In this document: piece by piece, positions 1 through 64,000 of the stretch | Layout of the letters: every line of letters starts with the position of its first letter | How positions within the stretch are numbered: position 1 is the first letter of the stretch | Sequence record: MT150133.1 | Source of the DNA: Enterobacteria phage vB_EcoM_IME540 | Length of the DNA stretch: 64,000 bases | Reading direction: 5' to 3' (one strand) | Notes under the pieces: generated by a model | The model's database searches: none | The model's input: the letters and a program-made list of their open reading frames with translations, nothing else | What the model was told of the DNA's origin: nothing | Position numbers and translations under genes: made by a program

Positions 1-253
1 TCAATTTAGGATTACGCAGAATAGCTCTACGAGCATTTTCAACCGACCGGTTAAAGAGTTGTTCGGCTTCAGCCATAGTAATACGACCATTGCAAACTCG
101 ACCCATAAGCTTATCAAGTTCAGCCCGAGCAACATCTTTAGAAGGATTCTTAGTAATCAATTGGCCAATACCAATAGTATAGTATCCCTCAGTATCCTTA
201 TATAAGTCTAATTTACAGCCTTCATCAAGGCGTAACATATCAAAAATATCCAT
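1..253 (-). CDS. e: T4-type endolysin (lysozyme), N-terminal 84 codons only; gene continues past window start
   Basis: Minus-strand ATG at 253-251 gives [35 protein letters not shown]..., matching the T4 lysozyme N-terminus as recalled; frame open to position 1. Confidence 0.9.
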
Positions 254-284
254 AATACCTCCTGAGTATAGGAGGTATTTATAT
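254..284 (-). promoter_or_regulatory. Late promoter TATAAATA (plus 277-284) followed by a 9-bp inverted repeat (254-262 / 270-278) that pairs the e Shine-Dalgarno AGGAGG with CCTCCT
   Basis: Minus strand reads TATAAATACCTCCTATACTCAGGAGGTATT-ATG; same arrangement as the known T4 e-gene SD-sequestering hairpin. Confidence 0.7.
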
Positions 285-733
285 CAAAAGAGCGAGTCTA
301 AAACCTTAAACATCGACGGGCCCATGACATATTCCCATTGAGGTCGTTTAATCAAGGCGAACGCATCGAATTCAGGAATAGTACGACCCTCAGGGAATGT
401 ATGGTAAGCCGTACATTTGCAATCCTTGAACTGCTCGTGTTCCACAGGCACCGTATATAAGAACAGATGTAGATTCTTATTGCTTGAATATTTGAACTCA
501 CCTAGGTCTTTCAGGAATGCAGGATCGTATGCTGTGAATCCAATCTCTTCTTCGGTTTCGCGCATTGCCGCTTGAATAGGCTCTTCGCCTGGTTCGACAT
601 GACCTTTAGGAATGTCCCATTTATGACGCATATTCTCTGGATTACGAGAGCCTGTTACACGACCCATGACCAGTTCTTTATCAACGGTCATGAATAAAAT
701 ACCTGCCGATAATTCCTTAGCTTTCTTACTCAT
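284..733 (-). CDS. nudE: Nudix hydrolase
   Basis: 150 aa from ATG 733-731 (RBS GGAACGAGACG upstream); Nudix box GHVEPGEEPIQAAMRETEEEIGF; same position as T4 nudE next to e. Confidence 0.85.
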   Translation of the reverse strand: MSKKAKELSAGILFMTVDKELVMGRVTGSRNPENMRHKWDIPKGHVEPGEEPIQAAMRETEEEIGFTAYDPAFLKDLGEFKYSSNKNLHLFLYTVPVEHEQFKDCKCTAYHTFPEGRTIPEFDAFALIKRPQWEYVMGPSMFKVLDSLF

Positions 734-962
734 CGTCTCGTTCCCATGATTGTTTAAAAATATCTTGCATAATAATTTGAAGTCTATTTTCTGTTGATGG
801 ACTTTCACTATCAGACACTTGAAGCATATAGTCACCAATAGGACAGAACATATCCAAGTCGCTTTCTAAATCTTCTTTGATTTTCTCTTCTGACGTTCCG
901 GTATCATAGGAATACAGATAAGAATCACATGACTCGGATTTAATATAAATCGCAATACTCAT
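726..962 (-). CDS. hypothetical protein, 78 aa, acidic
   Basis: ORF with ATGA start/stop overlap to the upstream gene and RBS GAGGAA inside the upstream coding sequence. Confidence 0.5.
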   Translation of the reverse strand: MSIAIYIKSESCDSYLYSYDTGTSEEKIKEDLESDLDMFCPIGDYMLQVSDSESPSTENRLQIIMQDIFKQSWERDDE

Positions 963-1552
963 TTACGGCATTCCTCAATAAACTCATTTAAATTCCGTTT
1001 GATTTTACCTTCGTCGTAAAGACGTTGTTGACGACGTAAACGCCATGGCATTTCAATAGCCAAGCACCAAATACTTAAAGCAGCGCCAGCTGTGAAAAGG
1101 TTCATTAATCCAGCACCAATAATAGTTCGTTCTAGCGCATCATTCCAGTTAGCATCGATTAAAAATGAACTCAACACTAACATTGGAAGTAAAGTAATAA
1201 AATATGCTACAACATATCGTCTGAACGTAAGCCATTCAGTATCGATGAGCTTAGCCTTTCCATCTTGGAGACAAATATACTTATCGTCAGTGCGGGTGAT
1301 TTTCTTTACTGGTTGCCAGCCGTTTACGATATAGCCCATTTTATATTCCTCAATTAAAAGCTGTTTCATTTCGGCAGTACAACCTGACCAATCTATTGTA
1401 CTGGCTGAAATTCCTTCATCACCGTCATCGATATTTCGCCAGGACTTTTTAATAATCATATGTTCACCACTTGGGATAATAATTCCAGCATTTTCCGACC
1501 GACGGATGAAGTTTGTATCAATACCCATACAACCGGGTTCATAAAGGGCCAT
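959..1552 (-). CDS. hypothetical membrane protein, 197 aa, with C-terminal RRQQR...NEFIEECRK tail
   Basis: TAATG overlap with upstream gene; hydrophobic segments YFITLLPMLVLSSFLI and IIGAGLMNLFTAGAALSIWCLAI. Confidence 0.6.
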   Translation of the reverse strand: MALYEPGCMGIDTNFIRRSENAGIIIPSGEHMIIKKSWRNIDDGDEGISASTIDWSGCTAEMKQLLIEEYKMGYIVNGWQPVKKITRTDDKYICLQDGKAKLIDTEWLTFRRYVVAYFITLLPMLVLSSFLIDANWNDALERTIIGAGLMNLFTAGAALSIWCLAIEMPWRLRRQQRLYDEGKIKRNLNEFIEECRK

Positions 1553-2241
1553 TACCAGCCCTCCATAGGGAATTCCAGATATACTTGAGCATTAACGCGG
1601 ATTTCATTAGTAATCTTTTTAACTCGGTCGGTATTACGAGACACACGACCAAACCAGCGCCAACCGTTACTTACTGCACGAGAACCTGTATGCCATGTCT
1701 GCCAATCAAACTGGAGCAACGTGCGGTCGGGGGCATCCCACTTGGTTAATTCATTAGACTCAATTTTTTCCAGAACTTCTTTATGCCACTGGCGATAGAT
1801 AAGTTCGCCTTCAGGAATCTGACTGAATTGTGCAGTTCCGGTTGCAAAATGAGTAGGACACACATCAGCGTTAACAAGACCAAGAATATGTTCAGAATGG
1901 TATCGAGGATTATCATAATCAGGTTGCCCTGCGGTAATAAAGTGTTGACCCACCGGAATATCCGGGCGTGGTACATCATCATGGTGGAAGCCTGGAATTG
2001 CAGGGTACCAGCCAGGCATTAACATGTGTACACGGGAATCAAATACAATATCAGGGCCACATTGCCAATCTTCAGGCAGGTTTTCAATAAAGCTACGAGT
2101 AATAGGACCGCCATGTTTATGAGCAAAATAAGCATCGCAATTAAAGAACATAGGCTCATTTTTAATCATATCATTACTGATATCTTGAGCAAAACCACCT
2201 ACTGCACGAGCTTTAGAATTAAAAATTTTTGGACCGTTCAT
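1552..2241 (-). CDS. hypothetical protein, 229 aa
   Basis: Long ORF in operon context; His/Asp-rich segment PGFHHDDVPRPD...HSEH could be a metal site; no family recognised. Confidence 0.6.
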   Translation of the reverse strand: MNGPKIFNSKARAVGGFAQDISNDMIKNEPMFFNCDAYFAHKHGGPITRSFIENLPEDWQCGPDIVFDSRVHMLMPGWYPAIPGFHHDDVPRPDIPVGQHFITAGQPDYDNPRYHSEHILGLVNADVCPTHFATGTAQFSQIPEGELIYRQWHKEVLEKIESNELTKWDAPDRTLLQFDWQTWHTGSRAVSNGWRWFGRVSRNTDRVKKITNEIRVNAQVYLEFPMEGW

Positions 2242-2255
2242 AATATTTTCCTCAC

Positions 2256-2468
2256 TTACTTTTTGTTGAAAAAGTACATTTTACCTTTAGGGGATAAGGA
2301 TACACGAAGTGCGTTACCAATACCAACTGAACATTTAACCAGGTCAGCAGATTTCAATTCACCAAATGCTTGACGAAGGTCACCGTCACGAGTGTTAACC
2401 ATCAGGCATTTAGCACCAGCTGCACGAACTTCGTTTAACATGTTGATTGCTTGGTTAGAAAGTTTCAT
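2256..2468 (-). CDS. hypothetical protein, 70 aa
   Basis: Start moved to internal ATG 2468-2466 with RBS GGAG (leader ...GGAGAATAAA-ATG) directly downstream of an early promoter cassette. Confidence 0.5.
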   Translation of the reverse strand: MKLSNQAINMLNEVRAAGAKCLMVNTRDGDLRQAFGELKSADLVKCSVGIGNALRVSLSPKGKMYFFNKK

Positions 2469-2505
2469 TTTATTCTCCATTTCACTCTGTTGTTTTGATA
2501 GGTCT

Positions 2506-2534
2506 ATAGTATCACACCTATAGACCTTGTACAC
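2506..2534 (-). promoter_or_regulatory. sigma70-type early promoter cassette (-35 GTGTAC, 17-bp spacer, -10 TACTAT) with 10-bp inverted repeat AGGTCTATAG/CTATAGACCT
   Basis: Minus strand ...GTGTACAAGGTCTATAGGTGTGATACTATAGACCTATCAAAACAACAGAGTGAAATGGAGAATAAA-ATG. Confidence 0.55.
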
Positions 2535-2546
2535 TGTTTTGTGCAA

Positions 2547-3506
2547 TTATTTTTCGAAAGGACGAATTAAATGTTGGTTACGCTTAAACCGTTCAATGTA
2601 GTCGTTTTCACCTAAAGTCTTGTACATATTAACCACAGCTTGGTAGTTTTCCCATGCATAAGTGCGGAACCAACCTGAAGTGATTGAGGTGCACACTTTC
2701 TCAAGGGCCATATAGAAACTTAATGATGGTGAAATATTGAAGTCATTAGGAACCTGTGAACGTTCTAGTGCCAGGACACAAGTTTCTTCATACACACCAG
2801 CCAGTTTAATAGCTTCAGGCAAAGCCTCGAACTTCTCACGAGAGGTCATGACTTCAGAACCTTCCTTCATATAAAAGGTATATGCAGGGCGCCCTGCCAA
2901 TGCCACTGCTTCATGGATAGAGTCGTGGTCCAGAGTATAAATGGGATCATTAAAGAACGATGATTTGTTTACATCCAATTTAGGGTGGGAATAGCTCAAC
3001 GTTTCTTTTTGACGTTGCAACATAATTTCCTGGAGTTCTTCGTTAAGGGTGATACCTTTATTACGAAGGTATTTGATGTGGGACATGGTTTTCAAGAAGA
3101 ACGGATTATTCTTCAAGAAACGATGGGAGGTTTTGATAGCCAGACAGATATCAGGGGTTGCCCAATAGAAACCTGTAAGACGGTCCTTTTTAATATGATT
3201 TTCGGCATATTTCAGGAGACGATAACTTGAGGTGAAATCTTCGTCTTGAAGCTCACCGGTAATTTCTCGTACGTTAGTCAGGGCACGAACGATATAAGCT
3301 TCAAAATAGGTTTCTTTACCATTGTACATGCATTTAAAAGCCTGGACATCAGGGTTATCCACAGGAACATGGGCACCAAACATCCGAGCTTTAAAGTGAT
3401 TCCATGAGCCTTGGTCGGCAATGAAATCCCAATCAGAATTTTCGATATGCTTACTTTCAATCAGACCAGCGTGGTGCAGTGCACGAGAACCAATAACTAA
3501 CATCAT
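2547..3506 (-). CDS. hypothetical protein, 319 aa; possible Pol-beta-type nucleotidyltransferase-like motif
   Basis: Start at ATG 3506-3504 with RBS GAGGAAA; N-terminal IGSRALHHAGLIESKHIENSDWDFIAD loosely resembles the hG[GS]...DxD signature. Confidence 0.6.
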   Translation of the reverse strand: MMLVIGSRALHHAGLIESKHIENSDWDFIADQGSWNHFKARMFGAHVPVDNPDVQAFKCMYNGKETYFEAYIVRALTNVREITGELQDEDFTSSYRLLKYAENHIKKDRLTGFYWATPDICLAIKTSHRFLKNNPFFLKTMSHIKYLRNKGITLNEELQEIMLQRQKETLSYSHPKLDVNKSSFFNDPIYTLDHDSIHEAVALAGRPAYTFYMKEGSEVMTSREKFEALPEAIKLAGVYEETCVLALERSQVPNDFNISPSLSFYMALEKVCTSITSGWFRTYAWENYQAVVNMYKTLGENDYIERFKRNQHLIRPFEK

Positions 3507-3525
3507 AATATTTTCCTCAGTAAAC

Positions 3526-3765
3526 TTAAATTTCAGCGACGTAATCGTTATGCAATTCCCACATATCATCAGAATTATTCTTAATGATAGGAATTATCTC
3601 ATTAGAGATTTCTTCAGCATAAGGGTCATTGATACAGTGGGCATCTTCAAAACGAACACCGTAATCAGACTTCTTATAAGAGAAGCCATAAATCTTTTTA
3701 AACTTGGCGCGAGTAATGCGTACCGGTTCATTAGACTTATCGGACATCGGAGCGTAATACCACAT
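3526..3765 (-). CDS. hypothetical protein, 79 aa
   Basis: ATG 3765 preceded by RBS GAGGAG in conserved leader ACACAAACATGAGGAGAACAT. Confidence 0.55.
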   Translation of the reverse strand: MWYYAPMSDKSNEPVRITRAKFKKIYGFSYKKSDYGVRFEDAHCINDPYAEEISNEIIPIIKNNSDDMWELHNDYVAEI

Positions 3766-3792
3766 ATGTTCTCCTCATGTTTGTGTAGGGTA

Positions 3793-3821
3793 ATAGTAAC
3801 ATGATTTTCTAGAGTTGTACA
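3793..3821 (-). promoter_or_regulatory. early promoter (-35 TGTACA, -10 TACTAT) with conserved leader
   Basis: Minus strand TGTACAACTCTAGAAAATCATGTTACTATTACCCTACACAAACATGAGGAGAACAT-ATG; leader near-identical to the one at 62501-62557. Confidence 0.45.
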
Positions 3822-4138
3822 TCACTTCTGCAATATTCTAAAAATAATTTATCATTGTCTACTGTATCCCAACGACGCCAAGACGGGTTCCAGACCAAAG
3901 CGTTGTCACCACAATCATTGAGCTTAAAATGGTCGTAGTACATAGCTATGTGTCTAGTCTCGTCACCAGAGAACCCCAGTATAGGCTCACCGTGGGTGTG
4001 ATACATATGATGGTGCATTGAGAGGTCGCATTTGTAAAACATCTCACGTTTACCACGAACGAACAAGAAGGCCTGTCCATTCATATAGAATTCTTTATTT
4101 GTTTTCAAAAGATATTTGAATACTGAATCTTTATGCAT
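3809..4138 (-). CDS. hypothetical protein, 109 aa, His-rich (MHHHMYHTHGE)
   Basis: Start at internal ATG 4138-4136 with strong RBS AGGAGGA. Confidence 0.5.
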   Translation of the reverse strand: MHKDSVFKYLLKTNKEFYMNGQAFLFVRGKREMFYKCDLSMHHHMYHTHGEPILGFSGDETRHIAMYYDHFKLNDCGDNALVWNPSWRRWDTVDNDKLFLEYCRSDVQL

Positions 4139-4168
4139 AAGTCCTCCTACCACATCCATGTGGTTAAA

Positions 4169-4396
4169 TTATTTTCCTAACGAAATACGAGTAGGTTTTT
4201 TACCGAAATAGTCTTCATAAGAACCATCTAAACGACCTGCTTTAGACCGACAATATGAATCGTACTTTTTGTAATAAGTCATCTCAGTATTATAACGCGG
4301 GTGTCTATCAGCCATAATAATACTTAACGGCCAACCTTTGGCATAATCGCGAAGACCATTTATTTTACGAATGTATCTTTTCTTTAATTTTAGCAT
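4169..4396 (-). CDS. possible small basic protein, 75 aa
   Basis: ORF only; no convincing RBS at either candidate ATG. Confidence 0.3.
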   Translation of the reverse strand: MLKLKKRYIRKINGLRDYAKGWPLSIIMADRHPRYNTEMTYYKKYDSYCRSKAGRLDGSYEDYFGKKPTRISLGK

Positions 4397-4614
4397 GAGC
4401 TCGGATACCAGATTTTACCATCGGCCTGAGCAACGAAGGTGCGTCCAGCTTCTTCACCATAACAAGAGCTATTCAGCCAATCTTCGAGACGAACTTCACC
4501 GTCATAATCGTCGAGCTCAACACCAAAACTTTGAGCAGAAGCCATATCTTTTACTTTCTTATACAGTGCAGCCAGTTCAAGTGCGGCTTTTTCTAATTCA
4601 TTAATATCAGTCAT
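4390..4614 (-). CDS. small acidic protein, 74 aa, member 1 of a four-gene paralog array (C-terminus WYPSSC)
   Basis: Start at internal ATG 4614-4612 with RBS AAGGTGA; shares N-terminal MTDINELEK and C-terminal W-x-SS-x-C pattern with neighbours. Confidence 0.55.
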   Translation of the reverse strand: MTDINELEKAALELAALYKKVKDMASAQSFGVELDDYDGEVRLEDWLNSSCYGEEAGRTFVAQADGKIWYPSSC

Positions 4615-4624
4615 TTTTATCACC

Positions 4625-4837
4625 TTAGCAAGACATAGAGGATGTAAACCAGAAACCTTCACCATCTGGGATACCGTAATCATCACGGGCCCATTCATAA
4701 TCATCATATTCCGGATTCTTTGGAGAAATGTATTGTCCACGACCAGAAACATGGAACTCTTCACCCGTTTCGTCAGCCACGGCCTGGCCTTTACGTACTA
4801 ATTCGCGGATTTGTTTTTCAATTTCATCAATAGTCAT
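4625..4837 (-). CDS. small acidic protein, 70 aa, paralog 2 (C-terminus WFTSSMSC)
   Basis: RBS AAGGAAA upstream of ATG 4837; N-terminal MTIDEIEK. Confidence 0.55.
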   Translation of the reverse strand: MTIDEIEKQIRELVRKGQAVADETGEEFHVSGRGQYISPKNPEYDDYEWARDDYGIPDGEGFWFTSSMSC

Positions 4838-4846
4838 TTTATTTCC

Positions 4847-5128
4847 TTAACATTCAGAAGAAGAGGACACCCAACCGCCATTTTCTAGGCTGGTGGTGTA
4901 ATCATGCTGGTTTACAATAGCATACTGGGCTTCACCGTATTCTTCCCAGTGGGCAAGGTCGGCTTTCAAGGCGCCAGGAGAATAATAGTCACCGCCCATA
5001 CCGCGAGCAGGGTATATATTAAAATGAGTCTCATATTTGTTAGCAATTTCCTCGGCACGACGAATAGCTTTATGGATATCATTTACTGCGTCAGCCAGCT
5101 CTTTATTTTTACGGTAATCATTCATCAT
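4847..5128 (-). CDS. small acidic protein, 93 aa, paralog 3 (C-terminus WVSSSSEC)
   Basis: RBS AAGGAAA upstream of ATG 5128. Confidence 0.55.
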   Translation of the reverse strand: MMNDYRKNKELADAVNDIHKAIRRAEEIANKYETHFNIYPARGMGGDYYSPGALKADLAHWEEYGEAQYAIVNQHDYTTSLENGGWVSSSSEC

Positions 5129-5137
5129 AGCGTTTCC

Positions 5138-5428
5138 TTAGCACATTGCCGAAGAGGAGACCCAAGCACCAACTGTAACGACACCGTTTTCAACTTCACC
5201 GCCATTGTTTTCAATTTCATCTTTAAACCATTGGGAGCATTCATAACCGACAGGATAATATGTACGGCCTGAACCATAACCACCGGTACTGAATTCAATA
5301 CCATATTCATCTGCGATTTCTTCACATTTGGATTCGATGGTGCCTACTTTACCCAGCAGGTCATAGATAGCCTTTTCTGCGGACAGCGCGCTGTTGTATT
5401 CAGGGATTTCAATTTCAATTTTATTCAT
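5138..5428 (-). CDS. small acidic protein, 96 aa, paralog 4 (C-terminus WVSSSAMC)
   Basis: RBS AAGGAA upstream; start overlaps stop of upstream gene. Confidence 0.55.
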   Translation of the reverse strand: MNKIEIEIPEYNSALSAEKAIYDLLGKVGTIESKCEEIADEYGIEFSTGGYGSGRTYYPVGYECSQWFKDEIENNGGEVENGVVTVGAWVSSSAMC

Positions 5429-5778
5429 GATTTACATTCCTTAATAAAGGTTTCAAGGTCATTACGTTTAGTTTGTTTTACATACTCATTATAATTAACC
5501 ATAGCTAAAGCATATCTCTTTTTACGCGGCTTGTTTATTTTATTAGTTTGGGCAATATCAAAGACCCATGGGATAAAAAATCCTATTAAAGCCGGAACCC
5601 AAATCCATGCAAGGCTCATATCTTCAAACGGATGGCGAGGCATACCATTAATAATCCCACCGACAAGAAATCCAATTATCCCTGCAGTCATACTAGTAGC
5701 AATGCCGAGGAATAAGGAAATAGCTATATCATAATCTGCTAATGCGTAACCAGGGTCGGTTTTACTAGGCTTATGCAT
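5425..5778 (-). CDS. hypothetical membrane protein, 117 aa, with C-terminal ...NDLETFIKECKS tail
   Basis: Start at internal ATG 5778-5776; two hydrophobic helices (IAISLFLGIATSMTAGIIGFLVGGII; AWIWVPALIGFFIPWVF). Confidence 0.55.
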   Translation of the reverse strand: MHKPSKTDPGYALADYDIAISLFLGIATSMTAGIIGFLVGGIINGMPRHPFEDMSLAWIWVPALIGFFIPWVFDIAQTNKINKPRKKRYALAMVNYNEYVKQTKRNDLETFIKECKS

Positions 5779-6307
5779 TTTGAACCTCTTTAGCGTATTC
5801 GCGACATTCAGTAATAAAACGATTAAGTTTACGTTGTTGTTTACGAATCTCTGATGTATACTCATTGGCTAAAATAATAAGCTCATCTTTATCGTAATTT
5901 TTAATATCCGAATAACTCGGGCGGCGGTCGACCATACCAAAGTGGTCACCATTTTCTAACATCAAATAGCATACTAAATGGTAATCATCGTCGGCATCAA
6001 CAAGCTGTTTATAATCGCTTGGTTCATTTAAAGAGTATACTGAATAGCGTAGCCCAGCGAATTCCACTCGTTGAATAGCCAGATTTACGTCAATAATTTC
6101 TAAAGCATCTGCAAAAGAAAGGTCCTCAGCTAAAGCAAAGATAAAGGGTAATTTGGTAGTATGCCCACGGCTAGATGTTCTGCTTAAGAAATCGTTTGAA
6201 TAACCTAGGTCTTGGCGAATTCTATAAAGAACTGCATTAGTTTCATGTGAAAGACCACTATGTTTAAACCAATCAATATTTGATATCAGGTCGTCGTATA
6301 AACTCAT
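5771..6307 (-). CDS. hypothetical protein, 178 aa, with C-terminal IRKQQRKLNRFITECREY module
   Basis: ORF with RBS GGAGGAGAGGAG upstream of ATG 6307. Confidence 0.6.
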   Translation of the reverse strand: MSLYDDLISNIDWFKHSGLSHETNAVLYRIRQDLGYSNDFLSRTSSRGHTTKLPFIFALAEDLSFADALEIIDVNLAIQRVEFAGLRYSVYSLNEPSDYKQLVDADDDYHLVCYLMLENGDHFGMVDRRPSYSDIKNYDKDELIILANEYTSEIRKQQRKLNRFITECREYAKEVQNA

Positions 6308-6330
6308 AATATTCTCCTCTCCTCCAAATA

Positions 6331-6348
6331 GGGAGACCGAAGTCTCCC
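6331..6348. terminator. stem-loop GGGAGAC-CGAA-GTCTCCC
   Basis: Perfect 7-bp stem with tetraloop between two minus-strand genes; same stem sequence recurs at 46366-46383. Confidence 0.45.
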
Positions 6349-6355
6349 GGTAACA

Positions 6356-6949
6356 TTACTTAAGTGAATTAATGTAGTCTTCGATATCAGCAGAAGTCGT
6401 ATCCATTCCAACTTGCGGGCCTTTAAACGTTTCTACGCGCATCAGGGTGTCTTCGATATCAATCTTGGTCAGTGCAGCAATTTCAACAACATCGTCGGCA
6501 GTAGCAATACCAAGGGCAGCCATATTACGAGTTTCACGGATGTACTCGAGCTTAACAGCCAGTTCCTGACGAGAGTCATCAAGTTCCTTAACCTTCAGTT
6601 TAATTTCATTACGCATTTCGATATAATCATCGGCTTTCTTACGAAGCTGAGTAGCTGTACGACGATAAAGGAGACCGAGTTTAGCATGTACCTGGACATC
6701 AGAGCCTTCGGCAATCAGTTTACGAATTTCACGTTCTTTAGAAGCAGCGAGCTGGTCTTTTTCATTAGCCAAAGCACGAATACGTTTTTCTTCATTCACA
6801 GACTTAACATGAGCAGTCTGGAGTTCAGTGATTTTATCAATCAGAGTAGAAGCAGCTTTGGTGTATTGGTCTTCGATTGACAGGTTCTGAGCCATTGCGG
6901 TGCCCAGTTTAGAACGAATGAATTCAACGATTTTCTTTAAAGTGTTCAT
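6356..6949 (-). CDS. PspA/IM30 (phage-shock protein A / Vipp1)-like coiled-coil protein, 197 aa
   Basis: Start at ATG 6949-6947 with RBS GAAGGAAA; heptad-rich sequence with segments resembling PspA ([13 protein letters not shown] vs RALAEKKQL; [18 protein letters not shown] vs ELENKLSETRARQQAL), from memory. Confidence 0.5.
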
Positions 6950-7025
6950 AGTATTTCCTTCAGTTGGTTGATATTTTGTAATCCATGAGGACATTATACC
7001 CTGTCCTCTGAGGTTTGTAAACATT

Positions 7026-7424
7026 TTATTTCATTTTTGCGAGGCAGATTTCATTGGCTTCCCATTGAGCTTGCTTAATAATAGCTTTGGATACAGGAGC
7101 CCTTTGCCCATAAGTTTTTGACGTTGAGAGAACAATACATTTGTTTGCTTCATTATGCCAGCCCCATGATTTTTCGCCATGAGTACCTTTAACTACAGCT
7201 GACACCTCAACAGAGCAACCGCCATCAGAAATCTTGGTTTCGACAACCCATTCATTTCTCTCAGCAGCTTCAATTTCTAATCTAGTTTTTTCTTCATACA
7301 TCGCGGCCCAATCAGTTTTTGCCAAGTTGAAAGTAAGAGCTTTCTCTAATTCTTTGGCATATTTTTGTTGTTCAGGTGTTAATGAATTATACAACTCTTG
7401 CATTTCTTTATCTTCGATATTCAT
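7026..7424 (-). CDS. hypothetical protein, 132 aa
   Basis: ATG 7424 with RBS GAGGAG in leader TTTGAGGAGAACATA; early promoter upstream. Confidence 0.55.
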
Positions 7425-7449
7425 TATGTTCTCCTCAAATTATGGGCTC

Positions 7450-7479
7450 ATAATATCTTAATCATGAGCCCATGTAAAC
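7450..7479 (-). promoter_or_regulatory. early promoter (-35 GTTTAC, 18-bp spacer, -10 TATTAT) inside inverted repeat TGGGCTCA/TGAGCCCA
   Basis: Minus strand GTTTACATGGGCTCATGATTAAGATATTATGAGCCCATAATTTGAGGAGAACATA-ATG. Confidence 0.5.
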
Positions 7480-7482
7480 GTT

Positions 7483-7746
7483 TTATTTCATATTATTGAA
7501 ATAATTTTCTGCATCAAAATCATTACCATGGTAAACTTTGGTAGACGATTTGGCGTAACCTTCAGCTGAGAACATATTAATCACAACTTTAATTGTATAC
7601 CACTGTCCATCTTCATTACCCATTACTGCATAGGTTTCATACACCGGGTGTTCAGGACCGATAACCTTAATATCGTTAACTGTGGCACCAAATTCTTCCG
7701 GAACGCATTTCATAAAGAAATTAAACACTTCACCATAATTATCCAT
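7483..7746 (-). CDS. hypothetical protein, 87 aa
   Basis: Track ORF begins at a GTG; real start taken as ATG 7746-7744 with RBS AAGGAG. Confidence 0.5.
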   Translation of the reverse strand: MDNYGEVFNFFMKCVPEEFGATVNDIKVIGPEHPVYETYAVMGNEDGQWYTIKVVINMFSAEGYAKSSTKVYHGNDFDAENYFNNMK

Positions 7747-7781
7747 TTTACTCTCCTTCACTCTGTTGTTTTGATAGGTCT

Positions 7782-7810
7782 ATAGTATCATGTTTAAAGG
7801 AGGTGTAAAC
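7782..7810 (-). promoter_or_regulatory. early promoter cassette (-35 GTTTAC, 17 bp, -10 TACTAT)
   Basis: Minus strand GTTTACACCTCCTTTAAACATGATACTATAGACCTATCAAAACAACAGAGTGAAGGAGAGTAAA-ATG. Confidence 0.55.
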
Positions 7811-7833
7811 ATCTTTTTTAAACTTTTAGAAAC

Positions 7834-7861
7834 AAAAAAGGCCCAACCTTTCGGAAGGGCC
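7834..7861 (-). terminator. rho-independent terminator, copy 1 of identical 30-bp element ACAAAAAAGGCCCAACCTTTCGGAAGGGCC
   Basis: Minus strand reads GGCCCTTCCGAAAGGTTGGGCC + TTTTTT directly after the stop of gene 7867-8421. Confidence 0.65.
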
Positions 7862-7866
7862 GTGAA

Positions 7867-8421
7867 TCAGTTCTTGTAGAACCGGAACGGGTTTATGTGG
7901 AAGGCTAACATAGCCTTAGGGATTTTACGAGACAAAAGACTCTTAAGTTTCCAACCACAGTACACGCGAAGGTAAAAGGTAATTCCACCTACTTTAAGAT
8001 ACGGAACCGAAGCAAAGACTCCCCATGCTTCATCATTCCACATCCATAACCAACCATGGTGAGCTTTATCAGGAGAACCAGATTCTACATCAGGATTACC
8101 GCGATAATGGAATTCTGAACTACAATCACGTCCTAGTTTATGATAAGCAAAGTTATAAGCTTTATTTCGCCATAGCCAAGCTACTCTCTGGAGGTAAACA
8201 CCACCAGGCATTTTCCTGATTTTAGCCCAACGTTTAATATGACCTTTGTCGCCATCAATTGGATTATCGTATGTCATCATCCAATCAAAGCCATAAGGCA
8301 ATTTACCGGTCTTTTTATTGTAGAAAGGAACTACAAAAGGCGCAAGGATAACGGCTAGAACCATAGAGATAAAATCCAGCGGGACCAACAGAATCCAACT
8401 CAAATATTTTAAAAGTTTCAT
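7867..8421 (-). CDS. hypothetical membrane-anchored protein, 184 aa, Trp/His-rich C-terminal domain
   Basis: N-terminal hydrophobic segment LSWILLVPLDFISMVLAVILAPFVVPF; RBS AGGAAATAAT; late-type TATAAATA box 27 nt upstream. Confidence 0.6.
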   Translation of the reverse strand: MKLLKYLSWILLVPLDFISMVLAVILAPFVVPFYNKKTGKLPYGFDWMMTYDNPIDGDKGHIKRWAKIRKMPGGVYLQRVAWLWRNKAYNFAYHKLGRDCSSEFHYRGNPDVESGSPDKAHHGWLWMWNDEAWGVFASVPYLKVGGITFYLRVYCGWKLKSLLSRKIPKAMLAFHINPFRFYKN

Positions 8422-8447
8422 ATTATTTCCTAAGTTAGTTTACTACA

Positions 8448-8455
8448 TATTTATA
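8448..8455 (-). promoter_or_regulatory. late promoter TATAAATA for gene 7867-8421
   Basis: Minus strand TTTTTTGTATAAATATGTAGTAAACTAACTTAGGAAATAAT-ATG. Confidence 0.5.
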
Positions 8456-8456
8456 C

Positions 8457-8484
8457 AAAAAAGGCCCAACCTTTCGGAAGGGCC
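8457..8484 (-). terminator. rho-independent terminator, copy 2 of the identical 30-bp element
   Basis: Same hairpin + T-run downstream of the tRNA/ncRNA region. Confidence 0.65.
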
Positions 8485-8490
8485 TTTAAC

Positions 8491-8715
8491 CTAGGGTAAC
8501 CTTGTCGGGGTTCCACCTGCTAGGCAAGTGTTCGGTGCGCCGTTTCAGCTGTGATAGTAAAGAGCCAGAACACAGTAAAACTGTGGGAGGAACTATACTC
8601 CAGGGAACATCAGTCCGACGACTTACCGGTAGCGACCCGGTTTCTTGTTTGGTGCGCCGGTGAATGCTGGTAATCAGTCTTCATACGACGGCTTGACTAT
8701 ATAATAGTCTTCATT
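8491..8715 (-). ncRNA. candidate small stable RNA(s) downstream of tRNA-Arg, analogous in position to T4 RNA species C/D
   Basis: 225 nt with no credible ORF, between tRNA-Arg and a terminator; internal repeats GGTGCGCCG and AGTCTTCAT; not folded. Confidence 0.3.
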
Positions 8716-8790
8716 TGGTATCCCGCCCTGGGATCGAACCAGGACCGCAAACTTAGAAGGATCGTATGCTATCCATTACACCAGCGGGAC
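8716..8790 (-). tRNA. tRNA-Arg (anticodon UCU), CCA encoded
   Basis: Minus strand GTCCCGC...TTCTAAG...CCTGGTTCGATCCCAGGGCGGGATACCA; 7-bp acceptor stem, T-arm CCTGG-TTCGATC-CCAGG, anticodon loop CTTCTAA. Confidence 0.85.
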
Positions 8791-8795
8791 GTAAT

Positions 8796-9461
8796 TCAAA
8801 ATTTTATTTTACGGCCTTTATTCCAACCTTCAGGAATAATATCCGTTTTGTTAATACGTTTAGAAACTTTTTCTTCTAAAGAATGAATCCACATTTTTCC
8901 ATATCCGGAATTATTTTCACCTTGTTGGTGTTTATTTCTGGCGTGAGATTCTTTCATTTTATTTTTGGTTTCATCTGAATGGGTCTTACCCAAGAAAGAT
9001 TTAGTATTTGAAAATTTCTCTCTATACTTAGGATTATCCCAAAGTTGTTTAAACCTTTCCGAACCCATTTTACGATATTTTTCTTTAAGGTCTGGGTCGT
9101 TCTCAAATCTGGTTTTAAAAGCGGCAACTCCTTTTAAGGAAGCTTCTTTCTTTTTATCTAAATATTCTTCAGTGTTTAAATGGTCCCAACCACCTTCACC
9201 ACCTAATTTCAAATTATAAACATCAGGGCGCTTTAAAAACTCTTCAGTCACAATATTCTTTTCTGACTCAAACATAGAGGTTTTATCGTCAAAGAACTCT
9301 AATATTTCTTTAGAGAAATTTTCTATACCGTATTTGACCTGGGCCCTTTTTAAGAGTTTACCAGAACCAAAATATGCATCATTCAAATTTTCGGTTGAAT
9401 GGGCGCCTATATAGATTTTATTATTAATTTTGTTTGTTATTTTATAAGTGTAATGGAACAT
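8796..9461 (-). CDS. segB: GIY-YIG homing endonuclease, segB-like, inside the tRNA cluster
   Basis: 221 aa; N-terminal YKITNKINNKIYIGAHST...GSGK motif; basic NUMOD-like C-terminus; RBS AGGAGA; same position as T4 segB. Confidence 0.8.
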   Translation of the reverse strand: MFHYTYKITNKINNKIYIGAHSTENLNDAYFGSGKLLKRAQVKYGIENFSKEILEFFDDKTSMFESEKNIVTEEFLKRPDVYNLKLGGEGGWDHLNTEEYLDKKKEASLKGVAAFKTRFENDPDLKEKYRKMGSERFKQLWDNPKYREKFSNTKSFLGKTHSDETKNKMKESHARNKHQQGENNSGYGKMWIHSLEEKVSKRINKTDIIPEGWNKGRKIKF

Positions 9462-9502
9462 AAATATCTCCTATTTCTAAGAGTATTTATGTTCTCAAAA
9501 TA

Positions 9503-9573
9503 TGGCCCTGGGTGGAATCGAACCACCATCCAGCGATTATGAGTCGCTCGCTTGACCGTCCAGCTACAGGGCC
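9503..9573 (-). tRNA. tRNA with CAU anticodon (Met, or Ile if lysidine-modified), CCA not encoded
   Basis: Minus strand GGCCCTG...AGCGA-CTCATAA-TCGCT...GGTGG-TTCGATT-CCACC-CAGGGCC-A. Confidence 0.8.
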
Positions 9574-9578
9574 TTAAA

Positions 9579-9851
9579 TCAAACTACAAATCCAGCAGGA
9601 GCATTATCATCTTTAGCCATGTGCTGAATTGTATGATAAGTCATTTCTTCAGGAGCAACCAGATAAGCCGCAGCGTTAACTAGTGGAATTATTTTTGGTT
9701 TAGCGAATGTGCTATCGGCAATTGCCATAAAGGGCTCGCCATCAGTCTCAACTTCGCCAAATTGACATTCATATGAAATAGAACAACGTTTGGTAGTTGT
9801 TGTCTTGGTTTCTGGGTCGTAAAAAGCTAATTTTAATACTAACATAAACAC
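9579..9851 (-). CDS. hypothetical protein, 90 aa
   Basis: ORF only, immediately upstream of the tRNA. Confidence 0.4.
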   Translation of the reverse strand: MFMLVLKLAFYDPETKTTTTKRCSISYECQFGEVETDGEPFMAIADSTFAKPKIIPLVNAAAYLVAPEEMTYHTIQHMAKDDNAPAGFVV

Positions 9852-9903
9852 CTCAAATAAAATTAAGTAAAGTAAGTTTGATTAATAGACCTTGTCTATT
9901 ATG

Positions 9904-9929
9904 AAAGGTTCTTTGAGGGAAGAACCTTT
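9904..9929. other. 10-bp-stem hairpin AAAGGTTCTT-TGAGGG-AAGAACCTTT in an intergenic region
   Basis: Perfect inverted repeat in 170-nt noncoding stretch 9852-10019. Confidence 0.4.
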
Positions 9930-10019
9930 GGTAATAGAGGGTATTAATGATAGAGTAATAATAACACATTACTCTTAAAGCATATTACTATTTTTAGGAA
10001 TAGTCTGGTCAAATTTGAT

Positions 10020-10310
10020 TCATTGTGGCCACATATTAATGTAATCAAGTTTAATAGAAGCAATCTTCAAAGGATTTTTAAAGATGTCGTATTCGATCAA
10101 TCCGTTTTCAGTTGCGGTGTAGAAAGTAAAGTTAACAGAATTATAACGGCGACCATTAACTTTTAGTTTAACGTCGCTTGAACTACGACCAATATTAACC
10201 TGTTGGACATCAAGCACAGCACCTTTGCCAAAGTTGCGAATCAGTAGCTCTGCTGCAACCTGGTCTGAATTATAGCCATTCTCTGGATTAGTAACCTTAA
10301 CGTATAGCAT
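10020..10310 (-). CDS. hypothetical protein, 96 aa
   Basis: ORF with RBS GAGGG; stop/start juxtaposed to the upstream gene. Confidence 0.5.
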   Translation of the reverse strand: MLYVKVTNPENGYNSDQVAAELLIRNFGKGAVLDVQQVNIGRSSSDVKLKVNGRRYNSVNFTFYTATENGLIEYDIFKNPLKIASIKLDYINMWPQ

Positions 10311-10718
10311 TTAACCCTCGTCTACAATAGTATGGGTATTAGCATTAACAATCTGCCACCAGTCACAGTCAAAACGATTAGAACCGTAACGAGGCTTTTT
10401 CTCATTTTCGTTAATAATATCACGTAGTTCGTCTTCAGAAAATGCTTTAGCGATTAAATCGGTATAGCCGCCACGTGGATAATAGTTATCACCTGCGAAC
10501 AGAAGGAAATTTACTTTACCAGAAGGAACATATGCTTCCTTAGGATACTTGTTTCCTGCTTGGTCTACCACTTCAATATAACGGTAAGGAATATCGGTAC
10601 TTTCAACCCATTGCCAAGCTGCAGCAGGGGATTCAAAAGCATCTACACCTAAACGGTTATCTTCATCTTTAGACGGATTATTTTCATAATCCGCATATAC
10701 ATAATATTCAATGTTCAT
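10311..10718 (-). CDS. hypothetical protein, 135 aa
   Basis: ORF with TAATG overlap to the upstream gene. Confidence 0.55.
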   Translation of the reverse strand: MNIEYYVYADYENNPSKDEDNRLGVDAFESPAAAWQWVESTDIPYRYIEVVDQAGNKYPKEAYVPSGKVNFLLFAGDNYYPRGGYTDLIAKAFSEDELRDIINENEKKPRYGSNRFDCDWWQIVNANTHTIVDEG

Positions 10719-10903
10719 TATTCACCTTTAGAGATTTTATCCATAACGAAAGAAATTGAACCAATTAAGAATGCCACTACTAAAGAGATTATATTCTCGG
10801 AAGTTGAAAGCATATCGAGCATGAATCCTGCAAACATACTAAAGCCAAAAGCAGTAACAGCGGCCAGTGCAGTAACATTTCTAATTAATTCACAAGGTTT
10901 CAT
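10718..10903 (-). CDS. small hydrophobic membrane protein, 61 aa
   Basis: Track ORF begins at TTG; real start ATG 10903-10901 with RBS GGAG in leader GGAGAATAAA-ATG; two hydrophobic stretches. Confidence 0.5.
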   Translation of the reverse strand: MKPCELIRNVTALAAVTAFGFSMFAGFMLDMLSTSENIISLVVAFLIGSISFVMDKISKGE

Positions 10904-10939
10904 TTTATTCTCCAATCACTCATTTGTTTTGATAGGGCT

Positions 10940-10969
10940 ATAGTACCATCACTAAAGCCCGTTGTAAAC
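10940..10969 (-). promoter_or_regulatory. early promoter cassette (-35 GTTTAC, -10 TACTAT) with inverted repeat GGGCTATAG/CTAAAGCCC
   Basis: Minus strand GTTTACAACGGGCTTTAGTGATGGTACTATAGCCCTATCAAAACAAATGAGTGATTGGAGAATAAA-ATG. Confidence 0.55.
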
Positions 10970-10971
10970 AA

Positions 10972-11244
10972 TTATTTTAAATAAATTGCATATTTTTTAT
11001 AACCAGCCGTCTCGTGGCGCAGCCCTTTTTCATTAGCAAAACGTTCAATATTGTTAATTTGATTCTGGTCGAGTTCTGAAGTATCAAATACAAAAAAGTT
11101 TCGCTTATTGCCTAAAGTTACGTGATTAGTCAAATCGATGTTATAGAGATGATTTATATTATCAATCATGGTCTTAACAGATTTGTTAATTTTTACTTCT
11201 TCATTAAGAATAGATTCAGCGATAAATTCTTGGTATGATTTCAT
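10972..11244 (-). CDS. internal-protein-like, 90 aa, with N-terminal capsid-targeting sequence MKSYQEFIAES
   Basis: N-terminus matches the T4 internal protein (IPI/IPII/IPIII) capsid-targeting sequence MKTYQEFIAEA; body differs from the neighbour. Confidence 0.65.
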   Translation of the reverse strand: MKSYQEFIAESILNEEVKINKSVKTMIDNINHLYNIDLTNHVTLGNKRNFFVFDTSELDQNQINNIERFANEKGLRHETAGYKKYAIYLK

Positions 11245-11245
11245 T

Positions 11246-11470
11246 TTATTCAGCGCCAGCAGCTTTCAAAAGTTTTTTAAGATTGGCTATGCCGCCAGCA
11301 GAAAACGTGACCTTGCCACCTTTTTCATTGATAGAGCCAGTCAATTTAGCAAGCTTATCACTAGGGACTTTTTTAAAATCAGCCAGTGTGCCATCAAAGG
11401 TTTTTGTAACAATTGGCAGTTCATCTTCATGTCTTTTAGCTTCGGTGATAAATTCTTGATAAGTTTTCAT
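11246..11470 (-). CDS. internal-protein-like, 74 aa, with N-terminal capsid-targeting sequence MKTYQEFITEA
   Basis: Capsid-targeting-type N-terminus; early promoter cassette upstream. Confidence 0.65.
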   Translation of the reverse strand: MKTYQEFITEAKRHEDELPIVTKTFDGTLADFKKVPSDKLAKLTGSINEKGGKVTFSAGGIANLKKLLKAAGAE

Positions 11471-11507
11471 TTTGATTTCCGTTTGGTTAGTTTGTTTTGA
11501 TAGGTCT

Positions 11508-11536
11508 ATAGTATCATGCCTATAGACCTTGTAAAC
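11508..11536 (-). promoter_or_regulatory. early promoter cassette (-35 GTTTAC, 17 bp, -10 TACTAT) with 10-bp inverted repeat AGGTCTATAG/CTATAGACCT
   Basis: Minus strand GTTTACAAGGTCTATAGGCATGATACTATAGACCTATCAAAACAAACTAACCAAACGGAAATCAAA-ATG. Confidence 0.55.
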
Positions 11537-11547
11537 AACTTTTTAAA

Positions 11548-12240
<693 letters not shown>

Positions 12241-12248
<8 letters not shown>

Positions 12249-13002
12249 TTTTATTTCCTAATAATTTATCAATAGTGGTGTATAGTTCAGAAAGAGTGCC
12301 GTTATTTTCAACAACAACGTCACCAGGTAAAATTGGTAGACCCGCTTCAGTGATGTGCGAGTCTTGTACTTGACCGGTTTCAGCGCGAACTACATGAATA
12401 ATCGTAGCACCCATCGCTCTGAGCGAATCAATTTCGTGTGTTTGACGAACATCAGGTACGACATAGTATTTCGCATCAGAGTATATTTTATCAAAATAGT
12501 CTAAAGCGAACAACTTAACCCAATACATCTTATCAAATTGGTTAACAATAATATCAGTCCCAAGGGTCTGCATGAGACGACGTACTGACCAATTGTTATT
12601 TTTATTTATTACTTCAAACAGTTGGTCTTTTGTTTCTTCAGACAGATACTGGACTGCGGTAAGACCATAATGATATGCGGTACGAACATCCATTCCTGGA
12701 ATAGGAAGGATATTATTCAGTTTGACAATAGCATTTTCAAAGATATCAATCACATCATATGGTTTTAAAGGAATGATTTCTTCACGGTCGTAACCGATAC
12801 CTTCAAAACAGTTAAAATCTAGTTTAGGCATGTAACTACGGTCGAATACAGGGTCATCAGAGATGTATTCATAGGCTTCAGCCAGATACTTTTTAATAGG
12901 ACCTGCGAGCTGAAATTTTACCGAATCCATATTTTCGATTACATAGTTAGCAACGGTATCCTTACCGCTACGTTTGATTCCTACAATTGATATTAGTTTC
13001 AT
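12241..13002 (-). CDS. 1: deoxynucleoside monophosphate kinase gp1
   Basis: 253 aa with P-loop GIKRSGKDT and RRLMQTLGTDIIVNQFDKMYWVKLFALDY, matches T4 gp1. Confidence 0.9.
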
Positions 13003-13592
13003 TATTTTCTCATAGATGGATGCATAGACATACGAGCCACTCGTTGTTCGGCATACGAATCAATTTGTGGACGACCTGTAACTATTGTACCATCTATTTC
13101 TACAGCAAACGATTTGAAGTTGAATGTTGCTGTAGCGATTATCGCTGGGTCAGAATCCTCTTTATAAGAGTACTGGATTTCCGAGAGGTCAGATGGCCAA
13201 CCACCGTAGTAATGAATGCTCATTACGATTTTTTGTTTGTTGTTATCAAGGATGTGGAGGGTGATAGCTTCCGGTTGTCCTTTAGGGTGCCAGGCTTCTG
13301 AATCATGGGTTACATAGTTGTTTAATGACAACATCCACTTATAAACACCAAGCCATGATTTCAATTCACGGTCTACAAGAAAGTTCACAATCAATGGATC
13401 GAATTCTACCGTAGAACCTGGCAGCTTAGCACGATGTATGCCCTGGGTCGATCCCGGGACGTCTGAGACCGGAATATGGATACCCGGTAGTGTTACATCT
13501 TGTACGTTCAATTTGAATGCCTGCGTCATTCCTGCGTCACTAACCTCTAAGATAAAGTTAGTAGTGTTAGTTTGGTTAAATAAACCGTTCAT
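13002..13592 (-). CDS. 3: gp3-like tail completion / sheath stabiliser protein
   Basis: Positional equivalent of T4 gene 3; start taken at ATG 13592 (RBS AGGAA) rather than the upstream extension; exact start uncertain. Confidence 0.7.
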   Translation of the reverse strand: MNGLFNQTNTTNFILEVSDAGMTQAFKLNVQDVTLPGIHIPVSDVPGSTQGIHRAKLPGSTVEFDPLIVNFLVDRELKSWLGVYKWMLSLNNYVTHDSEAWHPKGQPEAITLHILDNNKQKIVMSIHYYGGWPSDLSEIQYSYKEDSDPAIIATATFNFKSFAVEIDGTIVTGRPQIDSYAEQRVARMSMHPSMRK

Positions 13593-13674
13593 AGGGTTCC
13601 TATATTGCTTAAGTCCCAGACAGTGTATAATGGTCCTAGGTCTGTTCCATTCAATAACTGGCTGGGATAATAGA

Positions 13675-14511
13675 TTAAGAATTCTTCCATACTTTCTGAG
13701 CTGAGTAACGCTTACCTTTCGATACAAATTGCTGAAGCGGTAATCCTATTACATTAGCCCAATCAGACGGTTTTATCTCTACTAAAGGTCCCTTGATATT
13801 TCCAGGGATATAAGCTTTAATCATCACGTCGGCGCCAGCGAATCCTTTTACCTTACTCCAATCGATTTTTAATTTAGTCGAGTTCGTAATGGTAGGCGTA
13901 CTCGCGTATTGCTTCAGCAATTCTTCCAGAAATTGTTGACGTGCTTTAGGTGGAATATAGTGTAAGTTCAGTCCGTACATTAAATTATGCTTACCTAACC
14001 CAAGATAAATTATTAAAGGATATTTGTCCCAGTATGGTAGGGTATCCTTATGTTTGGCATCATAGATATAAGCATAAAGCTTACCAGGAGACGGTTTAGA
14101 TACCTGGTGTCCACGAATTCCTTTCTTTAATGTTTCTGTAAACCATTTAGCTGATTTATTGTTTATGGCAGCGCCTTCGTTAGCAATCTTATCGCGAATA
14201 CTCTTTCTAAAACTATTCACCAAAATTAATTGACGTTCTGCTTTGGTTAATTTATTGCCAGGTTTCTTCTGAAGTTTTTCAACCTGTACAGCAGTTTTAA
14301 TTCGACTCGAGTATCGAGACATCGCAGATGTAAAGCTAGAATACTTGATGCCTTTATCTTCAGCGAATTTCTTAGCCGAAACACCTTTAGCCTTAGCGTT
14401 GGCATATTCAACGCCTAAAGTTATCCATTGTTGTTCTGAACGAGTAGGCTTGGAACCTTTTGTAGTTTCAGTAGCCTCGTTGATGTAAGAAAATATACTC
14501 ATCCTTTCCAT
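13675..14511 (-). CDS. 2: gp2 DNA end-protector protein
   Basis: 278 aa, basic; order 4-2-3-1 and size match T4 gp2. Confidence 0.8.
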
Positions 14512-14948
14512 CCTAATTTTTTCAGTGAGTTTTCGGTAATCAATCTGAAATTAATTCCCATTTTATCTGCTGTAGCTTTAGCAGCTTTCCATTTATCTTT
14601 ATTTACACTCCATGTATAATGTTCGTTGATATATCTCTTTTTAGCAGCTGTAGTCATTTTAGCAGGCGCCGCTGGAGGATGGGTCTCTTTAAAAGGTTTG
14701 ACTTCGAAAAAGAATTGTTGACCATTGTCGAACTTCACCCAGAAGTCCATAAAATACCGACGTTTCTTTCCATCAGCGTTACTAAAATATGGAATCACAA
14801 CCTCTTCCGAGTTCCACTGGACGACATTAGGATGGTTATCAAGCCAACGCATAAGCCATGCTTCCCAAGAGGAACGATATTGGATTTTCTTCCAATCACC
14901 TTTATATTTTTGTAAGTTTGTAGGTTTAAATTTCCCTGAGTAGGCCAT
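14499..14948 (-). CDS. 4: gp4 head completion protein
   Basis: 149 aa [29 protein letters not shown]..., matches T4 gp4. Confidence 0.85.
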
Positions 14949-14958
14949 AGTGCCTCCT

Positions 14959-14966
14959 TATAAATA
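14959..14966 (+). promoter_or_regulatory. late promoter TATAAATA for gene 53
   Basis: Exact T4 late consensus 28 nt upstream of ATG 14994. Confidence 0.6.
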
Positions 14967-14973
14967 TTAATAT

Positions 14974-14981
14974 TATTTATA
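14974..14981 (-). promoter_or_regulatory. late promoter TATAAATA for gene 4 (divergent)
   Basis: Exact consensus on minus strand upstream of gene 4 start at 14948. Confidence 0.6.
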
Positions 14982-14993
14982 CTCGGAGGCACT

Positions 14994-15596
14994 ATGCTCT
15001 TCTCATTTTTCGATCCCATCGATTACGAATCAAAAACAGTCAAGCCAGATTCCGGCTCATTAACTGATGCCGATGTACTGAGCGTACCGATGACTGATAT
15101 ATTTAGAAACTATAAAGAATATTTTGATAAAGTGGCTAAAAATTATACACTTAAAACATATTATATCAGTGGGGCCCCTCGTCCAGAAGAATTAGCCCAT
15201 CAACTTTATGGTAACGTGCAATTATATTGGGTCCTTTTAATGTGTAACAATATCTATGACCCTTATTACGGCTGGATTACAGGCCAAGAATCTGCGTATC
15301 AAGCAGCTATTCAACGTTATGCTACTGCAGGCGGAAACCAAGTCCTTTATCATGTCAATGAAAAGGGTGAGAAATTCTGGAATCTAGTAAATACTCCGGA
15401 AAATCCTTATACTTGGTACGATAAAGGTGATACAGAAAAACGTTATCCTCAATATGAAGGTCCTTTGGCTGCAGTAGATATTTACGAGGACGCCATTCGT
15501 AAAAATGAATATAAGCGCGAAATAAAGATTATAGACCCTAATGACATCGAGTCCTTTGTTTCCGCTTTAATTAGAGAAATGGAGAAGTCACTCTAA
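14994..15596 (+). CDS. 53: baseplate wedge protein gp53
   Basis: 200 aa MLFSFFDPIDYESKTV...PMTDIFRNYKEYF...YWVLLMCNNIYDPYYGWIT, matches T4 gp53. Confidence 0.85.
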   Translation: MLFSFFDPIDYESKTVKPDSGSLTDADVLSVPMTDIFRNYKEYFDKVAKNYTLKTYYISGAPRPEELAHQLYGNVQLYWVLLMCNNIYDPYYGWITGQESAYQAAIQRYATAGGNQVLYHVNEKGEKFWNLVNTPENPYTWYDKGDTEKRYPQYEGPLAAVDIYEDAIRKNEYKREIKIIDPNDIESFVSALIREMEKSL

Positions 15597-16231
15597 TGTT
15601 TTATTACGTCTATAAAATAACCAATATAATTAATGGTAAATTTTATATCGGTGCTCATAGTACATCAAATATGGATGACGGTTATATGGGCTCAGGTAAA
15701 TTAATTAAACGCGCTATACTAAAATATGGCATTGAAAATTTCAAAAAAGAAATATTAAAATTTGTTGATTCTAAAAAAGAAATGTATGAACTCGAAAAAG
15801 AACTTGTTGTCCTTACTGAAAATTCATACAATTTAAAACCGGGCGGTTCCGGTGGGTTTTTAAAACATGATAACTTTAAAGGCAGGTCCCATAGTCAGAA
15901 AACCAAAGATATTATGAGCGCTAATAACTCAGGCAAAAACAATCCTATGTATGGTAGAAAACGAGACCAACACGGAGAAAAAGCACCTAATTATGGTAAA
16001 AAGTGCTCTGAGGCTAAAAGAAAATTACTTTCTGAAAAATCTAAATCCTATTTTGAAAACCTTCAAACCATAACTAAAAATCTCGGCTTTGGTCCTACAT
16101 CGGTTGAAACTAGATATGTATCAAGACATATTAAAAAGCTAGGATTAGATTTTTATAAATTTAATCGTGATATAACAGAAACTAATGTTTCCATAGTTAG
16201 AAATATTTTAGAACAAAGGAAAGCGCTATGA
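15596..16231 (+). CDS. GIY-YIG homing endonuclease (seg-like) inserted between genes 53 and 5
   Basis: 211 aa; N-terminus MFYYVYKITNIINGKFYIGAHST...GSGK is a close paralog of the segB-like protein; ATGA overlap with gene 5. Confidence 0.8.
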   Translation: MFYYVYKITNIINGKFYIGAHSTSNMDDGYMGSGKLIKRAILKYGIENFKKEILKFVDSKKEMYELEKELVVLTENSYNLKPGGSGGFLKHDNFKGRSHSQKTKDIMSANNSGKNNPMYGRKRDQHGEKAPNYGKKCSEAKRKLLSEKSKSYFENLQTITKNLGFGPTSVETRYVSRHIKKLGLDFYKFNRDITETNVSIVRNILEQRKAL

Positions 16232-17970
16232 TTAACATGTCTGATAATGTAAGTTGGTTCGTCGGTGTGGTTGAAGACCGTATGGACCCACTCCAACAAG
16301 GACGCGTTCGAGTTCGTGTCTGGGGCCTGCATCCTTACGAAAAGGTCCAAGGTCCTGTAAAAGGCCTTCGTACAGAGGATTTACCGTGGATGTCCGTATT
16401 AATGCCTACATCTTCTGCCTCTGTTTCTGGTATCCAAACCGCTATGACTGGTATGGTTCCAGGTACTCAGGTTTATGGGCACTTTCTTGATAAGTGGAAA
16501 TTAAACGGGCTTGTCCTCGGTACATATGGTTCCGCTTCAAGACAAAAGGCTAATCCTAATGAAGGTTTTAGTGACCCGACAGGTCAATACCCACTTTATT
16601 TGGGTAATGATGCTGCAGCACTAAACCGAGGTGGTGAAGTTGGATACGATGCCACTTCTAACGTAATACAAGATGCAAACACCGATGTAGGTATTAACCC
16701 AGACGGTTTGGATTTGAGCCAAGTCAAGCCTGATGATAATCCTAATTTCACAATAGAAAACATGCTTCATCGTGATGAAGGGCTTAGACTGAAGGTATAT
16801 TGGGATACCGAAGGTTATCCTACTATAGGTATAGGCCACCTTATCACACCACAACCTATTAGAGATATGAATCGAATAAACAAAATATTATCTAATCAGG
16901 TAGGACGAGAAGTTAAAGGTAACCCTGGTGCAATATCAATGGATGAGGCTTCTAAATTATTCCAAGAAGACCTTAAAAAAGTCCAAAACGATATAGGTCG
17001 GCATAGTGTTGTAGGTCCTGTTTACAATAAAGAAAACCGTTCAAGACAAATGGCTCTTGAAAACATGGCTTTCCAAATGGGATTAGGTGGATTGGCTAAA
17101 TTCCGTGGAATGCTTAGTGCAATGCTAATAGGCGATTATAAAAAGGCATTTGAGGAAGCTCGTAATTCAGTATGGTTTAACCAAACTAAAGGTCGCGCAT
17201 CAAGGGTGTCAATGATTATCCTCACAGGTAACATGGAATCATATGGTATTATGGCCCCTAAAGAAAGGTCATTTAATGGCCGTTCGTATAGAATGATTCA
17301 AACCTTTGTGGCCCCTACAAATTCAGACCCTGCCGACCCGTGGACTCCAGAAGACACAAGGATTCTTTTTAAAGAACCTGATTCTAGTTATAAAGGCGAA
17401 TATCCATATGTCCAAACCATGCAAACTGAAGGCGGGCATATCCAAGAATTCGATAATACCCCAGGGCAAGAACGATACCGTTTAATCCATCCTACCGGTA
17501 GTTATGAAGAAGTTGCTCCTGACGGACGTAAAACTTCTAAGACGGTAGCCGATGGTTATTATATGACCCAAGGCGATTCAAATACTTATGTTGGTGGTAA
17601 TAATAAGGTCAATATAGGCGGCGATGAAACCTATTATAATATGGCAAACGTTCGTCGTCAAACTGACGGGTCTGAAAGCATCCATATTCGTGGTAATGAA
17701 ACTAAAACAGTAGAAGGTGACGGAACCCTTATTGTTAAAGGAAACGTAACAATTCTTGTCGAGGGTAGTGCTGATATAACTGTTAAGGGCGATGCTAAAA
17801 CATTAGTTGAAGGCAATCATGACTATACCGTAAATGGAAACGTTAAATGGTCTGTAAATGGAAACGTTGATATGACTGTTGCAGGTAATTGGTCTGAAAC
17901 TATGTCAACTATGAGTTCTATTGCATCAGGTCAATATACTATTGATGGTTCGAGGATTGACATTGGCTAA
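16228..17970 (+). CDS. 5: baseplate central spike gp5 with lysozyme domain
   Basis: 580 aa; lysozyme segment GYPTIGIGHLI...; C-terminal VxGxxxV beta-helix repeats. Confidence 0.9.
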   Translation: MINMSDNVSWFVGVVEDRMDPLQQGRVRVRVWGLHPYEKVQGPVKGLRTEDLPWMSVLMPTSSASVSGIQTAMTGMVPGTQVYGHFLDKWKLNGLVLGTYGSASRQKANPNEGFSDPTGQYPLYLGNDAAALNRGGEVGYDATSNVIQDANTDVGINPDGLDLSQVKPDDNPNFTIENMLHRDEGLRLKVYWDTEGYPTIGIGHLITPQPIRDMNRINKILSNQVGREVKGNPGAISMDEASKLFQEDLKKVQNDIGRHSVVGPVYNKENRSRQMALENMAFQMGLGGLAKFRGMLSAMLIGDYKKAFEEARNSVWFNQTKGRASRVSMIILTGNMESYGIMAPKERSFNGRSYRMIQTFVAPTNSDPADPWTPEDTRILFKEPDSSYKGEYPYVQTMQTEGGHIQEFDNTPGQERYRLIHPTGSYEEVAPDGRKTSKTVADGYYMTQGDSNTYVGGNNKVNIGGDETYYNMANVRRQTDGSESIHIRGNETKTVEGDGTLIVKGNVTILVEGSADITVKGDAKTLVEGNHDYTVNGNVKWSVNGNVDMTVAGNWSETMSTMSSIASGQYTIDGSRIDIG

Positions 17971-18004
17971 TATCCTACCGATGAGCACTGATTTAGGAGA
18001 TTCC

Positions 18005-18502
18005 ATGGAAGGAAGCTCTATCGATGTTACGTTTACCGCTCAACTAGAAACAAACGAAACATTAGTCGAAATAAATATAACAGAATATGAGCCAACAGAA
18101 GGCATCACAGTTGATGGAGCTCATTTATATGGAACCTACGAATCGGTATTTGGATTCTCTGAGGATGCATTAAAATACCGATTAGGTGACGAATTTAAAA
18201 CTGCTGGTTCATGGAAAGATTTACCGGAGGACGAGAGCACCCAATTATACCTCTGGAAAGCCCCTAGTAATCTCCAGAAGACTTTTTCTTATACGGTCAC
18301 ATTAATCTATGACTTTCAGGAAGAGACGTCAGGAGGTGATACAGGGAACTCAGGAGGTAGTAATTCCAGAGCCGGTAACGAAACCGATCCGCCTCCTGCT
18401 CCAATAAGAAAAACCCTTACTAAGGTTTATACCAAGGTTATAGTGGGTAATTGGAGTCGCTGGGGAGACCAATTAAGAGAATATGTATATGCGAGGCCAT
18501 AA
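18005..18502 (+). CDS. 5.1: gp5.1-like conserved hypothetical protein
   Basis: Start at ATG 18005 with RBS AGGAGA; positional equivalent of T4 5.1. Confidence 0.55.
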
Positions 18503-18795
18503 TGTCGGGCTTAAGTTATAACCAATGCGTAACCGCAGGTCATGAAGCATGGCCTCCTACAGTAATAAACGCCACCCAAGGTAAAGTATTTACGGGTGGT
18601 ATTCCTGTATTAGTAGATGGTGACCCTATTACAGAACACACCGAAATTAAAAAACCATATGAAACCCATGGTGGGGTAACCCAACCTAGAACATCAAAGG
18701 TATATGTTACAGGCAAAAAGGCCGTCCAGATGGCAGACCCTATTTCGTGCGGAGATACAGTCGCACAAGCCTCATCTAAAGTATTCATAAAATAG
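18502..18795 (+). CDS. 5.4: PAAR-repeat spike-tip protein gp5.4
   Basis: 97 aa from TAATG overlap; same size and position as T4 gp5.4. Confidence 0.7.
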
Positions 18796-18803
18796 GAATT
18801 AAA

Positions 18804-20762
18804 ATGGCTACTCCTACGAATTACCAATTAACAAGAACCGTTAACGCTATCCCAAAAGTATTTGTGGGAGCTACGTTTGAAGAGATTAAAAAGAATATTA
18901 TCGATTGGCTTTCTAGTCAGAAAGAATTCCAGGATTATGATTTCGTAGGTTCGCGAATGAATATCCTGATTGACATGTTAGCTTACAATACCCTGTATAT
19001 GCAGCAATTTGCTAACACTGCTGTATATGAATCATTTATTGGCACAGCTAACTTGCGTTCCTCTGTAGTCCAGGCTGCACAGGATAATGGCTACCTTCCT
19101 AGTTCTAAATCAGCAGCAAAAACAAGTATCATGTTGACCTGTACCCAGGCTCTTAATGAAAAGAATATTCGTATCCCACGTGGTACTAAATTCTTGGCTT
19201 ATGCCCGTGATACTTCGGCCGACCCGTATGCTTTTGTTACCACGGAAAACGTTATTGCCGTACGTGATGTTAACAACCAATATCTTCCTATTGTATCTTT
19301 AGCACAGGGTCGTATTATCCGTACCGAACTCAAGTATGACCCTAAAACTCCTATTCTTATTCGCGACCCGGATATCGACCGTCAAGAAGTTAAGCTTTAT
19401 GTTGATGGTGCAGAATGGATTAACTGGACTAATAAATCAATGGTTCACGCTGGTAGCACATCTACCATTTATTATATGCGCGAAACCGTAGATGGTAATA
19501 CAGAATTCTTCTTTGGTGAGGGTGAAGCTGAGAAATCTGTTGCTGGTGGAGTATTGGAAGCTAATTATATTGGTGGTCTAAAACCGGTTAAAGATTCTAC
19601 CATTGTTATAGAATACCTTCGAACAGATGGTGAAGTTGCAAACGGTGCAGTTGACTTTAGTTATGCTGACTCCTTAGCATATATTACGGTAGAAAAAATT
19701 ACTGAAAACTACAACAACGACCCTGATTATGTGGGTGCTGATGGTGGTGGTGACCCTGAAGATATTGAACGTATTCGTGAATTGGCTGTAGTTAAGCGCG
19801 AAGCCCAGATGCGTGCTGTAACTGGTACAGATTATGATACATTCGTTTCGGAACGATTTGGGTCTATTGTACAAGCAGTACAAACCTTTACCGATTCAAA
19901 TAAACCAGGTTATGCTTTTGTTACTATTAAGCCTAAATCCGGATTATATTTGACGGCGGTACAACGCGAAGATATCCAAAATTATCTTTCAGAATTTAAC
20001 TTGGCACCTATTACTCCTTCGGTTATTTCTCCTGACTACTTGTTCTTGAAGCATAAAATTAAGGTTTCATATGCACTGAACAAATTACAGGAATCTGAAC
20101 AGTGGTTGTCAGCCCAAATCCTTTCCCAAATAGACCGTTATTATATTAACGAAGTTGAGATATTCAACCATGGGTTCGCTAAGTCTAAAATGTTGTCTTA
20201 TATTGATAATGCCGACCATAGTATCCTTGGTTCTTCTGCTACGGTGACCATGGTTCGCGAGGTATTGAACTTTTTCAAAACACCTGAATCAGGTATTAAA
20301 TACTATAATCAATACACCAACCGTTCTGTAGCTTCTAGTGAATTTGAGTTCGTCCCAACAAACGTATCTGATGATATTAAATCTTATAACGTGCGTATTG
20401 TTGCTACAGATAAAGACGAACGGGGCGATGGTAAAATGGTTATAGGTCCTTTCCGACCTGGTGATGTAATTGAAAACCAATACATCCAACCTTATACCGG
20501 AGATGACTTCGATAAAATGGCAGCGCCTGCAGACCAATCAGTTTACTATGTTATTGGCGAAATTGATTATTACTCAGACTTTATTTTCTGGGATATCGCC
20601 GCAATAGGCCTTACTTCAGATCGTTTTGAAGTCCAGTCTATTGAACTTTATGCAGGGCCAGACCAAGACAACATCTTTACCAAAGACGGTTCTTTAATCG
20701 TATTTGAAGATGACCTTCGCCCTCAGTACACAACTATAGAGTTGGAACCCATTACAATATAA
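18804..20762 (+). CDS. 6: baseplate wedge protein gp6
   Basis: 652 aa MATPTNYQLTRTVNAIPKVFVGATFEEIK..., matches T4 gp6. Confidence 0.9.
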   Translation: MATPTNYQLTRTVNAIPKVFVGATFEEIKKNIIDWLSSQKEFQDYDFVGSRMNILIDMLAYNTLYMQQFANTAVYESFIGTANLRSSVVQAAQDNGYLPSSKSAAKTSIMLTCTQALNEKNIRIPRGTKFLAYARDTSADPYAFVTTENVIAVRDVNNQYLPIVSLAQGRIIRTELKYDPKTPILIRDPDIDRQEVKLYVDGAEWINWTNKSMVHAGSTSTIYYMRETVDGNTEFFFGEGEAEKSVAGGVLEANYIGGLKPVKDSTIVIEYLRTDGEVANGAVDFSYADSLAYITVEKITENYNNDPDYVGADGGGDPEDIERIRELAVVKREAQMRAVTGTDYDTFVSERFGSIVQAVQTFTDSNKPGYAFVTIKPKSGLYLTAVQREDIQNYLSEFNLAPITPSVISPDYLFLKHKIKVSYALNKLQESEQWLSAQILSQIDRYYINEVEIFNHGFAKSKMLSYIDNADHSILGSSATVTMVREVLNFFKTPESGIKYYNQYTNRSVASSEFEFVPTNVSDDIKSYNVRIVATDKDERGDGKMVIGPFRPGDVIENQYIQPYTGDDFDKMAAPADQSVYYVIGEIDYYSDFIFWDIAAIGLTSDRFEVQSIELYAGPDQDNIFTKDGSLIVFEDDLRPQYTTIELEPITI

Positions 20763-20789
20763 GCCTCTTCGGAGGTTTAAGGAGATTTA

Positions 20790-23700
20790 ATGTCTGTACA
20801 AGCGCCTTATGTTACTAGTCTGAGAATTGATAAACTCTCGGCTAACCATGTGAGCATTCTTTGGGATGACGTAGGCGCCAACTTCTATTATTTTGTAGAA
20901 CTGGCCCAAACGAAGGATGCGGGTGTAGAAATTCCCGACGATAGATTATTTTGGAGAAATTTAGGTTACACCCCTAACAACGAATGGTTTGAAGAGGCAT
21001 TCATTTCTCCTAATTCGTTTTATAAAATGCGAGTTGCGGTGGCAGCCCAGGGGTTTGAGCAGTCTGAATGGGTTTATACTGAAGAATTTGAAACTTTCTC
21101 TACCAACGCATATACATTTGAGCATATGCGTGAATTCACTTTGTCTAATAAGTTTATTGAAGAAAAATTCACAAACAATAACCAGAATTATGTGAACTTT
21201 AATACTGACGCCATTATGGCTTCTTTGATGAGTGAAGATTTTAACTTTACCCCTGCATATTCGCATTTGTCATCTATATCGAATTATGTTTTAAAAGCCG
21301 ATCGTTTCCATGAAATCCAAGGAAGCATCCAAGCTGTTTGTAAAGACCCTAAACGTTCTATTTTAATGGAACTTGGTGGTGTACTTTACCTTTTAGAAAG
21401 ATTCCAAAGCACCGCTAAGGTTTCTAATGATAAAGGGCAGAACTGGCATTATATCCGTTTGTTTAATGACCGGGTAGGTAATCCTGTTTCACGTACGGTA
21501 CATTACCAAACCGACACGACCACTTATGTTCTAGGTTATGACCAAATATTTTACGGGCGTAAATCAAGTGATATTCGTTGGTCTGCTGATGATGTTAGAT
21601 TTAGTTCCCAAGATGTAACATTTGCTAAAATCGGTAGTGATATTGACCTTCCATTTGAAATCGAGATATTTGGTTCTTATGCGAAACTTCCTTTGCCTAT
21701 TTCCACTATTGCTGAAGCTATGTGTGCTTCGGACGATTTCATTTATGTTGCAGGTAGAGACAGGGTTTATAAAGCAAAAACATCTGAGGCCCCTATCGAC
21801 ACGGACCCTAGTTCTCCGACTTACGGGGAGAAGATATTTGAAAGCGGTTATTCAACCATCACAGGGAACCCTAAAGCTGTTTGTTATAAATTAGATTCGA
21901 TTCAAGGAAATACCTTTGCTTTAATTACAGGTGAAGTTAAAGAAGAGAAAATGGACCCTACAGTCGAATCCAATGTTATTGATTCTGAATCTAAAGGTGT
22001 TTATTGGTTAGACACTTCAACCGATACATGGACCCGTGTATTTGGAAACACCGAAGAAGAACGTCGTCGTATAGAACACGGATATACTAGCATGTCTACC
22101 GACGGAGAGGAATTATTTTTCAGTTCAAGCAACTTTAGATATGAAGTAGAGGTTGATTCTGAACTTCCTTTGGAATATCCTGAAATTGTTACCTCAGCCG
22201 TTAAATATGTTAAAGACGAACAATGGATTCATGATAAGCATTATTTGATGATGAGTTTTAGGTCCAACTCTAAATCAGATTTTAAAGAATTTAAACCAGG
22301 GCGTATGGCTTATTATGCCGAACCATTCTTTAGTTGGTCCCGTCGTGATGGAACCCGTTCGTGGATTACTACTAGCGACCATGCGATGGTTGTTTATAAT
22401 GATGCTTTATATCAGAAAATTATCGACCTGAACAGTGGTTCTTCACCTGAACGTATTGTTCATGAGATTTGGAATAAAGGTTTTTGTAAAGTCACATCTC
22501 CTAATATAGAGTTTAATGGCTTTAAGAAATATTCTTCAGGAATGATGATTCATAAATCGACAGGTGAATTGGTTGGATATTTTGAATTCGACTATCGTGT
22601 ACGTGATGAAGTTCGCGTCATTTGGAAGCCTAAAGAAATTATGTTTACGGCCGAATTACAAAACCAGGAACATGAAATCCCATGGAAACCTAAAGAGGAA
22701 GTTGGTGAGCAGGACCCAGACCTCCAGCCTTTACTGGTTAAAATGATTCCAGATAGTTATTTGCTTCAAGATTCTAACTTTGAAAAATTCTGCGAATACT
22801 ATCTCCAATTTATTAGTGATGGTTCCGGTACACACTATAATAATTTGTTGAATCTTATTCGTAACCAATACCCACGTGAAGAAGATTCATGGGAATATTT
22901 GTGGTCAGAAATCTATAAGCGTAATATCTATTTGTCGAAGGAAAAACGTGATGAAGTTGTTCGTTTTTTCCAGGCACGCCAAAGCGATTTTTGGTCTACT
23001 AAAGGTACCGAAGCTTCTTATAAGTTCCTGTTTAAATTGCTTTATAACGAAGATGTTGAAATTGATATCGAGTCCAAGAACTCTATTGAATACGATATCA
23101 TCGTAGAATCTGATAATATCAGTGAAGATATTGTCGGCCAAACCATTTATACTCCTACAGGACGTAGTAATGTTACTTATATTGAACGTAACTATAAACA
23201 AGGTAAACTGCAATGGCGTTTAACCATTCATAACCTTTTGGGTCGTTTTATAGTCGGCCAGGAAATTAAATCTGAACGTACTTCGTTCAAGGGTATGATT
23301 GTGCGTGGTGTACGTGGTAAAGAACTTTTAAGTAACAATATAGACTATATCAACCGTAACCGCTCTTATTACGTGATGACTATTAAATCTAATCTCCCTA
23401 CCTCTCGTTATCGCAACGATGTTTTGAGATTTGTCCATCCGGTAGGTTTCGGCTTTGTAGGTATAACTTTGCTTTCTATGTTTGTTAACGTTGGTTTAAC
23501 GCTAAAACATACAGAAACTATTATTAATGTCCTTAAGAACTACAAATGGGACTCTGGTTTGCCATCTGAATGGTATGATAGAGTTGCTGTAATAGGTTTT
23601 GATGGTAATATAGAACGAGACCCTCGTACAGGTGCTCCGATGTACAACGTCGGCCCTAAAGCAGGTGAACCGTTTGATATTCCTGCCGATTATGATGCAG

Positions 23701-23885
23701 AAAACGATTTCTCTGTATTCCAAGGTCAATTACCACACGAACGTATTAAAAAGCATAGTCCATTGTTTGACCAAAGTGCTGTGACCTTTGCCAATTGGCG
23801 TGCACTGGTTGATAAACGTCTTAAAGACGATATTGGAAATCCTAGAGACCCTAAAGTTCCAACTCAGGTAAAAATTAATGATTAA
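20790..23885 (+). CDS. 7: baseplate wedge protein gp7
   Basis: 1031 aa (T4 gp7 is 1032 aa); RBS AAGGAGA; conserved position. Confidence 0.9.
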   Translation: MSVQAPYVTSLRIDKLSANHVSILWDDVGANFYYFVELAQTKDAGVEIPDDRLFWRNLGYTPNNEWFEEAFISPNSFYKMRVAVAAQGFEQSEWVYTEEFETFSTNAYTFEHMREFTLSNKFIEEKFTNNNQNYVNFNTDAIMASLMSEDFNFTPAYSHLSSISNYVLKADRFHEIQGSIQAVCKDPKRSILMELGGVLYLLERFQSTAKVSNDKGQNWHYIRLFNDRVGNPVSRTVHYQTDTTTYVLGYDQIFYGRKSSDIRWSADDVRFSSQDVTFAKIGSDIDLPFEIEIFGSYAKLPLPISTIAEAMCASDDFIYVAGRDRVYKAKTSEAPIDTDPSSPTYGEKIFESGYSTITGNPKAVCYKLDSIQGNTFALITGEVKEEKMDPTVESNVIDSESKGVYWLDTSTDTWTRVFGNTEEERRRIEHGYTSMSTDGEELFFSSSNFRYEVEVDSELPLEYPEIVTSAVKYVKDEQWIHDKHYLMMSFRSNSKSDFKEFKPGRMAYYAEPFFSWSRRDGTRSWITTSDHAMVVYNDALYQKIIDLNSGSSPERIVHEIWNKGFCKVTSPNIEFNGFKKYSSGMMIHKSTGELVGYFEFDYRVRDEVRVIWKPKEIMFTAELQNQEHEIPWKPKEEVGEQDPDLQPLLVKMIPDSYLLQDSNFEKFCEYYLQFISDGSGTHYNNLLNLIRNQYPREEDSWEYLWSEIYKRNIYLSKEKRDEVVRFFQARQSDFWSTKGTEASYKFLFKLLYNEDVEIDIESKNSIEYDIIVESDNISEDIVGQTIYTPTGRSNVTYIERNYKQGKLQWRLTIHNLLGRFIVGQEIKSERTSFKGMIVRGVRGKELLSNNIDYINRNRSYYVMTIKSNLPTSRYRNDVLRFVHPVGFGFVGITLLSMFVNVGLTLKHTETIINVLKNYKWDSGLPSEWYDRVAVIGFDGNIERDPRTGAPMYNVGPKAGEPFDIPADYDAENDFSVFQGQLPHERIKKHSPLFDQSAVTFANWRALVDKRLKDDIGNPRDPKVPTQVKIND

Positions 23886-24882
23886 TTCTACAGTAGTTTA
23901 CCGTTCTATTGTTACTTCAAAATTTAGAACGGAAAAAATGTACAACTTTTACAGAACAATAGGTGATGGTGAAGATCAGAACACTATGTATGTATCTTTC
24001 GGAAGGGCCCGACCATGGGCCGATAACGAAAATGACCCAGGTTTTGCACCACCATATCCTGTAGATGATTCTGAAGGCGTAGAAGACGTCTGGACCAACA
24101 TGATGGGTTGTGTTAAGGTTTATAAGAGTATGCTGGATTGTGTTGTCCCTCGCAAAGACTGGGGTGACACCTCTTATCCTAACCCGTTTACTTTCCAGAT
24201 TGGTGAAATTGTAGTGGCGAACAGCCAGCCGCAAAACCGTACTGATGTCGGCGCTGGATGGATGGTTTATCGTTGTGTAGATATTCCTGAATCGGGTACA
24301 TGTTCTATTTTGTCCCTTGATAATAAAACCGAGTGTATTAAACTTGGTGGTAAATGGACTTCAAATGTACAGTCGGTTAAAGCCCCTGCAGGACAAGGCG
24401 ATACGGAAGGTATGGTTGATACAGGAGATGGTTATCTCTGGGAATATTTGTATGAGATTCCACCTGATGTAAGTATCAACCGTTGCACTAATGAATATAT
24501 TGTGGTTCCATGGCCAGAAGAAATTGCTGAAGACCCAGAACGTTGGGGATACGAGAATAACCTTACTTGGCAGCAAGACGATTATGGATTGATTTATCGT
24601 ATTAAAGGCAATACCATTCGTTTTAAAGCATTCTTAGATTCAGTTTACTTCCCTGAATTTAGTCTTCCCGGTAACAAAGGATTTAGACAGCTTTCGATAA
24701 TTTCTAATCCATTAGAAGCTAAAGCTCACCCATCCGATCCGATCATTAAAGCCGAAAAAGAGTACTATGATGTTATAGACCTCTCCCGCCATTCAGGTGA
24801 AATGATTTATATGGAAAACCGTCCTCCGGTTATTCGTTCCATGGACCAAACAGAAGAAATTAACATTATCTTCGAATTCTAA
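23878..24882 (+). CDS. 8: baseplate wedge protein gp8
   Basis: 334 aa MINSTVVYRSIVTSKFRTEKM..., matches T4 gp8. Confidence 0.9.
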   Translation: MINSTVVYRSIVTSKFRTEKMYNFYRTIGDGEDQNTMYVSFGRARPWADNENDPGFAPPYPVDDSEGVEDVWTNMMGCVKVYKSMLDCVVPRKDWGDTSYPNPFTFQIGEIVVANSQPQNRTDVGAGWMVYRCVDIPESGTCSILSLDNKTECIKLGGKWTSNVQSVKAPAGQGDTEGMVDTGDGYLWEYLYEIPPDVSINRCTNEYIVVPWPEEIAEDPERWGYENNLTWQQDDYGLIYRIKGNTIRFKAFLDSVYFPEFSLPGNKGFRQLSIISNPLEAKAHPSDPIIKAEKEYYDVIDLSRHSGEMIYMENRPPVIRSMDQTEEINIIFEF

Positions 24883-24884
24883 TA

Positions 24885-24918
24885 AGGGCCGCAAGGCCCT
24901 TTCGGGGTTTAATAAATA
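24885..24918 (+). terminator. hairpin GGGCC-GCAA-GGCCC followed by a near-consensus late box TAATAAATA upstream of gene 9
   Basis: Perfect 6-bp GC stem with tetraloop, then TTTCGGGGTTTAATAAATA. Confidence 0.45.
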
Positions 24919-24944
24919 CAGTATATCAATAATGAGGCATACCT

Positions 24945-25805
24945 ATGATTAAGCAAACTGGTAAAGAACTAATTGACGTCGGTGAAATTGGTAATGCCAG
25001 CACCGGCGACATTCTTTATGACGGCGGTGTTAAACTGAACACTGACTTAAACAACATCTATAATACTTTTGGCGACCAACGTAAAACTGCTTTAACCGGC
25101 GAATTAACAGGTCAGAAATTACACGCTACAGGCTACTATCAAAAATTTGGTGATACCGACCAAGCAAGTTCAGTTGATTTAGGCTCCTTGGTAGATATCG
25201 ATGCTTCTACCGGTTCTATCGTATTAACCACTGTAAAAGGTGCAGTCGGTGAAGGAATCGAGATTATCAACTCTAATGGAAGTATTTCTTCCACTAATTA
25301 TCTTGAAATCCGTATATTGGATACTTTTGCAAGCCATTCAACTTCGACTTTGCGCATCGTAACACCTTATACACGAGTTCTTTTATGGTGTGTATCGGAT
25401 ACAAACGGCGTTGCGGTATGGGATTATTCAATTGAAAGTATGTTTGGCGATAAACGAGTTCCATTAAATAAGACATATAATATATCTTCTGTCGCTCGTG
25501 ATATCCCGGTGGTTTATTCCGGCCAGTACTCATTGCTCAAACTTTTAGTTACGGCAGTGAATGCTAATGAAACCATTTACAAAGCTTCAGAATATCTTGT
25601 GTTTATCGACAACCAAGCTAAAAAGATTTATTCCACTGAATACGGTGTTATTAAACGTGGACAAACTTCAGATGATGACGAAATTTATTCTCTAGATTTT
25701 AAATTCGATACATCAAACTATATTATCGCGACCGCTTCTTCTGTCAACCCTATGAGGCTTGCAATTAAGGTCGTAGAAACCCAAACTATTGGAGTTCCAG
25801 TATAA
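24945..25805 (+). CDS. 9: baseplate protein gp9 (long tail fiber socket)
   Basis: 286 aa ...LIDVGEIGNASTGDILYDGG..., matches T4 gp9. Confidence 0.9.
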   Translation: MIKQTGKELIDVGEIGNASTGDILYDGGVKLNTDLNNIYNTFGDQRKTALTGELTGQKLHATGYYQKFGDTDQASSVDLGSLVDIDASTGSIVLTTVKGAVGEGIEIINSNGSISSTNYLEIRILDTFASHSTSTLRIVTPYTRVLLWCVSDTNGVAVWDYSIESMFGDKRVPLNKTYNISSVARDIPVVYSGQYSLLKLLVTAVNANETIYKASEYLVFIDNQAKKIYSTEYGVIKRGQTSDDDEIYSLDFKFDTSNYIIATASSVNPMRLAIKVVETQTIGVPV

Positions 25806-27616
25806 TGAAACAAGACTTAAAAGTAGGTTCCGCTGTTGATGACGGGTCCGGTGATTACCTGCGCGCAGGTGGTCTTAAAATTAATAACAACTTCAATGAG
25901 CTTTATTACCAATTAGGCGATGGCAATAACCCGCATGCAGCAGGTGCTTGGAAACAACATTCTACTGAAGATGGTGCTTTGTTGAACGCCGTAATGGGTC
26001 ATAGCTATACCCTGAATACCCAAGGCGGACGTATTAACGTTCAGCTTCCTAAAGGCTCCCCTGAAGAATATAACTTTGTTATCCGTGTACGTGACGTGTA
26101 TTCTTCATGGCAAGCTAACCCGGTGACCCTAATCCCTGCCACAGGTGATACCATTAAGGGTTCAGCTACTCAAGTAGAAATTGCTCGCAACTTCTCTGAC
26201 CTTGAATTAGTTTATTGTGCCCCAGGACGTTGGGAATATGTTGAAAATAAGCAAGTAAACCGTATTCCAAATAACGACCTTGCTACTGTAGCAACCAAGC
26301 AGTTTATTGCCACCGAAGGTCAAACAGATTTTCTAGATGTTTTCCCAGGTCTTTCTTATAACGTAGCAAGTTTAAGCGTTTCACAACGTGGTAACAATTT
26401 GTTCTACGGTATTGATGATATTTTTGATGCGGCTACTGCAGAGTTCGGTTCCCCAGGTGCTCAACCAGGTGAATTGGTTGCCTTGAATGGTAAGGACATC
26501 CGTTTAAAATATCCTTGTGAAGCAGGTGATACTGTTATTATCAAATCGTATAATGACGGGCTTGCTCAATGGCGTAGTTCTTATAACCGTCGTGATATAA
26601 CAATCCAAAGTTCAGAATTGACTAAAAATGTTTCTGTTCCTGGTTCTTCTTTCGTCGGAGATTTGAATACTTCACATGTTATATCGGCCGCAGATTTGAA
26701 TATTTCTGTTAATAGTCCTATCAACCCAAATGCTTGCCAAGTTATGCTGAATAGCACATTACTTCATCAAGCTGGTACGGCAGGACTTCCTTCGTTTTAT
26801 TGTGAAGGCGCTGATGGTCGTACTGCTACCGAGTGTTTTAATGCTGGTGGCCAATGGACCCGATCTAAATCTGATTATATTTTTAATTTGACTCCTGAAG
26901 ATAAGATTGAATCCATCGAATTTGGACGTAACTTCGAACATGGCGATATTCTTACAGTAATTTGGTACAATAATGATATCGGTACTACCATGGAAATTGA
27001 TGAGATTTTGGATTATACCAACAACATCTATATTTCTAAAGGTCCATCTATTGATATAACAGGCCAGGTTCGTATTACTGATGTAGATAATCCTTTTGCA
27101 CCTAACGTTGAGCCGGTTGCCTCGTCTAATATTACAATAGACACAGCAGCAACATTTTTTGATTTAATTTACCCTATAGGAACTATCTACGAGAACACCG
27201 TGAATCCTAATAACCCTAAAACTTATATGGGCTTTGGGTCATGGAAGCGTTTATCTGATGTGTTCTTGGTAGGTTGGTCTCCTGACGCGGCTTCTTTGTT
27301 TAATGCAAATAATAACGATCTGGATTCTGCTGGTATTCCACAGTCAACTGCAGGTGGTACTGGTGGTGCTCATGTGGCTAATTTGAAATATGAGAATATC
27401 CCTGAACTTAATACTGATGATAAAGTCCTTATTGCTGATAACGATGGCCCTATTTTTGTAGGTGGATGTTTAGTTGACCCTGATTCACAAGGACCGGCTT
27501 ATACAAAATATCGTGAAGATAAAGCCAGTATTAATAAGGCTCAAGGAACCACTCCTATCCCGGTTAATACTCTACCACCATACTTAACTGTTCATCGCTG
27601 GATGAGGATTGCATAA
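25805..27616 (+). CDS. 10: baseplate wedge protein gp10
   Basis: 603 aa, TAATG-coupled to gene 9; size and position match T4 gp10. Confidence 0.9.
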   Translation: MKQDLKVGSAVDDGSGDYLRAGGLKINNNFNELYYQLGDGNNPHAAGAWKQHSTEDGALLNAVMGHSYTLNTQGGRINVQLPKGSPEEYNFVIRVRDVYSSWQANPVTLIPATGDTIKGSATQVEIARNFSDLELVYCAPGRWEYVENKQVNRIPNNDLATVATKQFIATEGQTDFLDVFPGLSYNVASLSVSQRGNNLFYGIDDIFDAATAEFGSPGAQPGELVALNGKDIRLKYPCEAGDTVIIKSYNDGLAQWRSSYNRRDITIQSSELTKNVSVPGSSFVGDLNTSHVISAADLNISVNSPINPNACQVMLNSTLLHQAGTAGLPSFYCEGADGRTATECFNAGGQWTRSKSDYIFNLTPEDKIESIEFGRNFEHGDILTVIWYNNDIGTTMEIDEILDYTNNIYISKGPSIDITGQVRITDVDNPFAPNVEPVASSNITIDTAATFFDLIYPIGTIYENTVNPNNPKTYMGFGSWKRLSDVFLVGWSPDAASLFNANNNDLDSAGIPQSTAGGTGGAHVANLKYENIPELNTDDKVLIADNDGPIFVGGCLVDPDSQGPAYTKYREDKASINKAQGTTPIPVNTLPPYLTVHRWMRIA

Positions 27617-28281
27617 TGACTTTAACTGAAATGAAAAGCGGGTTAAAATCCCGCTTAGCTGATTATTTGGAATTATCTTATACCAGTGACAAGCCTACTG
27701 CTGTCGCTGACCAACGACCTATTGGTGGCCCTTCTGCAAACCAAACCCAGAAGGGTGTTTATTTTCCTACGGTCCAAAGTGCAATAGATGATATTGCATT
27801 TAGAGCAGAGCTTCCTGTGAACTCTGTTATTGTTACTACGGAAAATAGAGCCCCCGGATTTATTCAGCAATCTGATAAAATTACATTTACTGGTTCTATT
27901 TCTTCGGGTGGTGAACTTGGCGACCCGGTTATTATTAAAGTGTTTGGACTTCCTGTAGAGGTCTTAGTTGGTGATTCATCCGTATTGGTTGCATCTAAAG
28001 TAAATGATGTGTTTTTAGACGCTATTGCTAATAGCTATATTTTGGCCGAAACTGCTATTGATGCCTTAGACCAATCTACCTTGAATATTAAATACAATGA
28101 CTATCAGAATCATATTTTTTCACCATATAAACAATCGGGTTGTACAATTTCCCATACCATAGTCCAACAGCCGAGGGCTGGATACGGCAAGTGGGAATAC
28201 TTAGGTAACTCTACCCAATCGTTAGCAGGTGGTACAGTTAACGGCACGATTCCTTTATATTACTATAAGAGATTATATTAA
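27616..28281 (+). CDS. 11: baseplate wedge protein gp11
   Basis: 221 aa, TAATG-coupled; matches T4 gp11. Confidence 0.9.
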   Translation: MTLTEMKSGLKSRLADYLELSYTSDKPTAVADQRPIGGPSANQTQKGVYFPTVQSAIDDIAFRAELPVNSVIVTTENRAPGFIQQSDKITFTGSISSGGELGDPVIIKVFGLPVEVLVGDSSVLVASKVNDVFLDAIANSYILAETAIDALDQSTLNIKYNDYQNHIFSPYKQSGCTISHTIVQQPRAGYGKWEYLGNSTQSLAGGTVNGTIPLYYYKRLY

Positions 28282-29807
28282 TGTCAACAAACACACTAAA
28301 ACACATTAGTGATAAATCGGAATTCAAATCATTCGACCCTACTGGGTCGAATTTCCCACCTGATATTACTAATGTTCAAGAAGCATTGGCAACTATTTCA
28401 TTAATCGGTGTCACAGGTAATGTTCCTTCAGCCACAGAAACATCCCAAGGTATTATTCGTCTGGCCACAACACAAGAAGTAATGGATGGATTGGATGCTT
28501 ATAGTGCAGTGACCCCAGCAACTTTAAAAGCCCGTTTAGATATTCCTACTCAGGCAACAGAAACTTATGTAGGTATCACCCGTTACGCTACTAACGCTGA
28601 AGCTATAGCAGGCACAGAGCCCCAGGCTGCAATCGTAGCAACCTCTTTGAAAGCGGTAATGGATTATACATTTGAGAACCGTTTATCAACAGAGAACGCC
28701 ACAGGCGTTATCAAGATTTCAACTACACCTGCTGCATTAGCTGGTACCGATGATACCACAGCGATGTCCCCACTTAAAGTATCGCAAGCAATTGGTGCAG
28801 CGACAGCAGCTTTACCGGTTTATTCTACGGCAACGACTACAAATGAAGGTTTAGTTCGTTTAGCGACTAATGCTGAAGTTGGTAATGGAAATCTTTCTGT
28901 AGGTATCGCTATTTCTCCAGCAGGATTAGCCACATTAACTTCCACCGAAGAACGAAGCGGTATTATTAAACTCGCTGGTTGGGATATGGTATCTAATGGT
29001 ACTGACCACACCGCCGCTGTTACACCTGCTTCTTTGTTAGCTCGTACAGGTAATACCGGACGCATTGGATTGGTTCGATTATCTACTACCGTAGGTCAAG
29101 GCGACGGTAATACAGCACTGGCTTATAATGCTAACGTTATTTCTACTTCAGGCGGTGAAATATGGGGTACTTTAAACGTTAATGGCGCATTACGCCGTAA
29201 TGGTGTTGATGTTGTTACCCACGACCAATTATCAGATAGCGTCCCGGTAGGTACTATTTGTATGTGGGGTGGCCATGAAGGTAATATACCTGGTAAATGG
29301 CGTGCTTGTGTAGGTGGGACTTACACCGGTGGAGCATATTTAAATGCTGTTGGTGGACGTTGGGGATGGTGGGGTGCTATTCCGGATTTCCGTGGATTAT
29401 ATCCTCGTGGCGCTAACATGGTTGGCGGATATTCTGAAGGCGAAGTTAACCCACATATTGCCGGTAACCGAGGAGAAGACGGTAAAGGTAAAGCCCGTTT
29501 AGGTAATGGTGTTGGTTCGTTCCCACAATCTTCCGTTCAAGCCCAAGCATTACGTTATCATAAACATGCTGGTGGTTTTGGTGAACACGATAACTATGGC
29601 GCTTTTGGTAACACCGCTAACTCCGGATATGTTGGTACTCGTAAAGGACTTGACTGGGATAACCGTAGTTATTTTACTAACGAAGGGTTTGAAACCACCG
29701 ATCCTTGGAACCGTGATGGCCATAGCACACTGAATAGTGAAGGACTTATTGCAAATGAAACACGTCCTTGGACAATGTCCGTTCTTTTTATTATTAAAGT
29801 AGAATAA
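28281..29807 (+). CDS. 12: short tail fiber protein gp12
   Basis: 508 aa with internal repeats (GIIRLATTQEVMDG, GITRYATNAEAIAG, GLVRLATNAEVGNG) typical of gp12. Confidence 0.9.
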   Translation: MSTNTLKHISDKSEFKSFDPTGSNFPPDITNVQEALATISLIGVTGNVPSATETSQGIIRLATTQEVMDGLDAYSAVTPATLKARLDIPTQATETYVGITRYATNAEAIAGTEPQAAIVATSLKAVMDYTFENRLSTENATGVIKISTTPAALAGTDDTTAMSPLKVSQAIGAATAALPVYSTATTTNEGLVRLATNAEVGNGNLSVGIAISPAGLATLTSTEERSGIIKLAGWDMVSNGTDHTAAVTPASLLARTGNTGRIGLVRLSTTVGQGDGNTALAYNANVISTSGGEIWGTLNVNGALRRNGVDVVTHDQLSDSVPVGTICMWGGHEGNIPGKWRACVGGTYTGGAYLNAVGGRWGWWGAIPDFRGLYPRGANMVGGYSEGEVNPHIAGNRGEDGKGKARLGNGVGSFPQSSVQAQALRYHKHAGGFGEHDNYGAFGNTANSGYVGTRKGLDWDNRSYFTNEGFETTDPWNRDGHSTLNSEGLIANETRPWTMSVLFIIKVE

Positions 29808-29816
29808 GGGTAAAAA

Positions 29817-31979
29817 ATGATTAACAAATTGGAACTTAGTGAGTTACCATTTGTTGACGGCGTACCTGATGCTCCTCAAAAGCGTATCCAATGGATACGC
29901 GAGGGTGATTGTATGTCTGCAGCAAAAACAAAATACGGCAATGAAGGTAATTTGAACGCTGCTGCTTTAGGAGTTCAGAAAAACGTTGAAGCTCTTGATG
30001 CGAATGATTTGAAAACAGCAGATAAAGTTAACGAACTGGTAGAAAACGTTAATAATATCAATGATGCCTTAGAAATGGCTACTGATATTTCCGTCATCCA
30101 GCAAATTGAGAAAAACCGTGTTGATATCGTGGACCTTAAAAAGGTTACTTCAGAAACAACAGGAAAATTGGATGAGTTAACCACCAATTTTGATTACTTG
30201 CGTGAAGACGTTGGTTACCATGACCCTTTACAAGACGGCCCATATTTAACTGTACGTGAAAATATTGTTCTTCTTAAAACCGAAATAGGTCATTATGAAA
30301 ACCAGGATATAAATGGCAATCCATTGCCTCCGGGTGAAACCAATGAAGCCACTGGTATGAAACGTCGCATCATTGATAATACCACTCAATTGGTCGACCA
30401 TCGTCTTCGCATTGATACCCTTGAAAGGAATTATGAAGATTCTGACGTCGGGCAACTAGGTATTAAATTAAATGAAATTCGTGCTGAACTTGGCCCTCAT
30501 TCTGATACTGTAGGTAAACAACCGGCTTATACCCGAATTTCTGTATTAGAAACGGCTGCAATTAATTTCAATACATCTATCGACGAAATTAAGACTAATA
30601 TTGATTTCTCCGGTATGCCTATAAAGGACCGAGTAACTACTTTAGAAAGCAAAACTCTTACCCTAGAAAATTCAGTCAACGTTGATTTAAAACCTCGTGT
30701 AACATCAATTGAAACCCAAATAGGATCCGAATCAACTCCTACTTCTATTAATGGGCGTTTGAGCGGTCTTCGCACCGATGTAAATGACCTTAAAACCATA
30801 GTAGGTGTTAGTTCAAGTGATGGCTTACGTTTCCAAGTTACTGATATCAACCGCCGTTTAGGTGGTGAAGTATCTCCGGCAGCTGGGACCATTAATAAGC
30901 GTTTAAATGACGTTATTATCCAAGCAAACCAATCTACTTCATCTATCCAGGATATTCAAGTAGAAATTGGAAATAACCAATCCGGTATTAAGGGTACTTT
31001 ACTTAAACTCACCAATAAGGTTGACGGGACAAACCCTAACGGTGCTACTGTAGAAGAACGTGGTCTTATTAACGCGGTTACTTCTTTAGAAACCCAGATG
31101 TTAGGTAAGTTGAATGATGCCCCTTCCGATGGTAAACTTTATGCTCGTCGTAATGCTACATGGACCGAAGTTCCTAACGTTTCTACTGAAATAGAATCTG
31201 TTAAGGATGATTTAGTTGTTACCGATGGTAAAGTGGCAGCTTTAACTTCTAGAGTCGATGGTAATGATACCTCAATTTCTTCTCTTGATACTCGCACCGG
31301 TGCATTAAACACTTCGGTTGGTGAGATTAAAGCAGATATCGTTACTATAAAGGCTAAAGACCTTGAACAGGACAGTCGTTTAACAGCACTTGAATCTAGT
31401 GATGTTACTGTTAATGGAAAAATAACGGCACTTGAATCTAAAACCGATACCACCGATTCTGATGTTACCGCTTTGGCCTTAGATGTGAGTTCTATAGAAT
31501 CACAATTAATTCCTATTAAAGCTGATATAACTAAGAACAAAGGCGATATAGTTACTTTAACCGGACGAGTAGCTGCTAATGAAGGTGAAATTGCCGATAT
31601 TAAATTAGACACCGCTAAAATAGCTCCTTTGGCTACTCGAGTCACTACTGCTGAAGGTAAAATTACCACCTTAGAAACAGGTTTGGCAGCAGTTAAAGTT
31701 GAATCCGATAAAGTTGCAGGAATCAATACCCGTTTAGGTACGGTAGAAGGTAAAGTTGGTACTCTTGAAACAGGTTTAGCAGCGGTTAAAGTTGAATCTG
31801 ATAAAGTTGCTGATTTAGGAACCCGTTTAACTGCGGCTGAAGGTAAAATCACTGCACTAGAAACTGAGTTGGCCAAACGCCCTCCTGTTGCTCCTGTTGC
31901 TGATGGACTTCCATATGTTCTTGTTGATAATGCGTGGGTGCTATTGTCAGATTTTGTGACTTTAAACCCAGCACCATAA
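29817..31979 (+). CDS. wac: fibritin (whisker antigen control, neck whiskers), extended form
   Basis: 720 aa; N-terminus MINKLELSELPFVDGVPDAPQKRIQWIREGD; long coiled coil; foldon-like C-terminus GLPYVLVDNAWVLLSDF. Confidence 0.85.
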   Translation: MINKLELSELPFVDGVPDAPQKRIQWIREGDCMSAAKTKYGNEGNLNAAALGVQKNVEALDANDLKTADKVNELVENVNNINDALEMATDISVIQQIEKNRVDIVDLKKVTSETTGKLDELTTNFDYLREDVGYHDPLQDGPYLTVRENIVLLKTEIGHYENQDINGNPLPPGETNEATGMKRRIIDNTTQLVDHRLRIDTLERNYEDSDVGQLGIKLNEIRAELGPHSDTVGKQPAYTRISVLETAAINFNTSIDEIKTNIDFSGMPIKDRVTTLESKTLTLENSVNVDLKPRVTSIETQIGSESTPTSINGRLSGLRTDVNDLKTIVGVSSSDGLRFQVTDINRRLGGEVSPAAGTINKRLNDVIIQANQSTSSIQDIQVEIGNNQSGIKGTLLKLTNKVDGTNPNGATVEERGLINAVTSLETQMLGKLNDAPSDGKLYARRNATWTEVPNVSTEIESVKDDLVVTDGKVAALTSRVDGNDTSISSLDTRTGALNTSVGEIKADIVTIKAKDLEQDSRLTALESSDVTVNGKITALESKTDTTDSDVTALALDVSSIESQLIPIKADITKNKGDIVTLTGRVAANEGEIADIKLDTAKIAPLATRVTTAEGKITTLETGLAAVKVESDKVAGINTRLGTVEGKVGTLETGLAAVKVESDKVADLGTRLTAAEGKITALETELAKRPPVAPVADGLPYVLVDNAWVLLSDFVTLNPAP
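31650..31870 (+). repeat. tandem ~90-bp direct repeat inside wac
   Basis: Near-identical DNA segments (cttgaaacaggtttagcagcggttaaagttgaatctgataaagttgc) encode repeated EGK.TTLETGLAAVKVESDKVA. Confidence 0.7.
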
Positions 31980-31980
31980 T

Positions 31981-32012
31981 AAAAGGGCTTCGGCCCTTTT
32001 TTGCTATAAATA
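31981..32012 (+). terminator. rho-independent terminator (AAAAGGGC-TTCG-GCCCTTTTTT) followed by late promoter TATAAATA (32005-32012) for gene 13
   Basis: GC stem, TTCG loop, T-run, then exact late consensus. Confidence 0.65.
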
Positions 32013-32033
32013 CGGTTATTAGAGGAATAAACC

Positions 32034-32969
32034 ATGGCAAGTGAATCATATAACCCTAAGCAACTCAAGGACGCAATCCTGCGCCGCCTGGGTGCACCGA
32101 TTACGAATATTGAAGTAACTACAGACCAAGTATACGATTGCATCCAGCGCGCCCTGGAGCTCTACGGTGAGTATCATTATAACGGCTATAACAAAGGTTA
32201 TCAGGCTTTTTATATAGGCCATGATGACGAAGAAAAATTCCGTAACGGCGTATTTGACCTTAAAGGCCGTAATATATTTGCGGTAACACAAATTTTAAGA
32301 ACTAATGTAGGTTCTTTAACATCTATGGATGGCCAAGCGACTTATCCATGGTTTACTGATTTTGTATTAGGCCTAGCTGGTATTAATGGCGGTCTTGGAA
32401 CTTCTTGTAACAGCTTTGGGCCTAATGCCTTTGGTGCTGACCTCGGGTATTTTACACAATTAATGCAATATCGTTCTATGATGCAGGACCTTTTGGTTCC
32501 ATTGCCTGATTATTGGTATAACGATGCCACTGAACAGTTGAAGGTAATGGGTAACTTTGTTAAAGGCGATTTTATTGTAATTGAAGTTTATACTCGCTCT
32601 TTTAATGGGGTCGATTCTATGGTAGGAAATACCGCAGGATATGGATATGCCTCTGGTGGGTGCGACGAAAATGAATGGAGCCCCGGAGCTATTTGGGATA
32701 ACCCGGCTCGTCGTATTTCAGGTATGAGGGCAGGTGAAGACCTTGGTTTGCAAGATGGTTCATATAATAACCGTTGGGTCAAAGATTATGCGACGGCATT
32801 GGTTAAAGAAGTCAATGGTAATATTTTGGCCAAACACCAAGGCATGCAACTTGCGGGTGGAACCACTGTAGATGGTATTCGATTGATTGAAGAAGCTCGT
32901 TTAGAAAAAGAACGCCTTCGCGAAGAATTAGATTTACTCGACCCACCAACACCTATTTTAATTGGATAA
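32034..32969 (+). CDS. 13: neck protein gp13
   Basis: 311 aa; RBS AGAGGAA; matches T4 gp13. Confidence 0.9.
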
Positions 32970-32971
32970 TT

Positions 32972-33745
32972 ATGGCTACTTTCGATTCGAGTTTATTTGC
33001 CAAGCTGGAAAATAATACTGGCTATGCTAACACGAACGAAACTGAAATAATGAATCCGTTCGTCAACTTCTACAAGCATGAGAATACCCAAACATTGGCT
33101 GATGCTTTAGTTGCTGAGTCTATTCAAATGCGTGGTATTGAGCTTTATTATATACCACGTGAATACGTTAATCCAGACCAGATATTTGGCGAAGACCTTC
33201 AGAACAAATTTACTAAAGCCTGGAAATTTGCAGGTTATTTGGATTCCTTTGAAGGTTATTCCGGTGACAATACTTATTTCAGTAAGTTCGGTATGATGGT
33301 TAATGATGAAGTAACAATCACAATTAACCCTAACCTTTTTAAACATCAATGCAATGGCACTGAACCTGTTTCAGGTGATTTGATTTATTTCCCTATGGAT
33401 AACAGCCTATTCGAAATTAACTGGGTGCAACCTTATGACCCGTTCTATCAAGTGGGTGCTAATGTCCAGCGTCGAATCACTGCTACCAAGTTCATTTACA
33501 ATGGTGAAGAACTTCGTCCTGAATTACAGAGAAATGAAGGTATTAATATTCCTGAGTTTAGTGAGCTTGATTTAATGCCTGTTAAGAATATCGACGGATT
33601 GGCTGATATCTCCGACATTCAATATGAAGAGGTCAATGAGATTAATGCTGAAGCGGCGGAATTCGTACATCCTTATGTTGTAATTAATGGACGAGGAGAA
33701 GATGCTCCTCCTACAGCATTCGATGATGCTTTTTTAGATGATTAA
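32972..33745 (+). CDS. 14: neck protein gp14
   Basis: 257 aa; matches T4 gp14. Confidence 0.9.
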
Positions 33746-33752
33746 ATAATAC

Positions 33753-33775
33753 ATGGCGCATGGTGCGCCATTTTA
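33753..33775 (+). terminator. hairpin TGGCGCA-TGG-TGCGCCA + TTTT after gene 14
   Basis: 7-bp stem followed by T-run and the gene 15 RBS AGGAGG. Confidence 0.5.
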
Positions 33776-33784
33776 GGAGGTTTG

Positions 33785-34647
33785 ATGTTTGGACATTGGT
33801 ATAATAGTTCGCTACGTCGCTATATTGTTTTGATGGGTGATTTATTTTCCCATGTTCAAGTAGCACGTCAAAGAGAAGATACAGGGCTTAAATTTATTAA
33901 AGTTCCTATTACGTATGCTTCTAAAGAAAGATTTATGGCAAATTTGGGTAAATGGACGGCAGTACAGAATATTCCAAATCCTAATATGACAGCTAAAGAA
34001 CGGGCCGAACAAAAAGCTAAAGTGGAAACAGTTCTTCCGCGTATGAACCTCCAAATGGTTGATATGCTTTACAACTCACAATATAAAACAGCCCTTCAAA
34101 ACAGAACACAAATTCAATTTGAGAATGGCGACCCACGTAAGCGTGTCAGCCAATATTCTCCTACTCCGGTTAAAATGATTTTCGAACTGGGTATTTACAC
34201 TAGAACCCAAGATGATATGTTCCAAATTGTAGAACAGATTATGCCTTATTTCCAACCTCACTTCAATACAACTATCACTGAACTCTATACAAACGAAATT
34301 AAATTTGACCGTGATATCCGTATTGTGTTCCAATCTATAGCAATGGATGAACAATTAGAAGGTGATACCACTTCTAGACGTCGCTTAGAGTGGTCTATGA
34401 TGTTTGAGGTTAATGGTTGGTTATATCCTCCTGTGAAGGAAATGGAAGGCGAAATTAAAACCATTTATCTTGATTTCTTTGCCAACTCAAAGGAACTCGC
34501 TCCTGAAGGTAATTTCGAATCGGTTGATAGCGAAGTGGTTCCTAGAGGTGTAGAAGAAAAAGAATGGGACGGTAAGTCCATTCAAACATATTCACAAGAT
34601 ATTCCAGTGCCTGTCGAGCCAGCGCCTCCAGCACCAAGGAGAAACCC

Positions 34648-34651
<4 letters not shown>
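33785..34651 (+). CDS. 15: tail sheath stabiliser / completion protein gp15
   Basis: Start at ATG 33785 (track began at TTG); [23 protein letters not shown] matches T4 gp15. Confidence 0.9.
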
Positions 34652-36961
<2,310 letters not shown>

Positions 36962-36990
36962 ACAATAAAGCATAACCAAGAGGATTCAAA

Positions 36991-38973
36991 ATGGCTTTAT
37001 TATCACCGGGCATTGAGCTCAAAGAAACGTCCGTACAGAGTACTGTCGTTCGTAACGCAACGGGTCGTGCAGCGCTGGTTGGTAAATTCCAGTGGGGCCC
37101 TGCTTTCCAGGTAACTCAAATTACTAACGAAGTTGAACTGGTGGATTTGTTTGGAGGTCCTAATAACGAAGTTGCTGATTACTTCATGTCGGGTATGAAC
37201 TTCCTCCAGTATGGTAACGACCTTCGTACTGTTCGTGTTGTTAACCGTGAATTCGCTAAAAACGCGTCTCCGGTAGCGGGTAACGTCCAAACCACTATTA
37301 CTACTGCAGGTTCTAACTATGCGGTAGGCGATAAAATTAATATCAAATATAACCAGACTGTTGTTGAATCTGAAGGTCGTGTAACTTCGGTCGATACAGA
37401 CGGTAAAATTCTATCAGTGTTTATTCCTACCGGCAAGATTATTTCTTATGCTCGTTCTGTTAACCAGTATCCGAACCTAGGCCCTGCGTGGACTGCTGAA
37501 GTTACTTCTGCCTCTTCCGGTGTTTCTGGTACTATTACTGTCGGTAAAATTGTAACCGATTCCGGTATTCTGTTGACTGAAGCAGAGAACAGTGAAGAAG
37601 CTATTACTTCCCTGGAGTTCCAAGCATCTCTTAAACAGTTTGGTATGCCTGGTGTGGTCGCCCTTTATCCTGGTGAAATTGGTAGTACTCTAGAAGTTGA
37701 AATTGTTTCTAAAGCGGCTTATGATGCTGGTTCTACTAAAATGTTGGATATTTATCCAAACGGTGGTACTCGTGCTTCTGTAGCTAAAGCGGTATTCAAC
37801 TACGGCCCTCAGTCCGATAACCAGTATGCTATTATTGTTCGTCGTGATGGTGCAATCGTAGAATCCGTCGTACTTTCTACCAAAGAAGGCGAAAAAGACG
37901 TTTACGGTAATAACATCTATCTGGATGATTATTTCGCTAAAGGCACTTCGAACTATATCTTCGCTACCTCTCTGAACTGGCCGGCCGGTTTTAGTGGTAT
38001 CATCAATCTTATGGGTGGTGTATCTGCTAACGATCAGGTTACTGCGAGTGATTTGATGCAGGGTTGGGATTTGTTTGCCGACCGTGAAGCACTCCATATT
38101 AACCTTTTGATTGCTGGTGCCGTTGCCGGTGAAGGTGATGAAGTTGCTTCTACCGTCCAGAAACACGTTGTTAGTATTGCTGATGAACGTCAGGATTGCT
38201 TGGCATTTATTTCTCCTCCTAAAGGACTGTTGGTTAACGTTCCATTGACTCGTGCAGTAGATAATCTTATCGACTGGCGTACCGGTGCAGGTACTTTCGA
38301 TACCAACAACATGAACATTAGCACCACTTATGCTGCTATTGATGGTAACTATAAATATCAGTATGACAAATATAATGACGTAAACCGTTGGGTGCCTCTG
38401 GCCGCTGATATGGCTGGTTTGTGTGCACGTACTGATGATGTTTCTCAGCCTTGGATGTCTCCGGCAGGTTATAACCGTGGCCAGATTCTTAACGTTCTGA
38501 AATTGGCAATTGAACCACGTCAAGCACAACGTGACCGCATGTACCAGGAAGCTATTAACCCAGTTGTTGGTTTTGCTGGCGGTGATGGTTTCGTATTGTT
38601 TGGTGATAAGACTGCAACTAAAGTTCCATCTCCGATGGACCACATTAACGTTCGCCGTCTGTTCAACATGCTTAAGAAAAATATCGGTGATGCCTCTAAA
38701 TATAAACTGTTTGAATTGAACGACAACTTCACTCGTTCAAGCTTCCGTATGGAAGTTTCTCAGTACTTAGATGGTATTAAGGCACTTGGTGGGATTTATG
38801 AAGGACGCGTGGTTTGTGATACTACAGTGAACACCCCTGCGGTTATCGACCGTAATGAGTTTATTGCTAATATCTACGTTAAACCGGCCCGTTCTATTAA
38901 CTACATCACGTTGAACTTCGTTGCAACGAGCACTGGTGCTGATTTTGATGAATTGATTGGACCTTTAGTATAA
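36991..38973 (+). CDS. 18: tail sheath protein gp18
   Basis: 660 aa MALLSPGIELKETSVQSTVVRNATGRAALVGKFQWGP..., matches T4 gp18. Confidence 0.95.
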   Translation: MALLSPGIELKETSVQSTVVRNATGRAALVGKFQWGPAFQVTQITNEVELVDLFGGPNNEVADYFMSGMNFLQYGNDLRTVRVVNREFAKNASPVAGNVQTTITTAGSNYAVGDKINIKYNQTVVESEGRVTSVDTDGKILSVFIPTGKIISYARSVNQYPNLGPAWTAEVTSASSGVSGTITVGKIVTDSGILLTEAENSEEAITSLEFQASLKQFGMPGVVALYPGEIGSTLEVEIVSKAAYDAGSTKMLDIYPNGGTRASVAKAVFNYGPQSDNQYAIIVRRDGAIVESVVLSTKEGEKDVYGNNIYLDDYFAKGTSNYIFATSLNWPAGFSGIINLMGGVSANDQVTASDLMQGWDLFADREALHINLLIAGAVAGEGDEVASTVQKHVVSIADERQDCLAFISPPKGLLVNVPLTRAVDNLIDWRTGAGTFDTNNMNISTTYAAIDGNYKYQYDKYNDVNRWVPLAADMAGLCARTDDVSQPWMSPAGYNRGQILNVLKLAIEPRQAQRDRMYQEAINPVVGFAGGDGFVLFGDKTATKVPSPMDHINVRRLFNMLKKNIGDASKYKLFELNDNFTRSSFRMEVSQYLDGIKALGGIYEGRVVCDTTVNTPAVIDRNEFIANIYVKPARSINYITLNFVATSTGADFDELIGPLV

Positions 38974-39109
38974 TCTATTATCCCAGGCTGTAATATAAAG
39001 AACCTAAAACCATTATACCATGTGTTTGGTTACAGCGTACATCACGTAGAATTGCGCCTGGGATTGATTATTCTCTTGGAATATGATTTATCAACTGTAT
39101 AACTAAAAA

Positions 39110-39138
39110 CGTCGCAGGCGCAATCCTGCGACTTTCTG
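39110..39138 (+). terminator. terminator hairpin GTCGCAGG-CGCAAT-CCTGCGAC + TTTCT after gene 18
   Basis: Perfect 8-bp stem; A-run before and T-run after. Confidence 0.6.
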
Positions 39139-39141
39139 GTA

Positions 39142-39149
39142 TATAAATA
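39142..39149 (+). promoter_or_regulatory. late-type TATAAATA box immediately upstream of the HNH endonuclease gene
   Basis: Exact consensus only 5 nt before ATG 39155; function uncertain. Confidence 0.35.
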
Positions 39150-39154
39150 TAAGT

Positions 39155-39838
39155 ATGATTACTAATACTCTATTTGAAATACCTATAACAAATCGTAACG
39201 TTTCTGCTTTTAAAAATCTTGGGTATCAAGTTAAAAGTGGGAGCTCCCATTTAATAAAATTAGAAGACTGCCCTGGAAAAATTGCTGTTACGTGTAAATG
39301 TGATAAATGTGGCACTTATTATACTGTAACAAAAGGGCGACTTAATGAAACCAATTCTAAGTTCTGTAAAGAGCATCGTTGGGAAGTCTATTCAGAAACA
39401 AGAAAAGAATATTGGAATTCTGATGAAGGCATAAAAATCCGTAAAACCAAAGGGCCTAAAATTTCTAAGTCTAAAAAAGGTATAAAGATTGAAGCTTGTT
39501 CAGGACCTAAAAACGGAAGATGGAATCCTAACAAATCTGAACGTAATAAATATTATTATTCAGTGAGGTCTTTTACTAATAAGACTTTTAAAGAAGAAGT
39601 TGATAATCTACCAAATAGACATCTAAGCGGGATATGTGGTGTTAAAGGAGCTTATCAATTAGACCATAGGGTATCTATCAAATATGGATTTGAAAATGGC
39701 GTCCCTCCCGAAATAATAGGACACATTTGCAATCTAGAAATGATTCCTTGGGAAAAGAATCGAAGTAAAGATTCTAAAAATAGTATAGATTTAGATATGC
39801 TATTCCATTTAATTGAAGAATATGATAGGAAACACTAA
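39155..39838 (+). CDS. HNH homing endonuclease inserted between genes 18 and 19
   Basis: 227 aa; HNH core QLDHRVSIKYGFENGVPPEIIGHICNLEMIPWEKNRSK; Cys cluster CKCDKCGTYY; no gene at this position in T4. Confidence 0.75.
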   Translation: MITNTLFEIPITNRNVSAFKNLGYQVKSGSSHLIKLEDCPGKIAVTCKCDKCGTYYTVTKGRLNETNSKFCKEHRWEVYSETRKEYWNSDEGIKIRKTKGPKISKSKKGIKIEACSGPKNGRWNPNKSERNKYYYSVRSFTNKTFKEEVDNLPNRHLSGICGVKGAYQLDHRVSIKYGFENGVPPEIIGHICNLEMIPWEKNRSKDSKNSIDLDMLFHLIEEYDRKH

Positions 39839-39841
39839 CTT

Positions 39842-40333
39842 ATGGAACTTACGGATATCACTAGGGCCTTCGAGTCAGGTGACTTTGCACGCCCTAACCT
39901 TTTCGAAGTGGAAATTCCATTTCTGGGTAAAAACTTTAGCTTTAAATGTAAAGCAGCACCTATGCCGGCAGGCATTGTAGAAAAAGTACCGGTTGGCTAC
40001 ATGAACCGTAAAATTAACGTAGCCGGTGACCGTACGTTTGATGATTGGACCATTACCATTTATAACGATGATGCACATGACACCCGTCAAGCAATTGTCG
40101 ATTGGCAGAATCTCTGTCACGGTATGACCAATGAAATTACCGGTGCAGCACCTGCAGAATATAAGAAACAAGCAGTAGTTCGCCAGTTCCATCGTGACGG
40201 CAAGACTGTGACCAAAGAAGTTACAATTTACGGCTTATGGCCTACTAACGTTGGTGAAGTCCAGATGGACTGGGACTCGAATAACGAGGTAGAAACATTT
40301 GAAAGCACATTTGCTATTGACTGGTGGGAATAA
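39842..40333 (+). CDS. 19: tail tube protein gp19
   Basis: 163 aa ...TRAFESGDFARPNLFEVEIPFLGKNFSFKCKAAPMPAGIVEK..., matches T4 gp19. Confidence 0.95.
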   Translation: MELTDITRAFESGDFARPNLFEVEIPFLGKNFSFKCKAAPMPAGIVEKVPVGYMNRKINVAGDRTFDDWTITIYNDDAHDTRQAIVDWQNLCHGMTNEITGAAPAEYKKQAVVRQFHRDGKTVTKEVTIYGLWPTNVGEVQMDWDSNNEVETFESTFAIDWWE

Positions 40334-40362
40334 GTTTTTACTTTTATAGCAAATTATGATAG

Positions 40363-40370
40363 TATAAATA
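40363..40370 (+). promoter_or_regulatory. late promoter TATAAATA upstream of the GIY-YIG gene
   Basis: Exact consensus 31 nt upstream of ATG 40401. Confidence 0.45.
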
Positions 40371-40400
40371 CATTCAAACAATGAAGTCAAGGAGTTTAGA

Positions 40401-40982
40401 ATGTATTGTACTTACTTAACCATATACACGGGGTCTAAACTACCCCGTCGTTATATTGGCTCAACATACGTTGAAAGGATTCTCAAAGAAGGATATAATG
40501 GTTCTGTATTATCCCAAGCATATAAAAAGATTTGGAATCTAGAACGTAAAGAAAATCCGCACCTTTTCAAAACCAGAATTTTATCTTTATTTGAAACCGA
40601 TAAAGAAGCTCGTATAGCTGAGAAAGAGCTTCAAATAAAGTATAATGTAGTTAAATCTAAAAACTATATAAATATGTCATTAGCTCAGCCTGACGGGTTC
40701 TTTGGAATGTCTCGTAAAGGGATTCCAATGAGTGAACATGCCAAACAGCTACAAAGAGATTGTAGGTTAGGTAAAAAGAGGCCTGAACATTCTAAAGCTC
40801 TAAAAGGACGTAAGCGACCAGACCAAGCCAAAGCTATGTCTGGTGAAGGTAATCCGATGTTTGGTAAAGAACATCCGGCTAAAGGCAAAAAGATTAATCA
40901 GCCAAGGATGATTTGCCCTATCTGTGGTGTTGAATCAACTCGTTCGGCTATAACACGTTATCACAAACATGAAAATGAATGA
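40401..40982 (+). CDS. GIY-YIG-type homing endonuclease (seg-like) with NUMOD-like repeats and C-terminal zinc finger, inserted between genes 19 and 20
   Basis: 193 aa; N-terminal YLTIYTGSKLPRRYIGSTY; repeated basic GKKRPEHSKA / GKEHPAKGKK; CPICGV...H. Confidence 0.7.
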   Translation: MYCTYLTIYTGSKLPRRYIGSTYVERILKEGYNGSVLSQAYKKIWNLERKENPHLFKTRILSLFETDKEARIAEKELQIKYNVVKSKNYINMSLAQPDGFFGMSRKGIPMSEHAKQLQRDCRLGKKRPEHSKALKGRKRPDQAKAMSGEGNPMFGKEHPAKGKKINQPRMICPICGVESTRSAITRYHKHENE

Positions 40983-40983
40983 G

Positions 40984-41018
40984 TATAAATAGAATTATCA
41001 AGGAGCTTCGGCTCCTTA
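40984..41018 (+). promoter_or_regulatory. late promoter TATAAATA (40984-40991) plus leader hairpin AAGGAGC-TTCG-GCTCCTT upstream of gene 20
   Basis: Exact consensus, then a perfect 7-bp stem with TTCG loop, then RBS GGAGA. Confidence 0.55.
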
Positions 41019-41039
41019 TCCCATTCATCGGAGACTCTA

Positions 41040-42614
41040 ATGGCAAACTTTAATACAATATTAAGTTTTCTTAAGCCATGGGCTAATGAAGACGAAAAAG
41101 AATATAAACAACAAATTAATAACAATTTAGAGTCTGTCACCGCACCTAAGCTTGATGATGGCGCTCGCGAAATTGAGACACAAGAGCAAAATATTCCTTA
41201 TAATGCTCTTATGCAACAGATGTTTGGTAGTAATGAGCCTGAAGTTAAAAATACCAGGGAACTTATTGATACCTACCGTAATTTAATGAACAACTATGAA
41301 GTCGACAATGCCGTACAGGAAATTGTGTCTGACGCTATTGTCTATGAGGATGATAAAGAAGTAGTTGCATTGAATTTAGACGGGACAGAATTTAGTCAAG
41401 CAATTAAAGATAAAATCTTGGCCGAATTCAGTGAAGTTTTAAACCTTTTAAATTTCCAACGTAAAGGTACTGACCATTTCCAACGCTGGTATGTAGACTC
41501 AAGAATTTTCTTTCATAAAATTATAAACCCTAAAAAAATGAAAGATGGCGTACAAGAGCTTCGTCGCTTAGACCCACGCCAAGTCCAATATATTCGTGAA
41601 ATCGTTACACGTATGGAAGATGGCGTTAAAGTTGTAGACGGATATCGCGAGTTTTTCGTTTATGATACAGGCCATGAAAGTTATTGCGCTGATGGACGCA
41701 TTTATTCAGCCGGGACTAAAGTTAAAATTCCTCGTGCTGCAGTGGTTTATGCTCATTCTGGATTATTAGATTGTTGTGGTAAAAACATCATTGGCTATTT
41801 GCAACGTGCTATTAAGCCTGCAAACCAGCTTAAATTGATGGAAGACGCAATGGTCATCTACCGTATTACACGTGCTCCTGACCGTCGTGTGTTTTATATC
41901 GATACAGGTAATATGCCTTCACGTAAGGCTGCAGCACAAATGCAACATATCATGAACACGATGAAAAACCGTGTGGTGTATGATGCTTCGACAGGTAAAA
42001 TTAAAAACCAACAACACAATATGTCCATGACTGAAGACTATTGGTTGCAACGTCGTGATGGTAAAGCGGTAACAGAAGTTGATACAATGCCAGGTGCTAC
42101 TGGTATGAGTGATATGGATGACGTTCTTTATTTCCGCACAGCACTTTACCGTGCGTTGCGTGTTCCTGAATCACGTATCCCTAGCGAGTCTAATTCTGGT
42201 GTTATGTTTGATGCCGGTACAGCAATCACTCGTGACGAATTAAAATTCTCTAAATGGATTCGTCAACTACAAAACAAATTTGAAGAAATTTTCCTAGACC
42301 CGTTAAAAACAAACCTCATTCTTAAAAAGATTATTACAGAAGATGAGTGGGAAAAGGAAATAAATAATATTAAAGTTACGTTTAACCGTGATAGCTATTT
42401 CAGTGAAATGAAAGATGCTGAAATCATGGAACGCAGAATCAATATGCTAACGATGGCTGAACCATTTATTGGTAAGTATATTTCACATCAAACGGCTATG
42501 AAAGATTTCCTCCAAATGACCGACGAAGAAATTAATCAAGAAGCTAAGCAAATTGAAGAAGAGTCTAAAGAGGCTCGTTTCCAAAACCCAGATGAAGAAG
42601 AAGAGGATTTCTAA
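41040..42614 (+). CDS. 20: portal vertex protein gp20
   Basis: 524 aa (T4 gp20 is 524 aa); conserved position. Confidence 0.95.
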
Positions 42615-42859
42615 TGGAAGATTTAATCGAAGCTATTAAATCAAACGACCTCGTAGCAGTTCGTAAAGCAGCAGCCCCGCTTATCGAATCTCGAGTAACC
42701 GCTTTGATTGAAGCCCGTAAAGCAGAAATTGCTCGCTCCGTTATGATTGAAGGCGAAGAAGCTGACGAAGATGACGAAGACGACGAAAAATCCGATAAAG
42801 CAGATAAGAAAGACAAAAAAGAATCTGACGATGCGGATGATGACGAGGACGACGAATAA
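42614..42859 (+). CDS. 67: prohead core protein gp67
   Basis: 81 aa with poly-acidic C-terminus; TAATG-coupled. Confidence 0.8.
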
Positions 42860-43287
42860 TGTTCCTTATCCCTGATGATTACGAATTAACTCTAGAAAGC
42901 GTAGAGGCCAAAATTCCAGAAGCACAGGGACGTTTTGCTGCTCTTTCTGAAGCGCTCGAGAAAAGCGATATAAATAATCTTGTAGAGAACATGATTGCTG
43001 AAGGCGATATCGAATGTGCTATCGCTCTTGGTTCTTTAAATGAATCAATGGCTCTTAACGAATTTATAGTTAAACACGTTTCCTCTAAAGGTGAGCTTAC
43101 TCGTACTAAAGATATTAAAACCCGTCAACGTAATGCGTTCCAAACGACAGGTTTATCTAAAGCAAAACGCCGTCAGATTGCTCGTAAAGCATCTAAAACC
43201 AAACGTGCTAATCCGTCTACTCAAGTACGTGCCGAACGTAAGCGTAAGAAAGCCCGTTCTAAACGTAAAGCTTTTGGACTCAACTAA
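42859..43287 (+). CDS. 68: prohead core protein gp68
   Basis: 142 aa with basic C-terminus; TAATG-coupled. Confidence 0.8.
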
Positions 43288-43922
43288 TGAAACCTGAATT
43301 GCTCATCGAACATTGGGGACAACCAGGTGAAATTATCGATGGGGTTCCTATGTTGGAATCTCATGATGGAAAAAATTCTGGGCTTGCTCCCGGCCTTTAT
43401 ATAGAAGGCATTTTCATGCAAGCAGAGGTAGTTAACCGTAATAAACGCCTTTACCCAAAACCTATTTTGGAAAAAGCCGTTGCCGATTATATGGCAGAAC
43501 AGGTTGCTACTAAACAAGCTTTAGGAGAATTAAACCACCCACCTCGTGCTAACGTTGACCCTATGCAAGCTGCTATCATTATTGAAGATATGTGGTGGAA
43601 AGGTAATGATGTTTATGGACGTGCACGTATCATCGAAGGTGACCATGGCCCTGGTGATAAACTAGCTGCAAATATCCGAGCTGGCTGGGTTCCTGGTGTT
43701 AGTTCTCGCGGTCTTGGTTCTTTAACTGAAACCAATAAAGGATATAAGCGTGTAAACGAAGGTTATAAATTAACCGTCGGTGTTGATGCAGTATGGGGAC
43801 CATCTGCTCCTGATGCTTATGTAACTCCGAAGCAAATTACAGAATCACAAACGGTAGAAACCGATACCAGTGCCGATGACGCCTTTATGGCTCTCGCAGA
43901 GGCCATGAAAAAAGCGTTATAA
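43287..43922 (+). CDS. 21: prohead core protease gp21
   Basis: 211 aa ...LIEHWGQPGEIIDGVPMLESHDGK...GELNHPPRANVDPMQAAIIIEDMWWKGNDVYGRARIIEGDHGPGDKLAANIRAGW, matches T4 gp21. Confidence 0.95.
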   Translation: MKPELLIEHWGQPGEIIDGVPMLESHDGKNSGLAPGLYIEGIFMQAEVVNRNKRLYPKPILEKAVADYMAEQVATKQALGELNHPPRANVDPMQAAIIIEDMWWKGNDVYGRARIIEGDHGPGDKLAANIRAGWVPGVSSRGLGSLTETNKGYKRVNEGYKLTVGVDAVWGPSAPDAYVTPKQITESQTVETDTSADDAFMALAEAMKKAL

Positions 43923-43952
43923 ATATTATTATCTAAACAACAGGACTACAAA

Positions 43953-44768
43953 ATGCTTAAAGAACAACTGATCGCCGAAGCACAGAATATTGATGCTTCC
44001 GTTGCTCTTGACAGTATTTTCGAATCAGTTAATATTTCTCCGGAAGCAAAAGAAACTTTCGGCACTGTATTCGAAGCTACCGTCAAGCAACACGCCGTGA
44101 AACTGGCTGAATCTCACATCGCTAAAATCGCTGAAAAAGCGGAAGAAGAAGTCGAGAAAAATAAAGAAGAAGCTGAAGAAAAAGCCGATAAGAAAATCCA
44201 AGAAGCTGCCGGTCGTTTCCTTGACCACGTTGCTAAAGAATGGATGGCTGAAAACCAGCTGGCTGTTGATAAAGGTATTAAAGCCGAACTGTTCGAATCC
44301 ATGTTGATGGGTATGAAAGAACTGTTTGTTGAACACAATGTGGTTGTTCCAGAAGAAGCAGTAGATGTTGTTGCTGAAATGGAAGAAGAACTCCAAGAGC
44401 AGAAAGATGAAACCGCTCGTCTGTTCGAAGAAGTTGGTAAGCGCGACGCGTATATTAATTACGTACAGCGTGAAGTTGCTGTTACGGAAGCAACTAAAGA
44501 CCTGACTGAATCCCAAAAAGAAAAAGTTAGTTCTCTGGTAGAAGGCATGGATTATTCCGATGCATTCGGTAAAAAAATTGGCGCTATTGTTGAAATGGTT
44601 AAAGGTCAATCTGACGTTGAAAACCCAATCACCGAAGCCGCTATAAATAAAAATGTAGACGATGCTGCGGCACTGAATTACATTTCAGAAGCAGTTGAAG
44701 AAAAAGGCGCTAAGCCTACCCTGTCCTTCGCGGACCTGTCTGCAATCGCAGCATCACGAATTTCTTAA
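43953..44768 (+). CDS. 22: prohead core scaffold protein gp22
   Basis: 271 aa, acidic coiled-coil protein; conserved position. Confidence 0.9.
   Translation: MLKEQLIAEAQNIDASVALDSIFESVNISPEAKETFGTVFEATVKQHAVKLAESHIAKIAEKAEEEVEKNKEEAEEKADKKIQEAAGRFLDHVAKEWMAENQLAVDKGIKAELFESMLMGMKELFVEHNVVVPEEAVDVVAEMEEELQEQKDETARLFEEVGKRDAYINYVQREVAVTEATKDLTESQKEKVSSLVEGMDYSDAFGKKIGAIVEMVKGQSDVENPITEAAINKNVDDAAALNYISEAVEEKGAKPTLSFADLSAIAASRIS
44642..44649 (+). promoter_or_regulatory. candidate late promoter TATAAATA for gene 23, inside the 3' end of gene 22
   Basis: Exact consensus ~140 nt upstream of gene 23 ATG; no consensus box in the short 22-23 spacer. Confidence 0.4.
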
Positions 44769-44789
44769 TTTAATAAGGTTATACAACAC

Positions 44790-46349
44790 ATGAAAAAGAA
44801 TGCATTAGTTCAAAAATGGTCCGCTCTGCTGGAAAACGAAGCCCTTCCTGAAATCGTGGGTGCTTCTAAACAAGCTATCATTGCTAAAATTTTCGAAAAC
44901 CAGGAACAAGATATTCTGACCGCTCCTGAATACCGTGACGAAAAAATCTCCGAAGCATTTGGTTCTTTCCTGACCGAAGCTGAAATTGGCGGTGACCACG
45001 GTTATGATGCTACCAATATCGCAGCTGGCCAGACTTCTGGTGCTGTAACTCAGATTGGGCCGGCAGTAATGGGTATGGTTCGTCGTGCTATTCCTCATCT
45101 GATTGCTTTTGATATTTGTGGTGTTCAGCCTCTGAATAACCCTACCGGCCAGGTATTTGCCCTTCGTGCAGTTTATGGTAAAGACCCTATCGCTGCTGGC
45201 GCTAAAGAAGCTTTCCATCCGATGTATTCTCCGGACGCTATGTTCTCTGGTCAGGGCGCTGCTGAAACTTTCGAAGCACTGGCTGCAAGCAAAGTTCTGG
45301 AAGTTGGTAAAATTTATTCTCACTTCTTCGAAGCTACCGGTGCTGCACACTTCCAGGCTGTTGAAGCCGTAACCGTTGATGCTGCTGCTACTGATGCCGC
45401 TAAACTGGATGCTGCTATTACCGCTTTGATTGAAGCTGGTAAGTTGGCTGAATTGGCTGAAGGTATGGCTACTTCTATCGCTGAACTTCAGGAAGGCTTT
45501 AACGGTTCCCAGGACAACCCGTGGAACGAAATGGGCTTCCGCATCGACAAACAAGTTATCGAAGCTAAATCCCGTCAGCTGAAAGCAAGCTATTCTATCG
45601 AACTGGCACAGGACCTTCGTGCAGTACACGGTATGGATGCAGATGCTGAACTGTCCGGTATCCTTGCTACCGAAATTATGCTCGAAATCAACCGTGAAGT
45701 TATCGATTGGATTAACTACTCTGCACAGGTTGGTAAATCTGGTATGACCAACACCGTTGGCGCTAAAGCTGGTGTGTTTGACTTCCAGGACCCGATTGAT
45801 ATCCGTGGTGCTCGTTGGGCCGGTGAGAGCTTTAAAGCCCTTCTGTTCCAGATTGATAAAGAAGCAGCCGAAATCGCTCGTCAGACCGGTCGTGGTGCTG
45901 GTAACTTCATCATCGCTTCCCGTAACGTAGTTAACGTACTGGCTGCAGTTGATACTTCTGTAAGTTATGCAGCTCAAGGTCTGGGTCAAGGTTTCAACGT
46001 TGACACAACCAAAGCAGTATTTGCCGGTGTTCTTGGTGGTAAATATCGCGTTTACATCGACCAGTATGCACGTTCCGATTACTTCACCATCGGTTATAAA
46101 GGCGCTAACGAAATGGACGCAGGTATCTACTATGCTCCGTACGTTGCACTGACCCCGCTGCGTGGTTCCGATCCGAAGAACTTCCAACCGGTAATGGGCT
46201 TCAAAACTCGTTACGGTATCGGTATCAACCCGTTCGCTGACCCGTCTGCACAGGCTCCTACCAAACGTATTCAGAGCGGTATGCCTGACATCGTTAACAG
46301 CCTTGGTCTGAATGGTTACTTCCGTCGCGTATATGTTAAAGGTATCTAA
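44790..46349 (+). CDS. 23: major capsid protein gp23
   Basis: 519 aa; extensive match to T4 gp23. Confidence 0.95.
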   Translation: MKKNALVQKWSALLENEALPEIVGASKQAIIAKIFENQEQDILTAPEYRDEKISEAFGSFLTEAEIGGDHGYDATNIAAGQTSGAVTQIGPAVMGMVRRAIPHLIAFDICGVQPLNNPTGQVFALRAVYGKDPIAAGAKEAFHPMYSPDAMFSGQGAAETFEALAASKVLEVGKIYSHFFEATGAAHFQAVEAVTVDAAATDAAKLDAAITALIEAGKLAELAEGMATSIAELQEGFNGSQDNPWNEMGFRIDKQVIEAKSRQLKASYSIELAQDLRAVHGMDADAELSGILATEIMLEINREVIDWINYSAQVGKSGMTNTVGAKAGVFDFQDPIDIRGARWAGESFKALLFQIDKEAAEIARQTGRGAGNFIIASRNVVNVLAAVDTSVSYAAQGLGQGFNVDTTKAVFAGVLGGKYRVYIDQYARSDYFTIGYKGANEMDAGIYYAPYVALTPLRGSDPKNFQPVMGFKTRYGIGINPFADPSAQAPTKRIQSGMPDIVNSLGLNGYFRRVYVKGI

Positions 46350-46365
46350 GATATAACCTTATTAT

Positions 46366-46383
46366 GGGAGACTTCGGTCTCCC
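46366..46383. terminator. stem-loop GGGAGAC-TTCG-GTCTCCC after gene 23
   Basis: Perfect 7-bp stem with UUCG-type loop followed by T-rich sequence; same stem as at 6331-6348. Confidence 0.6.
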
Positions 46384-46398
46384 ATTCTTGTTTCTGTA

Positions 46399-46665
46399 TT
46401 ATGCAATCTTAACTCGGCGGTTGATGATATCACGGAAGTCAATACGATTTTCTTGGATTTTCAGCCAGTTACCAGATTTGTCTTTGGTATGGGTAGAGTA
46501 TTCACCGTTCCACCAGAAGTCGGTAGCATAAGCCATGGCTTCGTATTTCTTAACTAAGGCATTCACTGCATTACCATTAGGATTGTTACCGAATTTTTCT
46601 ACCAGAGCTTTGATGTCTTTATCAAGAGCGGAAAGAGTAGTACGAATAAAGTTTAACTTGTTCAT
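46399..46665 (-). CDS. hypothetical protein, 88 aa, on the opposite strand between genes 23 and 24
   Basis: Start at ATG 46665-46663 with RBS GAGGAG; own early promoter cassette upstream. Confidence 0.5.
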   Translation of the reverse strand: MNKLNFIRTTLSALDKDIKALVEKFGNNPNGNAVNALVKKYEAMAYATDFWWNGEYSTHTKDKSGNWLKIQENRIDFRDIINRRVKIA

Positions 46666-46694
46666 TTTTAATCTCCTCATGTTTTGATAGGTCT

Positions 46695-46724
46695 ATAGTA
46701 ACATGTGAGAATCTTGCTGTAAAC
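46695..46724 (-). promoter_or_regulatory. early promoter cassette (-35 GTTTAC, 18 bp, -10 TACTAT)
   Basis: Minus strand GTTTACAGCAAGATTCTCACATGTTACTATAGACCTATCAAAACATGAGGAGATTAAAA-ATG. Confidence 0.5.
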
Positions 46725-46730
46725 AACTTT

Positions 46731-46738
46731 TATAAATA
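46731..46738 (+). promoter_or_regulatory. late promoter TATAAATA for gene 24
   Basis: Exact consensus 29 nt upstream of ATG 46767, back-to-back with the minus-strand early promoter. Confidence 0.6.
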
Positions 46739-46766
46739 AACATATACCCTCAATAAGGAAAGCGCA

Positions 46767-48050
46767 ATGGCAAAGATTAACGAATTACTGCGCGAGTCAA
46801 CAACTACTTCCAGCAACTCATTGGGTCGCCCTAATCTTGTTGCTTTGACCCGTGCTACAACCAAATTGATTTACCGTGATATTATCGCCGAACAACGTAC
46901 TAGCCAGCCTATTGCTGCACTGTATGGTGTCAAATATCTTACCCCTGATAATGAATTTAGTTTCCAGACAGGTGCCTCTTATGGTGGTGAAGTTGGTTCT
47001 AAAGACCGTGAAACTATCCCAGAACTCACAGATAAGGCCCAGGCGATTGCTCAGGGTGAATATTTCAAGTACCAGAATGTGGTTTATAAGGCTCTTAAAG
47101 CAAGCCCACTCGCGTCCACTAGCGCCACAGAATTGGCTGATGCTCTTCAAGAAGGTTTAGTGTCATTAACATGTCGTCTGGTTCCTGATGCTGCCCATAC
47201 CACTAAATTTGAAGCGAGTGATGTAGAAATCTCTGATGCTGTATTCCAGGTTAATAAATGGAATGCTCCGGTTAAGACCCGTAAATTGAAGACGGCTTTG
47301 ACTGTAGAATTAGCGCAGGATATGGAATCAAATGGCTTTGACGCGCCGGCGTTCTTAGAAGACCTCTTGGCTACAGTAATGGCAGATGAAATTAATAAAG
47401 ACGTTCTGCAATCTCTAATAACCGTATCCAAACGTTATAAAGTTACTGGTGTATCTGATAACGGCATCATCGATTTGTCTTATGACAGTGCTCCTGAATC
47501 TGCACGTAAACTTTATGAACTCGTTTGTGAGATGAATTCTGAAATCCAGAAAACTACTTCTTATTCTGGCACGTTTGTTGTGGCTTCAAGTCGTGTGGCT
47601 GCAATGCTTGCAGGTTCTGGCTGGTTAAAACATAAACCCGAAGATAATAATTGGCTTCCGGAAACTGCATACGGATATTTGTTGAATGGTCTGCCTCTGT
47701 TTTGTGACGTTAACAGTCCATTAGATTATGTTACCGTTGGTGTTAAAGAGAATTACGGCGGTAATGAAGTTGTCGGTTCTATTTTCTACGCTCCCTATAC
47801 CGAAGGCTTAGATTTAGATGACCAAGAACACGTCGGTGCTTATAAGGTTATTGTTGACCCGGATTCATTACAACCTTCTATTTCTCTGATGGTTCGTTAT
47901 GCACTATCAGCTAACCCGTACACCGTGGCTAAAGACGATAAAGAAGCTCGTGTTATCGATGCAACCAATATGGATTTAATGGCTGGACAGAGCAATATGT
48001 CTTATCTGGTTGGCGTTAAACTTCCGGCAATTATTTACGAGGCTGATTAA
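46767..48050 (+). CDS. 24: head vertex protein gp24
   Basis: 427 aa MAKINELLRESTTTSSNSLGRPNLVALTRATTKLIYRD..., matches T4 gp24. Confidence 0.9.
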   Translation: MAKINELLRESTTTSSNSLGRPNLVALTRATTKLIYRDIIAEQRTSQPIAALYGVKYLTPDNEFSFQTGASYGGEVGSKDRETIPELTDKAQAIAQGEYFKYQNVVYKALKASPLASTSATELADALQEGLVSLTCRLVPDAAHTTKFEASDVEISDAVFQVNKWNAPVKTRKLKTALTVELAQDMESNGFDAPAFLEDLLATVMADEINKDVLQSLITVSKRYKVTGVSDNGIIDLSYDSAPESARKLYELVCEMNSEIQKTTSYSGTFVVASSRVAAMLAGSGWLKHKPEDNNWLPETAYGYLLNGLPLFCDVNSPLDYVTVGVKENYGGNEVVGSIFYAPYTEGLDLDDQEHVGAYKVIVDPDSLQPSISLMVRYALSANPYTVAKDDKEARVIDATNMDLMAGQSNMSYLVGVKLPAIIYEAD

Positions 48051-49330
48051 TGTCTAAGATTGTAGACCTAATTAAAGAATCCACATTGACGGCTGCCAGC
48101 TCGGTTGGCCGTCCTGCTCTTCTTTCATACACCCAAGCAACTAATAAACGAATCTTTAAAGCCCTAGTTGCTGAACAAAAAACAAATCAACCGGTTGCTG
48201 CTCTGTATGGGGTACGTGTACTGAATCCTGACGACAAAATGACTTATCTTGGTGGAGCAACATTTGCGGGCCAGATTGGTATGACGGAACGTGAAAATAT
48301 TCCAGAATTTACTGATTCATCTACAGCTTATGCGGTCGGTGATATGTTCCAGTTTGAAAGCGTAGTGTTTAAAGTTCTAGAAGCATCTCCTTTCGCCGGA
48401 ACCACAGAAACCAACCTCAGCGAAGTTATTTCTGAAGCAGTGGCAGCCGGCCATATCCGTATGGCGTCGGATGCTGCTATTACTTCTAAATTTGAACAAG
48501 GCCATCCTGAAATTGCTGAAACCGGATTCCGTATCGACAAATGGCAATCTGAAGTTAAATCGCGTAAACTGAAAACTTCATTGACAGTCGAATTAGCCCA
48601 AGACCTAGAATCTAACGGGTTTAATGCTCCTAATTTCGTTGAAAATCTGCTAGGCATTCAAATGGCAGAAGAAATTAATAAGGATGTATTACAGTCATTA
48701 ATTACCGTGAGCTCTCGTTTTAAAGTCCAGGGTGTTTCTGAAAAGGGTGTATTAGACCTTACCAACCCTCGCTACGATAATGCCCAGGACCGTGCTCGCA
48801 CATTATATTATTATATGTGTGAGATGAACTCTGCCGTCCAACGACAGACTTCTTTTGCCGGGACTTATGCAGTAGCTAGTTCTCGTTGTGCTGCTATTCT
48901 CGCCGCCTCTGGTTGGGTTGAGAAAAAGGAAGACCAGGACGAATTGGCTTATGGTATATTAAAGAATGGCCTACCACTTTATGCTGATATGAATAGTCCA
49001 TGTGATTATGTTATTGTTGGTGTAAATGCCCAGATGGGTGAAGGACAGACGGTCGCATCTTTATATTATGCGCCTTATACGGAAGGTTTGAATGTGGTTG
49101 ACGAAGAAGGTGATACTTCAGTTGGTGAATTTAAGGTTATTGTTGACCCGGAAAGCTTACAACCTACAGTAGCATTGCTTGCTCGTTATGCATTGACTGC
49201 AAACCCTTATACCGTCGCTAAGGACGATAAAGAAGCCCGCATTATTGATGGTTCTGATATGGACAAAATGGCTAATCAAAGTCAATTGAGTTCTTATCTC
49301 GGCGTAAAATTACCGCCTTTAGAAAAATAA
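48050..49330 (+). CDS. second gp24-family head vertex paralog
   Basis: 426 aa MSKIVDLIKESTLTAASSVGRPALLSYTQATNKRIFKALVAEQKTNQP...; collinear with the upstream gp24 at roughly half of positions identical by eye; TAATG-coupled. Confidence 0.85.
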   Translation: MSKIVDLIKESTLTAASSVGRPALLSYTQATNKRIFKALVAEQKTNQPVAALYGVRVLNPDDKMTYLGGATFAGQIGMTERENIPEFTDSSTAYAVGDMFQFESVVFKVLEASPFAGTTETNLSEVISEAVAAGHIRMASDAAITSKFEQGHPEIAETGFRIDKWQSEVKSRKLKTSLTVELAQDLESNGFNAPNFVENLLGIQMAEEINKDVLQSLITVSSRFKVQGVSEKGVLDLTNPRYDNAQDRARTLYYYMCEMNSAVQRQTSFAGTYAVASSRCAAILAASGWVEKKEDQDELAYGILKNGLPLYADMNSPCDYVIVGVNAQMGEGQTVASLYYAPYTEGLNVVDEEGDTSVGEFKVIVDPESLQPTVALLARYALTANPYTVAKDDKEARIIDGSDMDKMANQSQLSSYLGVKLPPLEK

Positions 49331-49352
49331 AAGGGACCTTGCGGCCCTTTAT
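49329..49352. terminator. bidirectional terminator hairpin between the gp24 paralog and rnlB
   Basis: AAGGGACC-TTGC-GGCCCTTT with T-rich flank on both strands. Confidence 0.5.
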
Positions 49353-49355
49353 CAT

Positions 49356-50363
49356 TTATTTGGATACTAGTTCAATCCATACGGCTCGTAGGGTATCTTT
49401 TACACACTCAACGAGCTGCTTTTTAACTTCAACAGGATTTTCTGCATCAGTTAATTCTAATTCTTCACGGGCAGCTTCTTCTAAGATATCTTGGACTGCC
49501 AAGCCCATTACCTTTCCAAAATCCTTCGGCGATACTTCGCCAATCTTACTGATAACGTTGTTAATACGGTTAACAGTCACATAATCAGTGAATTGCCACA
49601 TCAAATCCATATCGTCTTGGGACAAAACTACAGCCGCCTTAATAGGCTTATCAGACTTTTTCTTCTCGCTGAATTTAGAGTTCTTACATTTAATCGCCAC
49701 GCGATTTCCATTAGGAAGCCAGATAGGAATATCGGGTTTAAGTACAAAGCCTTCAGCCGTGAATACTTTACCTTCTACCTTAGGAATAAAGTCTGTAGAG
49801 TTTGCAATAGTTAGGCCTGCGTTATCAACCGCAAAATTATAATCAGGAATAACTGAATCAAAGTCATTAGGTAATTTAATAAGGTCTTCAAAGCTACCAG
49901 TAGCCAGACATGGCGCGACCTTAAACTTATGGATAATACAGAAGGCTTCCATCAATGTATCGGTTAGAACAGATTCTGAACCATCTTCTTTAGTAACTCG
50001 GATATCGAACACATAAAAGTCTTTATCGCCGTAGTCCACATTCTTCTGGATGCCTGTCCCAGCGAATTCGCCATAAATCTGGTATGACTGATAATTAATC
50101 GATTCAATTAGATGTTGAACTGATTTAATAGAATCAGCGTAGTTCTTAAGTACAATTTCATAACCATAGAAATCTTCAGCAGGGAGGATAGGGCCAGTGC
50201 GCTTGGCGCATGTGACTGCGTCACGTTCTATGATTAAACTAAAGTTGGTTCCATGAATCTTCTCACGTGCTACCCATTCACCACCAGTCAAACCGTTAGT
50301 ACGGAGTTTTTCGATAAACTTACTGTTGTAGTGGTTTTCGAGACTGCTATATTTCTTGAACAT
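49356..50363 (-). CDS. rnlB: RNA ligase 2
   Basis: 335 aa; [20 protein letters not shown]...[10 protein letters not shown] (KxHG adenylation motif)...[22 protein letters not shown], matches T4 Rnl2 nearly residue for residue. Confidence 0.95.
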
Positions 50364-50477
50364 AAATCACCATAATAAATATAATTAAATAGAAGAGCTA
50401 GTAGTCTTCTGTCACCAAGCCAAATGGGTTAACGGAAGGACCTAGACCCATTATATCACACCTAAATTTAAAGCATA

Positions 50478-50687
50478 TTACTTTGAACTAGAACGCGCTT
50501 TGCGCCGAACCTTGTTGTTCAATCTTTTACGATAAACAACCTTTTCTTTCGCTTTAAATTTGGCCTTGGCTTGTTCTACATCAACCCATGCTTTGGCCAT
50601 GTCCTTAGCGGTCCCACCCATTTTTTTAGCAATTTCTATAAAATTCAACCCAGATTCGTGTAAAAAATGTACTTTAACCTTATCCAT
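50478..50687 (-). CDS. small basic protein with possible helix-turn-helix, 69 aa
   Basis: Start at internal ATG 50687 with RBS GAGAGAA; segment GLNFIEIAKKMGGTAKDMAKAW looks HTH-like; Lys/Arg-rich C-terminus. Confidence 0.45.
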   Translation of the reverse strand: MDKVKVHFLHESGLNFIEIAKKMGGTAKDMAKAWVDVEQAKAKFKAKEKVVYRKRLNNKVRRKARSSSK

Positions 50688-50770
50688 AACAATTCTCTCG
50701 TTGAGTTGGTAAACCCATCTTAACATAGAATTTTTAACTTGTAAACAGGAATTTTGTACTTTAACGCAAA

Positions 50771-50788
50771 ATGGGCCTTGCGGCCCAT
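50771..50788. terminator. hairpin ATGGGCC-TTGC-GGCCCAT downstream of hoc
   Basis: Perfect 7-bp stem with tetraloop. Confidence 0.5.
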
Positions 50789-50790
50789 TA

Positions 50791-51639
50791 TTAATAAATG
50801 TAATCGTATATAATACCAGCTTCTAAAGCGGTGCGATGAATAATTCGACCATTACGAGATTCTTGTACATCAACCTCTGAATAGTCGGTAATCATTTTTT
50901 GAAGTGTATATCGGTGCAAATAATACGGGCTATCCGGGTCATCTGTTTTCCAGTCTTTGCCTTCAAGAGTCATTTTCTGGATTTCATCCATAACCCACCA
51001 ACCAACCCAAATATATGCTGAATTACGAACAGGGAGTGGATGAACGTAAGGTAATTCGCCATCCGGAACCGGTGCGACTTTAGCCGTGACTGTTACATTA
51101 CCGGTTTTTGTGACAGTCGCCGGGTTATAATCAGTCGCCGAAACCACAACAGAAACTTCAATAACCTGCGAACCTTCAGTGCTTGTATCGATTGCTAGAG
51201 TATCCGTGGTGCCAACTACAGGAGAACCGTCTTTCTTCCAAGAATAGGCAAAAGTAGCACCAGCAGGAGCGCCGACCACATCCGCTTTAAAAGAAGCTGG
51301 AGTGCCTTCCGGAACATTAATCGAAGCTGGGGTTAATGTCACAGAAACACCGGAAATGGTTTTATTCTGGATAGTTAAAGTTGTTTCAGCTTCAGCTGTT
51401 TCTGGTTCGCCGTCCGCCGGTGTAGTTGTTGCAACAACTTTAATAGTCTTGCTGCCTGCCGGGCCAACAGCAACATAATCCATTGCAGCAGTCACAGAAG
51501 ATTGAGGAACGCCATCAACGGTCCAGACAAATGATTCGGTACCTTCAGCTGCAGCACCGGAACCGGTCGCAGTGAAATTGGTTGTTGCTCCAATAACGGC
51601 CGTAGCCGCCAAAGGAGCCATATCTACGGTATAAGCCAT
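50791..51639 (-). CDS. hoc: Hoc outer capsid decoration protein, short form
   Basis: 282 aa; Ig-like domains plus C-terminal GELPYVHPLPVRNSAYIWVGWWVMDEIQKM...DWKTDDPDSPYYLHRYTLQKM matching the T4 Hoc capsid-binding domain. Confidence 0.85.
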   Translation of the reverse strand: MAYTVDMAPLAATAVIGATTNFTATGSGAAAEGTESFVWTVDGVPQSSVTAAMDYVAVGPAGSKTIKVVATTTPADGEPETAEAETTLTIQNKTISGVSVTLTPASINVPEGTPASFKADVVGAPAGATFAYSWKKDGSPVVGTTDTLAIDTSTEGSQVIEVSVVVSATDYNPATVTKTGNVTVTAKVAPVPDGELPYVHPLPVRNSAYIWVGWWVMDEIQKMTLEGKDWKTDDPDSPYYLHRYTLQKMITDYSEVDVQESRNGRIIHRTALEAGIIYDYIY

Positions 51640-51648
51640 AATAAACCC

Positions 51649-52320
51649 TTATTTTAAAGTGACAAAAGATGAGTTACGAGTTTCACGTACTAATACTGAA
51701 CCATTACGATTAATGTAATAAATCAGACTAAATAATGTTTGGTGGGCAGAAGGATGTTGGAAAGCAGTTGGACGTTCTTTCCAATCCGGAGTCTCAGAAA
51801 TCCATTGGTAAATCCACCAAGGAACGGTGCAATAACCTGGGTTCTTACCGATAAGCAAAAGATTAGGACTGAAGTTTTCAGGTAAAGAGAATACAGGTTT
51901 TTCAGATTCAACAACCTTGGCTATAGCCCCTTTGAATTTCTCTTCGTCAAATGGAACATCCTCTTCGATAATCTCTACCTTAGGAAGTTCGGCTACCTCA
52001 ACGACTTCTACTGCAGCCTCAGGGGCATCGAACAACAGGGTGGCTTCTTCTTTAGCTGGTTCAGCACCATCAACAAATTCGTTAGCACCTGTAAGTTCGT
52101 CGGCAGCATCAATCAAATCAGAAATGGACAACCCTTCGGTTTCTGGAAGTGGTTCGTCAGCCAAGGCTTTAAAGCCTTCAGAGATATCGATAATCAAATT
52201 ATCAAACGAACGGGTTTTCTTAAGTTTTAAACCGAACTGTTCGCCGTATTCGATTAACTTAGCTTTAGCTTCTTTTTTATCTTCGAGTGCACGAAGCTCT
52301 TCAATATATTGAGTATCCAT
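51649..52320 (-). CDS. inh: Inh-like prohead protease inhibitor
   Basis: 223 aa; acidic N-terminal part; C-terminus CTVPWWIYQWISETPDWKERP...ETRNSSF shares the Hoc-type motif; same position as T4 inh. Confidence 0.65.
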   Translation of the reverse strand: MDTQYIEELRALEDKKEAKAKLIEYGEQFGLKLKKTRSFDNLIIDISEGFKALADEPLPETEGLSISDLIDAADELTGANEFVDGAEPAKEEATLLFDAPEAAVEVVEVAELPKVEIIEEDVPFDEEKFKGAIAKVVESEKPVFSLPENFSPNLLLIGKNPGYCTVPWWIYQWISETPDWKERPTAFQHPSAHQTLFSLIYYINRNGSVLVRETRNSSFVTLK

Positions 52321-52339
52321 AATTAGTCTCTTGTTGGTG

Positions 52340-52361
52340 TATAAATATAACTATATTTATA
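52340..52361. promoter_or_regulatory. divergent late promoters: TATAAATA on plus (52340-52347, uvsW) and on minus (52354-52361, inh)
   Basis: Two exact consensus boxes back to back in the inh-uvsW intergenic region. Confidence 0.55.
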
Positions 52362-52375
52362 ACTGAGAATTACTT

Positions 52376-53872
52376 ATGCAAATTCAAGTACATTTTGATA
52401 ATTTTAGTCATGTCCGTATTGAATGCGATGAATCTACATTCTACGAACTCAGAGACTATTTTAGCTTTGAAGCTGATGGATATAAATTCAACCCTAAATT
52501 TCGTTATGGCCAATGGGACGGACGTATTCGCCTTCTGGATTACAACCGTAAACTTCCTTATGGATTGGTCCCTCAAATTAAAAAGTTCGCTGAACAATTT
52601 GAATACTCTCTGTGGATTGACCCACGTATTCTTGAACAGGAAGATATTTCTCGTGAAGATTTTGATTCATGGGTAGCTTCTCAAGAAATTTATTCAGGGT
52701 CTACCAAGATTGAGCCTCATTGGTATCAGAATGAAGCCGTATACAACGGCCTGACAAAACGTCGTGCAATTCTGAATTTACCTACATCCGCAGGTAAATC
52801 ATTAATCCAGGCGCTCCTGAGTCGATATTACGTTGAGAACTATGAAGGTAAAATCCTCATCTTAGTTCCTACTACTGCACTTGTCGACCAGATGATTAAT
52901 GACTTCATCGATTATCGATTGTTCCCTAAAGCAGCAATGCTTGGTATTCGTTCAGGTACTGCTCGTGATTCCGATGCAATGATTTATGTTTCAACTTATC
53001 AAACCGCTATCAAGCAACCTAAAGAATGGTTTGCTCAGTTCGGTATGTTTATGAACGACGAATGCCATTTGGCTACAGGTAAATCTATTTCTACTATCAT
53101 CGAAGGCCTAACCAACTGTATGTTTAAATTCGGTTTGTCGGGTTCTTTAAAAGATGGTAAAGCTAATTTAATGCAATATATGGGCTTGTTTGGTGATGTG
53201 TTTAAGCCAGTATCCACCTCCCAATTAATGGAAGAAGGACAGGTTACTGACCTTAAAATCAACAGTATTTTCCTTCGATACCCAGACGAATTCACGGTTA
53301 AAATGAAAGGTAAAGATTACCAATCAGAAATCAAGGTCATTACTAAGGCTACTCGTCGTAATAAATGGGTTGCTAATTTAGCTGTTAAACTCGCTAAGAA
53401 AGAAGAGAACGTATTCCTGATGTTTAAAAACATCGAACACGGTAAAACTCTTTTTGAAATGGTTAAAGAGCAACATAAAGAAGTTTATTACGTATCAGGT
53501 GAAGTTAATACCGAAACGCGTAATGCTCTGAAGGTAATGGCGGAAAATGGTAAGGGTATTATTGTTGTGGCAAGTTATGGTGTGTTCTCTACAGGTATTT
53601 CCGTTAAGAACCTTCACCACGTTGTATTTGCCCATCCAGTAAAATCTAAAATCATTGTACTCCAGACAATTGGTCGTGTACTCCGTAAACATGCCTCTAA
53701 ATCAACAGCACAGGTGTGGGATATCATCGACGACATGGGTGTTAAGCCTAAATCAGCTACGGCTAAAAAGAAATATGTTCATTTGAACTACGCCCTCAAA
53801 CACGCTTTAGAACGTATTCAACGTTATGCTGATGAGAAATTTAATTACGTAATGAAACAGGTGGATTTATGA
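52376..53872 (+). CDS. uvsW: UvsW RNA-DNA / DNA helicase
   Basis: 498 aa; MQIQVHFDNFSHVRIECDESTFYELRDYFSFEADGYKFNP...; Walker A PTSAGKS; matches T4 UvsW. Confidence 0.95.
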   Translation: MQIQVHFDNFSHVRIECDESTFYELRDYFSFEADGYKFNPKFRYGQWDGRIRLLDYNRKLPYGLVPQIKKFAEQFEYSLWIDPRILEQEDISREDFDSWVASQEIYSGSTKIEPHWYQNEAVYNGLTKRRAILNLPTSAGKSLIQALLSRYYVENYEGKILILVPTTALVDQMINDFIDYRLFPKAAMLGIRSGTARDSDAMIYVSTYQTAIKQPKEWFAQFGMFMNDECHLATGKSISTIIEGLTNCMFKFGLSGSLKDGKANLMQYMGLFGDVFKPVSTSQLMEEGQVTDLKINSIFLRYPDEFTVKMKGKDYQSEIKVITKATRRNKWVANLAVKLAKKEENVFLMFKNIEHGKTLFEMVKEQHKEVYYVSGEVNTETRNALKVMAENGKGIIVVASYGVFSTGISVKNLHHVVFAHPVKSKIIVLQTIGRVLRKHASKSTAQVWDIIDDMGVKPKSATAKKKYVHLNYALKHALERIQRYADEKFNYVMKQVDL

Positions 53873-54096
53873 AAACCTTTAAAGAAGTTATTCAAGAAGC
53901 ATCTATTGAAAGCTTCATGGCTAAAATTGGTTCTTGTCAGACTATGGATGGTCTGAAGGAATTGGAAAAGTATTACAAAACTCGTAGTAAGGAAGCCGAA
54001 CTTCGTGATTCGGATGATATTAGCGTGCGTGATGCATTGGCCGGTAAGAGAGCTGAATTGGAGTCGATGGACGACGAGGAAGAGGAAGATTTCTAA
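53869..54096 (+). CDS. uvsW.1: UvsW.1-like small acidic protein
   Basis: 75 aa, ATGA-coupled to uvsW, acidic C-terminus DDEEEEDF. Confidence 0.75.
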   Translation: MKTFKEVIQEASIESFMAKIGSCQTMDGLKELEKYYKTRSKEAELRDSDDISVRDALAGKRAELESMDDEEEEDF

Positions 54097-54098
54097 AC

Positions 54099-54126
54099 AA
54101 AAAAGGCCCAACCTTTCGGAAGGGCC
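54099..54126 (-). terminator. rho-independent terminator, copy 3 of the identical 30-bp element
   Basis: Same sequence as at 7834-7861 and 8457-8484; T-run on the minus strand. Confidence 0.6.
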
Positions 54127-54155
54127 AATAACCATAAATGGCTATACACACTAGA

Positions 54156-54323
54156 CTAAAGTAGTAATTGGGTTTCGTTCAGCTGTTCTTCAGTGTTTTC
54201 CGTAACCGGCAAGCTTTGAACGTAATTATAGCATGAGCCCGGATGAACCGGACCTTTTTCTGTTTCAACAACCAATGCAGCATCGATTGGAGTTTTACAG
54301 ACAACGCAAATCTTATCTGACAT
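54156..54323 (-). CDS. small Cys-containing protein, 55 aa (below the ORF-track size cutoff)
   Basis: Minus ATG 54323 with strong RBS AAGGAGA; translation MSDKICVVCKTPIDAALVVETEKGPVHPGSCYNYVQSLPVTENTEEQLNETQLLL. Confidence 0.5.
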   Translation of the reverse strand: MSDKICVVCKTPIDAALVVETEKGPVHPGSCYNYVQSLPVTENTEEQLNETQLLL

Positions 54324-54448
54324 GATTGTCTCCTTAGTTTAACTTACATACCTATTTATTACTTGCTAAAGCAGCATTAATGAATTCTTGGAGAAGTTTC
54401 ATCTTATCGGCATCTACTTTAATGGGTTTGGTATTTTAGTACGTCTCA

Positions 54449-54883
54449 TTATTTACCCGCCTCAAATTGTCTCATCTCATGCATGGTCTTAAGGTTAAAA
54501 CCACGCGCCTTAATAGCATCAAGTGCTGAACTACAAAAGTCCTGTAATAAAGCCCAATACTGGATTGACGTATCGATTTTAATTACACTAGAATCTGCAG
54601 CCATTACGGTCTTTAATTCAGACTTCTCATACTGGTCCATACAAACCTCATCACCAGGCTCTCCACGTCCCGTGTAGAAATCTAATCGCTTCTTAAGTGA
54701 GGTCTTTTTCTGGATTTCTAATCTCATTATTTCTTTCTTACAATTCGTATACAGTCTTAGCCATTTGCTGTGCAGCAAAACGTTGTTCTGTACTTCATAT
54801 TGTAAACGAGTTCCATCAATCTTTAAATCCTCGTCTAATGCGTCCTGGAATGATTCTAACTTATATTCAATCTCTTTACTCAT
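54449..54883 (-). CDS. uvsY: UvsY recombination mediator
   Basis: Start at ATG 54883 with RBS AGGAAA; ...LQYEVQNNVLLHSKWLRLY...KSELKTVMAADSSVIKIDTSIQYWALLQDFCSSALDAIKARGF matches T4 UvsY. Confidence 0.9.
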   Translation of the reverse strand: MSKEIEYKLESFQDALDEDLKIDGTRLQYEVQNNVLLHSKWLRLYTNCKKEIMRLEIQKKTSLKKRLDFYTGRGEPGDEVCMDQYEKSELKTVMAADSSVIKIDTSIQYWALLQDFCSSALDAIKARGFNLKTMHEMRQFEAGK

Positions 54884-54941
54884 CGCATGTTTCCTGTGTA
54901 ATAACCATAGGACCATTATACACTATTCATTTGAACAGCAA

Positions 54942-55331
54942 TTAACCACTCTGTGAGAGCTGGATTCTAATTTGCTCTAATGTATCCGGGTCATCAACAA
55001 TACTAAACTGTACCGTCACGATAATCGAGTTGTCATCATACACAGGTGTAACGCCTACGGCAAGAGCAGAAATTCTAGGTTCGAAGTTCCGCACAGCGGA
55101 AACTATATTACGCTTAATGGTGTCTGTGATTAATGGAGTAATATTCTCAAACAATTGGTTGCTGATGTCACAACCGAATTCAGGCATAAAAGGGCGCGAA
55201 CCTTTGCGAGTGGTAATAATACCTAACAAGCTATTTTTTACTGCACGAGCCCCTGTAGCTTTAGCAACGTCTCTATCCCAAGACGTTCTCATCTCAGGGT
55301 CTAAATCTGAATACATCTTATTAATATTCAT
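54942..55331 (-). CDS. 25: baseplate wedge protein gp25
   Basis: 129 aa ...LLGIITTRKGSRPFMPEFGCDISNQLFE..., matches T4 gp25. Confidence 0.9.
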   Translation of the reverse strand: MNINKMYSDLDPEMRTSWDRDVAKATGARAVKNSLLGIITTRKGSRPFMPEFGCDISNQLFENITPLITDTIKRNIVSAVRNFEPRISALAVGVTPVYDDNSIIVTVQFSIVDDPDTLEQIRIQLSQSG

Positions 55332-55954
55332 TACATCACCTTAAAGAACTCTTTAAGTCCCTCAATAACGTGGACGGTATGCTCACCACATTCACAAGAA
55401 ATAGGTATAGCCAAAATAGGCTTAGGGGCGACTAGAGCATCATAAACTTCTTTTATGTCTTTTTCTGTTATCACAGAATAAAGGTCATCAAGTTCCGCAT
55501 CGCTTAAATCGGAAAGAAGAAGCTTTTCGCCTGCAGAAGTTAAAATATGATCGATACACCCAGCGACCATCATAGCCCTATTTTTGTCTTCAAAGAGTTT
55601 AGGGTAGCTGAAAACAATTTTAAAATTGCCAAAGTCTTTAATAACATCAGGCTCTTTACCTAATGTAGCTCGAGTTAACGTCATAGGGACCATCTGTGAG
55701 CGACCACAACCACAAACCCACTCACGTTCTATATTCACTTCGGCCAATGAATGGGCCCACAGGTTTATCACCAGGAGCTCAGATTCCTGCTTGTTTAAAT
55801 CACGGCCATCTGTGCAATTCGAAATGAGTTCATTGATAAAGGACTCTATTCTGCCTTCTAATTTAGCTTGGAGCAAGTCCTTATACTCTCTGAGGGTAAA
55901 TGCTCTGCATTTTATGGTTTTGTTTTTAATTTTTACGTCAAAAGTATAATTCAT
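55331..55954 (-). CDS. 26: baseplate hub protein gp26
   Basis: 207 aa; RBS AAAGGAG; position between 25 and 51 as in T4. Confidence 0.85.
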   Translation of the reverse strand: MNYTFDVKIKNKTIKCRAFTLREYKDLLQAKLEGRIESFINELISNCTDGRDLNKQESELLVINLWAHSLAEVNIEREWVCGCGRSQMVPMTLTRATLGKEPDVIKDFGNFKIVFSYPKLFEDKNRAMMVAGCIDHILTSAGEKLLLSDLSDAELDDLYSVITEKDIKEVYDALVAPKPILAIPISCECGEHTVHVIEGLKEFFKVM

Positions 55955-55972
55955 TGTCTTCTCCTTTAAGCT

Positions 55973-55984
55973 TATTTATAAATA
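55973..55984. promoter_or_regulatory. overlapping divergent late promoters TATTTATAAATA (minus box 55973-55980 for gene 26, plus box 55977-55984 for gene 51)
   Basis: Two exact TATAAATA boxes sharing the central TATA. Confidence 0.55.
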
Positions 55985-56005
55985 CATCAATAAGAGGATA
56001 CCCTT

Positions 56006-56758
56006 ATGGCTAATATAGTACGTTGCGAAATGCCTGATGGAGTCCACCGATTTAAACCTTTTACAGTAGCTGATTATCGTGATTTTATTTTGATTCGAAA
56101 TGATATGAATAATAAATCACCTGAAGAGCAAAAACAAATTTTAGATGAGTTACTGGAAGAATACTTCGGCGAGTACCCTATGTCATGGCGTCCATACATG
56201 TTTATTGAATTGTATACGTCATCACTCGGCAAGACCAAAATTCCTATCCGATACACTTGCAGTAAGTGCGAAAAAGATAGACAAGTTTTATTCAATTTGA
56301 AACAGACCAAGTTAGATAATCCCACAATTGAAGTGGCCGGCTTGAAGCTAACATTCAAATTTCCGGAAATAGAATATAACGACAAATCTGAATTGATTTT
56401 GAACACCATTCAAACCGTAGAAGATGAAAACGGGACTTATAATTGGTCGGACCTTTCTGAAGAAGACCAATTGGCCGTTATTGATGCTATTGACCTAAAA
56501 ACATTAGAAAATATAGTTAAGCAAACTAGCCCTATTCATTTTGAACTGAAATACGGATGTTGTAATCGTAGGACTATCGTTTATGGCGATATCCTAGAGG
56601 TGTTTAAGCTTATAGTCAATCCGGACGAGATATTTTTATTTTACCAAATAAACCATTTACTGGTAAAGAACAATTATTCATTAGAAAGCGTTATGCAGAT
56701 GATTCCAATCGAACGCGGTATTGCTTTGTCTTTGGTTGAAAAGGACCTTAAGAAATGA
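56006..56758 (+). CDS. 51: baseplate hub assembly catalyst gp51
   Basis: 250 aa; RBS AAGAGGA; conserved position. Confidence 0.85.
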
Positions 56759-57924
56759 GTTCAAAAACTATGCAGCGTGAAGGCTTTCCTAATATCAGTA
56801 TACGCCTTTACGAAGATTATGACGCCTGGTTAGAGCATCGTTTTGTTGAACTAGGCGCAACATTTACTACCCTAACAATGAGGGACGGTCTTTACGGAAG
56901 TAATGAAGGTTTGCTTCAGTTTTATGATGCAAAGAACCTTCATACCAAAATGGATGGTGAACAGATTATCCAGATTTCTGTTAAGAATGCCAACTCTGAA
57001 CGTACCCAGTCCAGAATTTATGGAAGCAAACACTTTGCAGTAGGAGTGGATTCAAAGGGCGACAATATCATAACAATACAACTCGCCCCAATCCACTTTT
57101 TAGAAAACCTTAAATTTAGTCGTATGTTCTTCCCGAGCGTACAGGAAACATTGACCGAAATGATTGGGGTGATTTATCAAGACCGTCCATTACTTGCTCC
57201 TCCTTTGAACGGGATAAACGTTTATGTTCCTAATGTCCCATGGTGCGATTCGATGGACCGTTATATGGAATTTGTACGTGAGGTAGGTTTGGCCGTTGAA
57301 TCTGATAAGTTTGTATTCGTATGGGAAGATATAGATGGTATTTCTATTATGGACTACGAATTTATGGTTAATCAAGAGCCAATTAATTTTGTGGTAGGTG
57401 AGCCGCGTTTAATAGGCCAATACGTTCAAGATATGGATACTCCTATCGCATTTGATTTTGAATGGTTAACTAAAGCCAACCAGCATTCCAGAAAGCCATA
57501 TGAAAACGCTACTATATACGCCCACTCTTTCTTAGACAAAAACGCCACACGAATTACTTTTGGCGATGGGCAAAACAGTATATTGGTTTCTCGCTCTGGC
57601 GGATATTCCGATTATACCTATCGAAATGGATATGAAGAAGCTGATAGATTAGTTACAATGGCCCAATACGACGGCTACGCGCATTGTAAGGTATACGGTA
57701 ACTTTGAACTAACTCCAGGCGATAAGATTAATTTCTATGACCCTAAAAACCAATTCCAATACGATTTTTATGTAGACGAAGTTATTCATGAAGTGAGTAA
57801 CAATACATCAATTACAAACCTTTATATGTTTACTAATGGTAAGCCTATTAAGATTGAAGAACCACCGAAGGTTAAAAATGAACTTAAAACTGATACTCCC
57901 TATCAAGAAAATAACGCTGGGTGA
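56755..57924 (+). CDS. 27: baseplate hub protein gp27
   Basis: 389 aa; ATGA-coupled; size and position match T4 gp27. Confidence 0.9.
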
Positions 57925-58405
57925 TAAAGAGATTTCTATTCCTAAATTGGGTCTTAAACACCAGAAATTGGTTAAAGATGAAAAAGACCCTTACAAGGCT
58001 CTTCACATATTAATGAATTCCATTTATAAAGATTTATCCGCGGCAGAGACTGATTTTGCCGCTCTTCACCTTTTAGAATTCAATGGAAGATTAAAAAGTA
58101 AAGTAACCAAAGACGGGTTTACTTATAACTTAAATGACCTTTATATTTGCCAACGACTTGAATTCCAATTCCAAGGTAAAACATTTAAATTTAAATCACA
58201 TGAACCATTTCAAACATTTGGGCCTGTTGATAGTGTATTACAGTCCCTTTACCTTGGTGATGATGTACCAGATTTTCTGGATATGCCTGCCTTTGTTGCT
58301 ACATGGGCCGACGATATAACTTCTACTATAGCTATCCCTGGTCCTAATGGTCCTATCAAAGGATTGCTTAAAATCATGGATATCTTAAATGAAGAACGAA
58401 TCTAA
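57878..58405 (+). CDS. 28: baseplate hub distal subunit gp28
   Basis: Start at internal ATG 57878 (RBS AAGG), 175 aa; [28 protein letters not shown]. Confidence 0.8.
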
Positions 58406-60125
58406 TCAGAATAGTTTTCGTCGCAATAAACTGATTGAAGAAATGGCTCCTCAGCGTCGTGCTGAGGCGCTAGCCCAAACTCAGAACGACGAATTAGGAA
58501 ATATATCAGATGTTTTATCCGATTCCCAGGCGGCGTCTGAATTGCTCTCTGAAGTTGTTGAGACAAAGTCTAACCAGATTATTAATTCTGTAGACCGAGT
58601 AGACAAAAGCGTCCAAGATGTTGTCGCTGGAACAGAATTAACGGCCGAAGCCATATCAGAACAAACCCAACAGTCTAAAGCTCTTTCGGATGCATTAAAC
58701 GAAAAGATTAATAAGCTTTCTAATATGTTGGAGGCTAAATTTTCTGGTATTTCTATTCCACCGGAAGGGAGCTCATTAAAGGTTATTGAAGACTCTATTC
58801 CAGAAGAACCTAAGGCCGAAACTCCTAAAGTTCCTGCTGTTGTTGAAGATATTCTTCCACCTGAAGATAATAAACCTGACGCCGAATTTATGCCTGAGCC
58901 TCCTAAAAATTCAGATGAAGGTAAAGAAGGTGATAAGACTTCTCTTTCCGAGAAAATCGAAGCCCTTACTAAAATAACTGAAAAGGGATTTAAAGCTTCT
59001 GTAGGCGTCGCTGATAGAATTTCAGGTATGCTTTTTAAGTATACCGTTACCGCCGCCGCTGAAGCCGCTAAACTCGCCGCAGGTCTGGTTCTTTTAATAT
59101 TTGGTATAGATGCCATTCGTGTATACTTCCAATATTTCATGGACCAATTTGAGTCAGGATGGAAAGAATTTAACGATAAGTTTAAAGAGTGGGGACCCTT
59201 ACTTGAAGGGCTAATGACATGGGCCAAGAATGCCGAAGCCATGTTTAGTGAAGGAAACTGGTTAGGGCTGGCCGAAGCTATTATTCGCGGTATGGTTAAT
59301 CTTACTAAAAATATGGCCCAGCTTTTAATGCTTGGTATTTCTAAGTTGATTTCTGCTATTTTAAGTAAAATACCTGGTATGGGTGATTTGGCTGAAAACG
59401 TAGAGGCTTCCGCTTTAATGTCGTATCAACAAAATACCGGAGCTACTTTAGATGACGAGGACCAAACTAAGATAGCCAAGTACCATGATAGACGTTCTGC
59501 CGAGGCTTTAGAAACAGCCGAGAAAATGAATAAGAAGTATAAGGATAAACCTGAGCTTATAAACCAAGCAGAGAAATACGGCAATCTTACTAAAGAACAA
59601 GCTGACCAGTTACGCGCTGGTGGAATTGACACAAGCTTCCGTGACCTCCCTGAAGAAGAACGTTTAGAGTATTTCAAGAAACGTGATAAAGCCCAGGCCG
59701 ATATTATTCGTTTGACCCAAACTGCTGATAATATAATGAAGCCTGATTCTAAAGATATCGAAAATGCCAAAGCATTTAAAGCTGATATCGAGAAACAATT
59801 GGCAGACCCTATTATGGCTAAAGGTGGAGCACCGAAGGACCTTAATATCCAGCAATTACTTGATAAGATGAATAAATCTTTAGAGAAATTTAATGAAGCT
59901 GAAAAGCCTAAACCTGCTTCTGTAGCTGAATCTCCTGAAAATACCCAGGTTAAAAAGGTTGACGAACAAATGAAAGCAAAGGAAAATGCTAAATATAGTC
60001 AGCAAGCTCCAACCCAAATAAATCAGCAAACGAATATCAAGAAAACGAGTAAGACAAGCTATAATATGCCTCCTCAATCCTCTACTCCGGCCCCTGGTAT
60101 GCGTCAAGCTACTAAAGTTAATTAG
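58389..60125 (+). CDS. 29: baseplate hub / tail length determinator gp29
   Basis: 578 aa; conserved position. Confidence 0.85.
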   Translation: MKNESNQNSFRRNKLIEEMAPQRRAEALAQTQNDELGNISDVLSDSQAASELLSEVVETKSNQIINSVDRVDKSVQDVVAGTELTAEAISEQTQQSKALSDALNEKINKLSNMLEAKFSGISIPPEGSSLKVIEDSIPEEPKAETPKVPAVVEDILPPEDNKPDAEFMPEPPKNSDEGKEGDKTSLSEKIEALTKITEKGFKASVGVADRISGMLFKYTVTAAAEAAKLAAGLVLLIFGIDAIRVYFQYFMDQFESGWKEFNDKFKEWGPLLEGLMTWAKNAEAMFSEGNWLGLAEAIIRGMVNLTKNMAQLLMLGISKLISAILSKIPGMGDLAENVEASALMSYQQNTGATLDDEDQTKIAKYHDRRSAEALETAEKMNKKYKDKPELINQAEKYGNLTKEQADQLRAGGIDTSFRDLPEEERLEYFKKRDKAQADIIRLTQTADNIMKPDSKDIENAKAFKADIEKQLADPIMAKGGAPKDLNIQQLLDKMNKSLEKFNEAEKPKPASVAESPENTQVKKVDEQMKAKENAKYSQQAPTQINQQTNIKKTSKTSYNMPPQSSTPAPGMRQATKVN

Positions 60126-60133
60126 GATTAATA

Positions 60134-61222
60134 ATGAAAGTAAAAGAACTTGACTTTGATGTAGCCTCCTTGTTTAAAGGAGGTTCAAAGACCTCCGCAG
60201 GTCAATCTAAAACACCACCAATAAAAACCACGGTAACCGCTCAGTATCCAGCTGAGCGGGCTTCAGGTAATGATACCTCAACCGATATGGTATTAAACGA
60301 CCTCTATAAAAATGGATTGCTTTTTACCGCATATAATTTTAGCTCTCGTGTATCTCCTGATTTACGTAATGACCGTTCGAGTCAAATGACTAAAAAGTTC
60401 TCAAGTGCAGCCAGCAAATTAACAGGCAATAGTGGAACATATAGTGCTGTTAAAAACTTATTTGGTGGAAATACTAAGGGCGTTAAATTTGATAGCCAAG
60501 CCTTAGCCAATATTCTTTTACCTCGTTCTAAATCTGATGTGGATTCCGTGTCACATAAATTTAATGATGTTGGTGAGTCCTTAATTACTAAAGGCGGTGG
60601 TACTGCTACAGGTATTTTAAGTAACGTTGCTAGTACCGCGGTATTTGGTGCATTAGAATCTGTGACTAACGGCGTAATGGCTGATTCAGGCGAACAGATA
60701 TACACTACAGCTCGTAGTATGTACGCCGGTCCGGATAACCGTACTAAGGTATTCACTTGGGAAATGACTCCACGAAATGCCCAAGACCTTATCCAGATTA
60801 TTAAAATATACGAAATCTTCAACTATTATTCTTACGGCGAAACGGGTAATTCGGCTTTCGCAGGTGAATTAAAAGAGAAGATTGATACTTGGTATCGTTC
60901 TACATTTAAAAAAGAAGCTATTGACAAGTTTGATGGTAAGCTATTAGGGGAAAGTATTACAAGCTTCCTTTCTAATGTTATTGTGGTAAGTAACCCAACC
61001 ATTTGGTATATCCGAAACTTTGGTGATAGCAGTTCATATGATGGTCGTGAAGATATTTTTGGCCCATGCCAAATCCAGAGTATCCGTTTTGATAAAACTC
61101 CGGACGGCCATTTTAACGGATTGGCTATTGCTCCTAACTTACCATCTACGTTTAGTTTAGAAGTTACTTTCCGTGAAATTATTACTCTGAACCGTGGCTC
61201 ACTTTATACGGAAGGATTCTAA
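60134..61222 (+). CDS. 48: baseplate tail tube cap gp48
   Basis: 362 aa; RBS AGGA; conserved position. Confidence 0.9.
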   Translation: MKVKELDFDVASLFKGGSKTSAGQSKTPPIKTTVTAQYPAERASGNDTSTDMVLNDLYKNGLLFTAYNFSSRVSPDLRNDRSSQMTKKFSSAASKLTGNSGTYSAVKNLFGGNTKGVKFDSQALANILLPRSKSDVDSVSHKFNDVGESLITKGGGTATGILSNVASTAVFGALESVTNGVMADSGEQIYTTARSMYAGPDNRTKVFTWEMTPRNAQDLIQIIKIYEIFNYYSYGETGNSAFAGELKEKIDTWYRSTFKKEAIDKFDGKLLGESITSFLSNVIVVSNPTIWYIRNFGDSSSYDGREDIFGPCQIQSIRFDKTPDGHFNGLAIAPNLPSTFSLEVTFREIITLNRGSLYTEGF

Positions 61223-62163
61223 TGTATACTTTACAAGAATTTCAGAATCAGGCAATTAATATTGACCTACAAAGGAATAACCTGTTTAGTGTGGTATTTG
61301 CCACAGTTCCTTCTTCTAAATCTCAGACGCTCCTCGACCAGTTCGGTGGAGCTTTATTTAACAATATCCCATTGAATAGCGATTTGTTTGGTATTACACA
61401 AGGAGAGTTGACCCAAGGTGTTACGACATTAGTGACAGCGGGCACTCAGAAGTTGATTCGTAAGTCAGGCATAAGTAAATATTTGATTGGAGCTATGTCA
61501 TCCAGGGTTGTGCAGAGCTTACTAGGAGAGTTTGAAGTAGGTACATATCTGATGGATTTTTTCAATATGGCCTATCCTACGGCAGGTCTTTTAGTCCACG
61601 CCGTTAAAATCCCGGATAATACTTTGAACTATGAAATGGATTTGAACCACAACTCACCTAACATCAAAATTACCGGAAGAGAATATTCTCCATTAGTATT
61701 AAGCTTCCGTATGGATTCTGAAGCTGCTAACTACCGTGCTTTTAATGATTGGGTCAATAGTGTTCAAGACCCTATTACACAATTAAGAGCATTACCGGAG
61801 GATGTTGAAGCTGACATTCAAGTCAACCTTCATTCCCGTAATGGATTACCACATACGGTAGTAATGCTTAATGGTTGCGTTCCAATGAGCGTATCTTCCC
61901 CGGAATTATCTTACGACGGTGATAACCAAATTGCTTCATTTGATGTTACATTTGCTTATAGAAGTGTACAGACTGGTGCAGTTGGCAAACAAGCTGCTTA
62001 TGAATGGTTGGAAGATAAAGTCCTTAAAGGCGTGGCGGGTATAAGTGAGAGCAATTCCCTGAGTTCTTCAGTGGCCAAATTAAGTAGACTTTCAGGAGCT
62101 TCTAGTGGATTAACAGGATTAGTTAATACATTCGGCGGGCGTGCTATTAATAATGGAATATAG
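61222..62163 (+). CDS. 54: baseplate tail tube initiator gp54
   Basis: 313 aa; TAATG-coupled to gene 48. Confidence 0.9.
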   Translation: MYTLQEFQNQAINIDLQRNNLFSVVFATVPSSKSQTLLDQFGGALFNNIPLNSDLFGITQGELTQGVTTLVTAGTQKLIRKSGISKYLIGAMSSRVVQSLLGEFEVGTYLMDFFNMAYPTAGLLVHAVKIPDNTLNYEMDLNHNSPNIKITGREYSPLVLSFRMDSEAANYRAFNDWVNSVQDPITQLRALPEDVEADIQVNLHSRNGLPHTVVMLNGCVPMSVSSPELSYDGDNQIASFDVTFAYRSVQTGAVGKQAAYEWLEDKVLKGVAGISESNSLSSSVAKLSRLSGASSGLTGLVNTFGGRAINNGI

Positions 62164-62175
62164 AGGTTGCTATAA

Positions 62176-62203
62176 CAAAAAAGGAGAGCGTACGCTCTCC
62201 TTT
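62176..62203. terminator. bidirectional terminator AAAAAA-GGAGAGCG-TA-CGCTCTCC-TTT
   Basis: Perfect 8-bp stem flanked by an A-run and a T-run between convergent genes. Confidence 0.65.
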
Positions 62204-62209
62204 AGGGGT

Positions 62210-62500
62210 TTATTTACGGAACGAAATGAAACCTGCTGCAGTCATTAGTGGTTGCTTTTTAACAAACACCGTGACTGAAATAGGAGCTTCAGATTCGAGT
62301 TGTCCTGTCACTACACCATTAAAGATATTTTCAGTTTGTTCCGGCTGAGAAAAGTTCTCAACAGGACGGATATCAAATTGCTTATCTTCACCGAAAACTC
62401 GACGCAATTCATTACCAACTGCACTGTCAAACTCTTCGGAAGCAGGGATAACGTTTTCAACTACCAGTTCTTGACCATTAAAACGGAATGCAGATTTCAT
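62210..62500 (-). CDS. hypothetical protein, 96 aa
   Basis: ATG 62500 with RBS GAGGAG in conserved leader ACACAAACATGAGGAGAACATT. Confidence 0.5.
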   Translation of the reverse strand: MKSAFRFNGQELVVENVIPASEEFDSAVGNELRRVFGEDKQFDIRPVENFSQPEQTENIFNGVVTGQLESEAPISVTVFVKKQPLMTAAGFISFRK

Positions 62501-62528
62501 AATGTTCTCCTCATGTTTGTGTAAGGTA

Positions 62529-62558
62529 ATAGTAACACCATCCTTGGCGTTTGTAAAC
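62529..62558 (-). promoter_or_regulatory. early promoter (-35 GTTTAC, 18 bp, -10 TACTAT) with conserved leader
   Basis: Minus strand GTTTACAAACGCCAAGGATGGTGTTACTATTACCTTACACAAACATGAGGAGAACATT-ATG. Confidence 0.5.
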
Positions 62559-64000
62559 TACCCTTGTACAAATTTATATTGGAGAGCGTCGATATCTATA
62601 CAAGAAGCTAACAAGCCAAGACCTCTGTCTGAGTTCTTTTTCTTCTCATTAGAAACAAATGAATCAAAAGAAAGCTCACCACCATCTTTATAGACAACGA
62701 GTTCTCCTGTTTCCATTAGGGCATCACCGTCGTATACTACAGCTTCATTAAGTTCATCTGCAGTCATTACTTCGGCTTGAATAAACTTATTGTTAGAACG
62801 AGTAGTCCCGTTGTTATATGAGGCATCTGTAATTTTATTGATTTTAACCATCAACCCTCTAGGAAGAATTACTTCCATTTCGTTAGAAGGGGCTAGGTCT
62901 CCACCAGGTAAAACGACATTTACTTTATTAGCACCAGTAATGGCCCAACCGATACCTACTAAGGTATCTTTAACTGAATATACCAAGCCTTCATCAGATT
63001 TATCTAAAGCAACATCTCGACGCTTTTCATCAGGTAAAACACCAACACCAGAATCAGTCATCCATGTACCAAAAATATTTGGATAAAGTGATGTTGATAC
63101 AAAGTTCCTGAAATAGAATACTTTGTTTTTAACCATAGCCAGGTAAATATCAGGAATCATTCGTTGAGAACGATAAAGCGTGATACCTTCCGGAAGTTGT
63201 TCACCATTTTCAAAAGCAGAATCTAAGTTATTGATAGCTTTTTCTATCTCTTCATTAGTCAAAATACTGGTTCTTGTATTAGGGTCGCGGATTCCTAAAA
63301 GAACATTATTCATATCTTCGTAACCGGAGCCAACGTATTCACGAATACCACGCTTCTGTGCTGGTGTATAACGAGATACGTCTTTATTTTCTACAATAGA
63401 ATGTAATTGCCAACCCGCGGTAAGAGCATAAACACGCAGTTCGCGCTGAATAATTTTGGTCTTTATAGCATTCCAAGAATTTTCGGCTAACTCTATGGCT
63501 TCGTGATAACCTAAGTGAGAATGCCAGGCCATTAGTTTTTGAAGCCAAGGGCCTTTATATTCTTCGATGACATCATCAACCACTGAAGCATAATTTTCTA
63601 GAGCTTTTACTGAAGTCACATTTAATCCATGTAATTTCTCAAAAGCTCTCATTTTTATGTCGGTATTAATTTCTTCCATTTTATCTTCTGGAATAAGAAG
63701 GTTGTCTTTAAACGACATACCGCCGGTATTAGCACTAATGGTATTTTCTAAAGCCAAGAAAGAATTAGAAATAACCTTTATTTCATTTGCTTCCGGCATT
63801 AAAGGACCTGTAGCAGGTTTATTCAATTCGACAGCATTAGACTCAAATTTCTTAAACATTGGAGTTTCGAAACGAGATGATTCTAAGGATTGCGACATAG
63901 CAATAGCACGACGTGAAATCTTAGTCTTGGTAATGACAGCCTTATCAGTACGTTTCTCTTCAACTTTAGCTATACTTGCCGAGACGGCTTCGGCCTTACT
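62558..64000 (-). CDS. alt: Alt-type ADP-ribosyltransferase, C-terminal ~480 codons; start lies beyond the window end
   Basis: Frame open from 64000 to stop at 62558; R-S-E ADP-ribosyltransferase triad candidates LYRSQR, FVSTSL, EMEVIL; position next to 54 as in T4. Confidence 0.75.
   Translation of the reverse strand, partial: SKAEAVSASIAKVEEKRTDKAVITKTKISRRAIAMSQSLESSRFETPMFKKFESNAVELNKPATGPLMPEANEIKVISNSFLALENTISANTGGMSFKDNLLIPEDKMEEINTDIKMRAFEKLHGLNVTSVKALENYASVVDDVIEEYKGPWLQKLMAWHSHLGYHEAIELAENSWNAIKTKIIQRELRVYALTAGWQLHSIVENKDVSRYTPAQKRGIREYVGSGYEDMNNVLLGIRDPNTRTSILTNEEIEKAINNLDSAFENGEQLPEGITLYRSQRMIPDIYLAMVKNKVFYFRNFVSTSLYPNIFGTWMTDSGVGVLPDEKRRDVALDKSDEGLVYSVKDTLVGIGWAITGANKVNVVLPGGDLAPSNEMEVILPRGLMVKINKITDASYNNGTTRSNNKFIQAEVMTADELNEAVVYDGDALMETGELVVYKDGGELSFDSFVSNEKKKNSDRGLGLLASCIDIDALQYKFVQG

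Follow-up and report, generated by a model that had tools for sequence, protein, structure and literature searches.

Nucleotidyltransferases paired with small proteins

In the HEPN-MNT (type VII) toxin-antitoxin systems, a minimal nucleotidyltransferase AMPylates its partner protein, an RNase that carries an R-x4-6-H motif. The known acceptors in these systems, as in nucleotidylylation of the GlnE/GlnD type, are Tyr residues. In MenAT1 of Mycobacterium tuberculosis, the nucleotidyltransferase MenT1 is blocked by MenA1, a protein of 68 amino acids (aa) that is encoded upstream of it (PMC10435456). The locus described here lies in the DNA of Enterobacteria phage vB_EcoM_IME540 (MT150133.1), of which a stretch of 64,000 nucleotides (hereafter, the window) was analyzed, and likewise combines a nucleotidyltransferase, in this case a predicted one, with small proteins, which are encoded by an array of four genes (p1 to p4) and share a C-terminal tail. 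Array and enzyme point to the two halves of an undescribed two-part phage module, and the main new result is the genomic linkage of the tail family with the enzyme. The best reading of the module is that the tail would dock in the enzyme, where it would either serve as a substrate, with O-nucleotidylylation of a Ser, or inhibit as a pseudo-substrate.

In the way it works, the module most resembles a nucleotidyltransferase with a small partner, as in MenAT1 and HEPN-MNT, but it is a member of neither on the grounds of sequence, of stoichiometry and of which part of the small protein matters. Compared with MenT1, the phage enzyme matches no Pfam family beyond DUF7275 and DUF7277, and it has an additional helical domain at its C-terminus, which is very highly conserved and contains D-H-D-x-x-H and E-R motifs. 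The phage small proteins occur as one to six paralogs with a C-terminal W-x-x-S-S-x-x-Cys as their defining feature, whereas MenA1 can do without its C-terminus, and the carrier is a virulent phage rather than a bacterial chromosome. The likeness to HEPN-MNT and to GlnE/GlnD, in which a pol-beta-fold enzyme modifies a side-chain hydroxyl of its partner, is in the present case proposed only; unlike the HEPN partners, p1 to p4 have no R-x4-6-H motif, and the candidate acceptor is a Ser in the C-terminal tail. Among families built automatically or semi-automatically, p1 to p4 clearly belong to PHROG 899 and the enzyme to DUF7275/DUF7277, and the two halves of the module, though common, are functionally uncharacterized. 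The literature that was searched contains no description of PHROG 899, of DUF7275/DUF7277, of their link, of the tail motif, of phage proteins with a C-terminal cysteine or of phage MenT-like enzymes.

The four-gene array and its C-terminal tail

Four abutting genes encode, as the earlier note had claimed, acidic proteins of 70–96 aa; they lie on the minus strand, and the pI of the proteins is 4.1–5.0. The array is headed by p4 (5138–5428, minus strand; 96 aa, pI 4.1), which ends in GAWVSSSAMC and belongs to the p4-type with a DYGSGRTYYP loop; it is followed on the same strand by p3 (4847–5128; 93 aa, pI 5.0), which ends in GGWVSSSSEC and is of the p3-type with a PARGMGGDYY loop, by p2 (4625–4837; 70 aa, pI 4.3), which ends in GFWFTSSMSC, and by p1 (4390–4614; 74 aa, pI 4.2), which ends in WYPSSC. 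The tail that the note had recognized, W-x-x-S-S-(0 or 2 residues)-Cys-stop, is present on all four, and the N-terminal likeness that it had seen in two of the copies is that of p1 (MTDINELEK) to p2 (MTIDEIEK). In a multiple alignment, p1 proved to be of a double-motif type, in which an internal WLNSSC (codons 4462–4479) precedes the terminal WYPSSC. Only 21 of the 562 stop-to-stop open reading frames (ORFs) of at least 40 aa in the 64-kb window end in Cys, and the W..SS..C ending occurs in p1 to p4 only; the shared ending is not due to chance.

Each of the four genes starts at an ATG and, as had been noted, has a strong ribosome-binding site (RBS) of its own, an AAGG-type sequence before the ATG (AAGGTGA, AAGGAAA, AAGGAAA and AAGGAAT for p1 to p4, in that order). 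The longest ORF of p1, which starts at GTG 4764 and overlaps p2, is an artefact, and the real start is ATG 4614 behind AAGGTGA. The RBSs of p1, p2 and p3 are fused with the stop codon of the gene upstream, in the form TG(C/T)-TAA-GGA, and that of p4 is placed after the 5425–5865 gene, because p4 heads the array; the stop of this preceding gene overlaps the p4 start (ATGA). At the other end of the array, the 3′ codons of p1 overlap the ATG (4396) of the neighboring 4169–4396 gene. Fusion of stop codon and RBS (TGC-TAA-GGA) was considered as a nucleotide-level source of the terminal Cys and was rejected, because the Cys is kept in genes that are last in their array and in distant phages with other junctions.

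The phage is a T4-type coliphage of the Dhakavirus group. Its region from 3800 to 6400 is 93–97% identical to the counterparts in phages LHE83, PSD2002, MX01 and Bp7, and in Bp7 it lies between homologs of T4 genes e.2 and e.6. In phage T4, both families are absent from the first 50 kb and from the syntenic interval, where e.2 runs straight into e.3. Apart from the DUF7277/DUF7275 gene, the immediate neighbors of the array have no function assigned by Pfam or PHROG. Between array and enzyme lie three small accessory genes on the minus strand, at 4169–4396 (75 aa, basic), 3809–4159 (116 aa, His-rich) and 3526–3765 (79 aa), which match PHROGs 7065, 9796 and 3723, respectively, all of them entries without a function. 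These genes are missing in several close relatives that retain both array and enzyme, and they are therefore treated as later insertions and are probably not core to the module. The best match to a sigma-70-like promoter upstream of the gene string (6993–7021, minus strand; TTTACA-17-TATAAT, 11/12) could, judged by its letters, drive the whole minus-strand run from the array through the enzyme; promoter-like sites in the region are no more numerous than in shuffled sequence, and no minus-strand terminator-like sites were found between 8000 and 2000.

The four proteins are indeed paralogs, since all of them match the profile of PHROG 899, an entry without any functional annotation, along their full length (E = 1.7e-9 for p1, 2.9e-14 for p2, 7.3e-20 for p3 and 3e-22 for p4). 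Pairwise similarity also extends past the tail, with BLASTP E-values of 6e-7 for p2 and p4, 6e-6 for p3 and p4, and 2e-4 for p2 and p3, p1 being weakly similar. Searches of Pfam, NCBIfam and PDB sequences with p1 to p4 gave nothing significant. Variation in copy number, which the note had proposed to look for in related phages, was found with four copies in Bp7, three in RB69 (one of them disrupted) and two in PG7, and with one to six in a wider sample.

An exhaustive profile search of 1.84 billion representative proteins yielded 362 cluster representatives (50% identity level) of PHROG 899 at E<=1e-3, and the family is a large, phage-restricted one of small acidic proteins, with a median length of 87 aa and a median pI of 4.5 among the 179 members examined. 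In these 179 proteins, on which the statistics of the tail rest, Trp is present in 177, Ser at W+3 in 177 and Ser or Thr at W+4 in 176, while W+2 is Ser, Ala or Pro. Cys stands at W+7 in 168 of them and at W+5 in six, which are of the p1-type with Cys straight after Ser-Ser; it is the terminal residue in 165 (92%) and the penultimate one in nine. The consensus is G-x-W-x-(S/A/P)-S-S-x-x-Cys-COOH. The body, in contrast, is poorly conserved: D40 and F46, the Asp and Phe of an A-D-x-x-G-x-x-F segment, are its only near-invariant residues, and a Y-G-x-G-G-x-Y loop is its other recurring feature. With an invariant tail on a variable body, the strongest constraint is therefore on the eight-residue C-terminal tail, which offers a precise experimental handle, by point mutants and by one peptide that is diagnostic in mass spectrometry.

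The family body is a helical hairpin with a small beta-sheet. In the AlphaFold2 model of p4 (pLDDT 91.3, pTM 0.79), which comprises three helices, one of them short, and a small sheet, the Trp belongs to the last beta-strand, and placement of the final residues is less confident (mean pLDDT 73); as a prediction, this is consistent with a tail that is anchored yet accessible. Two other identities were considered. A likeness to DsrC/TusE-like sulfur carriers in the terminal or penultimate Cys is superficial, with no support from sequence, fold or Pfam, and targeting to the capsid as internal proteins, suggested by I-x-E-like N-terminal sequences, was set aside with nothing in its support.

The earlier note had regarded the copies as rapidly evolving paralogs, a view that holds for the drift of two of them but not for their origin. 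Recognizable orthologs of the p1-, p3- and p4-types exist in distant groups (Karamvirus, Mosigvirus, Aeromonas phages, Phapecoctavirus and Otagovirus): those of the p1-type in Enterobacter phage PG7 (PG7_138), a metagenomic T4-like contig (L004c), an AP1-like phage (Aeromonas) and Schickermooser, those of the p3-type in RB69 (ORF137c) and L004b, and those of the p4-type in six groups, represented by PG7, L004, L028, the AP1-like phage, Schickermooser and phiPsa347 (Otagovirus). By this comparison of sequences, the array copies are no recent, fast-diversifying tandem duplicates. Among close relatives, identity is 93–99% for p1, 82–99% for p3, 67–98% for p4 and 54–91% for p2, compared with 83–99% for the enzyme; p2 is thus the fastest-drifting copy, and only p2 and p4 outpace the neighboring enzyme.

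The partner enzyme and its linkage to the tail family

The partner gene lies ~0.9 kb downstream of the array and matches DUF7277 and DUF7275, Pfam entries that carry no function. Its longest ORF is 2547–3569; the family alignments begin at Met22 of this frame, and the likely gene is therefore 2547–3506 (minus strand, 319 aa). The predicted structure has the bi-lobed pol-beta nucleotidyltransferase fold, and in this model it resembles MenT, AbiEii-type and ANT(2″) nucleotidyltransferases. An alignment of 25 homologs revealed an invariant G-S...D-x-D...E set near the N-terminus. G6, S7, D25, D27, E69 and K125 are conserved in all aligned homologs, K125 being the equivalent of the MenT Lys by inspection only, and G6, S7, D25 and D27 are kept in 88 of the 88 homologs that possess the N-terminal domain. 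From the alignment of these catalytic motifs the enzyme is read as a pol-beta-fold nucleotidyltransferase, predicted to be of the MenT/ANT type and to move a nucleoside monophosphate onto a hydroxyl. The C-terminal domain is also strongly conserved, with K-x-x-H-R, D-H-D-x-x-H, E-E, E-R and T-S-I-T-S-G-W-F-R-E motifs.

A Pfam scan of 25 enzyme homologs at E<=1 returned solely DUF7275 and DUF7277, with neither AbiEii/DUF1814 nor RlaP/PF10127, and the enzyme has no match among PDB sequences. Identity of the enzyme with RlaP, which is likewise phage-borne and of the pol-beta fold and which is associated with RNA ligase, was rejected because of this lack of a PF10127 match; small Cys-tailed partners, moreover, are undescribed for RlaP in the part of its description that was available. 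By a translated search, 733 of ~50,700 deposited phage genomes carry the enzyme. Among one genome each of 185,579 bacterial and archaeal species it occurs five times, always on metagenome-assembled contigs, and in all four of these contigs that have upstream DNA, family genes abut the enzyme.

In IMG/VR, 17 loci were anchored on close and moderately distant enzyme homologs, and all of them have one to three tail-family genes 0.4–2.3 kb upstream. The linkage extends to a set of 80 enzyme-anchored viral loci, in which a family gene lies within 4 kb in 71 by hidden Markov model (HMM) and in 75 by HMM or motif, distances from the enzyme being overestimated wherever only its C-terminal domain was matched; in the remaining five, no family gene lies within 4 kb. 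The family genes are upstream and on the same strand in 72 of the 80 loci, in one to six copies, numbers that are approximate since they were counted as stop-to-stop frames. When the search was anchored on the family instead, the enzyme was present in three loci and absent from two short contigs, none lying within the DNA of L006 and L042/L043, and one contig was too short. On L042/L043, the family gene is two genes away from a Tad2-like gene (anti-Thoeris family).

The arrangement varies in detail. Several loci have their last small gene right against, or running into, the start of the enzyme gene (L005, L029, with an overlap, L046 and L047); on the 3.3-kb contig of L005, a distant family member stops 12 nt before the enzyme gene, and a contig of 2 kb consists of four consecutive family genes followed by the enzyme. 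Distant enzyme homologs were also examined on contigs that otherwise have quite different genes. Family genes are directly upstream of the enzyme on a 151-kb contig with a resolvase and a SIR2 gene and on an Aeromonas-phage contig with RNA ligase 1; on a marine contig with thymidylate synthase and ribonucleotide reductase nearby, they are ~0.6 kb upstream, with two genes between. In these loci (L024, L028 and L029), the linkage is thus kept although the outer neighborhood is wholly different. The pairing is also found in phage groups unrelated to T4: Pseudomonas phage phiPsa347 has four family copies upstream of the enzyme and E. coli phage Schickermooser (Phapecoctavirus) has three, while Stenotrophomonas phage Mendera (Menderavirus) has two or three downstream of the enzyme, and its gene order is therefore inverted. 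Acinetobacter phage Berthold (Twarogvirinae) also has family and enzyme paired. The module thus ranges from T4-like phages of enterobacteria, Aeromonas, Acinetobacter and marine hosts to unrelated phages of Pseudomonas, Stenotrophomonas and E. coli, several of them in groups that are used or considered for phage therapy. RNA ligase genes occur a few kb from the enzyme in two loci (L029 and L035) and are not a consistent neighbor.

Adjacency by itself could mean that the two are regulated together or act jointly on something else. Small proteins and enzyme might work side by side and not on each other, sharing a cassette or a target; the small proteins might, for example, be independent binders for anti-defence or host takeover, with a tail that recognizes a host protein, and might stay beside the enzyme only through membership in the same mobile accessory cassette. 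The unrelated genes inserted between array and enzyme in the window would suit such an arrangement, as would the family genes without a nearby enzyme, one of which is the neighbor of the Tad2-like gene, and the drift of p2 and p4, which exceeds that of their neighbors, as is often the case for host-facing proteins. It is nevertheless unlikely, because the adjacency has outlasted transfer among unrelated phages, replacement of the flanks and inversion of the order, which is hard to explain without functional coupling. Absence of family genes also coincides exactly with absence of the enzyme's catalytic domain: the homologs of Streptomyces, Gordonia and Vibrio phages, which keep the C-terminal domain and have no alignable N-terminal catalytic domain, are the three without a nearby family gene. 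This co-absence, in a small sample of three, points in the same direction and supports coupling.

The tail as a candidate substrate

Since the strongest constraint in the family is on the tail and the sole conserved partner is a nucleotidyltransferase, the tail is most simply read as a substrate, which the enzyme would recognize and in which the invariant Ser would be the acceptor. This model is put forward tentatively, as a real possibility that falls somewhat short of being probable. In the proposed mechanism, the Trp would anchor the tail onto the body, and the exposed Ser-Ser-x-x-Cys end would enter the active site, where the enzyme would transfer a nucleoside monophosphate, whichever nucleotide is used, to the hydroxyl of the invariant Ser at W+3, or possibly to the residue at W+4. 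The chemistry would be the same as that of the structural relatives on the 3′-OH of RNA and on the OH groups of aminoglycosides and lincosamides. The distinct bodies of the paralogs would carry the mark, or would be switched by it, toward different putative targets in early infection. That a single enzyme has several diversified partners, all with the same invariant site, fits better with an enzyme of many substrates than with a one-to-one toxin-antitoxin pair. If the tail is the substrate, the module would represent protein nucleotidylylation of a new kind, with Ser as the acceptor, at the C-terminus and by a MenT-type enzyme. It is a real possibility, though less likely than not, that the module is more broadly an unrecognized protein-modification system of virulent phages from several unrelated lineages, in which a MenT-like enzyme writes a nucleotide, or a chain or ring primed by a nucleotide, onto the invariant Ser/Cys tails of small acidic carriers and thereby covalently marks a family of effectors for host takeover or counter-defence.

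Several observations tell against the substrate model. The three unrelated small genes between array and enzyme in the window, the five of the 80 enzyme loci that have no family gene and the two family contigs that have no enzyme are exceptions to a strict pairing. In addition, MenT1, the closest structural relative, is inhibited rather than served by the small protein encoded upstream of it, an analogy that may extend to the phage enzyme. The small proteins would in that case be pseudo-substrate inhibitors of a MenT-like toxin, which they would restrain, or time in its action, by plugging the active site with the tail; the toxin might, for example, extend the 3′ end of host tRNA and so shut off host translation. 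Inhibition of this kind would parallel the blocking of MenT1 by MenA1, but it appears somewhat unlikely, given that there are several paralogs per enzyme (four here and one to six elsewhere) and not one antitoxin per toxin, that the small proteins are restricted to phages and that MenA1 does not need its C-terminus. If the tail is nevertheless an inhibitor, phages would carry a regulated MenT-like toxin, with a bearing on the shutdown of host translation. Substrate and inhibitor alike would provide a function for two families that are classed as domains of unknown function.

Nucleotidylylation of Ser alone does not account for the strictly conserved terminal Cys, and inhibition leaves it equally unexplained. 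A role for this residue would be given by formation of a lanthipeptide-like ring, in which the nucleotidylylated Ser would be converted to dehydroalanine and the thiol of the terminal Cys would add to it, closing a ring of the lanthionine or aminovinyl-cysteine type. In the aminovinyl-cysteine ring of the epidermin type, the spacing from Ser to the terminal Cys equals that of S-x-x-Cys-COOH, which is the commonest spacing in the family (168/179), and such a ring would account for the conservation of both Ser and Cys. To our knowledge, however, no pol-beta-fold enzyme performs an activation that leads to such rings, and in the p1-type the Cys follows directly on Ser-Ser, a poor geometry for ring closure. 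The presence of several precursor-like genes beside one enzyme resembles clusters for peptide natural products, but the pattern of conservation is opposite to that of natural-product precursors, with a constant "core" and a variable body. Searches of the neighboring genes against Pfam, PHROG and NCBIfam revealed no dehydratase, cyclase or decarboxylase family, and radical SAM, YcaO, lanthipeptide and E1-like enzymes are absent from the immediate neighbors of the array. Formation of a ring is rated as highly improbable because of this lack of a supporting enzyme signature, and the substrate model, with a nucleotide on the Ser, is preferred to it. What the enzyme itself would offer toward ring formation are two Cys residues of its C-terminal domain, C243 (conserved in 77/92 homologs) and C272 (89/92), and the His residues of the same domain, which are invariant.

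Tail variants and a disrupted paralogue

Variation in the C-terminal tail of the PHROG 899 family bears on which of its residues are essential. A marine Tara contig encodes a clear family member (L024, 5202-5384; E 1e-13) that ends in ...GEWTSSSQN and does not contain any Cys, so that the Ser residues of the tail are retained and the Cys is not; this gene lies approximately 0.6 kb upstream of the gene for the enzyme, the predicted MenT-like nucleotidyltransferase, with two genes intervening. At another locus (L040, 161-1353), four tandem family genes are located directly upstream of the enzyme gene, and three of the four carry a variant tail, G-W-(V/E)-P-S-G-L-(N/D)-C. Because this variant keeps only the Trp, the Ser at the third position after it (W+3) and the terminal Cys, the set of essential residues is narrowed.

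In phage RB69, the gene orthologous to p4, the array member at 5138-5428 in the window, is split by a frameshift into ORF139c and ORF138c (L002, 4986-5295), and its tail reads WVSSPALC, in which the Ser at W+4 is gone. Because the orthologous gene is unbroken in other Mosigvirus phages, RB69 could represent a natural knockout of a single paralogue; alternatively, a sequencing error could account for the frameshift.

Gene neighbourhoods at other loci

In one Karamvirus-like genome (L071, 2700-3600), no tail-family gene was found upstream of the enzyme; the region is devoid of long ORFs and has the appearance of RNA genes, and the array may have been replaced here. On two further contigs, a family member is followed, two genes further downstream, by a gene from the Tad2-like (anti-Thoeris) Pfam family (L042, 6498-6764; L043, 3024-3290), which hints at an anti-defence gene neighbourhood; the enzyme gene was not found on either contig. 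Downstream of the enzyme, at a distance of 2-3.5 kb, a phage SIR2/CobB-like gene is present at three unrelated loci (L028, 9519-10316; L032, 7200-8015; L038, 6975-7640), one of which belongs to a Vibrio phage without the small proteins, and this recurrence may be a coincidence.

Genes flanking the array

Between the enzyme gene and p1, the array member nearest to it, lie three small genes (3526-4396), whose presence varies among close relatives. Their products are 75, 116 and 79 aa long; the 75-aa protein is basic, and the 116-aa protein contains the sequence HHHMYHTH. Since the gene for the 79-aa protein overlaps the enzyme gene when the latter is read as its longest ORF, the downstream enzyme start at 3506 is favoured. 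Just upstream of p4, a predicted membrane protein of PHROG 2330 is encoded at 5425-5865, and the stop of its gene overlaps the p4 start. This gene is locally fast-evolving, with 45-59% protein identity in most close relatives as against >80% for the flanking genes.

Follow-up and report, generated by a model that had tools for sequence, protein, structure and literature searches.

Classical morons of lambdoid phages are promoter-gene-terminator units inserted between genes; their expression takes place in the prophage state and relies on promoters of the host type. In T4-type phages, PeSL and PmSL cassettes and mini-circles have been described (Arbiol et al. 2010, PMC2839356; Comeau et al. 2014, PMC4122927). 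The phrase 'late promoter' is absent from the earlier of these papers (PMC2839356), and the later one (PMC4122927) treats early and middle versions only. T-even phages also possess a polymorphic internal-protein (IP) locus (Repoila et al. 1994, as cited in PMC4122927).

The locus described here lies in a 64,000-nucleotide stretch of DNA from Enterobacteria phage vB_EcoM_IME540 (MT150133.1), hereafter the window, whose source is a JS98-like (Dhakavirus) phage of the T4 type. It is probably an accessory cassette in a hyperplastic region, composed of an intrinsic terminator, the late promoter motif TATAAATA, a Shine-Dalgarno site, a DUF7338 gene and the same terminator again, apparently expressed late and moved by way of its hairpins. 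A preliminary description of this DNA had proposed a self-contained cassette, and this order of parts is indeed seen directly. The parts and their neighbours are as follows.

8485..8715, minus strand: non-coding RNA region from tRNA-Arg to the terminator, comprising an rnaD homologue (T4 species 2 RNA) and a conserved trailer
8455..8484, minus strand: predicted terminator, upstream copy (hairpin 8484-8463, U6 8462-8457), recognized by exact repeat and fold
8448..8455, minus strand: putative late promoter motif TATAAATA, adjoining the terminator U-tract (UUUUUUG-TATAAATA)
8426..8431, minus strand: Shine-Dalgarno-like AGGAAA, 4 nt 5' of the ATG, read off the sequence
7867..8421, minus strand: coding sequence of the DUF7338 protein, 184 aa (Pfam PF24027, phrog_2143, structure model, hydropathy)
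7832..7861, minus strand: predicted terminator, downstream copy, closing the cassette (exact repeat and fold)
7782..7809, minus strand: putative early sigma-70-type promoter of e.8, TTTACA-N16-TACTAT with extended TG (repeat family D1)
7483..7761, minus strand: e.8 homologue, the first gene 3' of the cassette (phrog_2678; 95% identity to the JS98 e.8 region)
54097..54126, minus strand: third predicted terminator copy, at the convergent junction of uvsW.1 (plus strand) with the gp25/uvsY/DUF2685 (uvsY.-2-like) unit (minus strand)

The preliminary description had reported identical 30-bp repeats on both sides of the gene and a third copy at 54097-54126. An exact repeat search agrees: the 30-mer ACAAAAAAGGCCCAACCTTTCGGAAGGGCC occurs exactly three times in the window (7832-7861, 8455-8484 and 54097-54126), no additional match appears there when up to three mismatches are allowed, and the count in 100 dinucleotide-preserving shuffles was zero, giving a chance expectation of none. 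Only the start of the first copy needed correction, from 7834 to 7832, two bases having been cut off. Repeats common throughout the genome had been named as an observation that would tell against the cassette; this does not apply, because there are only three copies in the window and they are not scattered. Sequence identity among the copies ends little past 30 bp, and close relatives carry two to four copies per genome. On the minus strand, each copy reads GGCCC-UU-CC(GAAA)GG-UU-GGGCC followed by U6, with a predicted centroid hairpin energy of about -14 to -15 kcal/mol; for the upstream copy, fold energies range from -14 to -18 kcal/mol. A T-tract after the hairpin was also looked for on the plus strand and is absent; the element is therefore read as one-directional, and a bidirectional reading was dropped. 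With its GC-rich stem, GAAA loop and U-tract on the minus strand only, the element has the sequence features of an intrinsic (Rho-independent) terminator, to which class its sequence and predicted fold assign it, as had been proposed. It supplies three of the eight best-formed hairpin-plus-T5 sites of the window, and was overlooked by an automated terminator scan on account of its 2x2 internal loop.

The two copies at the locus have distinct partners. When the window is aligned with T4 and JS98, the upstream copy falls at the T4 GCCCCGACCGAAAGGTTGGGGC-T5 position; at the sequence level it is thereby identified as orthologous to the terminator that follows rnaC in the T4 tRNA operon, and it is predicted to end the tRNA/stable-RNA operon. 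The non-coding RNA region that precedes it gives 98-99% matches to T2 and T4 relatives, and the rnaC body is absent from 8485-8715 when aligned with T4 and JS98. The downstream copy, together with the e.8 early promoter, corresponds in sequence to a canonical PeSL-type unit. The cassette promoter had been described as unlike those of its neighbours, and e.8 does instead carry the early sigma-70-type element at 7809-7782.

The motif TATAAATA lies at 8455-8448 on the minus strand, 26 nt 5' of the ATG. It is found 20 times in the window against 7.6 expected, and gene-proximal copies, including that of the endolysin gene e (283-276), stand 18-33 nt from the ATG. Four phages of two genera (JS98, LHE83, LF82-1 and ESh27) keep it at the same offset, despite about 26% nucleotide divergence. 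Late promoters of the T4 type need no -35 element, and TATAAATA stands here at a distance that suits such a promoter; the late-type box at 8448-8455 reported earlier is present, and its spacing matches that seen at accepted late genes elsewhere in the window. From the motif, its spacing and its conservation in relatives, we infer that 7867-8421 is expressed late. We propose that the upstream hairpin would halt early and middle transcripts of the tRNA/rnaD operon, while at the abutting late promoter the gp55-type late transcription apparatus would start 26 nt 5' of the ATG, so that expression of the gene would be confined to the time of the late genes. The cassette transcript would end at the downstream hairpin, just short of the e.8 early promoter.

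A comparison of related phages, which the preliminary description had suggested as a check, reveals the cassette as present, lost, decayed or relocated between hairpins. These natural insertion and deletion variants are directly visible in the genomes. In T4, one orthologous terminator is present and the DUF7338 gene is absent, e.8 following rnaC across 284 nt. The window and LHE83 share the order Term-Pl-DUF7338-Term-Pe-e.8, and JS98 carries a second late cassette (Term-Pl-DUF7338-Term-Pl-orf135-e.8). SHP1 has one Term-Pl-orf135 and, relative to JS98, is missing exactly the gene and one repeat; its left flank equals JS98 copy A and its right flank copy B, placing the junction inside the repeat. 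IME341 retains only a remnant of the gene (the first 17 nt and the last ~50 nt), adjoining a different internal-protein-like late gene, and combines a GCCCC-type upstream hairpin copy with a GGCCC-type downstream copy. In the Mosigvirus phages LF82-1 and ESh27, the unit occupies a different locus, after rI. Its similarity to the window, ~74% at the nucleotide level, spans 7833-8482 and stops at both hairpins; both flanks carry the compensatory stem variant GCCCC..GGGGC, and TATAAATA again follows the upstream hairpin. In LF82-1, this hairpin plus TATAAATA module also precedes the orf135 homologue at the end of the tRNA operon. The neighbouring or replacing cassette proteins of JS98, SHP1, IME341 and LF82-1 start with the IP-like MKTYNEFL or MYTFNEFL. 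The surroundings of the locus (e.8, rnaD and the tRNA side) are 90-98% identical across many phages. Judged from its deletion or decay in the natural relatives SHP1 and IME341, the DUF7338 gene is dispensable. The third terminator copy (uvsW.1/uvsY.-2) displays no indel or cassette polymorphism in the relatives sampled; a check for an insertion hot spot there turned up one longer variant, P479, whose extra ORF sits between uvsW and uvsW.1, off the hairpin.

These variants bear on the earlier suggestion that the repeats are potential recombination sites, with which the breakpoints of T4, SHP1/JS98 and Mosigvirus, all at hairpins, are in accord. The duplicated hairpin may be both footprint and substrate of homologous recombination: a crossover between two copies would excise the gene and one copy, and a circle or foreign genome with one copy, recombining with any resident copy, would insert the cassette. 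PeSL ('promoter-early stem-loop') cassettes have been described as moving in this way, and by analogy we infer recombination at the hairpins as the mechanism, here with a late promoter. As a counter-point, the shared stretch is short, at 30 bp (up to ~39 bp when TATAAATA is included), and crossovers in longer homologous flanks during mixed infection could also have produced the variants.

The cargo belongs to a large protein family. Its membership is seen directly: the window protein matches Pfam DUF7338 (PF24027) with an E-value of 2e-63 and a score of 213.7 bits, where the cut-off is 27, and residues 1-183 align over the full length of the model (positions 1-179 of 180), and phrog_2143, again full length, with 2.6e-80. 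The family comprises 969 clusters at 50% identity and 592 phage records. All of the DUF7338 motifs (T-x-D-N-P..G-D, W-L-W-R-N..Y, G-W-K and N-P) are found in the window protein, as are all of the invariant residues (T50, D52, W82, R85, N86, Y89, R152, G156, W157, K158 and P178), defined as invariant columns on family alignments of 30 and 32 sequences. The open reading frame, hydropathy and composition bear out the earlier account of a 184-aa protein with one N-terminal membrane anchor and a Trp/His-rich remainder: a single hydrophobic segment covers about residues 3-36, and the remaining 144 residues include 9 Trp, 6 His and 10 Tyr. An AlphaFold2 model has a mean pLDDT of 94.2. Taken with this model, the protein probably crosses the membrane once in type II orientation (N-in, C-out) and bears an alpha/beta domain rich in aromatic residues; hydropathy and flanking charges place the anchor at the N-terminus and the C-terminal domain, presumably, outside.

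Topology prediction and a remote homology search had been suggested as checks. The former returned the single N-terminal helix; the latter yielded no remote relatives of known function. Foldseek gave no match of the model below E 0.7 in the PDB and only DUF7338 family members in BFVD, the family profile had no match among PDB sequences, and the PADLOC and NCBIfam models, searched for defence and exclusion families, produced none at E <= 1. A full-text literature search for 'DUF7338' returned no papers, and the gene goes unnamed in the main text of the PhageMaP paper on Felixounavirus Bas63. Some Felixounavirus records carry the label 'holin', and Yersinia phage GN1 the label 'structural protein'; we regard both annotations as unsupported. 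Homology to the T holin in divergent form was rejected (hhalign probability 0.1%, Pfam DUF7338 only, no structural match). Identity with a T4 internal protein was likewise rejected: the MKTYQEFIAE-type capsid-targeting N-terminus is missing, and the protein begins with the hydrophobic MKLLKYLSWILLV.

The gene neighbourhoods of homologues are varied. In Ah1 and phiAS5, the homologue lies after the tail-fibre genes, on the same strand and directly before the e lysozyme and an Rz-like ORF, occupying the slot of T4 t between the tail-fibre genes and asiA; no T holin is detectable in the whole genome of Ah1. The STP4-a homologue is ~670 nt upstream of the endolysin, the window gene is 7.6 kb away from e, and the Mosigvirus gene, beside rI, was counted in favour of a link to lysis. 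Dhakavirus, Mosigvirus and Slopekvirus possess the T holin as well, which was counted against an essential lysis role. The contexts of four distant metagenomic members offered no recognizable neighbours. A strict link between DUF7338 and tRNA genes was discarded, as the association, though frequent, is missing in Mosigvirus, Ah1/phiAS5, the prophage and the metagenomic contigs.

Two alternatives concern the cassette itself. According to one, the gene is not specifically late but is transcribed mainly from an unrecognized promoter or by read-through out of the early/middle tRNA operon, TATAAATA being incidental to the A/T-rich tail of the terminator. The homologues in RB43, KP27, phiAS5 and Ah1 lend themselves to this reading, for their hairpin stands directly before the Shine-Dalgarno site with no TATAAATA between. 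In those phages, transcription must pass the hairpin to reach the gene, which suggests some read-through of these hairpins; they may therefore leak, and read-through from the tRNA operon could give early expression here. Furthermore, the homologues in Felixounavirus, PG7 and phiPsa374 sit among tRNA genes and are probably co-transcribed, and some 7.6 chance copies of the motif, just an 8-mer, are expected per window. We nevertheless consider it improbable that the gene is not specifically late, given the constant offset of TATAAATA in four other phages of two genera at ~26% divergence and an ATG distance, 26 nt, equal to that at the e lysozyme gene and structural genes of the window. The second hairpin copy of JS98 also bears the motif just where a second cassette gene follows, one that is probably late because of its internal-protein-type N-terminus, whereas the window copies with no cassette gene after them (7832-7861 and 54097-54126) lack it. 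According to the other alternative, the hairpins are a favoured strong terminator, kept identical by selection, marking the ends of transcription units and with no part in movement, and the indels arose by ordinary homologous recombination in the long conserved flanks when phages infected together. The small number of copies, the third of them free of cassette polymorphism in the relatives sampled, the 90-98% identity of the flanks and the occurrence of terminator plus late promoter junctions at ordinary late-gene boundaries (for example ~31981-32012) would all agree with it. To this reading, too, we assign little probability. SHP1 and JS98 differ by exactly one repeat unit and the gene, with the junction within the repeat; the Mosigvirus copy, in a non-homologous neighbourhood, has similarity bounded by the hairpins; and copies within each genome share a stem variant, with the mixture of GCCCC upstream and GGCCC downstream in IME341 being what exchange at that point predicts. 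Movement via the hairpins and late expression thus remain the reading that we prefer for the cassette.

For the protein, we envisage anchoring in the inner membrane by the N-terminal helix, with a folded domain of ~150 aa in the periplasm, and an action at the envelope late in infection. Our best guess, a weak one, is a lysis-associated role, holin-like or in lysis timing, because the homologue is directly 5' of the endolysin gene in Ah1, in which no T holin could be detected. Another possible, though somewhat doubtful, role is that of an envelope-directed accessory: it could mask receptors, exclude superinfecting phages or, as a small enzyme anchored in the membrane, modify LPS or the cell wall. 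Progeny would in this way be guarded from adsorbing to debris, or competitors excluded. In its favour, homologues follow tail-fibre and tail-fibre-chaperone genes at the end of a Chitinivorax prophage, a Gly-rich fibre-like gene in a metagenomic contig, and the tail-fibre genes of phiAS5 and Ah1, the usual place of receptor-related morons; the family has an invariant polar set (D52, R85, N86, Y89, R152 and K158), and the gene is dispensable and co-exists with the T holin. Less easily accommodated are the lack of similarity to known exclusion, defence or modification families (Pfam, PADLOC, NCBIfam) or to any solved fold (PDB), and the position directly before the endolysin where no T holin is detectable, which suits lysis better. 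The T4 exclusion genes imm and sp, moreover, are early, whereas the DUF7338 gene looks late. Several further observations speak against a lysis role: the gene is lost or decayed in SHP1 and IME341, neither sequence nor fold resembles that of T, the invariant polar residues resemble an enzyme or specific binding site more than a typical holin, and the prophage and metagenome genes that come after tail-fibre genes are moron-like. A more far-reaching form of the lysis reading, which we think unlikely, is that DUF7338 constitutes an unrecognized class of lysis protein with a T-like outline and an unrelated fold. It would be the holin in phages of the Ah1/phiAS5 type, possibly the missing holin of Felix O1-like phages, in which a holin has not been identified (PMC3185647), and an accessory lysis-timing or lysis-inhibition factor beside T, as in Dhakavirus and, next to rI, in Mosigvirus. 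If this were true, its spread over unrelated myovirus lineages would be explained by carriage in a terminator-bounded late cassette and by its having settled repeatedly in tRNA clusters.

The locus neatly illustrates, in natural isolates, how phages of the T4 type may add, drop and relocate accessory genes with their timed transcription programme undisturbed, one short terminator apparently acting as insulator, boundary and crossover site. The family that it carries is large, its confident model has no known fold, and its contexts (before the endolysin, beside rI, after tail-fibre genes and in tRNA clusters) point to a late, envelope-directed role. The hairpin-to-hairpin unit suggests a 'safe harbour' design for late-expressed payloads in T4-like therapeutic phages; natural variants with no cassette, with one and with two all exist at the site.

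Several known systems share features with this locus. The T4 tRNA/rnaC terminator has the same loop and adjoining trailer (CAACCTTGTCGGGGTTCCACCTGC); here the stem is altered by compensatory changes, and the element is present in three copies and has become joined to a late promoter. Akin to the T4 holin T, the DUF7338 protein is apparently expressed late and combines, in some 200 residues, a single N-terminal transmembrane helix with a large C-terminal domain whose predicted location is the periplasm, but it is without the ~30-residue cytoplasmic N-terminal segment of T. Similar to a moron, the unit is autonomous, carries a non-essential gene, is inserted at a gene boundary and is present or absent among relatives; it differs in residing in a virulent phage and in using a phage type of late promoter. 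With the IP locus, as outlined in the citing article, it has in common the exchange of alternative late accessory genes at a fixed spot near the tRNA region, with conserved boundary motifs, although DUF7338, starting MKLLKYLSW, is a membrane protein with no capsid-targeting N-terminus.

PeSL and PmSL come closest. There too, a terminator stem-loop joined to a promoter is repeated in hyperplastic regions, flanks non-essential ORFs and accompanies sites where close relatives differ by an insertion, deletion or replacement, and transcription of the insert is insulated. Both copies at the locus have the PeSL layout (stem-loop just before the promoter, Shine-Dalgarno sequence and ATG), and breakpoints of the PeSL kind were found on comparing T4, the window, JS98, SHP1, IME341 and Mosigvirus. 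Only three copies of the stem-loop per genome are seen here, however. The upstream stem-loop, moreover, is joined to the late TATAAATA, with no -35 element, and not to a sigma-70-like early or MotA middle promoter; the downstream copy alone pairs with an early promoter. The promoter of the cassette gene being late and not early, we class the cassette as a late variant and not as PeSL proper, a pairing that extends the PeSL idea from early and middle to late genes.

The region shares 94-97% identity with that of the JS98-like coliphages LQ5, LHE83, AnYang, MX01 and JS98, members of the genus Dhakavirus in the subfamily Tevenvirinae. The local gene order is as follows.

9573-9503, minus strand: tRNA-Met
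9461-8796, minus strand: segB-like GIY-YIG homing endonuclease, between tRNA-Met and tRNA-Arg
8790-8716, minus strand: tRNA-Arg
8485-8715, minus strand: non-coding RNA sequence of ~230 nt, between tRNA-Arg and the DUF7338 gene
7867-8421, minus strand: DUF7338 gene, 184 codons
Downstream of the DUF7338 gene, minus strand: genes e.8 to e.1, a run whose last member is the endolysin gene e, where the window begins

The endonuclease gene is one of two GIY-YIG/NUMOD3 homing endonuclease genes in the window (8796-9461, minus strand; 15596-16231, plus strand), the other lying directly 3' of a 200-aa ORF (14994-15596). JS98 has tRNA-Asn instead at the segB position. Elsewhere in the window, two tandem 93-nt units (31646-31831, plus strand; 75% identical) lie within a long plus-strand gene and have a coding pattern that looks like a coiled-coil repeat. 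Relative to the window, phage P479 carries an extra 261-aa ORF between uvsW and uvsW.1 (463-1248 of its stretch, L034).

The DUF7338 gene is bracketed by a 30-bp element found in exactly three copies in the window (7832-7861, 8455-8484 and 54097-54126), with no near-matches there and zero occurrences in shuffled controls. The minus-strand fold of every copy is GGCCC-UU-CC(GAAA)GG-UU-GGGCC with U6 after it (about -14 kcal/mol); because no T-tract follows the hairpin on the plus strand, the element would terminate in one direction only. The preliminary description was right about the identical repeats, the distant third copy and their nature as minus-strand terminators, although the start it gave, 7834, was two bases short. 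In T4 the same stretch runs segB, tRNA-Arg, rnaD, rnaC, 284 nt and e.8, with a hairpin, GCCCCGACCGAAAGGTTGGGGC-U5, right after rnaC. Since the trailer CAACCTTGTCGGGGTTCCACCTGC flanks both this T4 hairpin and the upstream copy in the window, the upstream repeat is the orthologue of the T4 tRNA/stable-RNA operon terminator. T4 has this terminator once, and no gene intervenes before e.8. The window retains a homologue of rnaD (species 2 RNA) that shares 98-99% identity with T2 and T4 relatives, and comparison with T4 finds the body of rnaC absent from the stable-RNA region (8485-8715). A piece of ~65 nt there (8714-8650, minus strand) ends in GGCGCACCA, resembling a tRNA 3' end, and is called by neither ARAGORN nor Rfam.

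A late-type box does distinguish the gene from its neighbours, as first proposed: the T4-type late promoter motif TATAAATA at 8455-8448 (minus strand) abuts the U-tract (UUUUUU-G-TATAAATA) and lies 26 nt from the ATG, with AGGAAA in the gap, whereas the next gene, e.8, has an early promoter instead (TTTACA-N16-TACTAT, 7809-7782). The motif occurs 20 times in the window against 7.6 expected, and its gene-proximal copies, including the one before e, sit 18-33 nt before an ATG. Divergent back-to-back pairs of the motif lie between oppositely transcribed late genes (14959-14981, 52340-52361 and 55973-55984). Terminator and late promoter junctions also occur beyond cassettes, as before the plus-strand gene at 32034, where the composite AAAAGGGCTTCGGCCCTTTTTTGC-TATAAATA (~31981-32012, plus strand) stands 21 nt ahead of the ATG; this shows the same design in use at ordinary late-gene boundaries.

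In a working model, the upstream hairpin would halt early and middle transcripts of the tRNA operon, the late promoter would begin transcription late, and the downstream hairpin would shield e.8 from late read-through. As a caveat, in the homologues of RB43, KP27, phiAS5 and Ah1 the hairpin is followed at once by the SD and no promoter intervenes, and such hairpins must therefore pass some transcription. In phiAS5 and Ah1, tail-fibre genes are upstream on the same strand, so that expression of the homologue would still be late. By all sequence criteria the cassette is predicted to be late.

The encoded protein matches its earlier portrayal, with one N-terminal anchor (a single hydrophobic segment, approximately residues 3-36) and a Trp/His-rich remainder (9 W, 6 H and 10 Y in 144 residues). 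Over its full length it falls in Pfam DUF7338 and PHROG 2143, neither with an assigned function. The family is large, with 592 phage records and, in a 1.84-billion-protein library, 969 clusters at 50% identity; almost every member is a single-domain protein of 160-220 aa. The family ranges across Dhakavirus, Gelderlandvirus (81% identity), Mosigvirus, Karamvirus, Pseudotevenvirus, Slopekvirus and Felixounavirus (~58%), with more distant members in Aeromonas, Pseudomonas and Bacillus phages. In the AlphaFold2 model, which is confident (mean pLDDT 94.2), a long N-terminal helix (2-33) is joined by several short ones and by an antiparallel sheet of five strands. Average flanking charges in the family, +2.5 on the N side and +0.8 on the C side, favour an N-in, C-out topology. 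Residues T50, D52, W82, R85, N86, Y89, R152, G156, W157, K158 and P178 are invariant.

Checking relatives for the cassette between its repeats revealed different states at the hairpins in T4, JS98, SHP1 and IME341.

Gene order at the locus (Term, terminator hairpin; Plate, late promoter; Pearly, early promoter)
Window and LHE83: Term-Plate-DUF7338-Term-Pearly-e.8
JS98: Term-Plate-DUF7338-Term-Plate-orf135-e.8

In JS98 the second hairpin copy is also followed by TATAAATA, and orf135 (3870-4487 of its stretch, L001) encodes 205 aa with the N-terminus MKTYNEFLNE, which resembles the sequence that targets T4 internal proteins to the capsid. The SHP1 locus has one hairpin, whose left flank, CCCTAGGTTAAAG, is that of JS98 copy A and whose right flank, TATAAATAGATAAGTTAATTAAC, is that of JS98 copy B; what is missing is precisely the DUF7338 gene and one repeat. 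In IME341 the upstream copy is a GCCCC-type hairpin followed by a different internal-protein-like gene with its own terminator; next comes a remnant of DUF7338, its first 17 nt fused to its last ~50 nt, and a GGCCC-type hairpin closes the unit. The relatives display every state expected under crossovers in the hairpin, and a crossover between copies would excise or insert the unit. These variants show the DUF7338 gene to be dispensable and the locus to be a hot spot for late-promoter cassettes. The comparison upholds the structural part of the proposed self-contained cassette with recombination repeats; its late timing stays a prediction.

The same unit recurs in a different neighbourhood in the Mosigvirus phages LF82-1 and ESh27, with the DUF7338 gene (74% amino-acid identity) directly downstream of the lysis-inhibition gene rI. 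Megablast similarity covers window positions 7833-8482 (LF82-1) and 7819-8485 (ESh27), that is, hairpin to hairpin. Each flank consists of GCCCCTTCCGAAAGGTTGGGGC and a U-tract, the stem being a compensatory variant, and the upstream copy is likewise followed by TATAAATA. In LF82-1 the hairpin and TATAAATA module also closes the tRNA/rnaC operon, where it probably drives an orf135 homologue. Copies within one genome have a common stem variant, which differs between genera; this fits exchange or conversion among copies.

A second late-cassette family, phrog_2280, uses the same hairpin and TATAAATA junction. Its members, JS98 orf135 and genes of IME341 (L020, 2077-2541) and LF82-1 (L022, 837-1463), encode proteins of 154-208 aa with internal-protein-like N-termini (MKTYNEFL/MYTFNEFL) and a Pro/Ala/Lys-rich middle; the cassette is absent from the window. 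Two window genes, 10972-11244 (MKSYQEFIAE...) and 11246-11470 (MKTYQEFITE...), both on the minus strand, have products with the capsid-targeting motif of T4 internal proteins and no Pfam match.

Gene context offers clues to what the protein, an interesting cargo, may do. In phiAS5 and Ah1 DUF7338 comes after the tail-fibre genes and is followed by e lysozyme, an ORF with a match to an Rz-like spanin PHROG and, on the opposite strand, asiA; in T4 the slot of DUF7338, e and the Rz-like ORF is occupied by the holin gene t. None of the 355 features of the whole Ah1 genome is annotated as a holin, nor did a T4 T query, which does reach T5-like holins at 28-30% identity, find a match in that genome (best E-values 0.91 by tblastn and 0.3 by phmmer). 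Ah1 carries rIIA/B, rIII and the pseT.3/pseT.2 spanins. In STP4-a ~670 nt separate the DUF7338 gene from the endolysin downstream of it, and the place after rI in Mosigvirus is a further lysis-related setting. An essential part in lysis is disfavoured for the window phage by the presence of the T holin in Dhakavirus, Mosigvirus and Slopekvirus as well, the loss of DUF7338 in SHP1 and IME341, and the absence of homology between the DUF7338 protein and T.

Receptor or envelope modification, or exclusion, would suit the moron-like settings of the gene, after the tail-fibre chaperone where a Chitinivorax prophage ends, and after a fibre-like gene on a metagenomic contig. It lies inside tRNA clusters in Felixounavirus (NS7), Karamvirus PG7 and Pet-CM3-4, and Otagovirus phiPsa374, adjoins one in Dhakavirus and Gelderlandvirus (STP4-a), and in RB43 and KP27 is separated from a tRNA by ~0.9 kb; possibly these clusters are recombination-prone hyperplastic regions that carry DUF7338 along in unrelated phage lineages. 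Given the lysis, moron and tRNA contexts and the points against, a lysis-associated role is the best guess, albeit a tentative one that we would sooner doubt than assert, with receptor or envelope modification, or exclusion, about equally likely.

The cassette is related to the PeSLs, terminator stem-loops fused to a strong early promoter, which recur in the hyperplastic regions of T4-type genomes, flank non-essential ORFs, mediate deletions, insertions and replacements, and yield excised mini-circles; a middle-promoter version, PmSL, is reported for nt-1 (Arbiol et al., PMC2839356; Comeau et al., PMC4122927). Similar boundaries at the internal-protein locus are credited there to Repoila et al. 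1994. Repeat family D1 of the window (2491-2551, 7767-7827, 10925-10985, 11493-11553 and 46680-46740), an early promoter (TTTACA-N16/17-TACTAT) that overlaps the palindrome AGGTCTATAG..CTATAGACCT and precedes small early genes, looks like the PeSL early-promoter cassettes of other T4-type phages. At the DUF7338 locus, the downstream copy and the early promoter of e.8 together make up a PeSL as published, and the upstream copy with TATAAATA is its late-promoter counterpart. Since the phrase 'late promoter' appears nowhere in Arbiol 2010 (PMC2839356), we treat the cassette as a well-documented case of an established principle, here in a form that is new in having a late promoter.

Follow-up and report, generated by a model that had tools for sequence, protein, structure and literature searches.

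A segB-bearing two-tRNA locus in Enterobacteria phage vB_EcoM_IME540, a probable Dhakavirus form of the T4 tRNA region

Results

A compact minus-strand locus of probable Dhakavirus type

The window analysed here is a 64,000-nt stretch of Enterobacteria phage vB_EcoM_IME540 (record MT150133.1). Its tRNA region reads, on the minus strand, trna.4-trna.3-trna.2, a 90-aa open reading frame (ORF), a tRNA with anticodon CAU, segB, tRNA-Arg(UCU), a short rnaD-like segment that we call the mini unit, rnaD, a trailer and a terminator. The features are listed below with the evidence that assigns them.

8458..8490, minus strand: intrinsic terminator, GGCCCUUCC-GAAA-GGUUGGGCC followed by U6 (sequence, folds, T4 alignment)
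8491..8533, minus strand: conserved trailer with small hairpins (alignments, fold)
8534..8645, minus strand: rnaD homolog (T4 "species 2" small stable RNA) with a type-A central hairpin (covariance model)
8646..8715, minus strand: mini unit, 66-70 nt (insertion relative to T4)
8716..8790, minus strand: tRNA-Arg(UCU), reading AGA, CCA encoded (ARAGORN; Rfam, 48.8 bits)
8796..9461, minus strand: segB ortholog, a 221-aa free-standing GIY-YIG homing endonuclease (identity to T4 SegB; Pfam; PHROG)
9462..9502, minus strand: segB leader, UAUUUUGAGAACAUAAAUACUCUUAGAAAUAGGAGAUAUUU (comparison of the window and T4 junctions)
9503..9573, minus strand: tRNA with anticodon CAU, CCA not encoded (ARAGORN, "Met"(cat); Rfam, 62.6 bits)
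9579..9851, minus strand: 90-aa ORF, phrog_14864 (PHROG match, E=5e-63)
10020-10310: flanking ORF, trna.2 homolog (49% identity to T4)

The region is flanked by homologs of trna.2, trna.3 and e.8, and is 96.9% identical to that of AnYang, a Dhakavirus. Only 4 of 556 matching records covered at least 80% of a 1.5-kb query, and among these 556 the segB-containing arrangement of the window was shared by AnYang, LQ5 and LHE83 alone. A match in Bp7 was rejected as a tRNA region, since all that matched there was a further copy of the hairpin of the terminator. No perfect late promoter (TATAAATA) was found on the minus strand inside 8491-10020, and promoter-like matches were fewer than expected from shuffled sequences.

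Two tRNAs and the codons that they probably serve

ARAGORN detected two tRNAs in the whole window, both on the minus strand, and Rfam returned the same two and nothing else, either at the gathering score over the 64 kb or at E<=10 over 7700-10400. The original prediction of just two tRNAs is thus borne out, as is the count of eight that it gave for T4, which we found in the homologous T4 stretch. Its further proposal, that the rest of the cluster had been lost or replaced, stood in part. The 90-aa ORF, which the Dhakavirus ecom005 also has and dhabil lacks, does fill the position held in T4 by tRNA-Gln, Leu, Gly, Pro, Ser and Thr, to which it is unrelated. Loss from an eight-tRNA cluster, however, was unsupported, because one to three tRNAs are the usual set among the sampled Dhaka-, Gapriver- and Mosigviruses. 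JS98 has three tRNAs and RB69 two (PMC2993671, Table 2); the JS98-type set is CAU-Asn-Arg, and a small set is normal there.

The tRNA-Arg(UCU) is identical to its T4 counterpart (when aligned with T4T, 100% of the columns agree). The codons AUA and AGA were used 10.3 and 5.6 times per 1000 codons in 70 ORFs of the window, against 1.1 and 0.9 per 1000 in ten E. coli genes, whereas the ATG frequency was the same in the phage and the host sample. AUA and AGA are the codons with the poorest tRNA supply in E. coli.

The CAU tRNA resembles tRNA-Ile2

The CAU tRNA had been described as Met, or Ile if modified. Sequence comparisons favoured the second label over the first: the tRNA shares 72% identity with E. 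coli ileY, as compared to 54.5% with metT/U and 47% with an initiator tRNA sequence. The acceptor stem GGCCCU/AGGGCC (with C4-G69 and C5-G68) and the anticodon arm GCGACUCAUAAUCGC are common to this tRNA and ileY. The E. coli BLAST matches listed were all annotated as tRNA-Ile, the tRNA at the same locus of Mosigvirus F27 is annotated Ile2, and Ile2-aware programs label homologs Ile or Ile2. The slot is moreover that of T4 tRNA-Ile, and both types occurred together in no sampled cluster. Work on E. coli has defined C4-G69, C5-G68, C29-G41, A37, A38 and A73 as determinants for TilS and IleRS. All of these are present in the CAU tRNA (GGCCCUG...AGCGA-CUCAUAA-UCGCU...CAGGGCC-A).

From these features it is most likely a tRNA-Ile2 that would read AUA after lysidine modification. 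The alternative is an elongator tRNA-Met, serving extra methionine decoding or as a decoy rather than as a reader of AUA. G2-C71 and C3-G70 of the CAU tRNA are also compatible with MetRS, and without lysidine the molecule would accept methionine. Annotation also points that way: ARAGORN and most related phage records label it tRNA-Met, and the SegB study, like older annotations, names the T2L allele tRNA-Met (PMC2330249). We nevertheless regard a tRNA-Met as quite improbable in view of the ileY-type acceptor stem and anticodon arm, the markedly lower identity to metT/U and to the initiator, the Ile annotation of the listed E. coli matches, the Ile or Ile2 labels given to homologs by Ile2-aware programs, the allelism with T4 tRNA-Ile, and a codon usage in which AUA is over-used by the phage while ATG is as frequent as in the host sample.

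segB lies where dhabil has a tRNA gene

A GIY-YIG endonuclease gene had been predicted to lie between the two tRNAs exactly as segB does in T4, and the comparison upheld this: the T4 order is tRNA(CAU)-segB-tRNA-Arg, and 167 of the 221 residues (76%) are identical to T4 SegB, without gaps and over the full length (E=2e-124). The N-terminal GIY-YIG domain was recognized by Pfam PF01541 at residues 3-71 (24.3 bits, for a cut-off of 22.6), NUMOD3 scored 19.4 bits, slightly under its cut-off, and the protein belongs to the homing endonucleases of phrog_314 (E=1.8e-47). The leader is identical to that of T4 segB and joins the CAU tRNA directly at its discriminator base.

SegB targets GGTTCRANTCC and prefers the tRNA-Asn gene (PMC2330249), and JS98 and JS10 are reported to have three tRNAs each but to lack genes for homing endonucleases (PMC2993671). 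In dhabil the order is CAU-Asn-Arg without segB, and the SegB motif is present in both the CAU and the Asn genes. In ecom005 and 04086 the order is CAU-Arg, again without segB; the motif is present in the CAU gene of ecom005 and absent in 04086. In the window, the T-arm of the CAU tRNA contains the SegB core motif GGTTCGATTCC. As a comparison of alleles, not as a reconstructed event, segB appears to sit in the slot that tRNA-Asn holds in dhabil; this would account for two tRNAs here as compared to three in dhabil. The CAU tRNA matches that of dhabil, while tRNA-Arg and the mini unit match those of ecom005 and 04086. Therefore, more than one exchange is needed.

The tail holds rnaD and lacks rnaC

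Downstream of tRNA-Arg, the prediction had placed 225 nt of noncoding sequence ending at a terminator. No plausible ORF was found on the minus (coding) strand in 8491-8715, and the GAAA-tetraloop hairpin with its U-run at 8458-8490 is homologous to the T4 terminator that follows rnaC. A simple terminator scan had missed it because its stem contains two U.U mismatches. A 27-nt core of this terminator recurs at 7835-7861 and 54100-54126. The tail had also been assigned to the position of T4 RNAs C and D. It is indeed homologous to the T4 stable-RNA region and contains rnaD, but rnaC is absent and an extra unit of 66-70 nt is present.

A covariance model of rnaD (R1), comprising 15 other phages, none of which has the hairpin type of the window, matched over its full length with 83.3 bits (E=1.4e-19). 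The 45 nt at the 5' end and the 22 nt at the 3' end are the same as in T4 rnaD save for one base. In the 15-sequence alignment 96% of the cells were paired, with compensatory changes at 8 pairs as compared to 2 at most when the partners were slid. The end domains are near-invariant across four genera. The central hairpin exists as three alleles (types A, B and C) that recur in different genera; the type-A hairpin of the window is also found in T2, and AnYang carries type C. Scans of public collections gave 5 loci among viral and 12 among metagenome sequences. No Rfam family matched rnaC or rnaD. K-turn and T-loop readings of the invariant loops were rejected, as the consensus does not fit by eye. 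When the rnaD hairpin, mini unit and P1 region were compared with the rest of the window in search of antisense targets, matches stayed at chance level (blastn-short; best 15 nt, 93%, E=0.55). In many GenBank records, hypothetical proteins are annotated over the stable RNAs of the region.

Evolution of phage BW-1 on the host ECOR34 has been described to give a convergent SNP (PMC12685909). We mapped it to rnaD position 73, where it changes a C.A mismatch of the apical stem to C-G, the state already found in the window.

T4 rnaC (species 1) is a molecule of about 139 nt with a tRNA-like T-arm, located between rnaD and the trailer. Alignment with T4 showed that a 146-nt rnaC cassette is precisely absent from the window: the trailer, homologous to the sequence after T4 rnaC, is joined here straight to the 3' end of rnaD (3 nt, versus 149 nt in T4), and the tail contains neither a T-arm motif nor any alignment to rnaC. 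The cassette was absent from all six Dhakavirus-type loci. The other loci for which the spacing could be measured cleanly, 20 in number, all had it, and their spacing was constant. The rnaD model gave no match to T4 rnaC, which we therefore did not retain as an rnaD paralog.

Could the locus then be what degeneration has left of an eight-tRNA cluster like that of T4, with six tRNAs and both stable RNAs eroded and the tail decaying and non-functional? T4 does have eight tRNAs, rnaC and rnaD at the same place, the slot of its subcluster I is filled here by an unrelated ORF, and rnaC is missing. However, the near-invariance of the rnaD end domains in four genera and the covariation of the stems indicate purifying selection and not decay. 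Not a single tRNA remnant was detected by Rfam in 7700-10400, even at E<=10, and Dhaka-, Gapriver- and Mosigviruses as a rule have clusters of one to three tRNAs. We consider such a decay very unlikely.

A mini unit between tRNA-Arg and rnaD

The strand and order of rnaD match those in T4, with the mini unit of 66-70 nt lying between it and tRNA-Arg; in dhabil, rnaD starts 4 nt after the CCA of tRNA-Arg. The mini unit consists of a 5' hairpin (GACUAU/AUAGUC) and a second hairpin closed by GCCGUCG/CGGCGC, followed by ACCA. Its minimum free energy is -16.4 kcal/mol (z=-3.0), and 3 of 200 shuffled sequences fold at least as stably. The rnaD covariance model spans it end to end (8651-8713) with 15.6 bits (E~0.004 in 3 kb), close to the 13 bits that spurious matches of this model reach, and among 2000 dinucleotide shuffles a single one equalled its alignment with rnaD. 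Like rnaD, it comprises two hairpins; the 5' one differs in sequence yet pairs. It was found in 26 GenBank phage records only, at 97-100% identity; those checked are Dhakaviruses, and ecom005, 04086, QL01, WG01, MX01 and AnYang share it. Its 3' end is GCAACA, not GCACCA, in 24 of the 26.

Two other identities were rejected. A tRNA relic did not fit, as the unit lacks a T-loop and does not visibly resemble the dhabil-type tRNA-Arg that it would replace; nor did a promoter, as reading the sequence revealed no sigma-70, MotA or late-promoter motif with the proper spacing. Judged by layout and alignment, the mini unit is probably an internally deleted duplicate of rnaD. A competing explanation, to which we give somewhat less than even odds, is a recombination scar or spacer without a product, the likeness to rnaD stemming from a partial duplication that is now neutral. 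It would agree with the confinement of the unit to 26 closely related records, its borderline covariance score, a CCA-like end that is unconserved in relatives, and its location in a gap that is a hot-spot for insertions, unrelated ORFs lying between tRNA-Arg and rnaD in T2, RB68, SP18 and Mosigviruses. It accounts less well for 97-100% conservation over these records, for a fold better than that of all but 3 of 200 shuffles, and for the preservation of the rnaD layout with an altered 5' hairpin that still pairs.

Discussion

We conclude, with a probability of roughly 85%, that the segB-bearing two-tRNA locus is the Dhakavirus (JS98-type) form of the T4 tRNA region, organized as a single minus-strand unit. 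Near-identical DNA is already in GenBank (AnYang, LQ5, LHE83) and the locus is a textbook T-even feature; in its rnaD part a few details are previously unreported.

The closest well-known counterpart is T4 subcluster II (tRNA-Ile-segB-tRNA-Arg-rnaD-rnaC-terminator). Order and orientation are alike, the two tRNA-Arg sequences do not differ, the SegB proteins are equally long and 76% identical, the segB leader and junctions agree, and the rnaD end domains, trailer and terminator are homologous. The window differs from T4 in lacking rnaC, in carrying the extra unit before rnaD, in an rnaD central hairpin that is T2-like and of another type than that of T4, in a CAU tRNA that is another allele (58% identity to T4 tRNA-Ile), and in the replacement of subcluster I (Gln, Leu, Gly, Pro, Ser, Thr) by the 90-aa ORF. 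With the Dhakaviruses dhabil, ecom005, 04086 and AnYang it shares the flanking genes and an rnaD joined to the trailer without rnaC. The CAU tRNA of dhabil is identical to that of the window up to the discriminator base, but dhabil has CAU-Asn-Arg without segB where the window has CAU-segB-Arg; AnYang differs in its rnaD hairpin (type C instead of type A). A CAU tRNA-Ile2 is also paired with a tRNA-Arg reading AGA/AGG in the ileZ-argN-argO set of Stx prophages, whose ileZ is 78% identical to the CAU tRNA of the window. These sets lie in another genomic context, with no homing endonuclease or stable RNA, and the relation is functional, not syntenic.

Most likely, the two tRNAs would decode AUA and AGA, which the phage uses far more than its host; host TilS would convert C34 of the CAU tRNA to lysidine and host enzymes would add its CCA. 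segB would act as a mobile homing-endonuclease cassette recognizing the T-psi-C motif of tRNA genes, and its mosaic flanks are in keeping with gene conversion. The tail is presumably co-transcribed and would be processed like a tRNA precursor, the ends and stability of the products being expected from T4. rnaD would emerge from it as a structured RNA, some 112-116 nt long, in which the central hairpin evolves fast and the 5' and 3' domains are invariant; the mini unit may in addition give rise to an RNA of its own, some 66 nt in length. A discrete stable rnaD in infected cells has been shown only for T4 (PMC9697503, PMC3014915).

A more speculative proposal, which we think unlikely but worth stating, is that rnaD is modular. 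An invariant scaffold would bind a conserved partner, and selection on the central hairpin would depend on the host or favour diversity; the hairpin may, for instance, act as a decoy for a host factor or defence, or confer specificity against it. Such modularity fits the exchange of three hairpin alleles across four genera, the convergent adaptive SNP of BW-1 that restores a hairpin base pair, and the extra, hairpin-less mini copy in some Dhakaviruses.

The locus thus offers a natural case of a SegB cassette located where a relative has the gene that SegB prefers as its target, and it places segB in a phage type in which the first members to be sequenced lacked homing endonucleases. Its tRNAs form a minimal phage set that would match the two rarest host codons. 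At the level of the genus, rnaC is dispensable throughout, while the rnaD end domains are near-invariant and the structure covaries. Concrete constructs for the study of these RNAs are suggested by the hairpin alleles, the mini unit and the mapped BW-1 SNP. Should rnaD be modular, phages that naturally lack rnaC and carry the mini unit would provide a route to the 50-year-old question of the function of T4 RNAs C and D.

The tRNA locus

The region 8400-9900 was 96.9% identical to that of Escherichia phage AnYang (genus Dhakavirus), and the phage is, judged by its sequence, a Dhakavirus, one of the JS98-type phages akin to the T-evens. Comparison of the flanking ORFs showed that synteny with T4 is complete around the locus, the equivalent T4 interval being Gln-Leu-Gly-Pro-Ser-Thr-Ile(CAU)-segB-Arg-rnaD-rnaC.

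Features of the locus and its flanks
10311-10718, ORF, trna.3 homolog, 63% to T4
10020-10310, ORF, trna.2 homolog, 49% to T4
9503-9573, minus, tRNA with anticodon CAU (ARAGORN, cat; Rfam 62.6 bits)
8796-9461, minus, segB, 221-aa ORF (Pfam GIY-YIG above cut-off, NUMOD3 just under cut-off)
8716-8790, minus, tRNA-Arg(UCU) (ARAGORN, tct; Rfam 48.8 bits)
8646-8715, minus, mini unit, 66-70 nt not in T4 (alignment)
8534-8645, minus, rnaD homolog (alignment with T4 rnaD)
8491-8533, minus, trailer, homologous to T4 sequence after rnaC
8458-8490, minus, terminator, GAAA-tetraloop hairpin then U6, homologous to T4 sequence after rnaC
7483-7761, ORF, e.8, 80% to T4

Two tRNAs had been predicted, and a scan for additional ones found only these: in the entire 64 kb window ARAGORN detected no other tRNA gene and Rfam at gathering score no other family, while Rfam at E≤10 gave no further tRNA-like match in 7700-10400. 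There is no proof that the cluster was reduced from eight tRNAs, since small clusters are usual outside Tequatrovirus; the Mosigviruses sampled have no tRNAs other than the Ile2 and Arg(UCU) pair. Upstream, trna.2 and a 90-aa ORF are 168 nt apart (9852-10019, minus); this intergenic stretch has a strong hairpin, AAAGGUUCUU-CCCUCA-AAGAACCUUU, as well as a TTGACC...TAATAT pair with non-standard spacing. The tRNA unit may have its promoter at this candidate site, though a promoter scan gave no support for one in this stretch.

Identity of the CAU tRNA

ARAGORN labels any CAU tRNA as Met, and the original prediction had allowed Met or Ile. The window tRNA is 72% identical to E. coli ileY (tRNA-Ile2) versus 54.5% to metT/metU, and 47% identical to an initiator tRNA sequence. 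Its acceptor stem, GGCCCU/AGGGCC, and its entire anticodon arm, GCGACUCAUAAUCGC, are also found in ileY; its CCA is not encoded. A BLAST search of 5,426 E. coli genomes gave only tRNA-Ile-annotated genes among the matches listed, and homologs are called Ile or Ile2 in records annotated by isotype-aware tools. The gene occupies the slot of T4 tRNA-Ile, to which it is 58% identical; in the Dhakavirus relatives ecom005 and 04086 that slot has the T4 allele, and none of the clusters sampled contained both alleles. Given the likeness to ileY, the tRNA-Ile annotations and a shared slot in which the sampled clusters have one allele or the other, we read it as an AUA-decoding tRNA-Ile2, which would depend on host TilS; the Met option is not retained. 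Codon use fits this reading: the 70 window ORFs use AUA and AGA at 10.3 and 5.6 per 1000 codons, compared to 1.1 and 0.9 in ten E. coli genes and about 4 and 2 genome-wide in E. coli. The ileZ/argN/argO genes of Stx phages are a parallel to the Ile2 and Arg(UCU) pair.

Origin of segB

The window protein aligned with T4 SegB without gaps over its full length (76% identity), and the 41-nt segB leader and the junctions with both tRNAs are as in T4, confirming the predicted segB-like endonuclease flanked by tRNAs. As a homing endonuclease SegB has been characterised by experiment: the T-psi-C motif GGTTCRANTCC is part of its recognition site, and in T2L, RB1 and RB3 its preferred site falls within the tRNA-Asn gene (PMC2330249). 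A 2026 study reported that SegB in addition drives amplification of adjacent tRNA genes, allowing escape from tRNA-cleaving defences, and that segB in general keeps company with tRNA genes (PMC13096335). For JS98 and JS10 the published description gives three tRNAs, with homing endonuclease genes absent (PMC2993671). The Dhakavirus dhabil has CAU-Asn-Arg without segB, its Asn gene containing the GGTTCRANTCC motif, and ecom005 and 04086 have CAU-Arg, again without segB. Among 556 matching records the window's arrangement was common only to AnYang, LQ5 and LHE83, whose entries were the four with at least 80% coverage of the 1.5-kb query. The flanks form a mosaic, the CAU tRNA being that of dhabil and tRNA-Arg and the mini unit those of ecom005 and 04086. 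The most economical reading of this comparison of alleles is that segB entered the window's sublineage by homing and now holds the slot of tRNA-Asn. The tRNA-like T-arm of T4 rnaC (3245-3255 of the T4 locus, L001) holds GGTTCGAATCC, which fits the SegB core motif perfectly (PMC2330249), so that rnaC genes may themselves be SegB targets.

rnaD and the absence of rnaC

RNAs C and D accumulate late in T4 infection (PMC9697503), and the 225-nt tail 8491-8715 had been predicted to lie in their position. As predicted, the transcribed strand of this tail is non-coding and ends at a terminator; alignment with T4 splits it into four parts (mini unit, rnaD homolog, trailer and terminator). The first 45 and last 22 nt of T4 and window rnaD are alike bar one base, and the middle differs. 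A covariance model built from 15 sequences of rnaD in other phages, the window's hairpin type not being among them, found 8534-8645 with 83.3 bits (E 1.4e-19 in 3 kb, 3e-18 in the whole window). Alignment of 22 distinct sequences revealed as common elements P1 (5' hairpin), P2 (closing helix, GUCGUCG/CGGCGC), P3 (short helix) and a central hairpin, which is long. In the 15-sequence alignment 96.2% of cells were paired, and eight pairs showed double compensatory changes versus one or two with partners slid; the covariation score was 0.184 versus 0.099 in shuffles, and was reached by none of 500 shuffles. By contrast, rnaC is missing: only 3 nt separate the rnaD 3' end from the trailer, versus 149 nt in T4. 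This clean absence was seen in 6/6 Dhakavirus-type loci, and the 149-nt spacing in all 20 other loci where it was cleanly measurable. The prediction thus held for rnaD but not for rnaC, the mini unit being additional.

The single covarying P3 pair (window about 8540 and 8609; columns 106 and 37 of the rnaD alignment, A3) is U-A or A-U in most phages but U.U in the window, TH44 and comparison locus L023, which suggests that rnaD contains a recombination joint, its 5' half being of GAUG type and its 3' half of CUG type. Three sequence types of the central hairpin were seen, A (T2, TH44, IME341, window), B (T4, RB68, AR1, Mosigviruses, RZ, ecom005) and C (AnYang, dhabil, SP18), while the flanking domains are almost without variation across the comparison loci L001-L037. 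Every type recurs in at least two of the genera Tequatro-, Gapriver-, Dhaka- and Mosigvirus, and AnYang, the nearest relative of the window, differs from it in type. The same rnaD SNP arose in every BW-1 line evolved on host ECOR34 (PMC12685909). This change (L037, OR125554.1 position 164264) maps to rnaD position 73, where A-to-G on the RNA strand converts a C.A mismatch into C-G within the apical stem of a hairpin of type A, a state already present in the window and T2.

Plus-strand short ORFs (53 and 40 aa; 8502-8673, plus) lie antisense to the rnaD region. In many GenBank T-even records, rnaC and rnaD are overlaid by one to three annotated 'hypothetical proteins'; these are probably mis-annotated RNA genes. 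The terminator hairpin has a 27-nt core that is present in three exact copies in the window, all minus (8458-8484, 7835-7861, 54100-54126). Two of them bracket a DUF7338 ORF (7867-8421) with its own late-promoter motif TATAAATA at 8448-8455 (minus), and the whole looks like an inserted cassette. A match in phage Bp7 (94.6% over 37 nt) suggests that a related copy lies there downstream of uvsY.-2.

The mini unit

Folding gave two hairpins for the mini unit (-16.4 kcal/mol, z=-3.0), which follows the element order of rnaD: 5' hairpin, AAGYCGUCG, GACUGA, CGGCGCACC(A/G)AACA. Of 2000 dinucleotide shuffles, one reached its alignment score with rnaD. The rnaD model matched it end-to-end with the central hairpin skipped (15.6 bits, E~0.004 in 3 kb); since unrelated matches elsewhere in other loci reach 10-13 bits, this kinship is suggestive only, and we somewhat favour an internally deleted rnaD duplicate. 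It was found in 26 GenBank records (97-100% identity; those checked are Dhakaviruses), most ending in GCAACA and not GCACCA. The tRNA-Arg/rnaD junction is an insertion hot-spot (L003, L014, L017, L018, L031, L033-L035).

Inserts at the tRNA-Arg/rnaD junction
351-nt ORF: T2, RB68, AR1
240-nt ORF: SP18, RZ
345-nt ORF: Mosigviruses
mini unit: some Dhakaviruses

The locus is thus of a known kind, correctly recognised in the original prediction, whose interpretation is partly supported. What is new here is small, namely the alleles of the rnaD hairpin, the mini unit and the mapping of the BW-1 SNP, which could aid the old question of what RNAs C and D do (PMC3014915).

Follow-up and report, generated by a model that had tools for sequence, protein, structure and literature searches.

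The cleavage consensus of the gp21 protease, I-x-E, is known from studies of T4 head morphogenesis (Black, Showe, Steven). About 1000 molecules of internal proteins (IPs) are packaged per T4 head, embedded in the DNA (review), and their capsid-targeting sequence (CTS) has been reported to be enough to get foreign proteins packaged and processed in T4 (Mullaney & Black 1996, as cited in later literature). IPII and IPIII both begin with MKTYQEFIAE followed by Ala, while the N-terminus of IPI is more diverged (MKTFKEFTSTTTPVSTITE/A; the slash in this and the following sequences marks the cut). IPI inhibits the type IV restriction enzyme GmrS/GmrD, IPII inhibits the fused GmrSD/BrxU in strain ECOR21, and IPIII, required for plating on ECOR17, overcomes an unidentified defence there and is functional without the CTS. 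T-even IPs have been described as diverse defence proteins with the CTS as the sole common part (Rao and Black 2010). On the T4 reference, ipI is located between 57B (Acb1) and trna.4, and ipII and ipIII between denV and e; according to the PeSL papers, PeSL-like sequences at both variable IP loci were observed by Repoila et al. (1994). The names Ip8 and Ip9 date from 1994, from phage RB15. Outside the T4 group, the Dar proteins of phage P1 are packaged in the capsid, injected with the DNA, and protect from restriction, as stated in the abstract of the report (PMC12810830), which ties them to head morphogenesis and describes no T4-type CTS or gp21 cleavage. The Dar proteins are unrelated to Ip8 and Ip9 and use another packaging pathway.

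The DNA analyzed here is a stretch of 64,000 nucleotides, referred to as the window, of Enterobacteria phage vB_EcoM_IME540 (MT150133.1). Two small open reading frames starting with MK(T/S)YQEFI(T/A)E, as noticed in the preliminary description, are indeed present, both on the minus strand, with one base between the stop of ip8 and the start of ip9 (TAAAATG):

11246..11470, minus strand: ip8, internal protein precursor of 74 aa, N-terminus MKTYQEFITEAKRHEDELP (MKTYQEFITEAKRHEDELPIVTK); PHROG 8765 'internal virion protein', 8.1e-27
10972..11244, minus strand: ip9, internal protein precursor of 90 aa, N-terminus MKSYQEFIAESILNEEVK (MKSYQEFIAESILNEEVKINK); PHROG 7673 'internal head protein', 6.5e-56

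By genome comparison the source phage is a Dhakavirus, a T4-like coliphage, the locus being 99.8% identical to that of Escherichia phage QL01 and 91-99% identical to that of other Dhakavirus genomes (JS98/IME08/VR5 group). The two open reading frames are identified by homology as Ip8 and Ip9, already-named T4-type internal head proteins. The PHROG 8765 match covers residues 1-72 of Ip8, that is, past the tag, and the PHROG 7673 match is full-length (residues 1-90 of Ip9 on a 90-position profile). The records of related phages carry the same names, 'Ip8' and 'Ip9 gene product' in QL01, ip8 ('similar to Ip8 of RB15') and ip9 in VR5, and 'Ip9' in IME08. Within the BLAST-compared residues 1-57, Ip8 is identical (100%) in QL01, PSD2002, and vB_EcoM_005, and 86% identical to Ip8 of RB15. 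Ip9 is 100% identical in PSD9 and UGJNEcP4, and 77% identical to Ip9 of RB15 (UniProt Q38376). The two families extend to hundreds of sequenced phages of E. coli, Shigella, Salmonella, and Klebsiella. The pairs of RB15 and of the JS98/IME08/VR5/QL01 group belong to the same families, are adjacent in the same arrangement, and show no material difference from the IME540 copies. The IME540 pair is a further copy of named genes, real, ordinary, and already known.

The gene order of the window is the same as in T4, 5-53-4-2-3-1-57A-57B-[ip8-ip9]-trna.4-trna.3-trna.2, and by this order the T4 ipI locus is occupied by Ip8 and Ip9 in place of IPI. Its boundaries and flanking elements are as follows:

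11548..12003, minus strand: 57B/Acb1 homologue, left boundary, at the T4 57B position; Pfam Acb1 (PF23474), 8.9e-59
11503..11535, minus strand: PeSL-like element 1, upstream of ip8; TG-extended early-type promoter TTTACA-16-TACTAT overlapping the inverted repeat GGTCTATAG/CTATAGACC
10935..10968, minus strand: PeSL-like element 2, directly downstream of the ip9 stop, ahead of trna.4; TTTACA-17-TACTAT with the repeat GGGCT/AGCCC
10718..10903, minus strand: trna.4 homologue, right boundary, at the T4 position; PHROG 1692, named trna.4 in QL01 and VR5

The cassette lies between two nearly identical promoter/inverted-repeat elements of the T4 early type, both with an upstream TG, and these elements align with those on either side of T4 ipI. 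The neighbouring Acb1 gene, pointed out in the preliminary description, is real by its Pfam match. As support for an effector role, however, its adjacency adds nothing and is uninformative, because 57B stands in the conserved T4 order and the neighbourhood is ordinary T4 synteny, not a defence island. There is no late promoter directly upstream of ip8, and T4 ipI is likewise without one; the closest minus-strand late box lies approximately 3.5 kb away (14974-14981).

In the window as a whole, the T4 late-promoter box TATAAATA was observed 20 times against 7.6 expected, mostly on the plus strand and in front of structural genes. Several mobile-type genes were also recorded. A GIY-YIG/NUMOD3 open reading frame lies near the tRNA region (8796-9461, minus strand; Pfam 3.8e-05). 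Two open reading frames around genes 19/20 (39155-39838 and 40401-40982, both plus strand) gave no Pfam match and were counted as mobile-endonuclease differences from QL01, in which an HNH endonuclease is annotated at the position of the second. The homing endonuclease located between genes 3 and 2 of QL01 (record 73116-73766) is absent from the window.

The N-termini of Ip8 (MKTYQEFITE) and Ip9 (MKSYQEFIAE) each agree at nine of ten residues with the tag MKTYQEFIAE of T4 IPII and IPIII. The identification of this sequence as the CTS of T4 internal proteins holds as a near-exact match to IPII and IPIII, and has to be qualified for IPI, of which the tag itself is more diverged. The targeting segments are predicted as follows:

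11441..11470, minus strand: Ip8 CTS, MKTYQEFITE; predicted gp21 cut after Glu10 (ITE/A)
11200..11244, minus strand: Ip9 targeting module with CTS MKSYQEFIAE (CTS-coding stretch 11215-11244); predicted cuts after Glu10 (IAE/S) and Glu15 (LNE/E)

In both proteins, the tag is closed at residue 10 by an I-x-E motif, and Ip9 carries a second site, of the L-x-E type, after Glu15; the (L/I)-x-E sites are motif-level evidence, the motif being common (0.032 per residue). After a cut at Glu10, mature Ip8 is predicted to begin at Ala11 (AKRHEDELPIVTK). Six-frame scanning of the 64-kb window with MK.YQEFI.E gave two matches only, Ip8 and Ip9, both at the start of open reading frames. A relaxed CTS motif gave one extra match at 57253, which falls on a methionine inside a gp27-type baseplate protein and was dismissed as chance. 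Tag residues M1, K2, F7, I8, and E10 are conserved in the alignments of both families, being invariant in that of Ip8, while the bodies diverge. The conservation of the tag in both families despite divergence of the bodies to approximately 70-75% indicates selection on the tag. In the AlphaFold2 models of both proteins, the tag forms an N-terminal helix of its own, with a linker of low confidence behind it (helix 4-13 and linker 13-15 in Ip8).

The window also includes genes for the prohead protease and the scaffolding core, as listed below:

42614..44768, plus strand: prohead core genes (gp67, gp68, gp21, gp22); Pfam and open reading frame calls
42614-42859, plus strand: gp67; Pfam GP67, 3.3e-18
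42859-43287, plus strand: gp68-sized open reading frame, assigned by size and by its place between gp67 and gp21
43287..43922, plus strand: gp21 prohead protease, the predicted remover of the CTS; Pfam Peptidase_S77, 6.4e-103
43953-44768, plus strand: gp22 scaffold; Pfam T4_CASP, 6e-90

The T4 cut sites are retained in gp23 (FLTE/AEIGGDHGY) and gp24 (LLRE/STTT) of the window. Two gp24-like vertex protein genes are located in tandem (46767-48050 and 48050-49330, plus strand), both labelled head vertex protein in QL01 and both with an N-terminal L/I-x-E site (LLRE/S and LIKE/S).

Taken together, the CTS, the I-x-E site, the position at the ipI locus, and the presence of gp21, gp22, gp67, and gp68 in the window argue by homology that Ip8 and Ip9 are very probably packaged, processed, and injected. 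By analogy with T4, ip8 and ip9 would each encode a precursor composed of the 10-residue targeting helix and an unrelated small cargo, and the tag would bring the precursors into the prohead's scaffolding core. Cleavage by gp21 after Glu10 in both, and possibly after Glu15 in Ip9, would then leave mature Ip8* (approximately 64 aa) and Ip9* (approximately 75-80 aa) in the head together with DNA. Upon injection with the DNA, both should be present ahead of any phage gene expression. No virion proteomics of Ip8 or Ip9 was found in the literature on JS98-group phages or on Ip8/Ip9. Among the entries listed in virion data for a Jiaodavirus there are peptides from an IPII homologue and none from Ip8.

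The bodies of the two proteins are unrelated to each other, in agreement with the preliminary description: BLASTP aligns residues 1-16 only, the PHROG families are different, and the predicted folds differ. Mature Ip8 is lysine-rich (pI approximately 9.6, net charge approximately +4), and its model gave weak KH-like fold matches. Cleavage at Glu10 would leave Ip9 nearly neutral. Its cargo domain was delimited as follows:

10975..11196, minus strand: Ip9 cargo domain, residues 17-90; compact fold of alpha-beta-beta-alpha-beta-beta type, in which the GNKRNFF hairpin is conserved

The AlphaFold2 model of Ip9 (mean pLDDT 89.4; 88-97 per 10-residue block within the body) confidently predicts the cargo to be a compact globular domain, which is not highly basic. 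The near-invariant residues of Ip9 include G45, N46, K47, R48, N49, F51, F53, R68, R76, and K83. No family in Pfam or NCBIfam reached the cutoff for Ip8 or Ip9, and the PDB sequence search was uninformative. Exhaustive phmmer search with mature Ip8 against 1.84 billion representative proteins gave its own family only, the multi-stretch matches to long repetitive proteins having been discounted. The mature bodies showed no sequence or fold likeness to IPI*, and no link by sequence or fold to any known inhibitor was found for either protein.

The content of the ipI locus differs among the relatives, Ip8 and Ip9 in IME540, Ip9 and Ip7 in Dhakavirus MX01, and IPI in T4. The order in MX01 is 57B-Ip9-Ip7-trna.4, each gene with its own promoter/hairpin element. 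The MX01 ip9 gene is a chimera (1290-1340 of the MX01 locus compared). Its promoter region and first 24 bases are those of the window's ip8, ip9 sequence follows, and the crossover lies within the common 12-base sequence CAAGAATTTATC coding for QEFI. The position of this joint implies that the CTS-coding DNA is a recombination joint besides a targeting signal, an observation which is possibly new. In QL01 a total of five CTS proteins were found, Ip8, Ip9, the Ip7-like gp112, an IPIII orthologue (87% identity to T4 IPIII), and gp115; IPI and IPII are absent from the QL01 genome.

The fifth CTS-bearing internal protein, gp115 of QL01 (4430-4828; 132 aa), is annotated as 'hypothetical', starts with MKTYNEFIAE/N, and has no Pfam match; its gene lies beside gene e, just upstream of the window start. 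A further trace was noted in Mosigvirus OLB35 (an UNVERIFIED record), in which an in-frame remnant (...ITLGS*QNFFIFDTYE...; 2411-2791) upstream of 'ip7' resembles the GNKRNFFVFDTSE segment of Ip9, broken by a stop. The remnant has the appearance of an Ip9/Ip7 mosaic that decayed or was rearranged at the ipI locus.

The distribution of the Ip9 body was examined by tblastn against annotated phages, and the body was found without the tag in unrelated phages. An Ip9-like open reading frame of 72 aa (51-53% identity) is present in Kagunavirus JSSK01 and one of 74 aa in Seuratvirus KS_S4. In Agtrevirus ChubbyThor the final 80 or so residues of gp130 (683 aa; PHROG 3867) form an Ip9-like domain (PHROG 7673 at 6.9e-9), and Ip7 of a Mosigvirus matches the C-terminal half of the Ip9 domain. 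Profile search added approximately 25 stand-alone Ip9-like clusters on contigs of 42-45 kb. The stand-alone homologues begin at a position aligned to Ip9 residue 17-20, which is where Ip9 cut at Glu15/16 would begin, and residues 1-16 of Ip9 are therefore regarded as a delivery add-on. In four out of four Kagunavirus-like genomes, the Ip9-like gene is the first after a divergent control region of approximately 480 bp. The Ip9 domain thus appears to work without the tag, at a position typical of first-expressed genes. Two settings of the Ip9 body without a CTS are possibly new observations, one at the head of the early genes in Kagunavirus genomes, the other at the variable C-terminus of the PHROG 3867 protein.

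In the T7 gene order, Ocr (gene 0.3) is the first gene to be expressed. Ocr is a restriction inhibitor, and the likeness to the CTS-less Ip9 homologues, each a small protein from the first gene expressed, is one of analogy. Ocr is an acidic DNA mimic, whereas Ip9 ranges from neutral to basic and has an alpha/beta fold, and the two are not homologous.

ChubbyThor, a Shigella phage of the Ackermannviridae (OL615013.1), encodes a head module of the T4 type, with a prohead protease among its genes. CTS-like N-termini were identified in gp9 (record 12197..; MKTFGDFIAE), gp128 (91211..90972; MKGFKDFLTE/A), and gp129 (91790..91221; MKPFLQYFKE/Q), and with weaker likeness in gp130 (93866..91866), from Met18 (MSKPNFLQFMQEKDQLDE/A). 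The gp130-129-128-127 cluster is syntenic with gp214-217 of Sajous1, which were detected in the published proteome of CsCl-purified Sajous1 virions (196, 32, 20, and 10 spectra, respectively) and read by the authors as a tail 'ferrojan horse' operon. Sajous1 gp214 and ChubbyThor gp130 have the N-terminal 192 residues in common (86% identity). The Ip9-like C-terminus is present in ChubbyThor gp130 and Kuttervirus pertopsoe_86 and absent from Sajous1 gp214 (loci compared: 2192-4243, 1491-3758, and 41642-44029, respectively); Sajous1 gp120 and gp29 were checked as counterparts of gp130 and rejected. This pattern, an effector-like architecture, suggests that the PHROG 3867 protein may be a virion-delivered protein in which the N-terminal part is conserved and the C-terminal cargo varies, the Ip9 domain being one version of the cargo. 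Motifs and synteny of the Ackermannviridae cluster suggest that CTS delivery could extend wider than the T-even phages. The supplementary text examined for Sajous1 gave no N-terminal processing peptides of gp214-216, and no paper linking 'capsid targeting' with Ackermannviridae was found in the literature searched. A homologue of ChubbyThor gp9, UDP0027 (AEM91906.1, MKTFGEFLTEWDG), was included in the gene library of Silas et al. and is CTS-like at its N-terminus, yet without the CTS flag from the authors (bioRxiv 10.1101/2023.04.06.535777, supplementary file 19).

With respect to function, the proposal that Ip8 and Ip9 are injected anti-defence effectors consists of two halves. Delivery is backed by the tag, the locus, and the gp21/scaffold genes, while the effector half is drawn from precedent. 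The precedent itself, the injection of T4 IPI and its inhibition of modification-dependent restriction, agrees with the literature on IPI and GmrS/GmrD. IPI shares with Ip8 and Ip9 the 57B-trna.4 locus, the flanking promoter/hairpin elements, an N-terminal propeptide ending in I-x-E, and small size. IPII and IPIII, packaged accessory proteins with counter-defence phenotypes, share the near-identical CTS and the cut after Glu10, and differ in locus (denV-e) and in their unrelated bodies. Given packaging, precedent and context make a counter-defence role of Ip8 and Ip9 fairly probable. Neutralization of host immunity in the first moments of infection, as by T4 IPI, IPII, and IPIII, would be their likeliest job, with a separate target for each. 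On balance, we slightly favour the reading of ip8-ip9 as a two-gene cassette of tagged, injected, and mutually unrelated cargos directed against early host immunity. The anti-defence idea is already published and is the standing hypothesis of the field. The position of the Ip9 domain as the first gene in Kagunavirus, and as the variable C-terminus of a protein with a virion-abundant Sajous1 orthologue, fits a host-directed and immediate-early role.

A 200-gene library (Silas et al., bioRxiv 10.1101/2023.04.06.535777) included both an IME08-type Ip8 (UDP0010, VUF55611.1) and an Ip9 (UDP0112, CAA84411.1), each flagged 'CTS', and no counter-defence or cell-death phenotype is reported for either homologue. 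The screen covered a subset of ECOR strains and few phages, so that this is a weak negative. It agrees, as does the lack of a detectable link of Ip8 and Ip9 to defence systems or inhibitors, with an injected protein that acts on a target other than immunity, either in taking over host transcription, translation, or the nucleoid early on, or in competition with co-infecting or resident phages. The weak KH-like matches of Ip8 and the basic residues K47, R48, R68, R76, and K83 of Ip9 would fit nucleic-acid binding, and the early operons headed by stand-alone Ip9 homologues are also the site of takeover genes. All the T4 internal proteins with an assigned phenotype are, however, counter-defence proteins, and presence/absence polymorphism among near-identical phages is typical of host-range accessory genes, not of core takeover functions. 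We consider such a non-immunity target rather unlikely.

A mainly physical role as components of the packaged chromosome (charge neutralization, DNA condensation, or ejection), without a particular target in the host, is less likely still. It is suggested by the abundance of internal proteins in T4 DNA, where their lysines contact DNA phosphates (review), and by the basic, lysine-rich character of mature Ip8. With Ip9 the expectation fails: the Glu10-cut form is near neutral, and the median net charge of CTS-bearing forms is +0.7 versus +2.5 for stand-alone forms. The idea that CTS-bearing Ip9 became more basic for co-packaging with DNA was thus rejected, and the comparison argues against a role of mere DNA coating. 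Furthermore, the Ip9 domain occurs without a CTS in phages where packaging is not expected, the ip8-ip9 cassette is dispensable and swapped among close relatives, and the phage keeps an IPIII orthologue able to fill any bulk role.

That the tag is vestigial or inefficient, with Ip8 and Ip9 being ordinary early cytoplasmic proteins made after infection, is very improbable; its support from the sole early sigma-70-type promoter directly upstream, the distant late box, the activity of host-supplied IPIII without the CTS, and the function of CTS-less Ip9 homologues as early genes elsewhere is outweighed by the conservation of the tag residues against divergent bodies and by the same promoter arrangement at T4 ipI, of which the product is packaged.

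A wider proposal may be put forward tentatively. The Ip9 cargo might be a mobile immediate-early effector domain used in three delivery modes, CTS-dependent injection in T-even phages, fusion to the variable C-terminus of an Ackermannviridae protein with a virion-abundant Sajous1 orthologue, encoded in a cluster with hitherto unrecognised T4-like targeting N-termini, and a place at the head of the early genes in Kagunavirus and Seuratvirus. Its target might then be a widespread first-response defence of enterobacteria, and Ackermannviridae might deliver internal proteins by a system that has so far escaped description and is a homologue of the T4 one.

Since injected internal proteins precede phage gene expression, they help to decide whether therapeutic T4-like phages plate on clinical strains. 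More than 30 IP variants are reported in the PeSL papers; only two of them, IPI and IPII, have known targets, and a third, IPIII, has a host-specific phenotype. Hundreds of phages carry Ip8 and Ip9, so that finding the targets of these two proteins would be useful. The presence of the Ip9 domain in three delivery contexts offers a more tractable route to function, and the modular history of the Ip9 cargo, together with the possible delivery system of Ackermannviridae, is the part of this locus most worth following.
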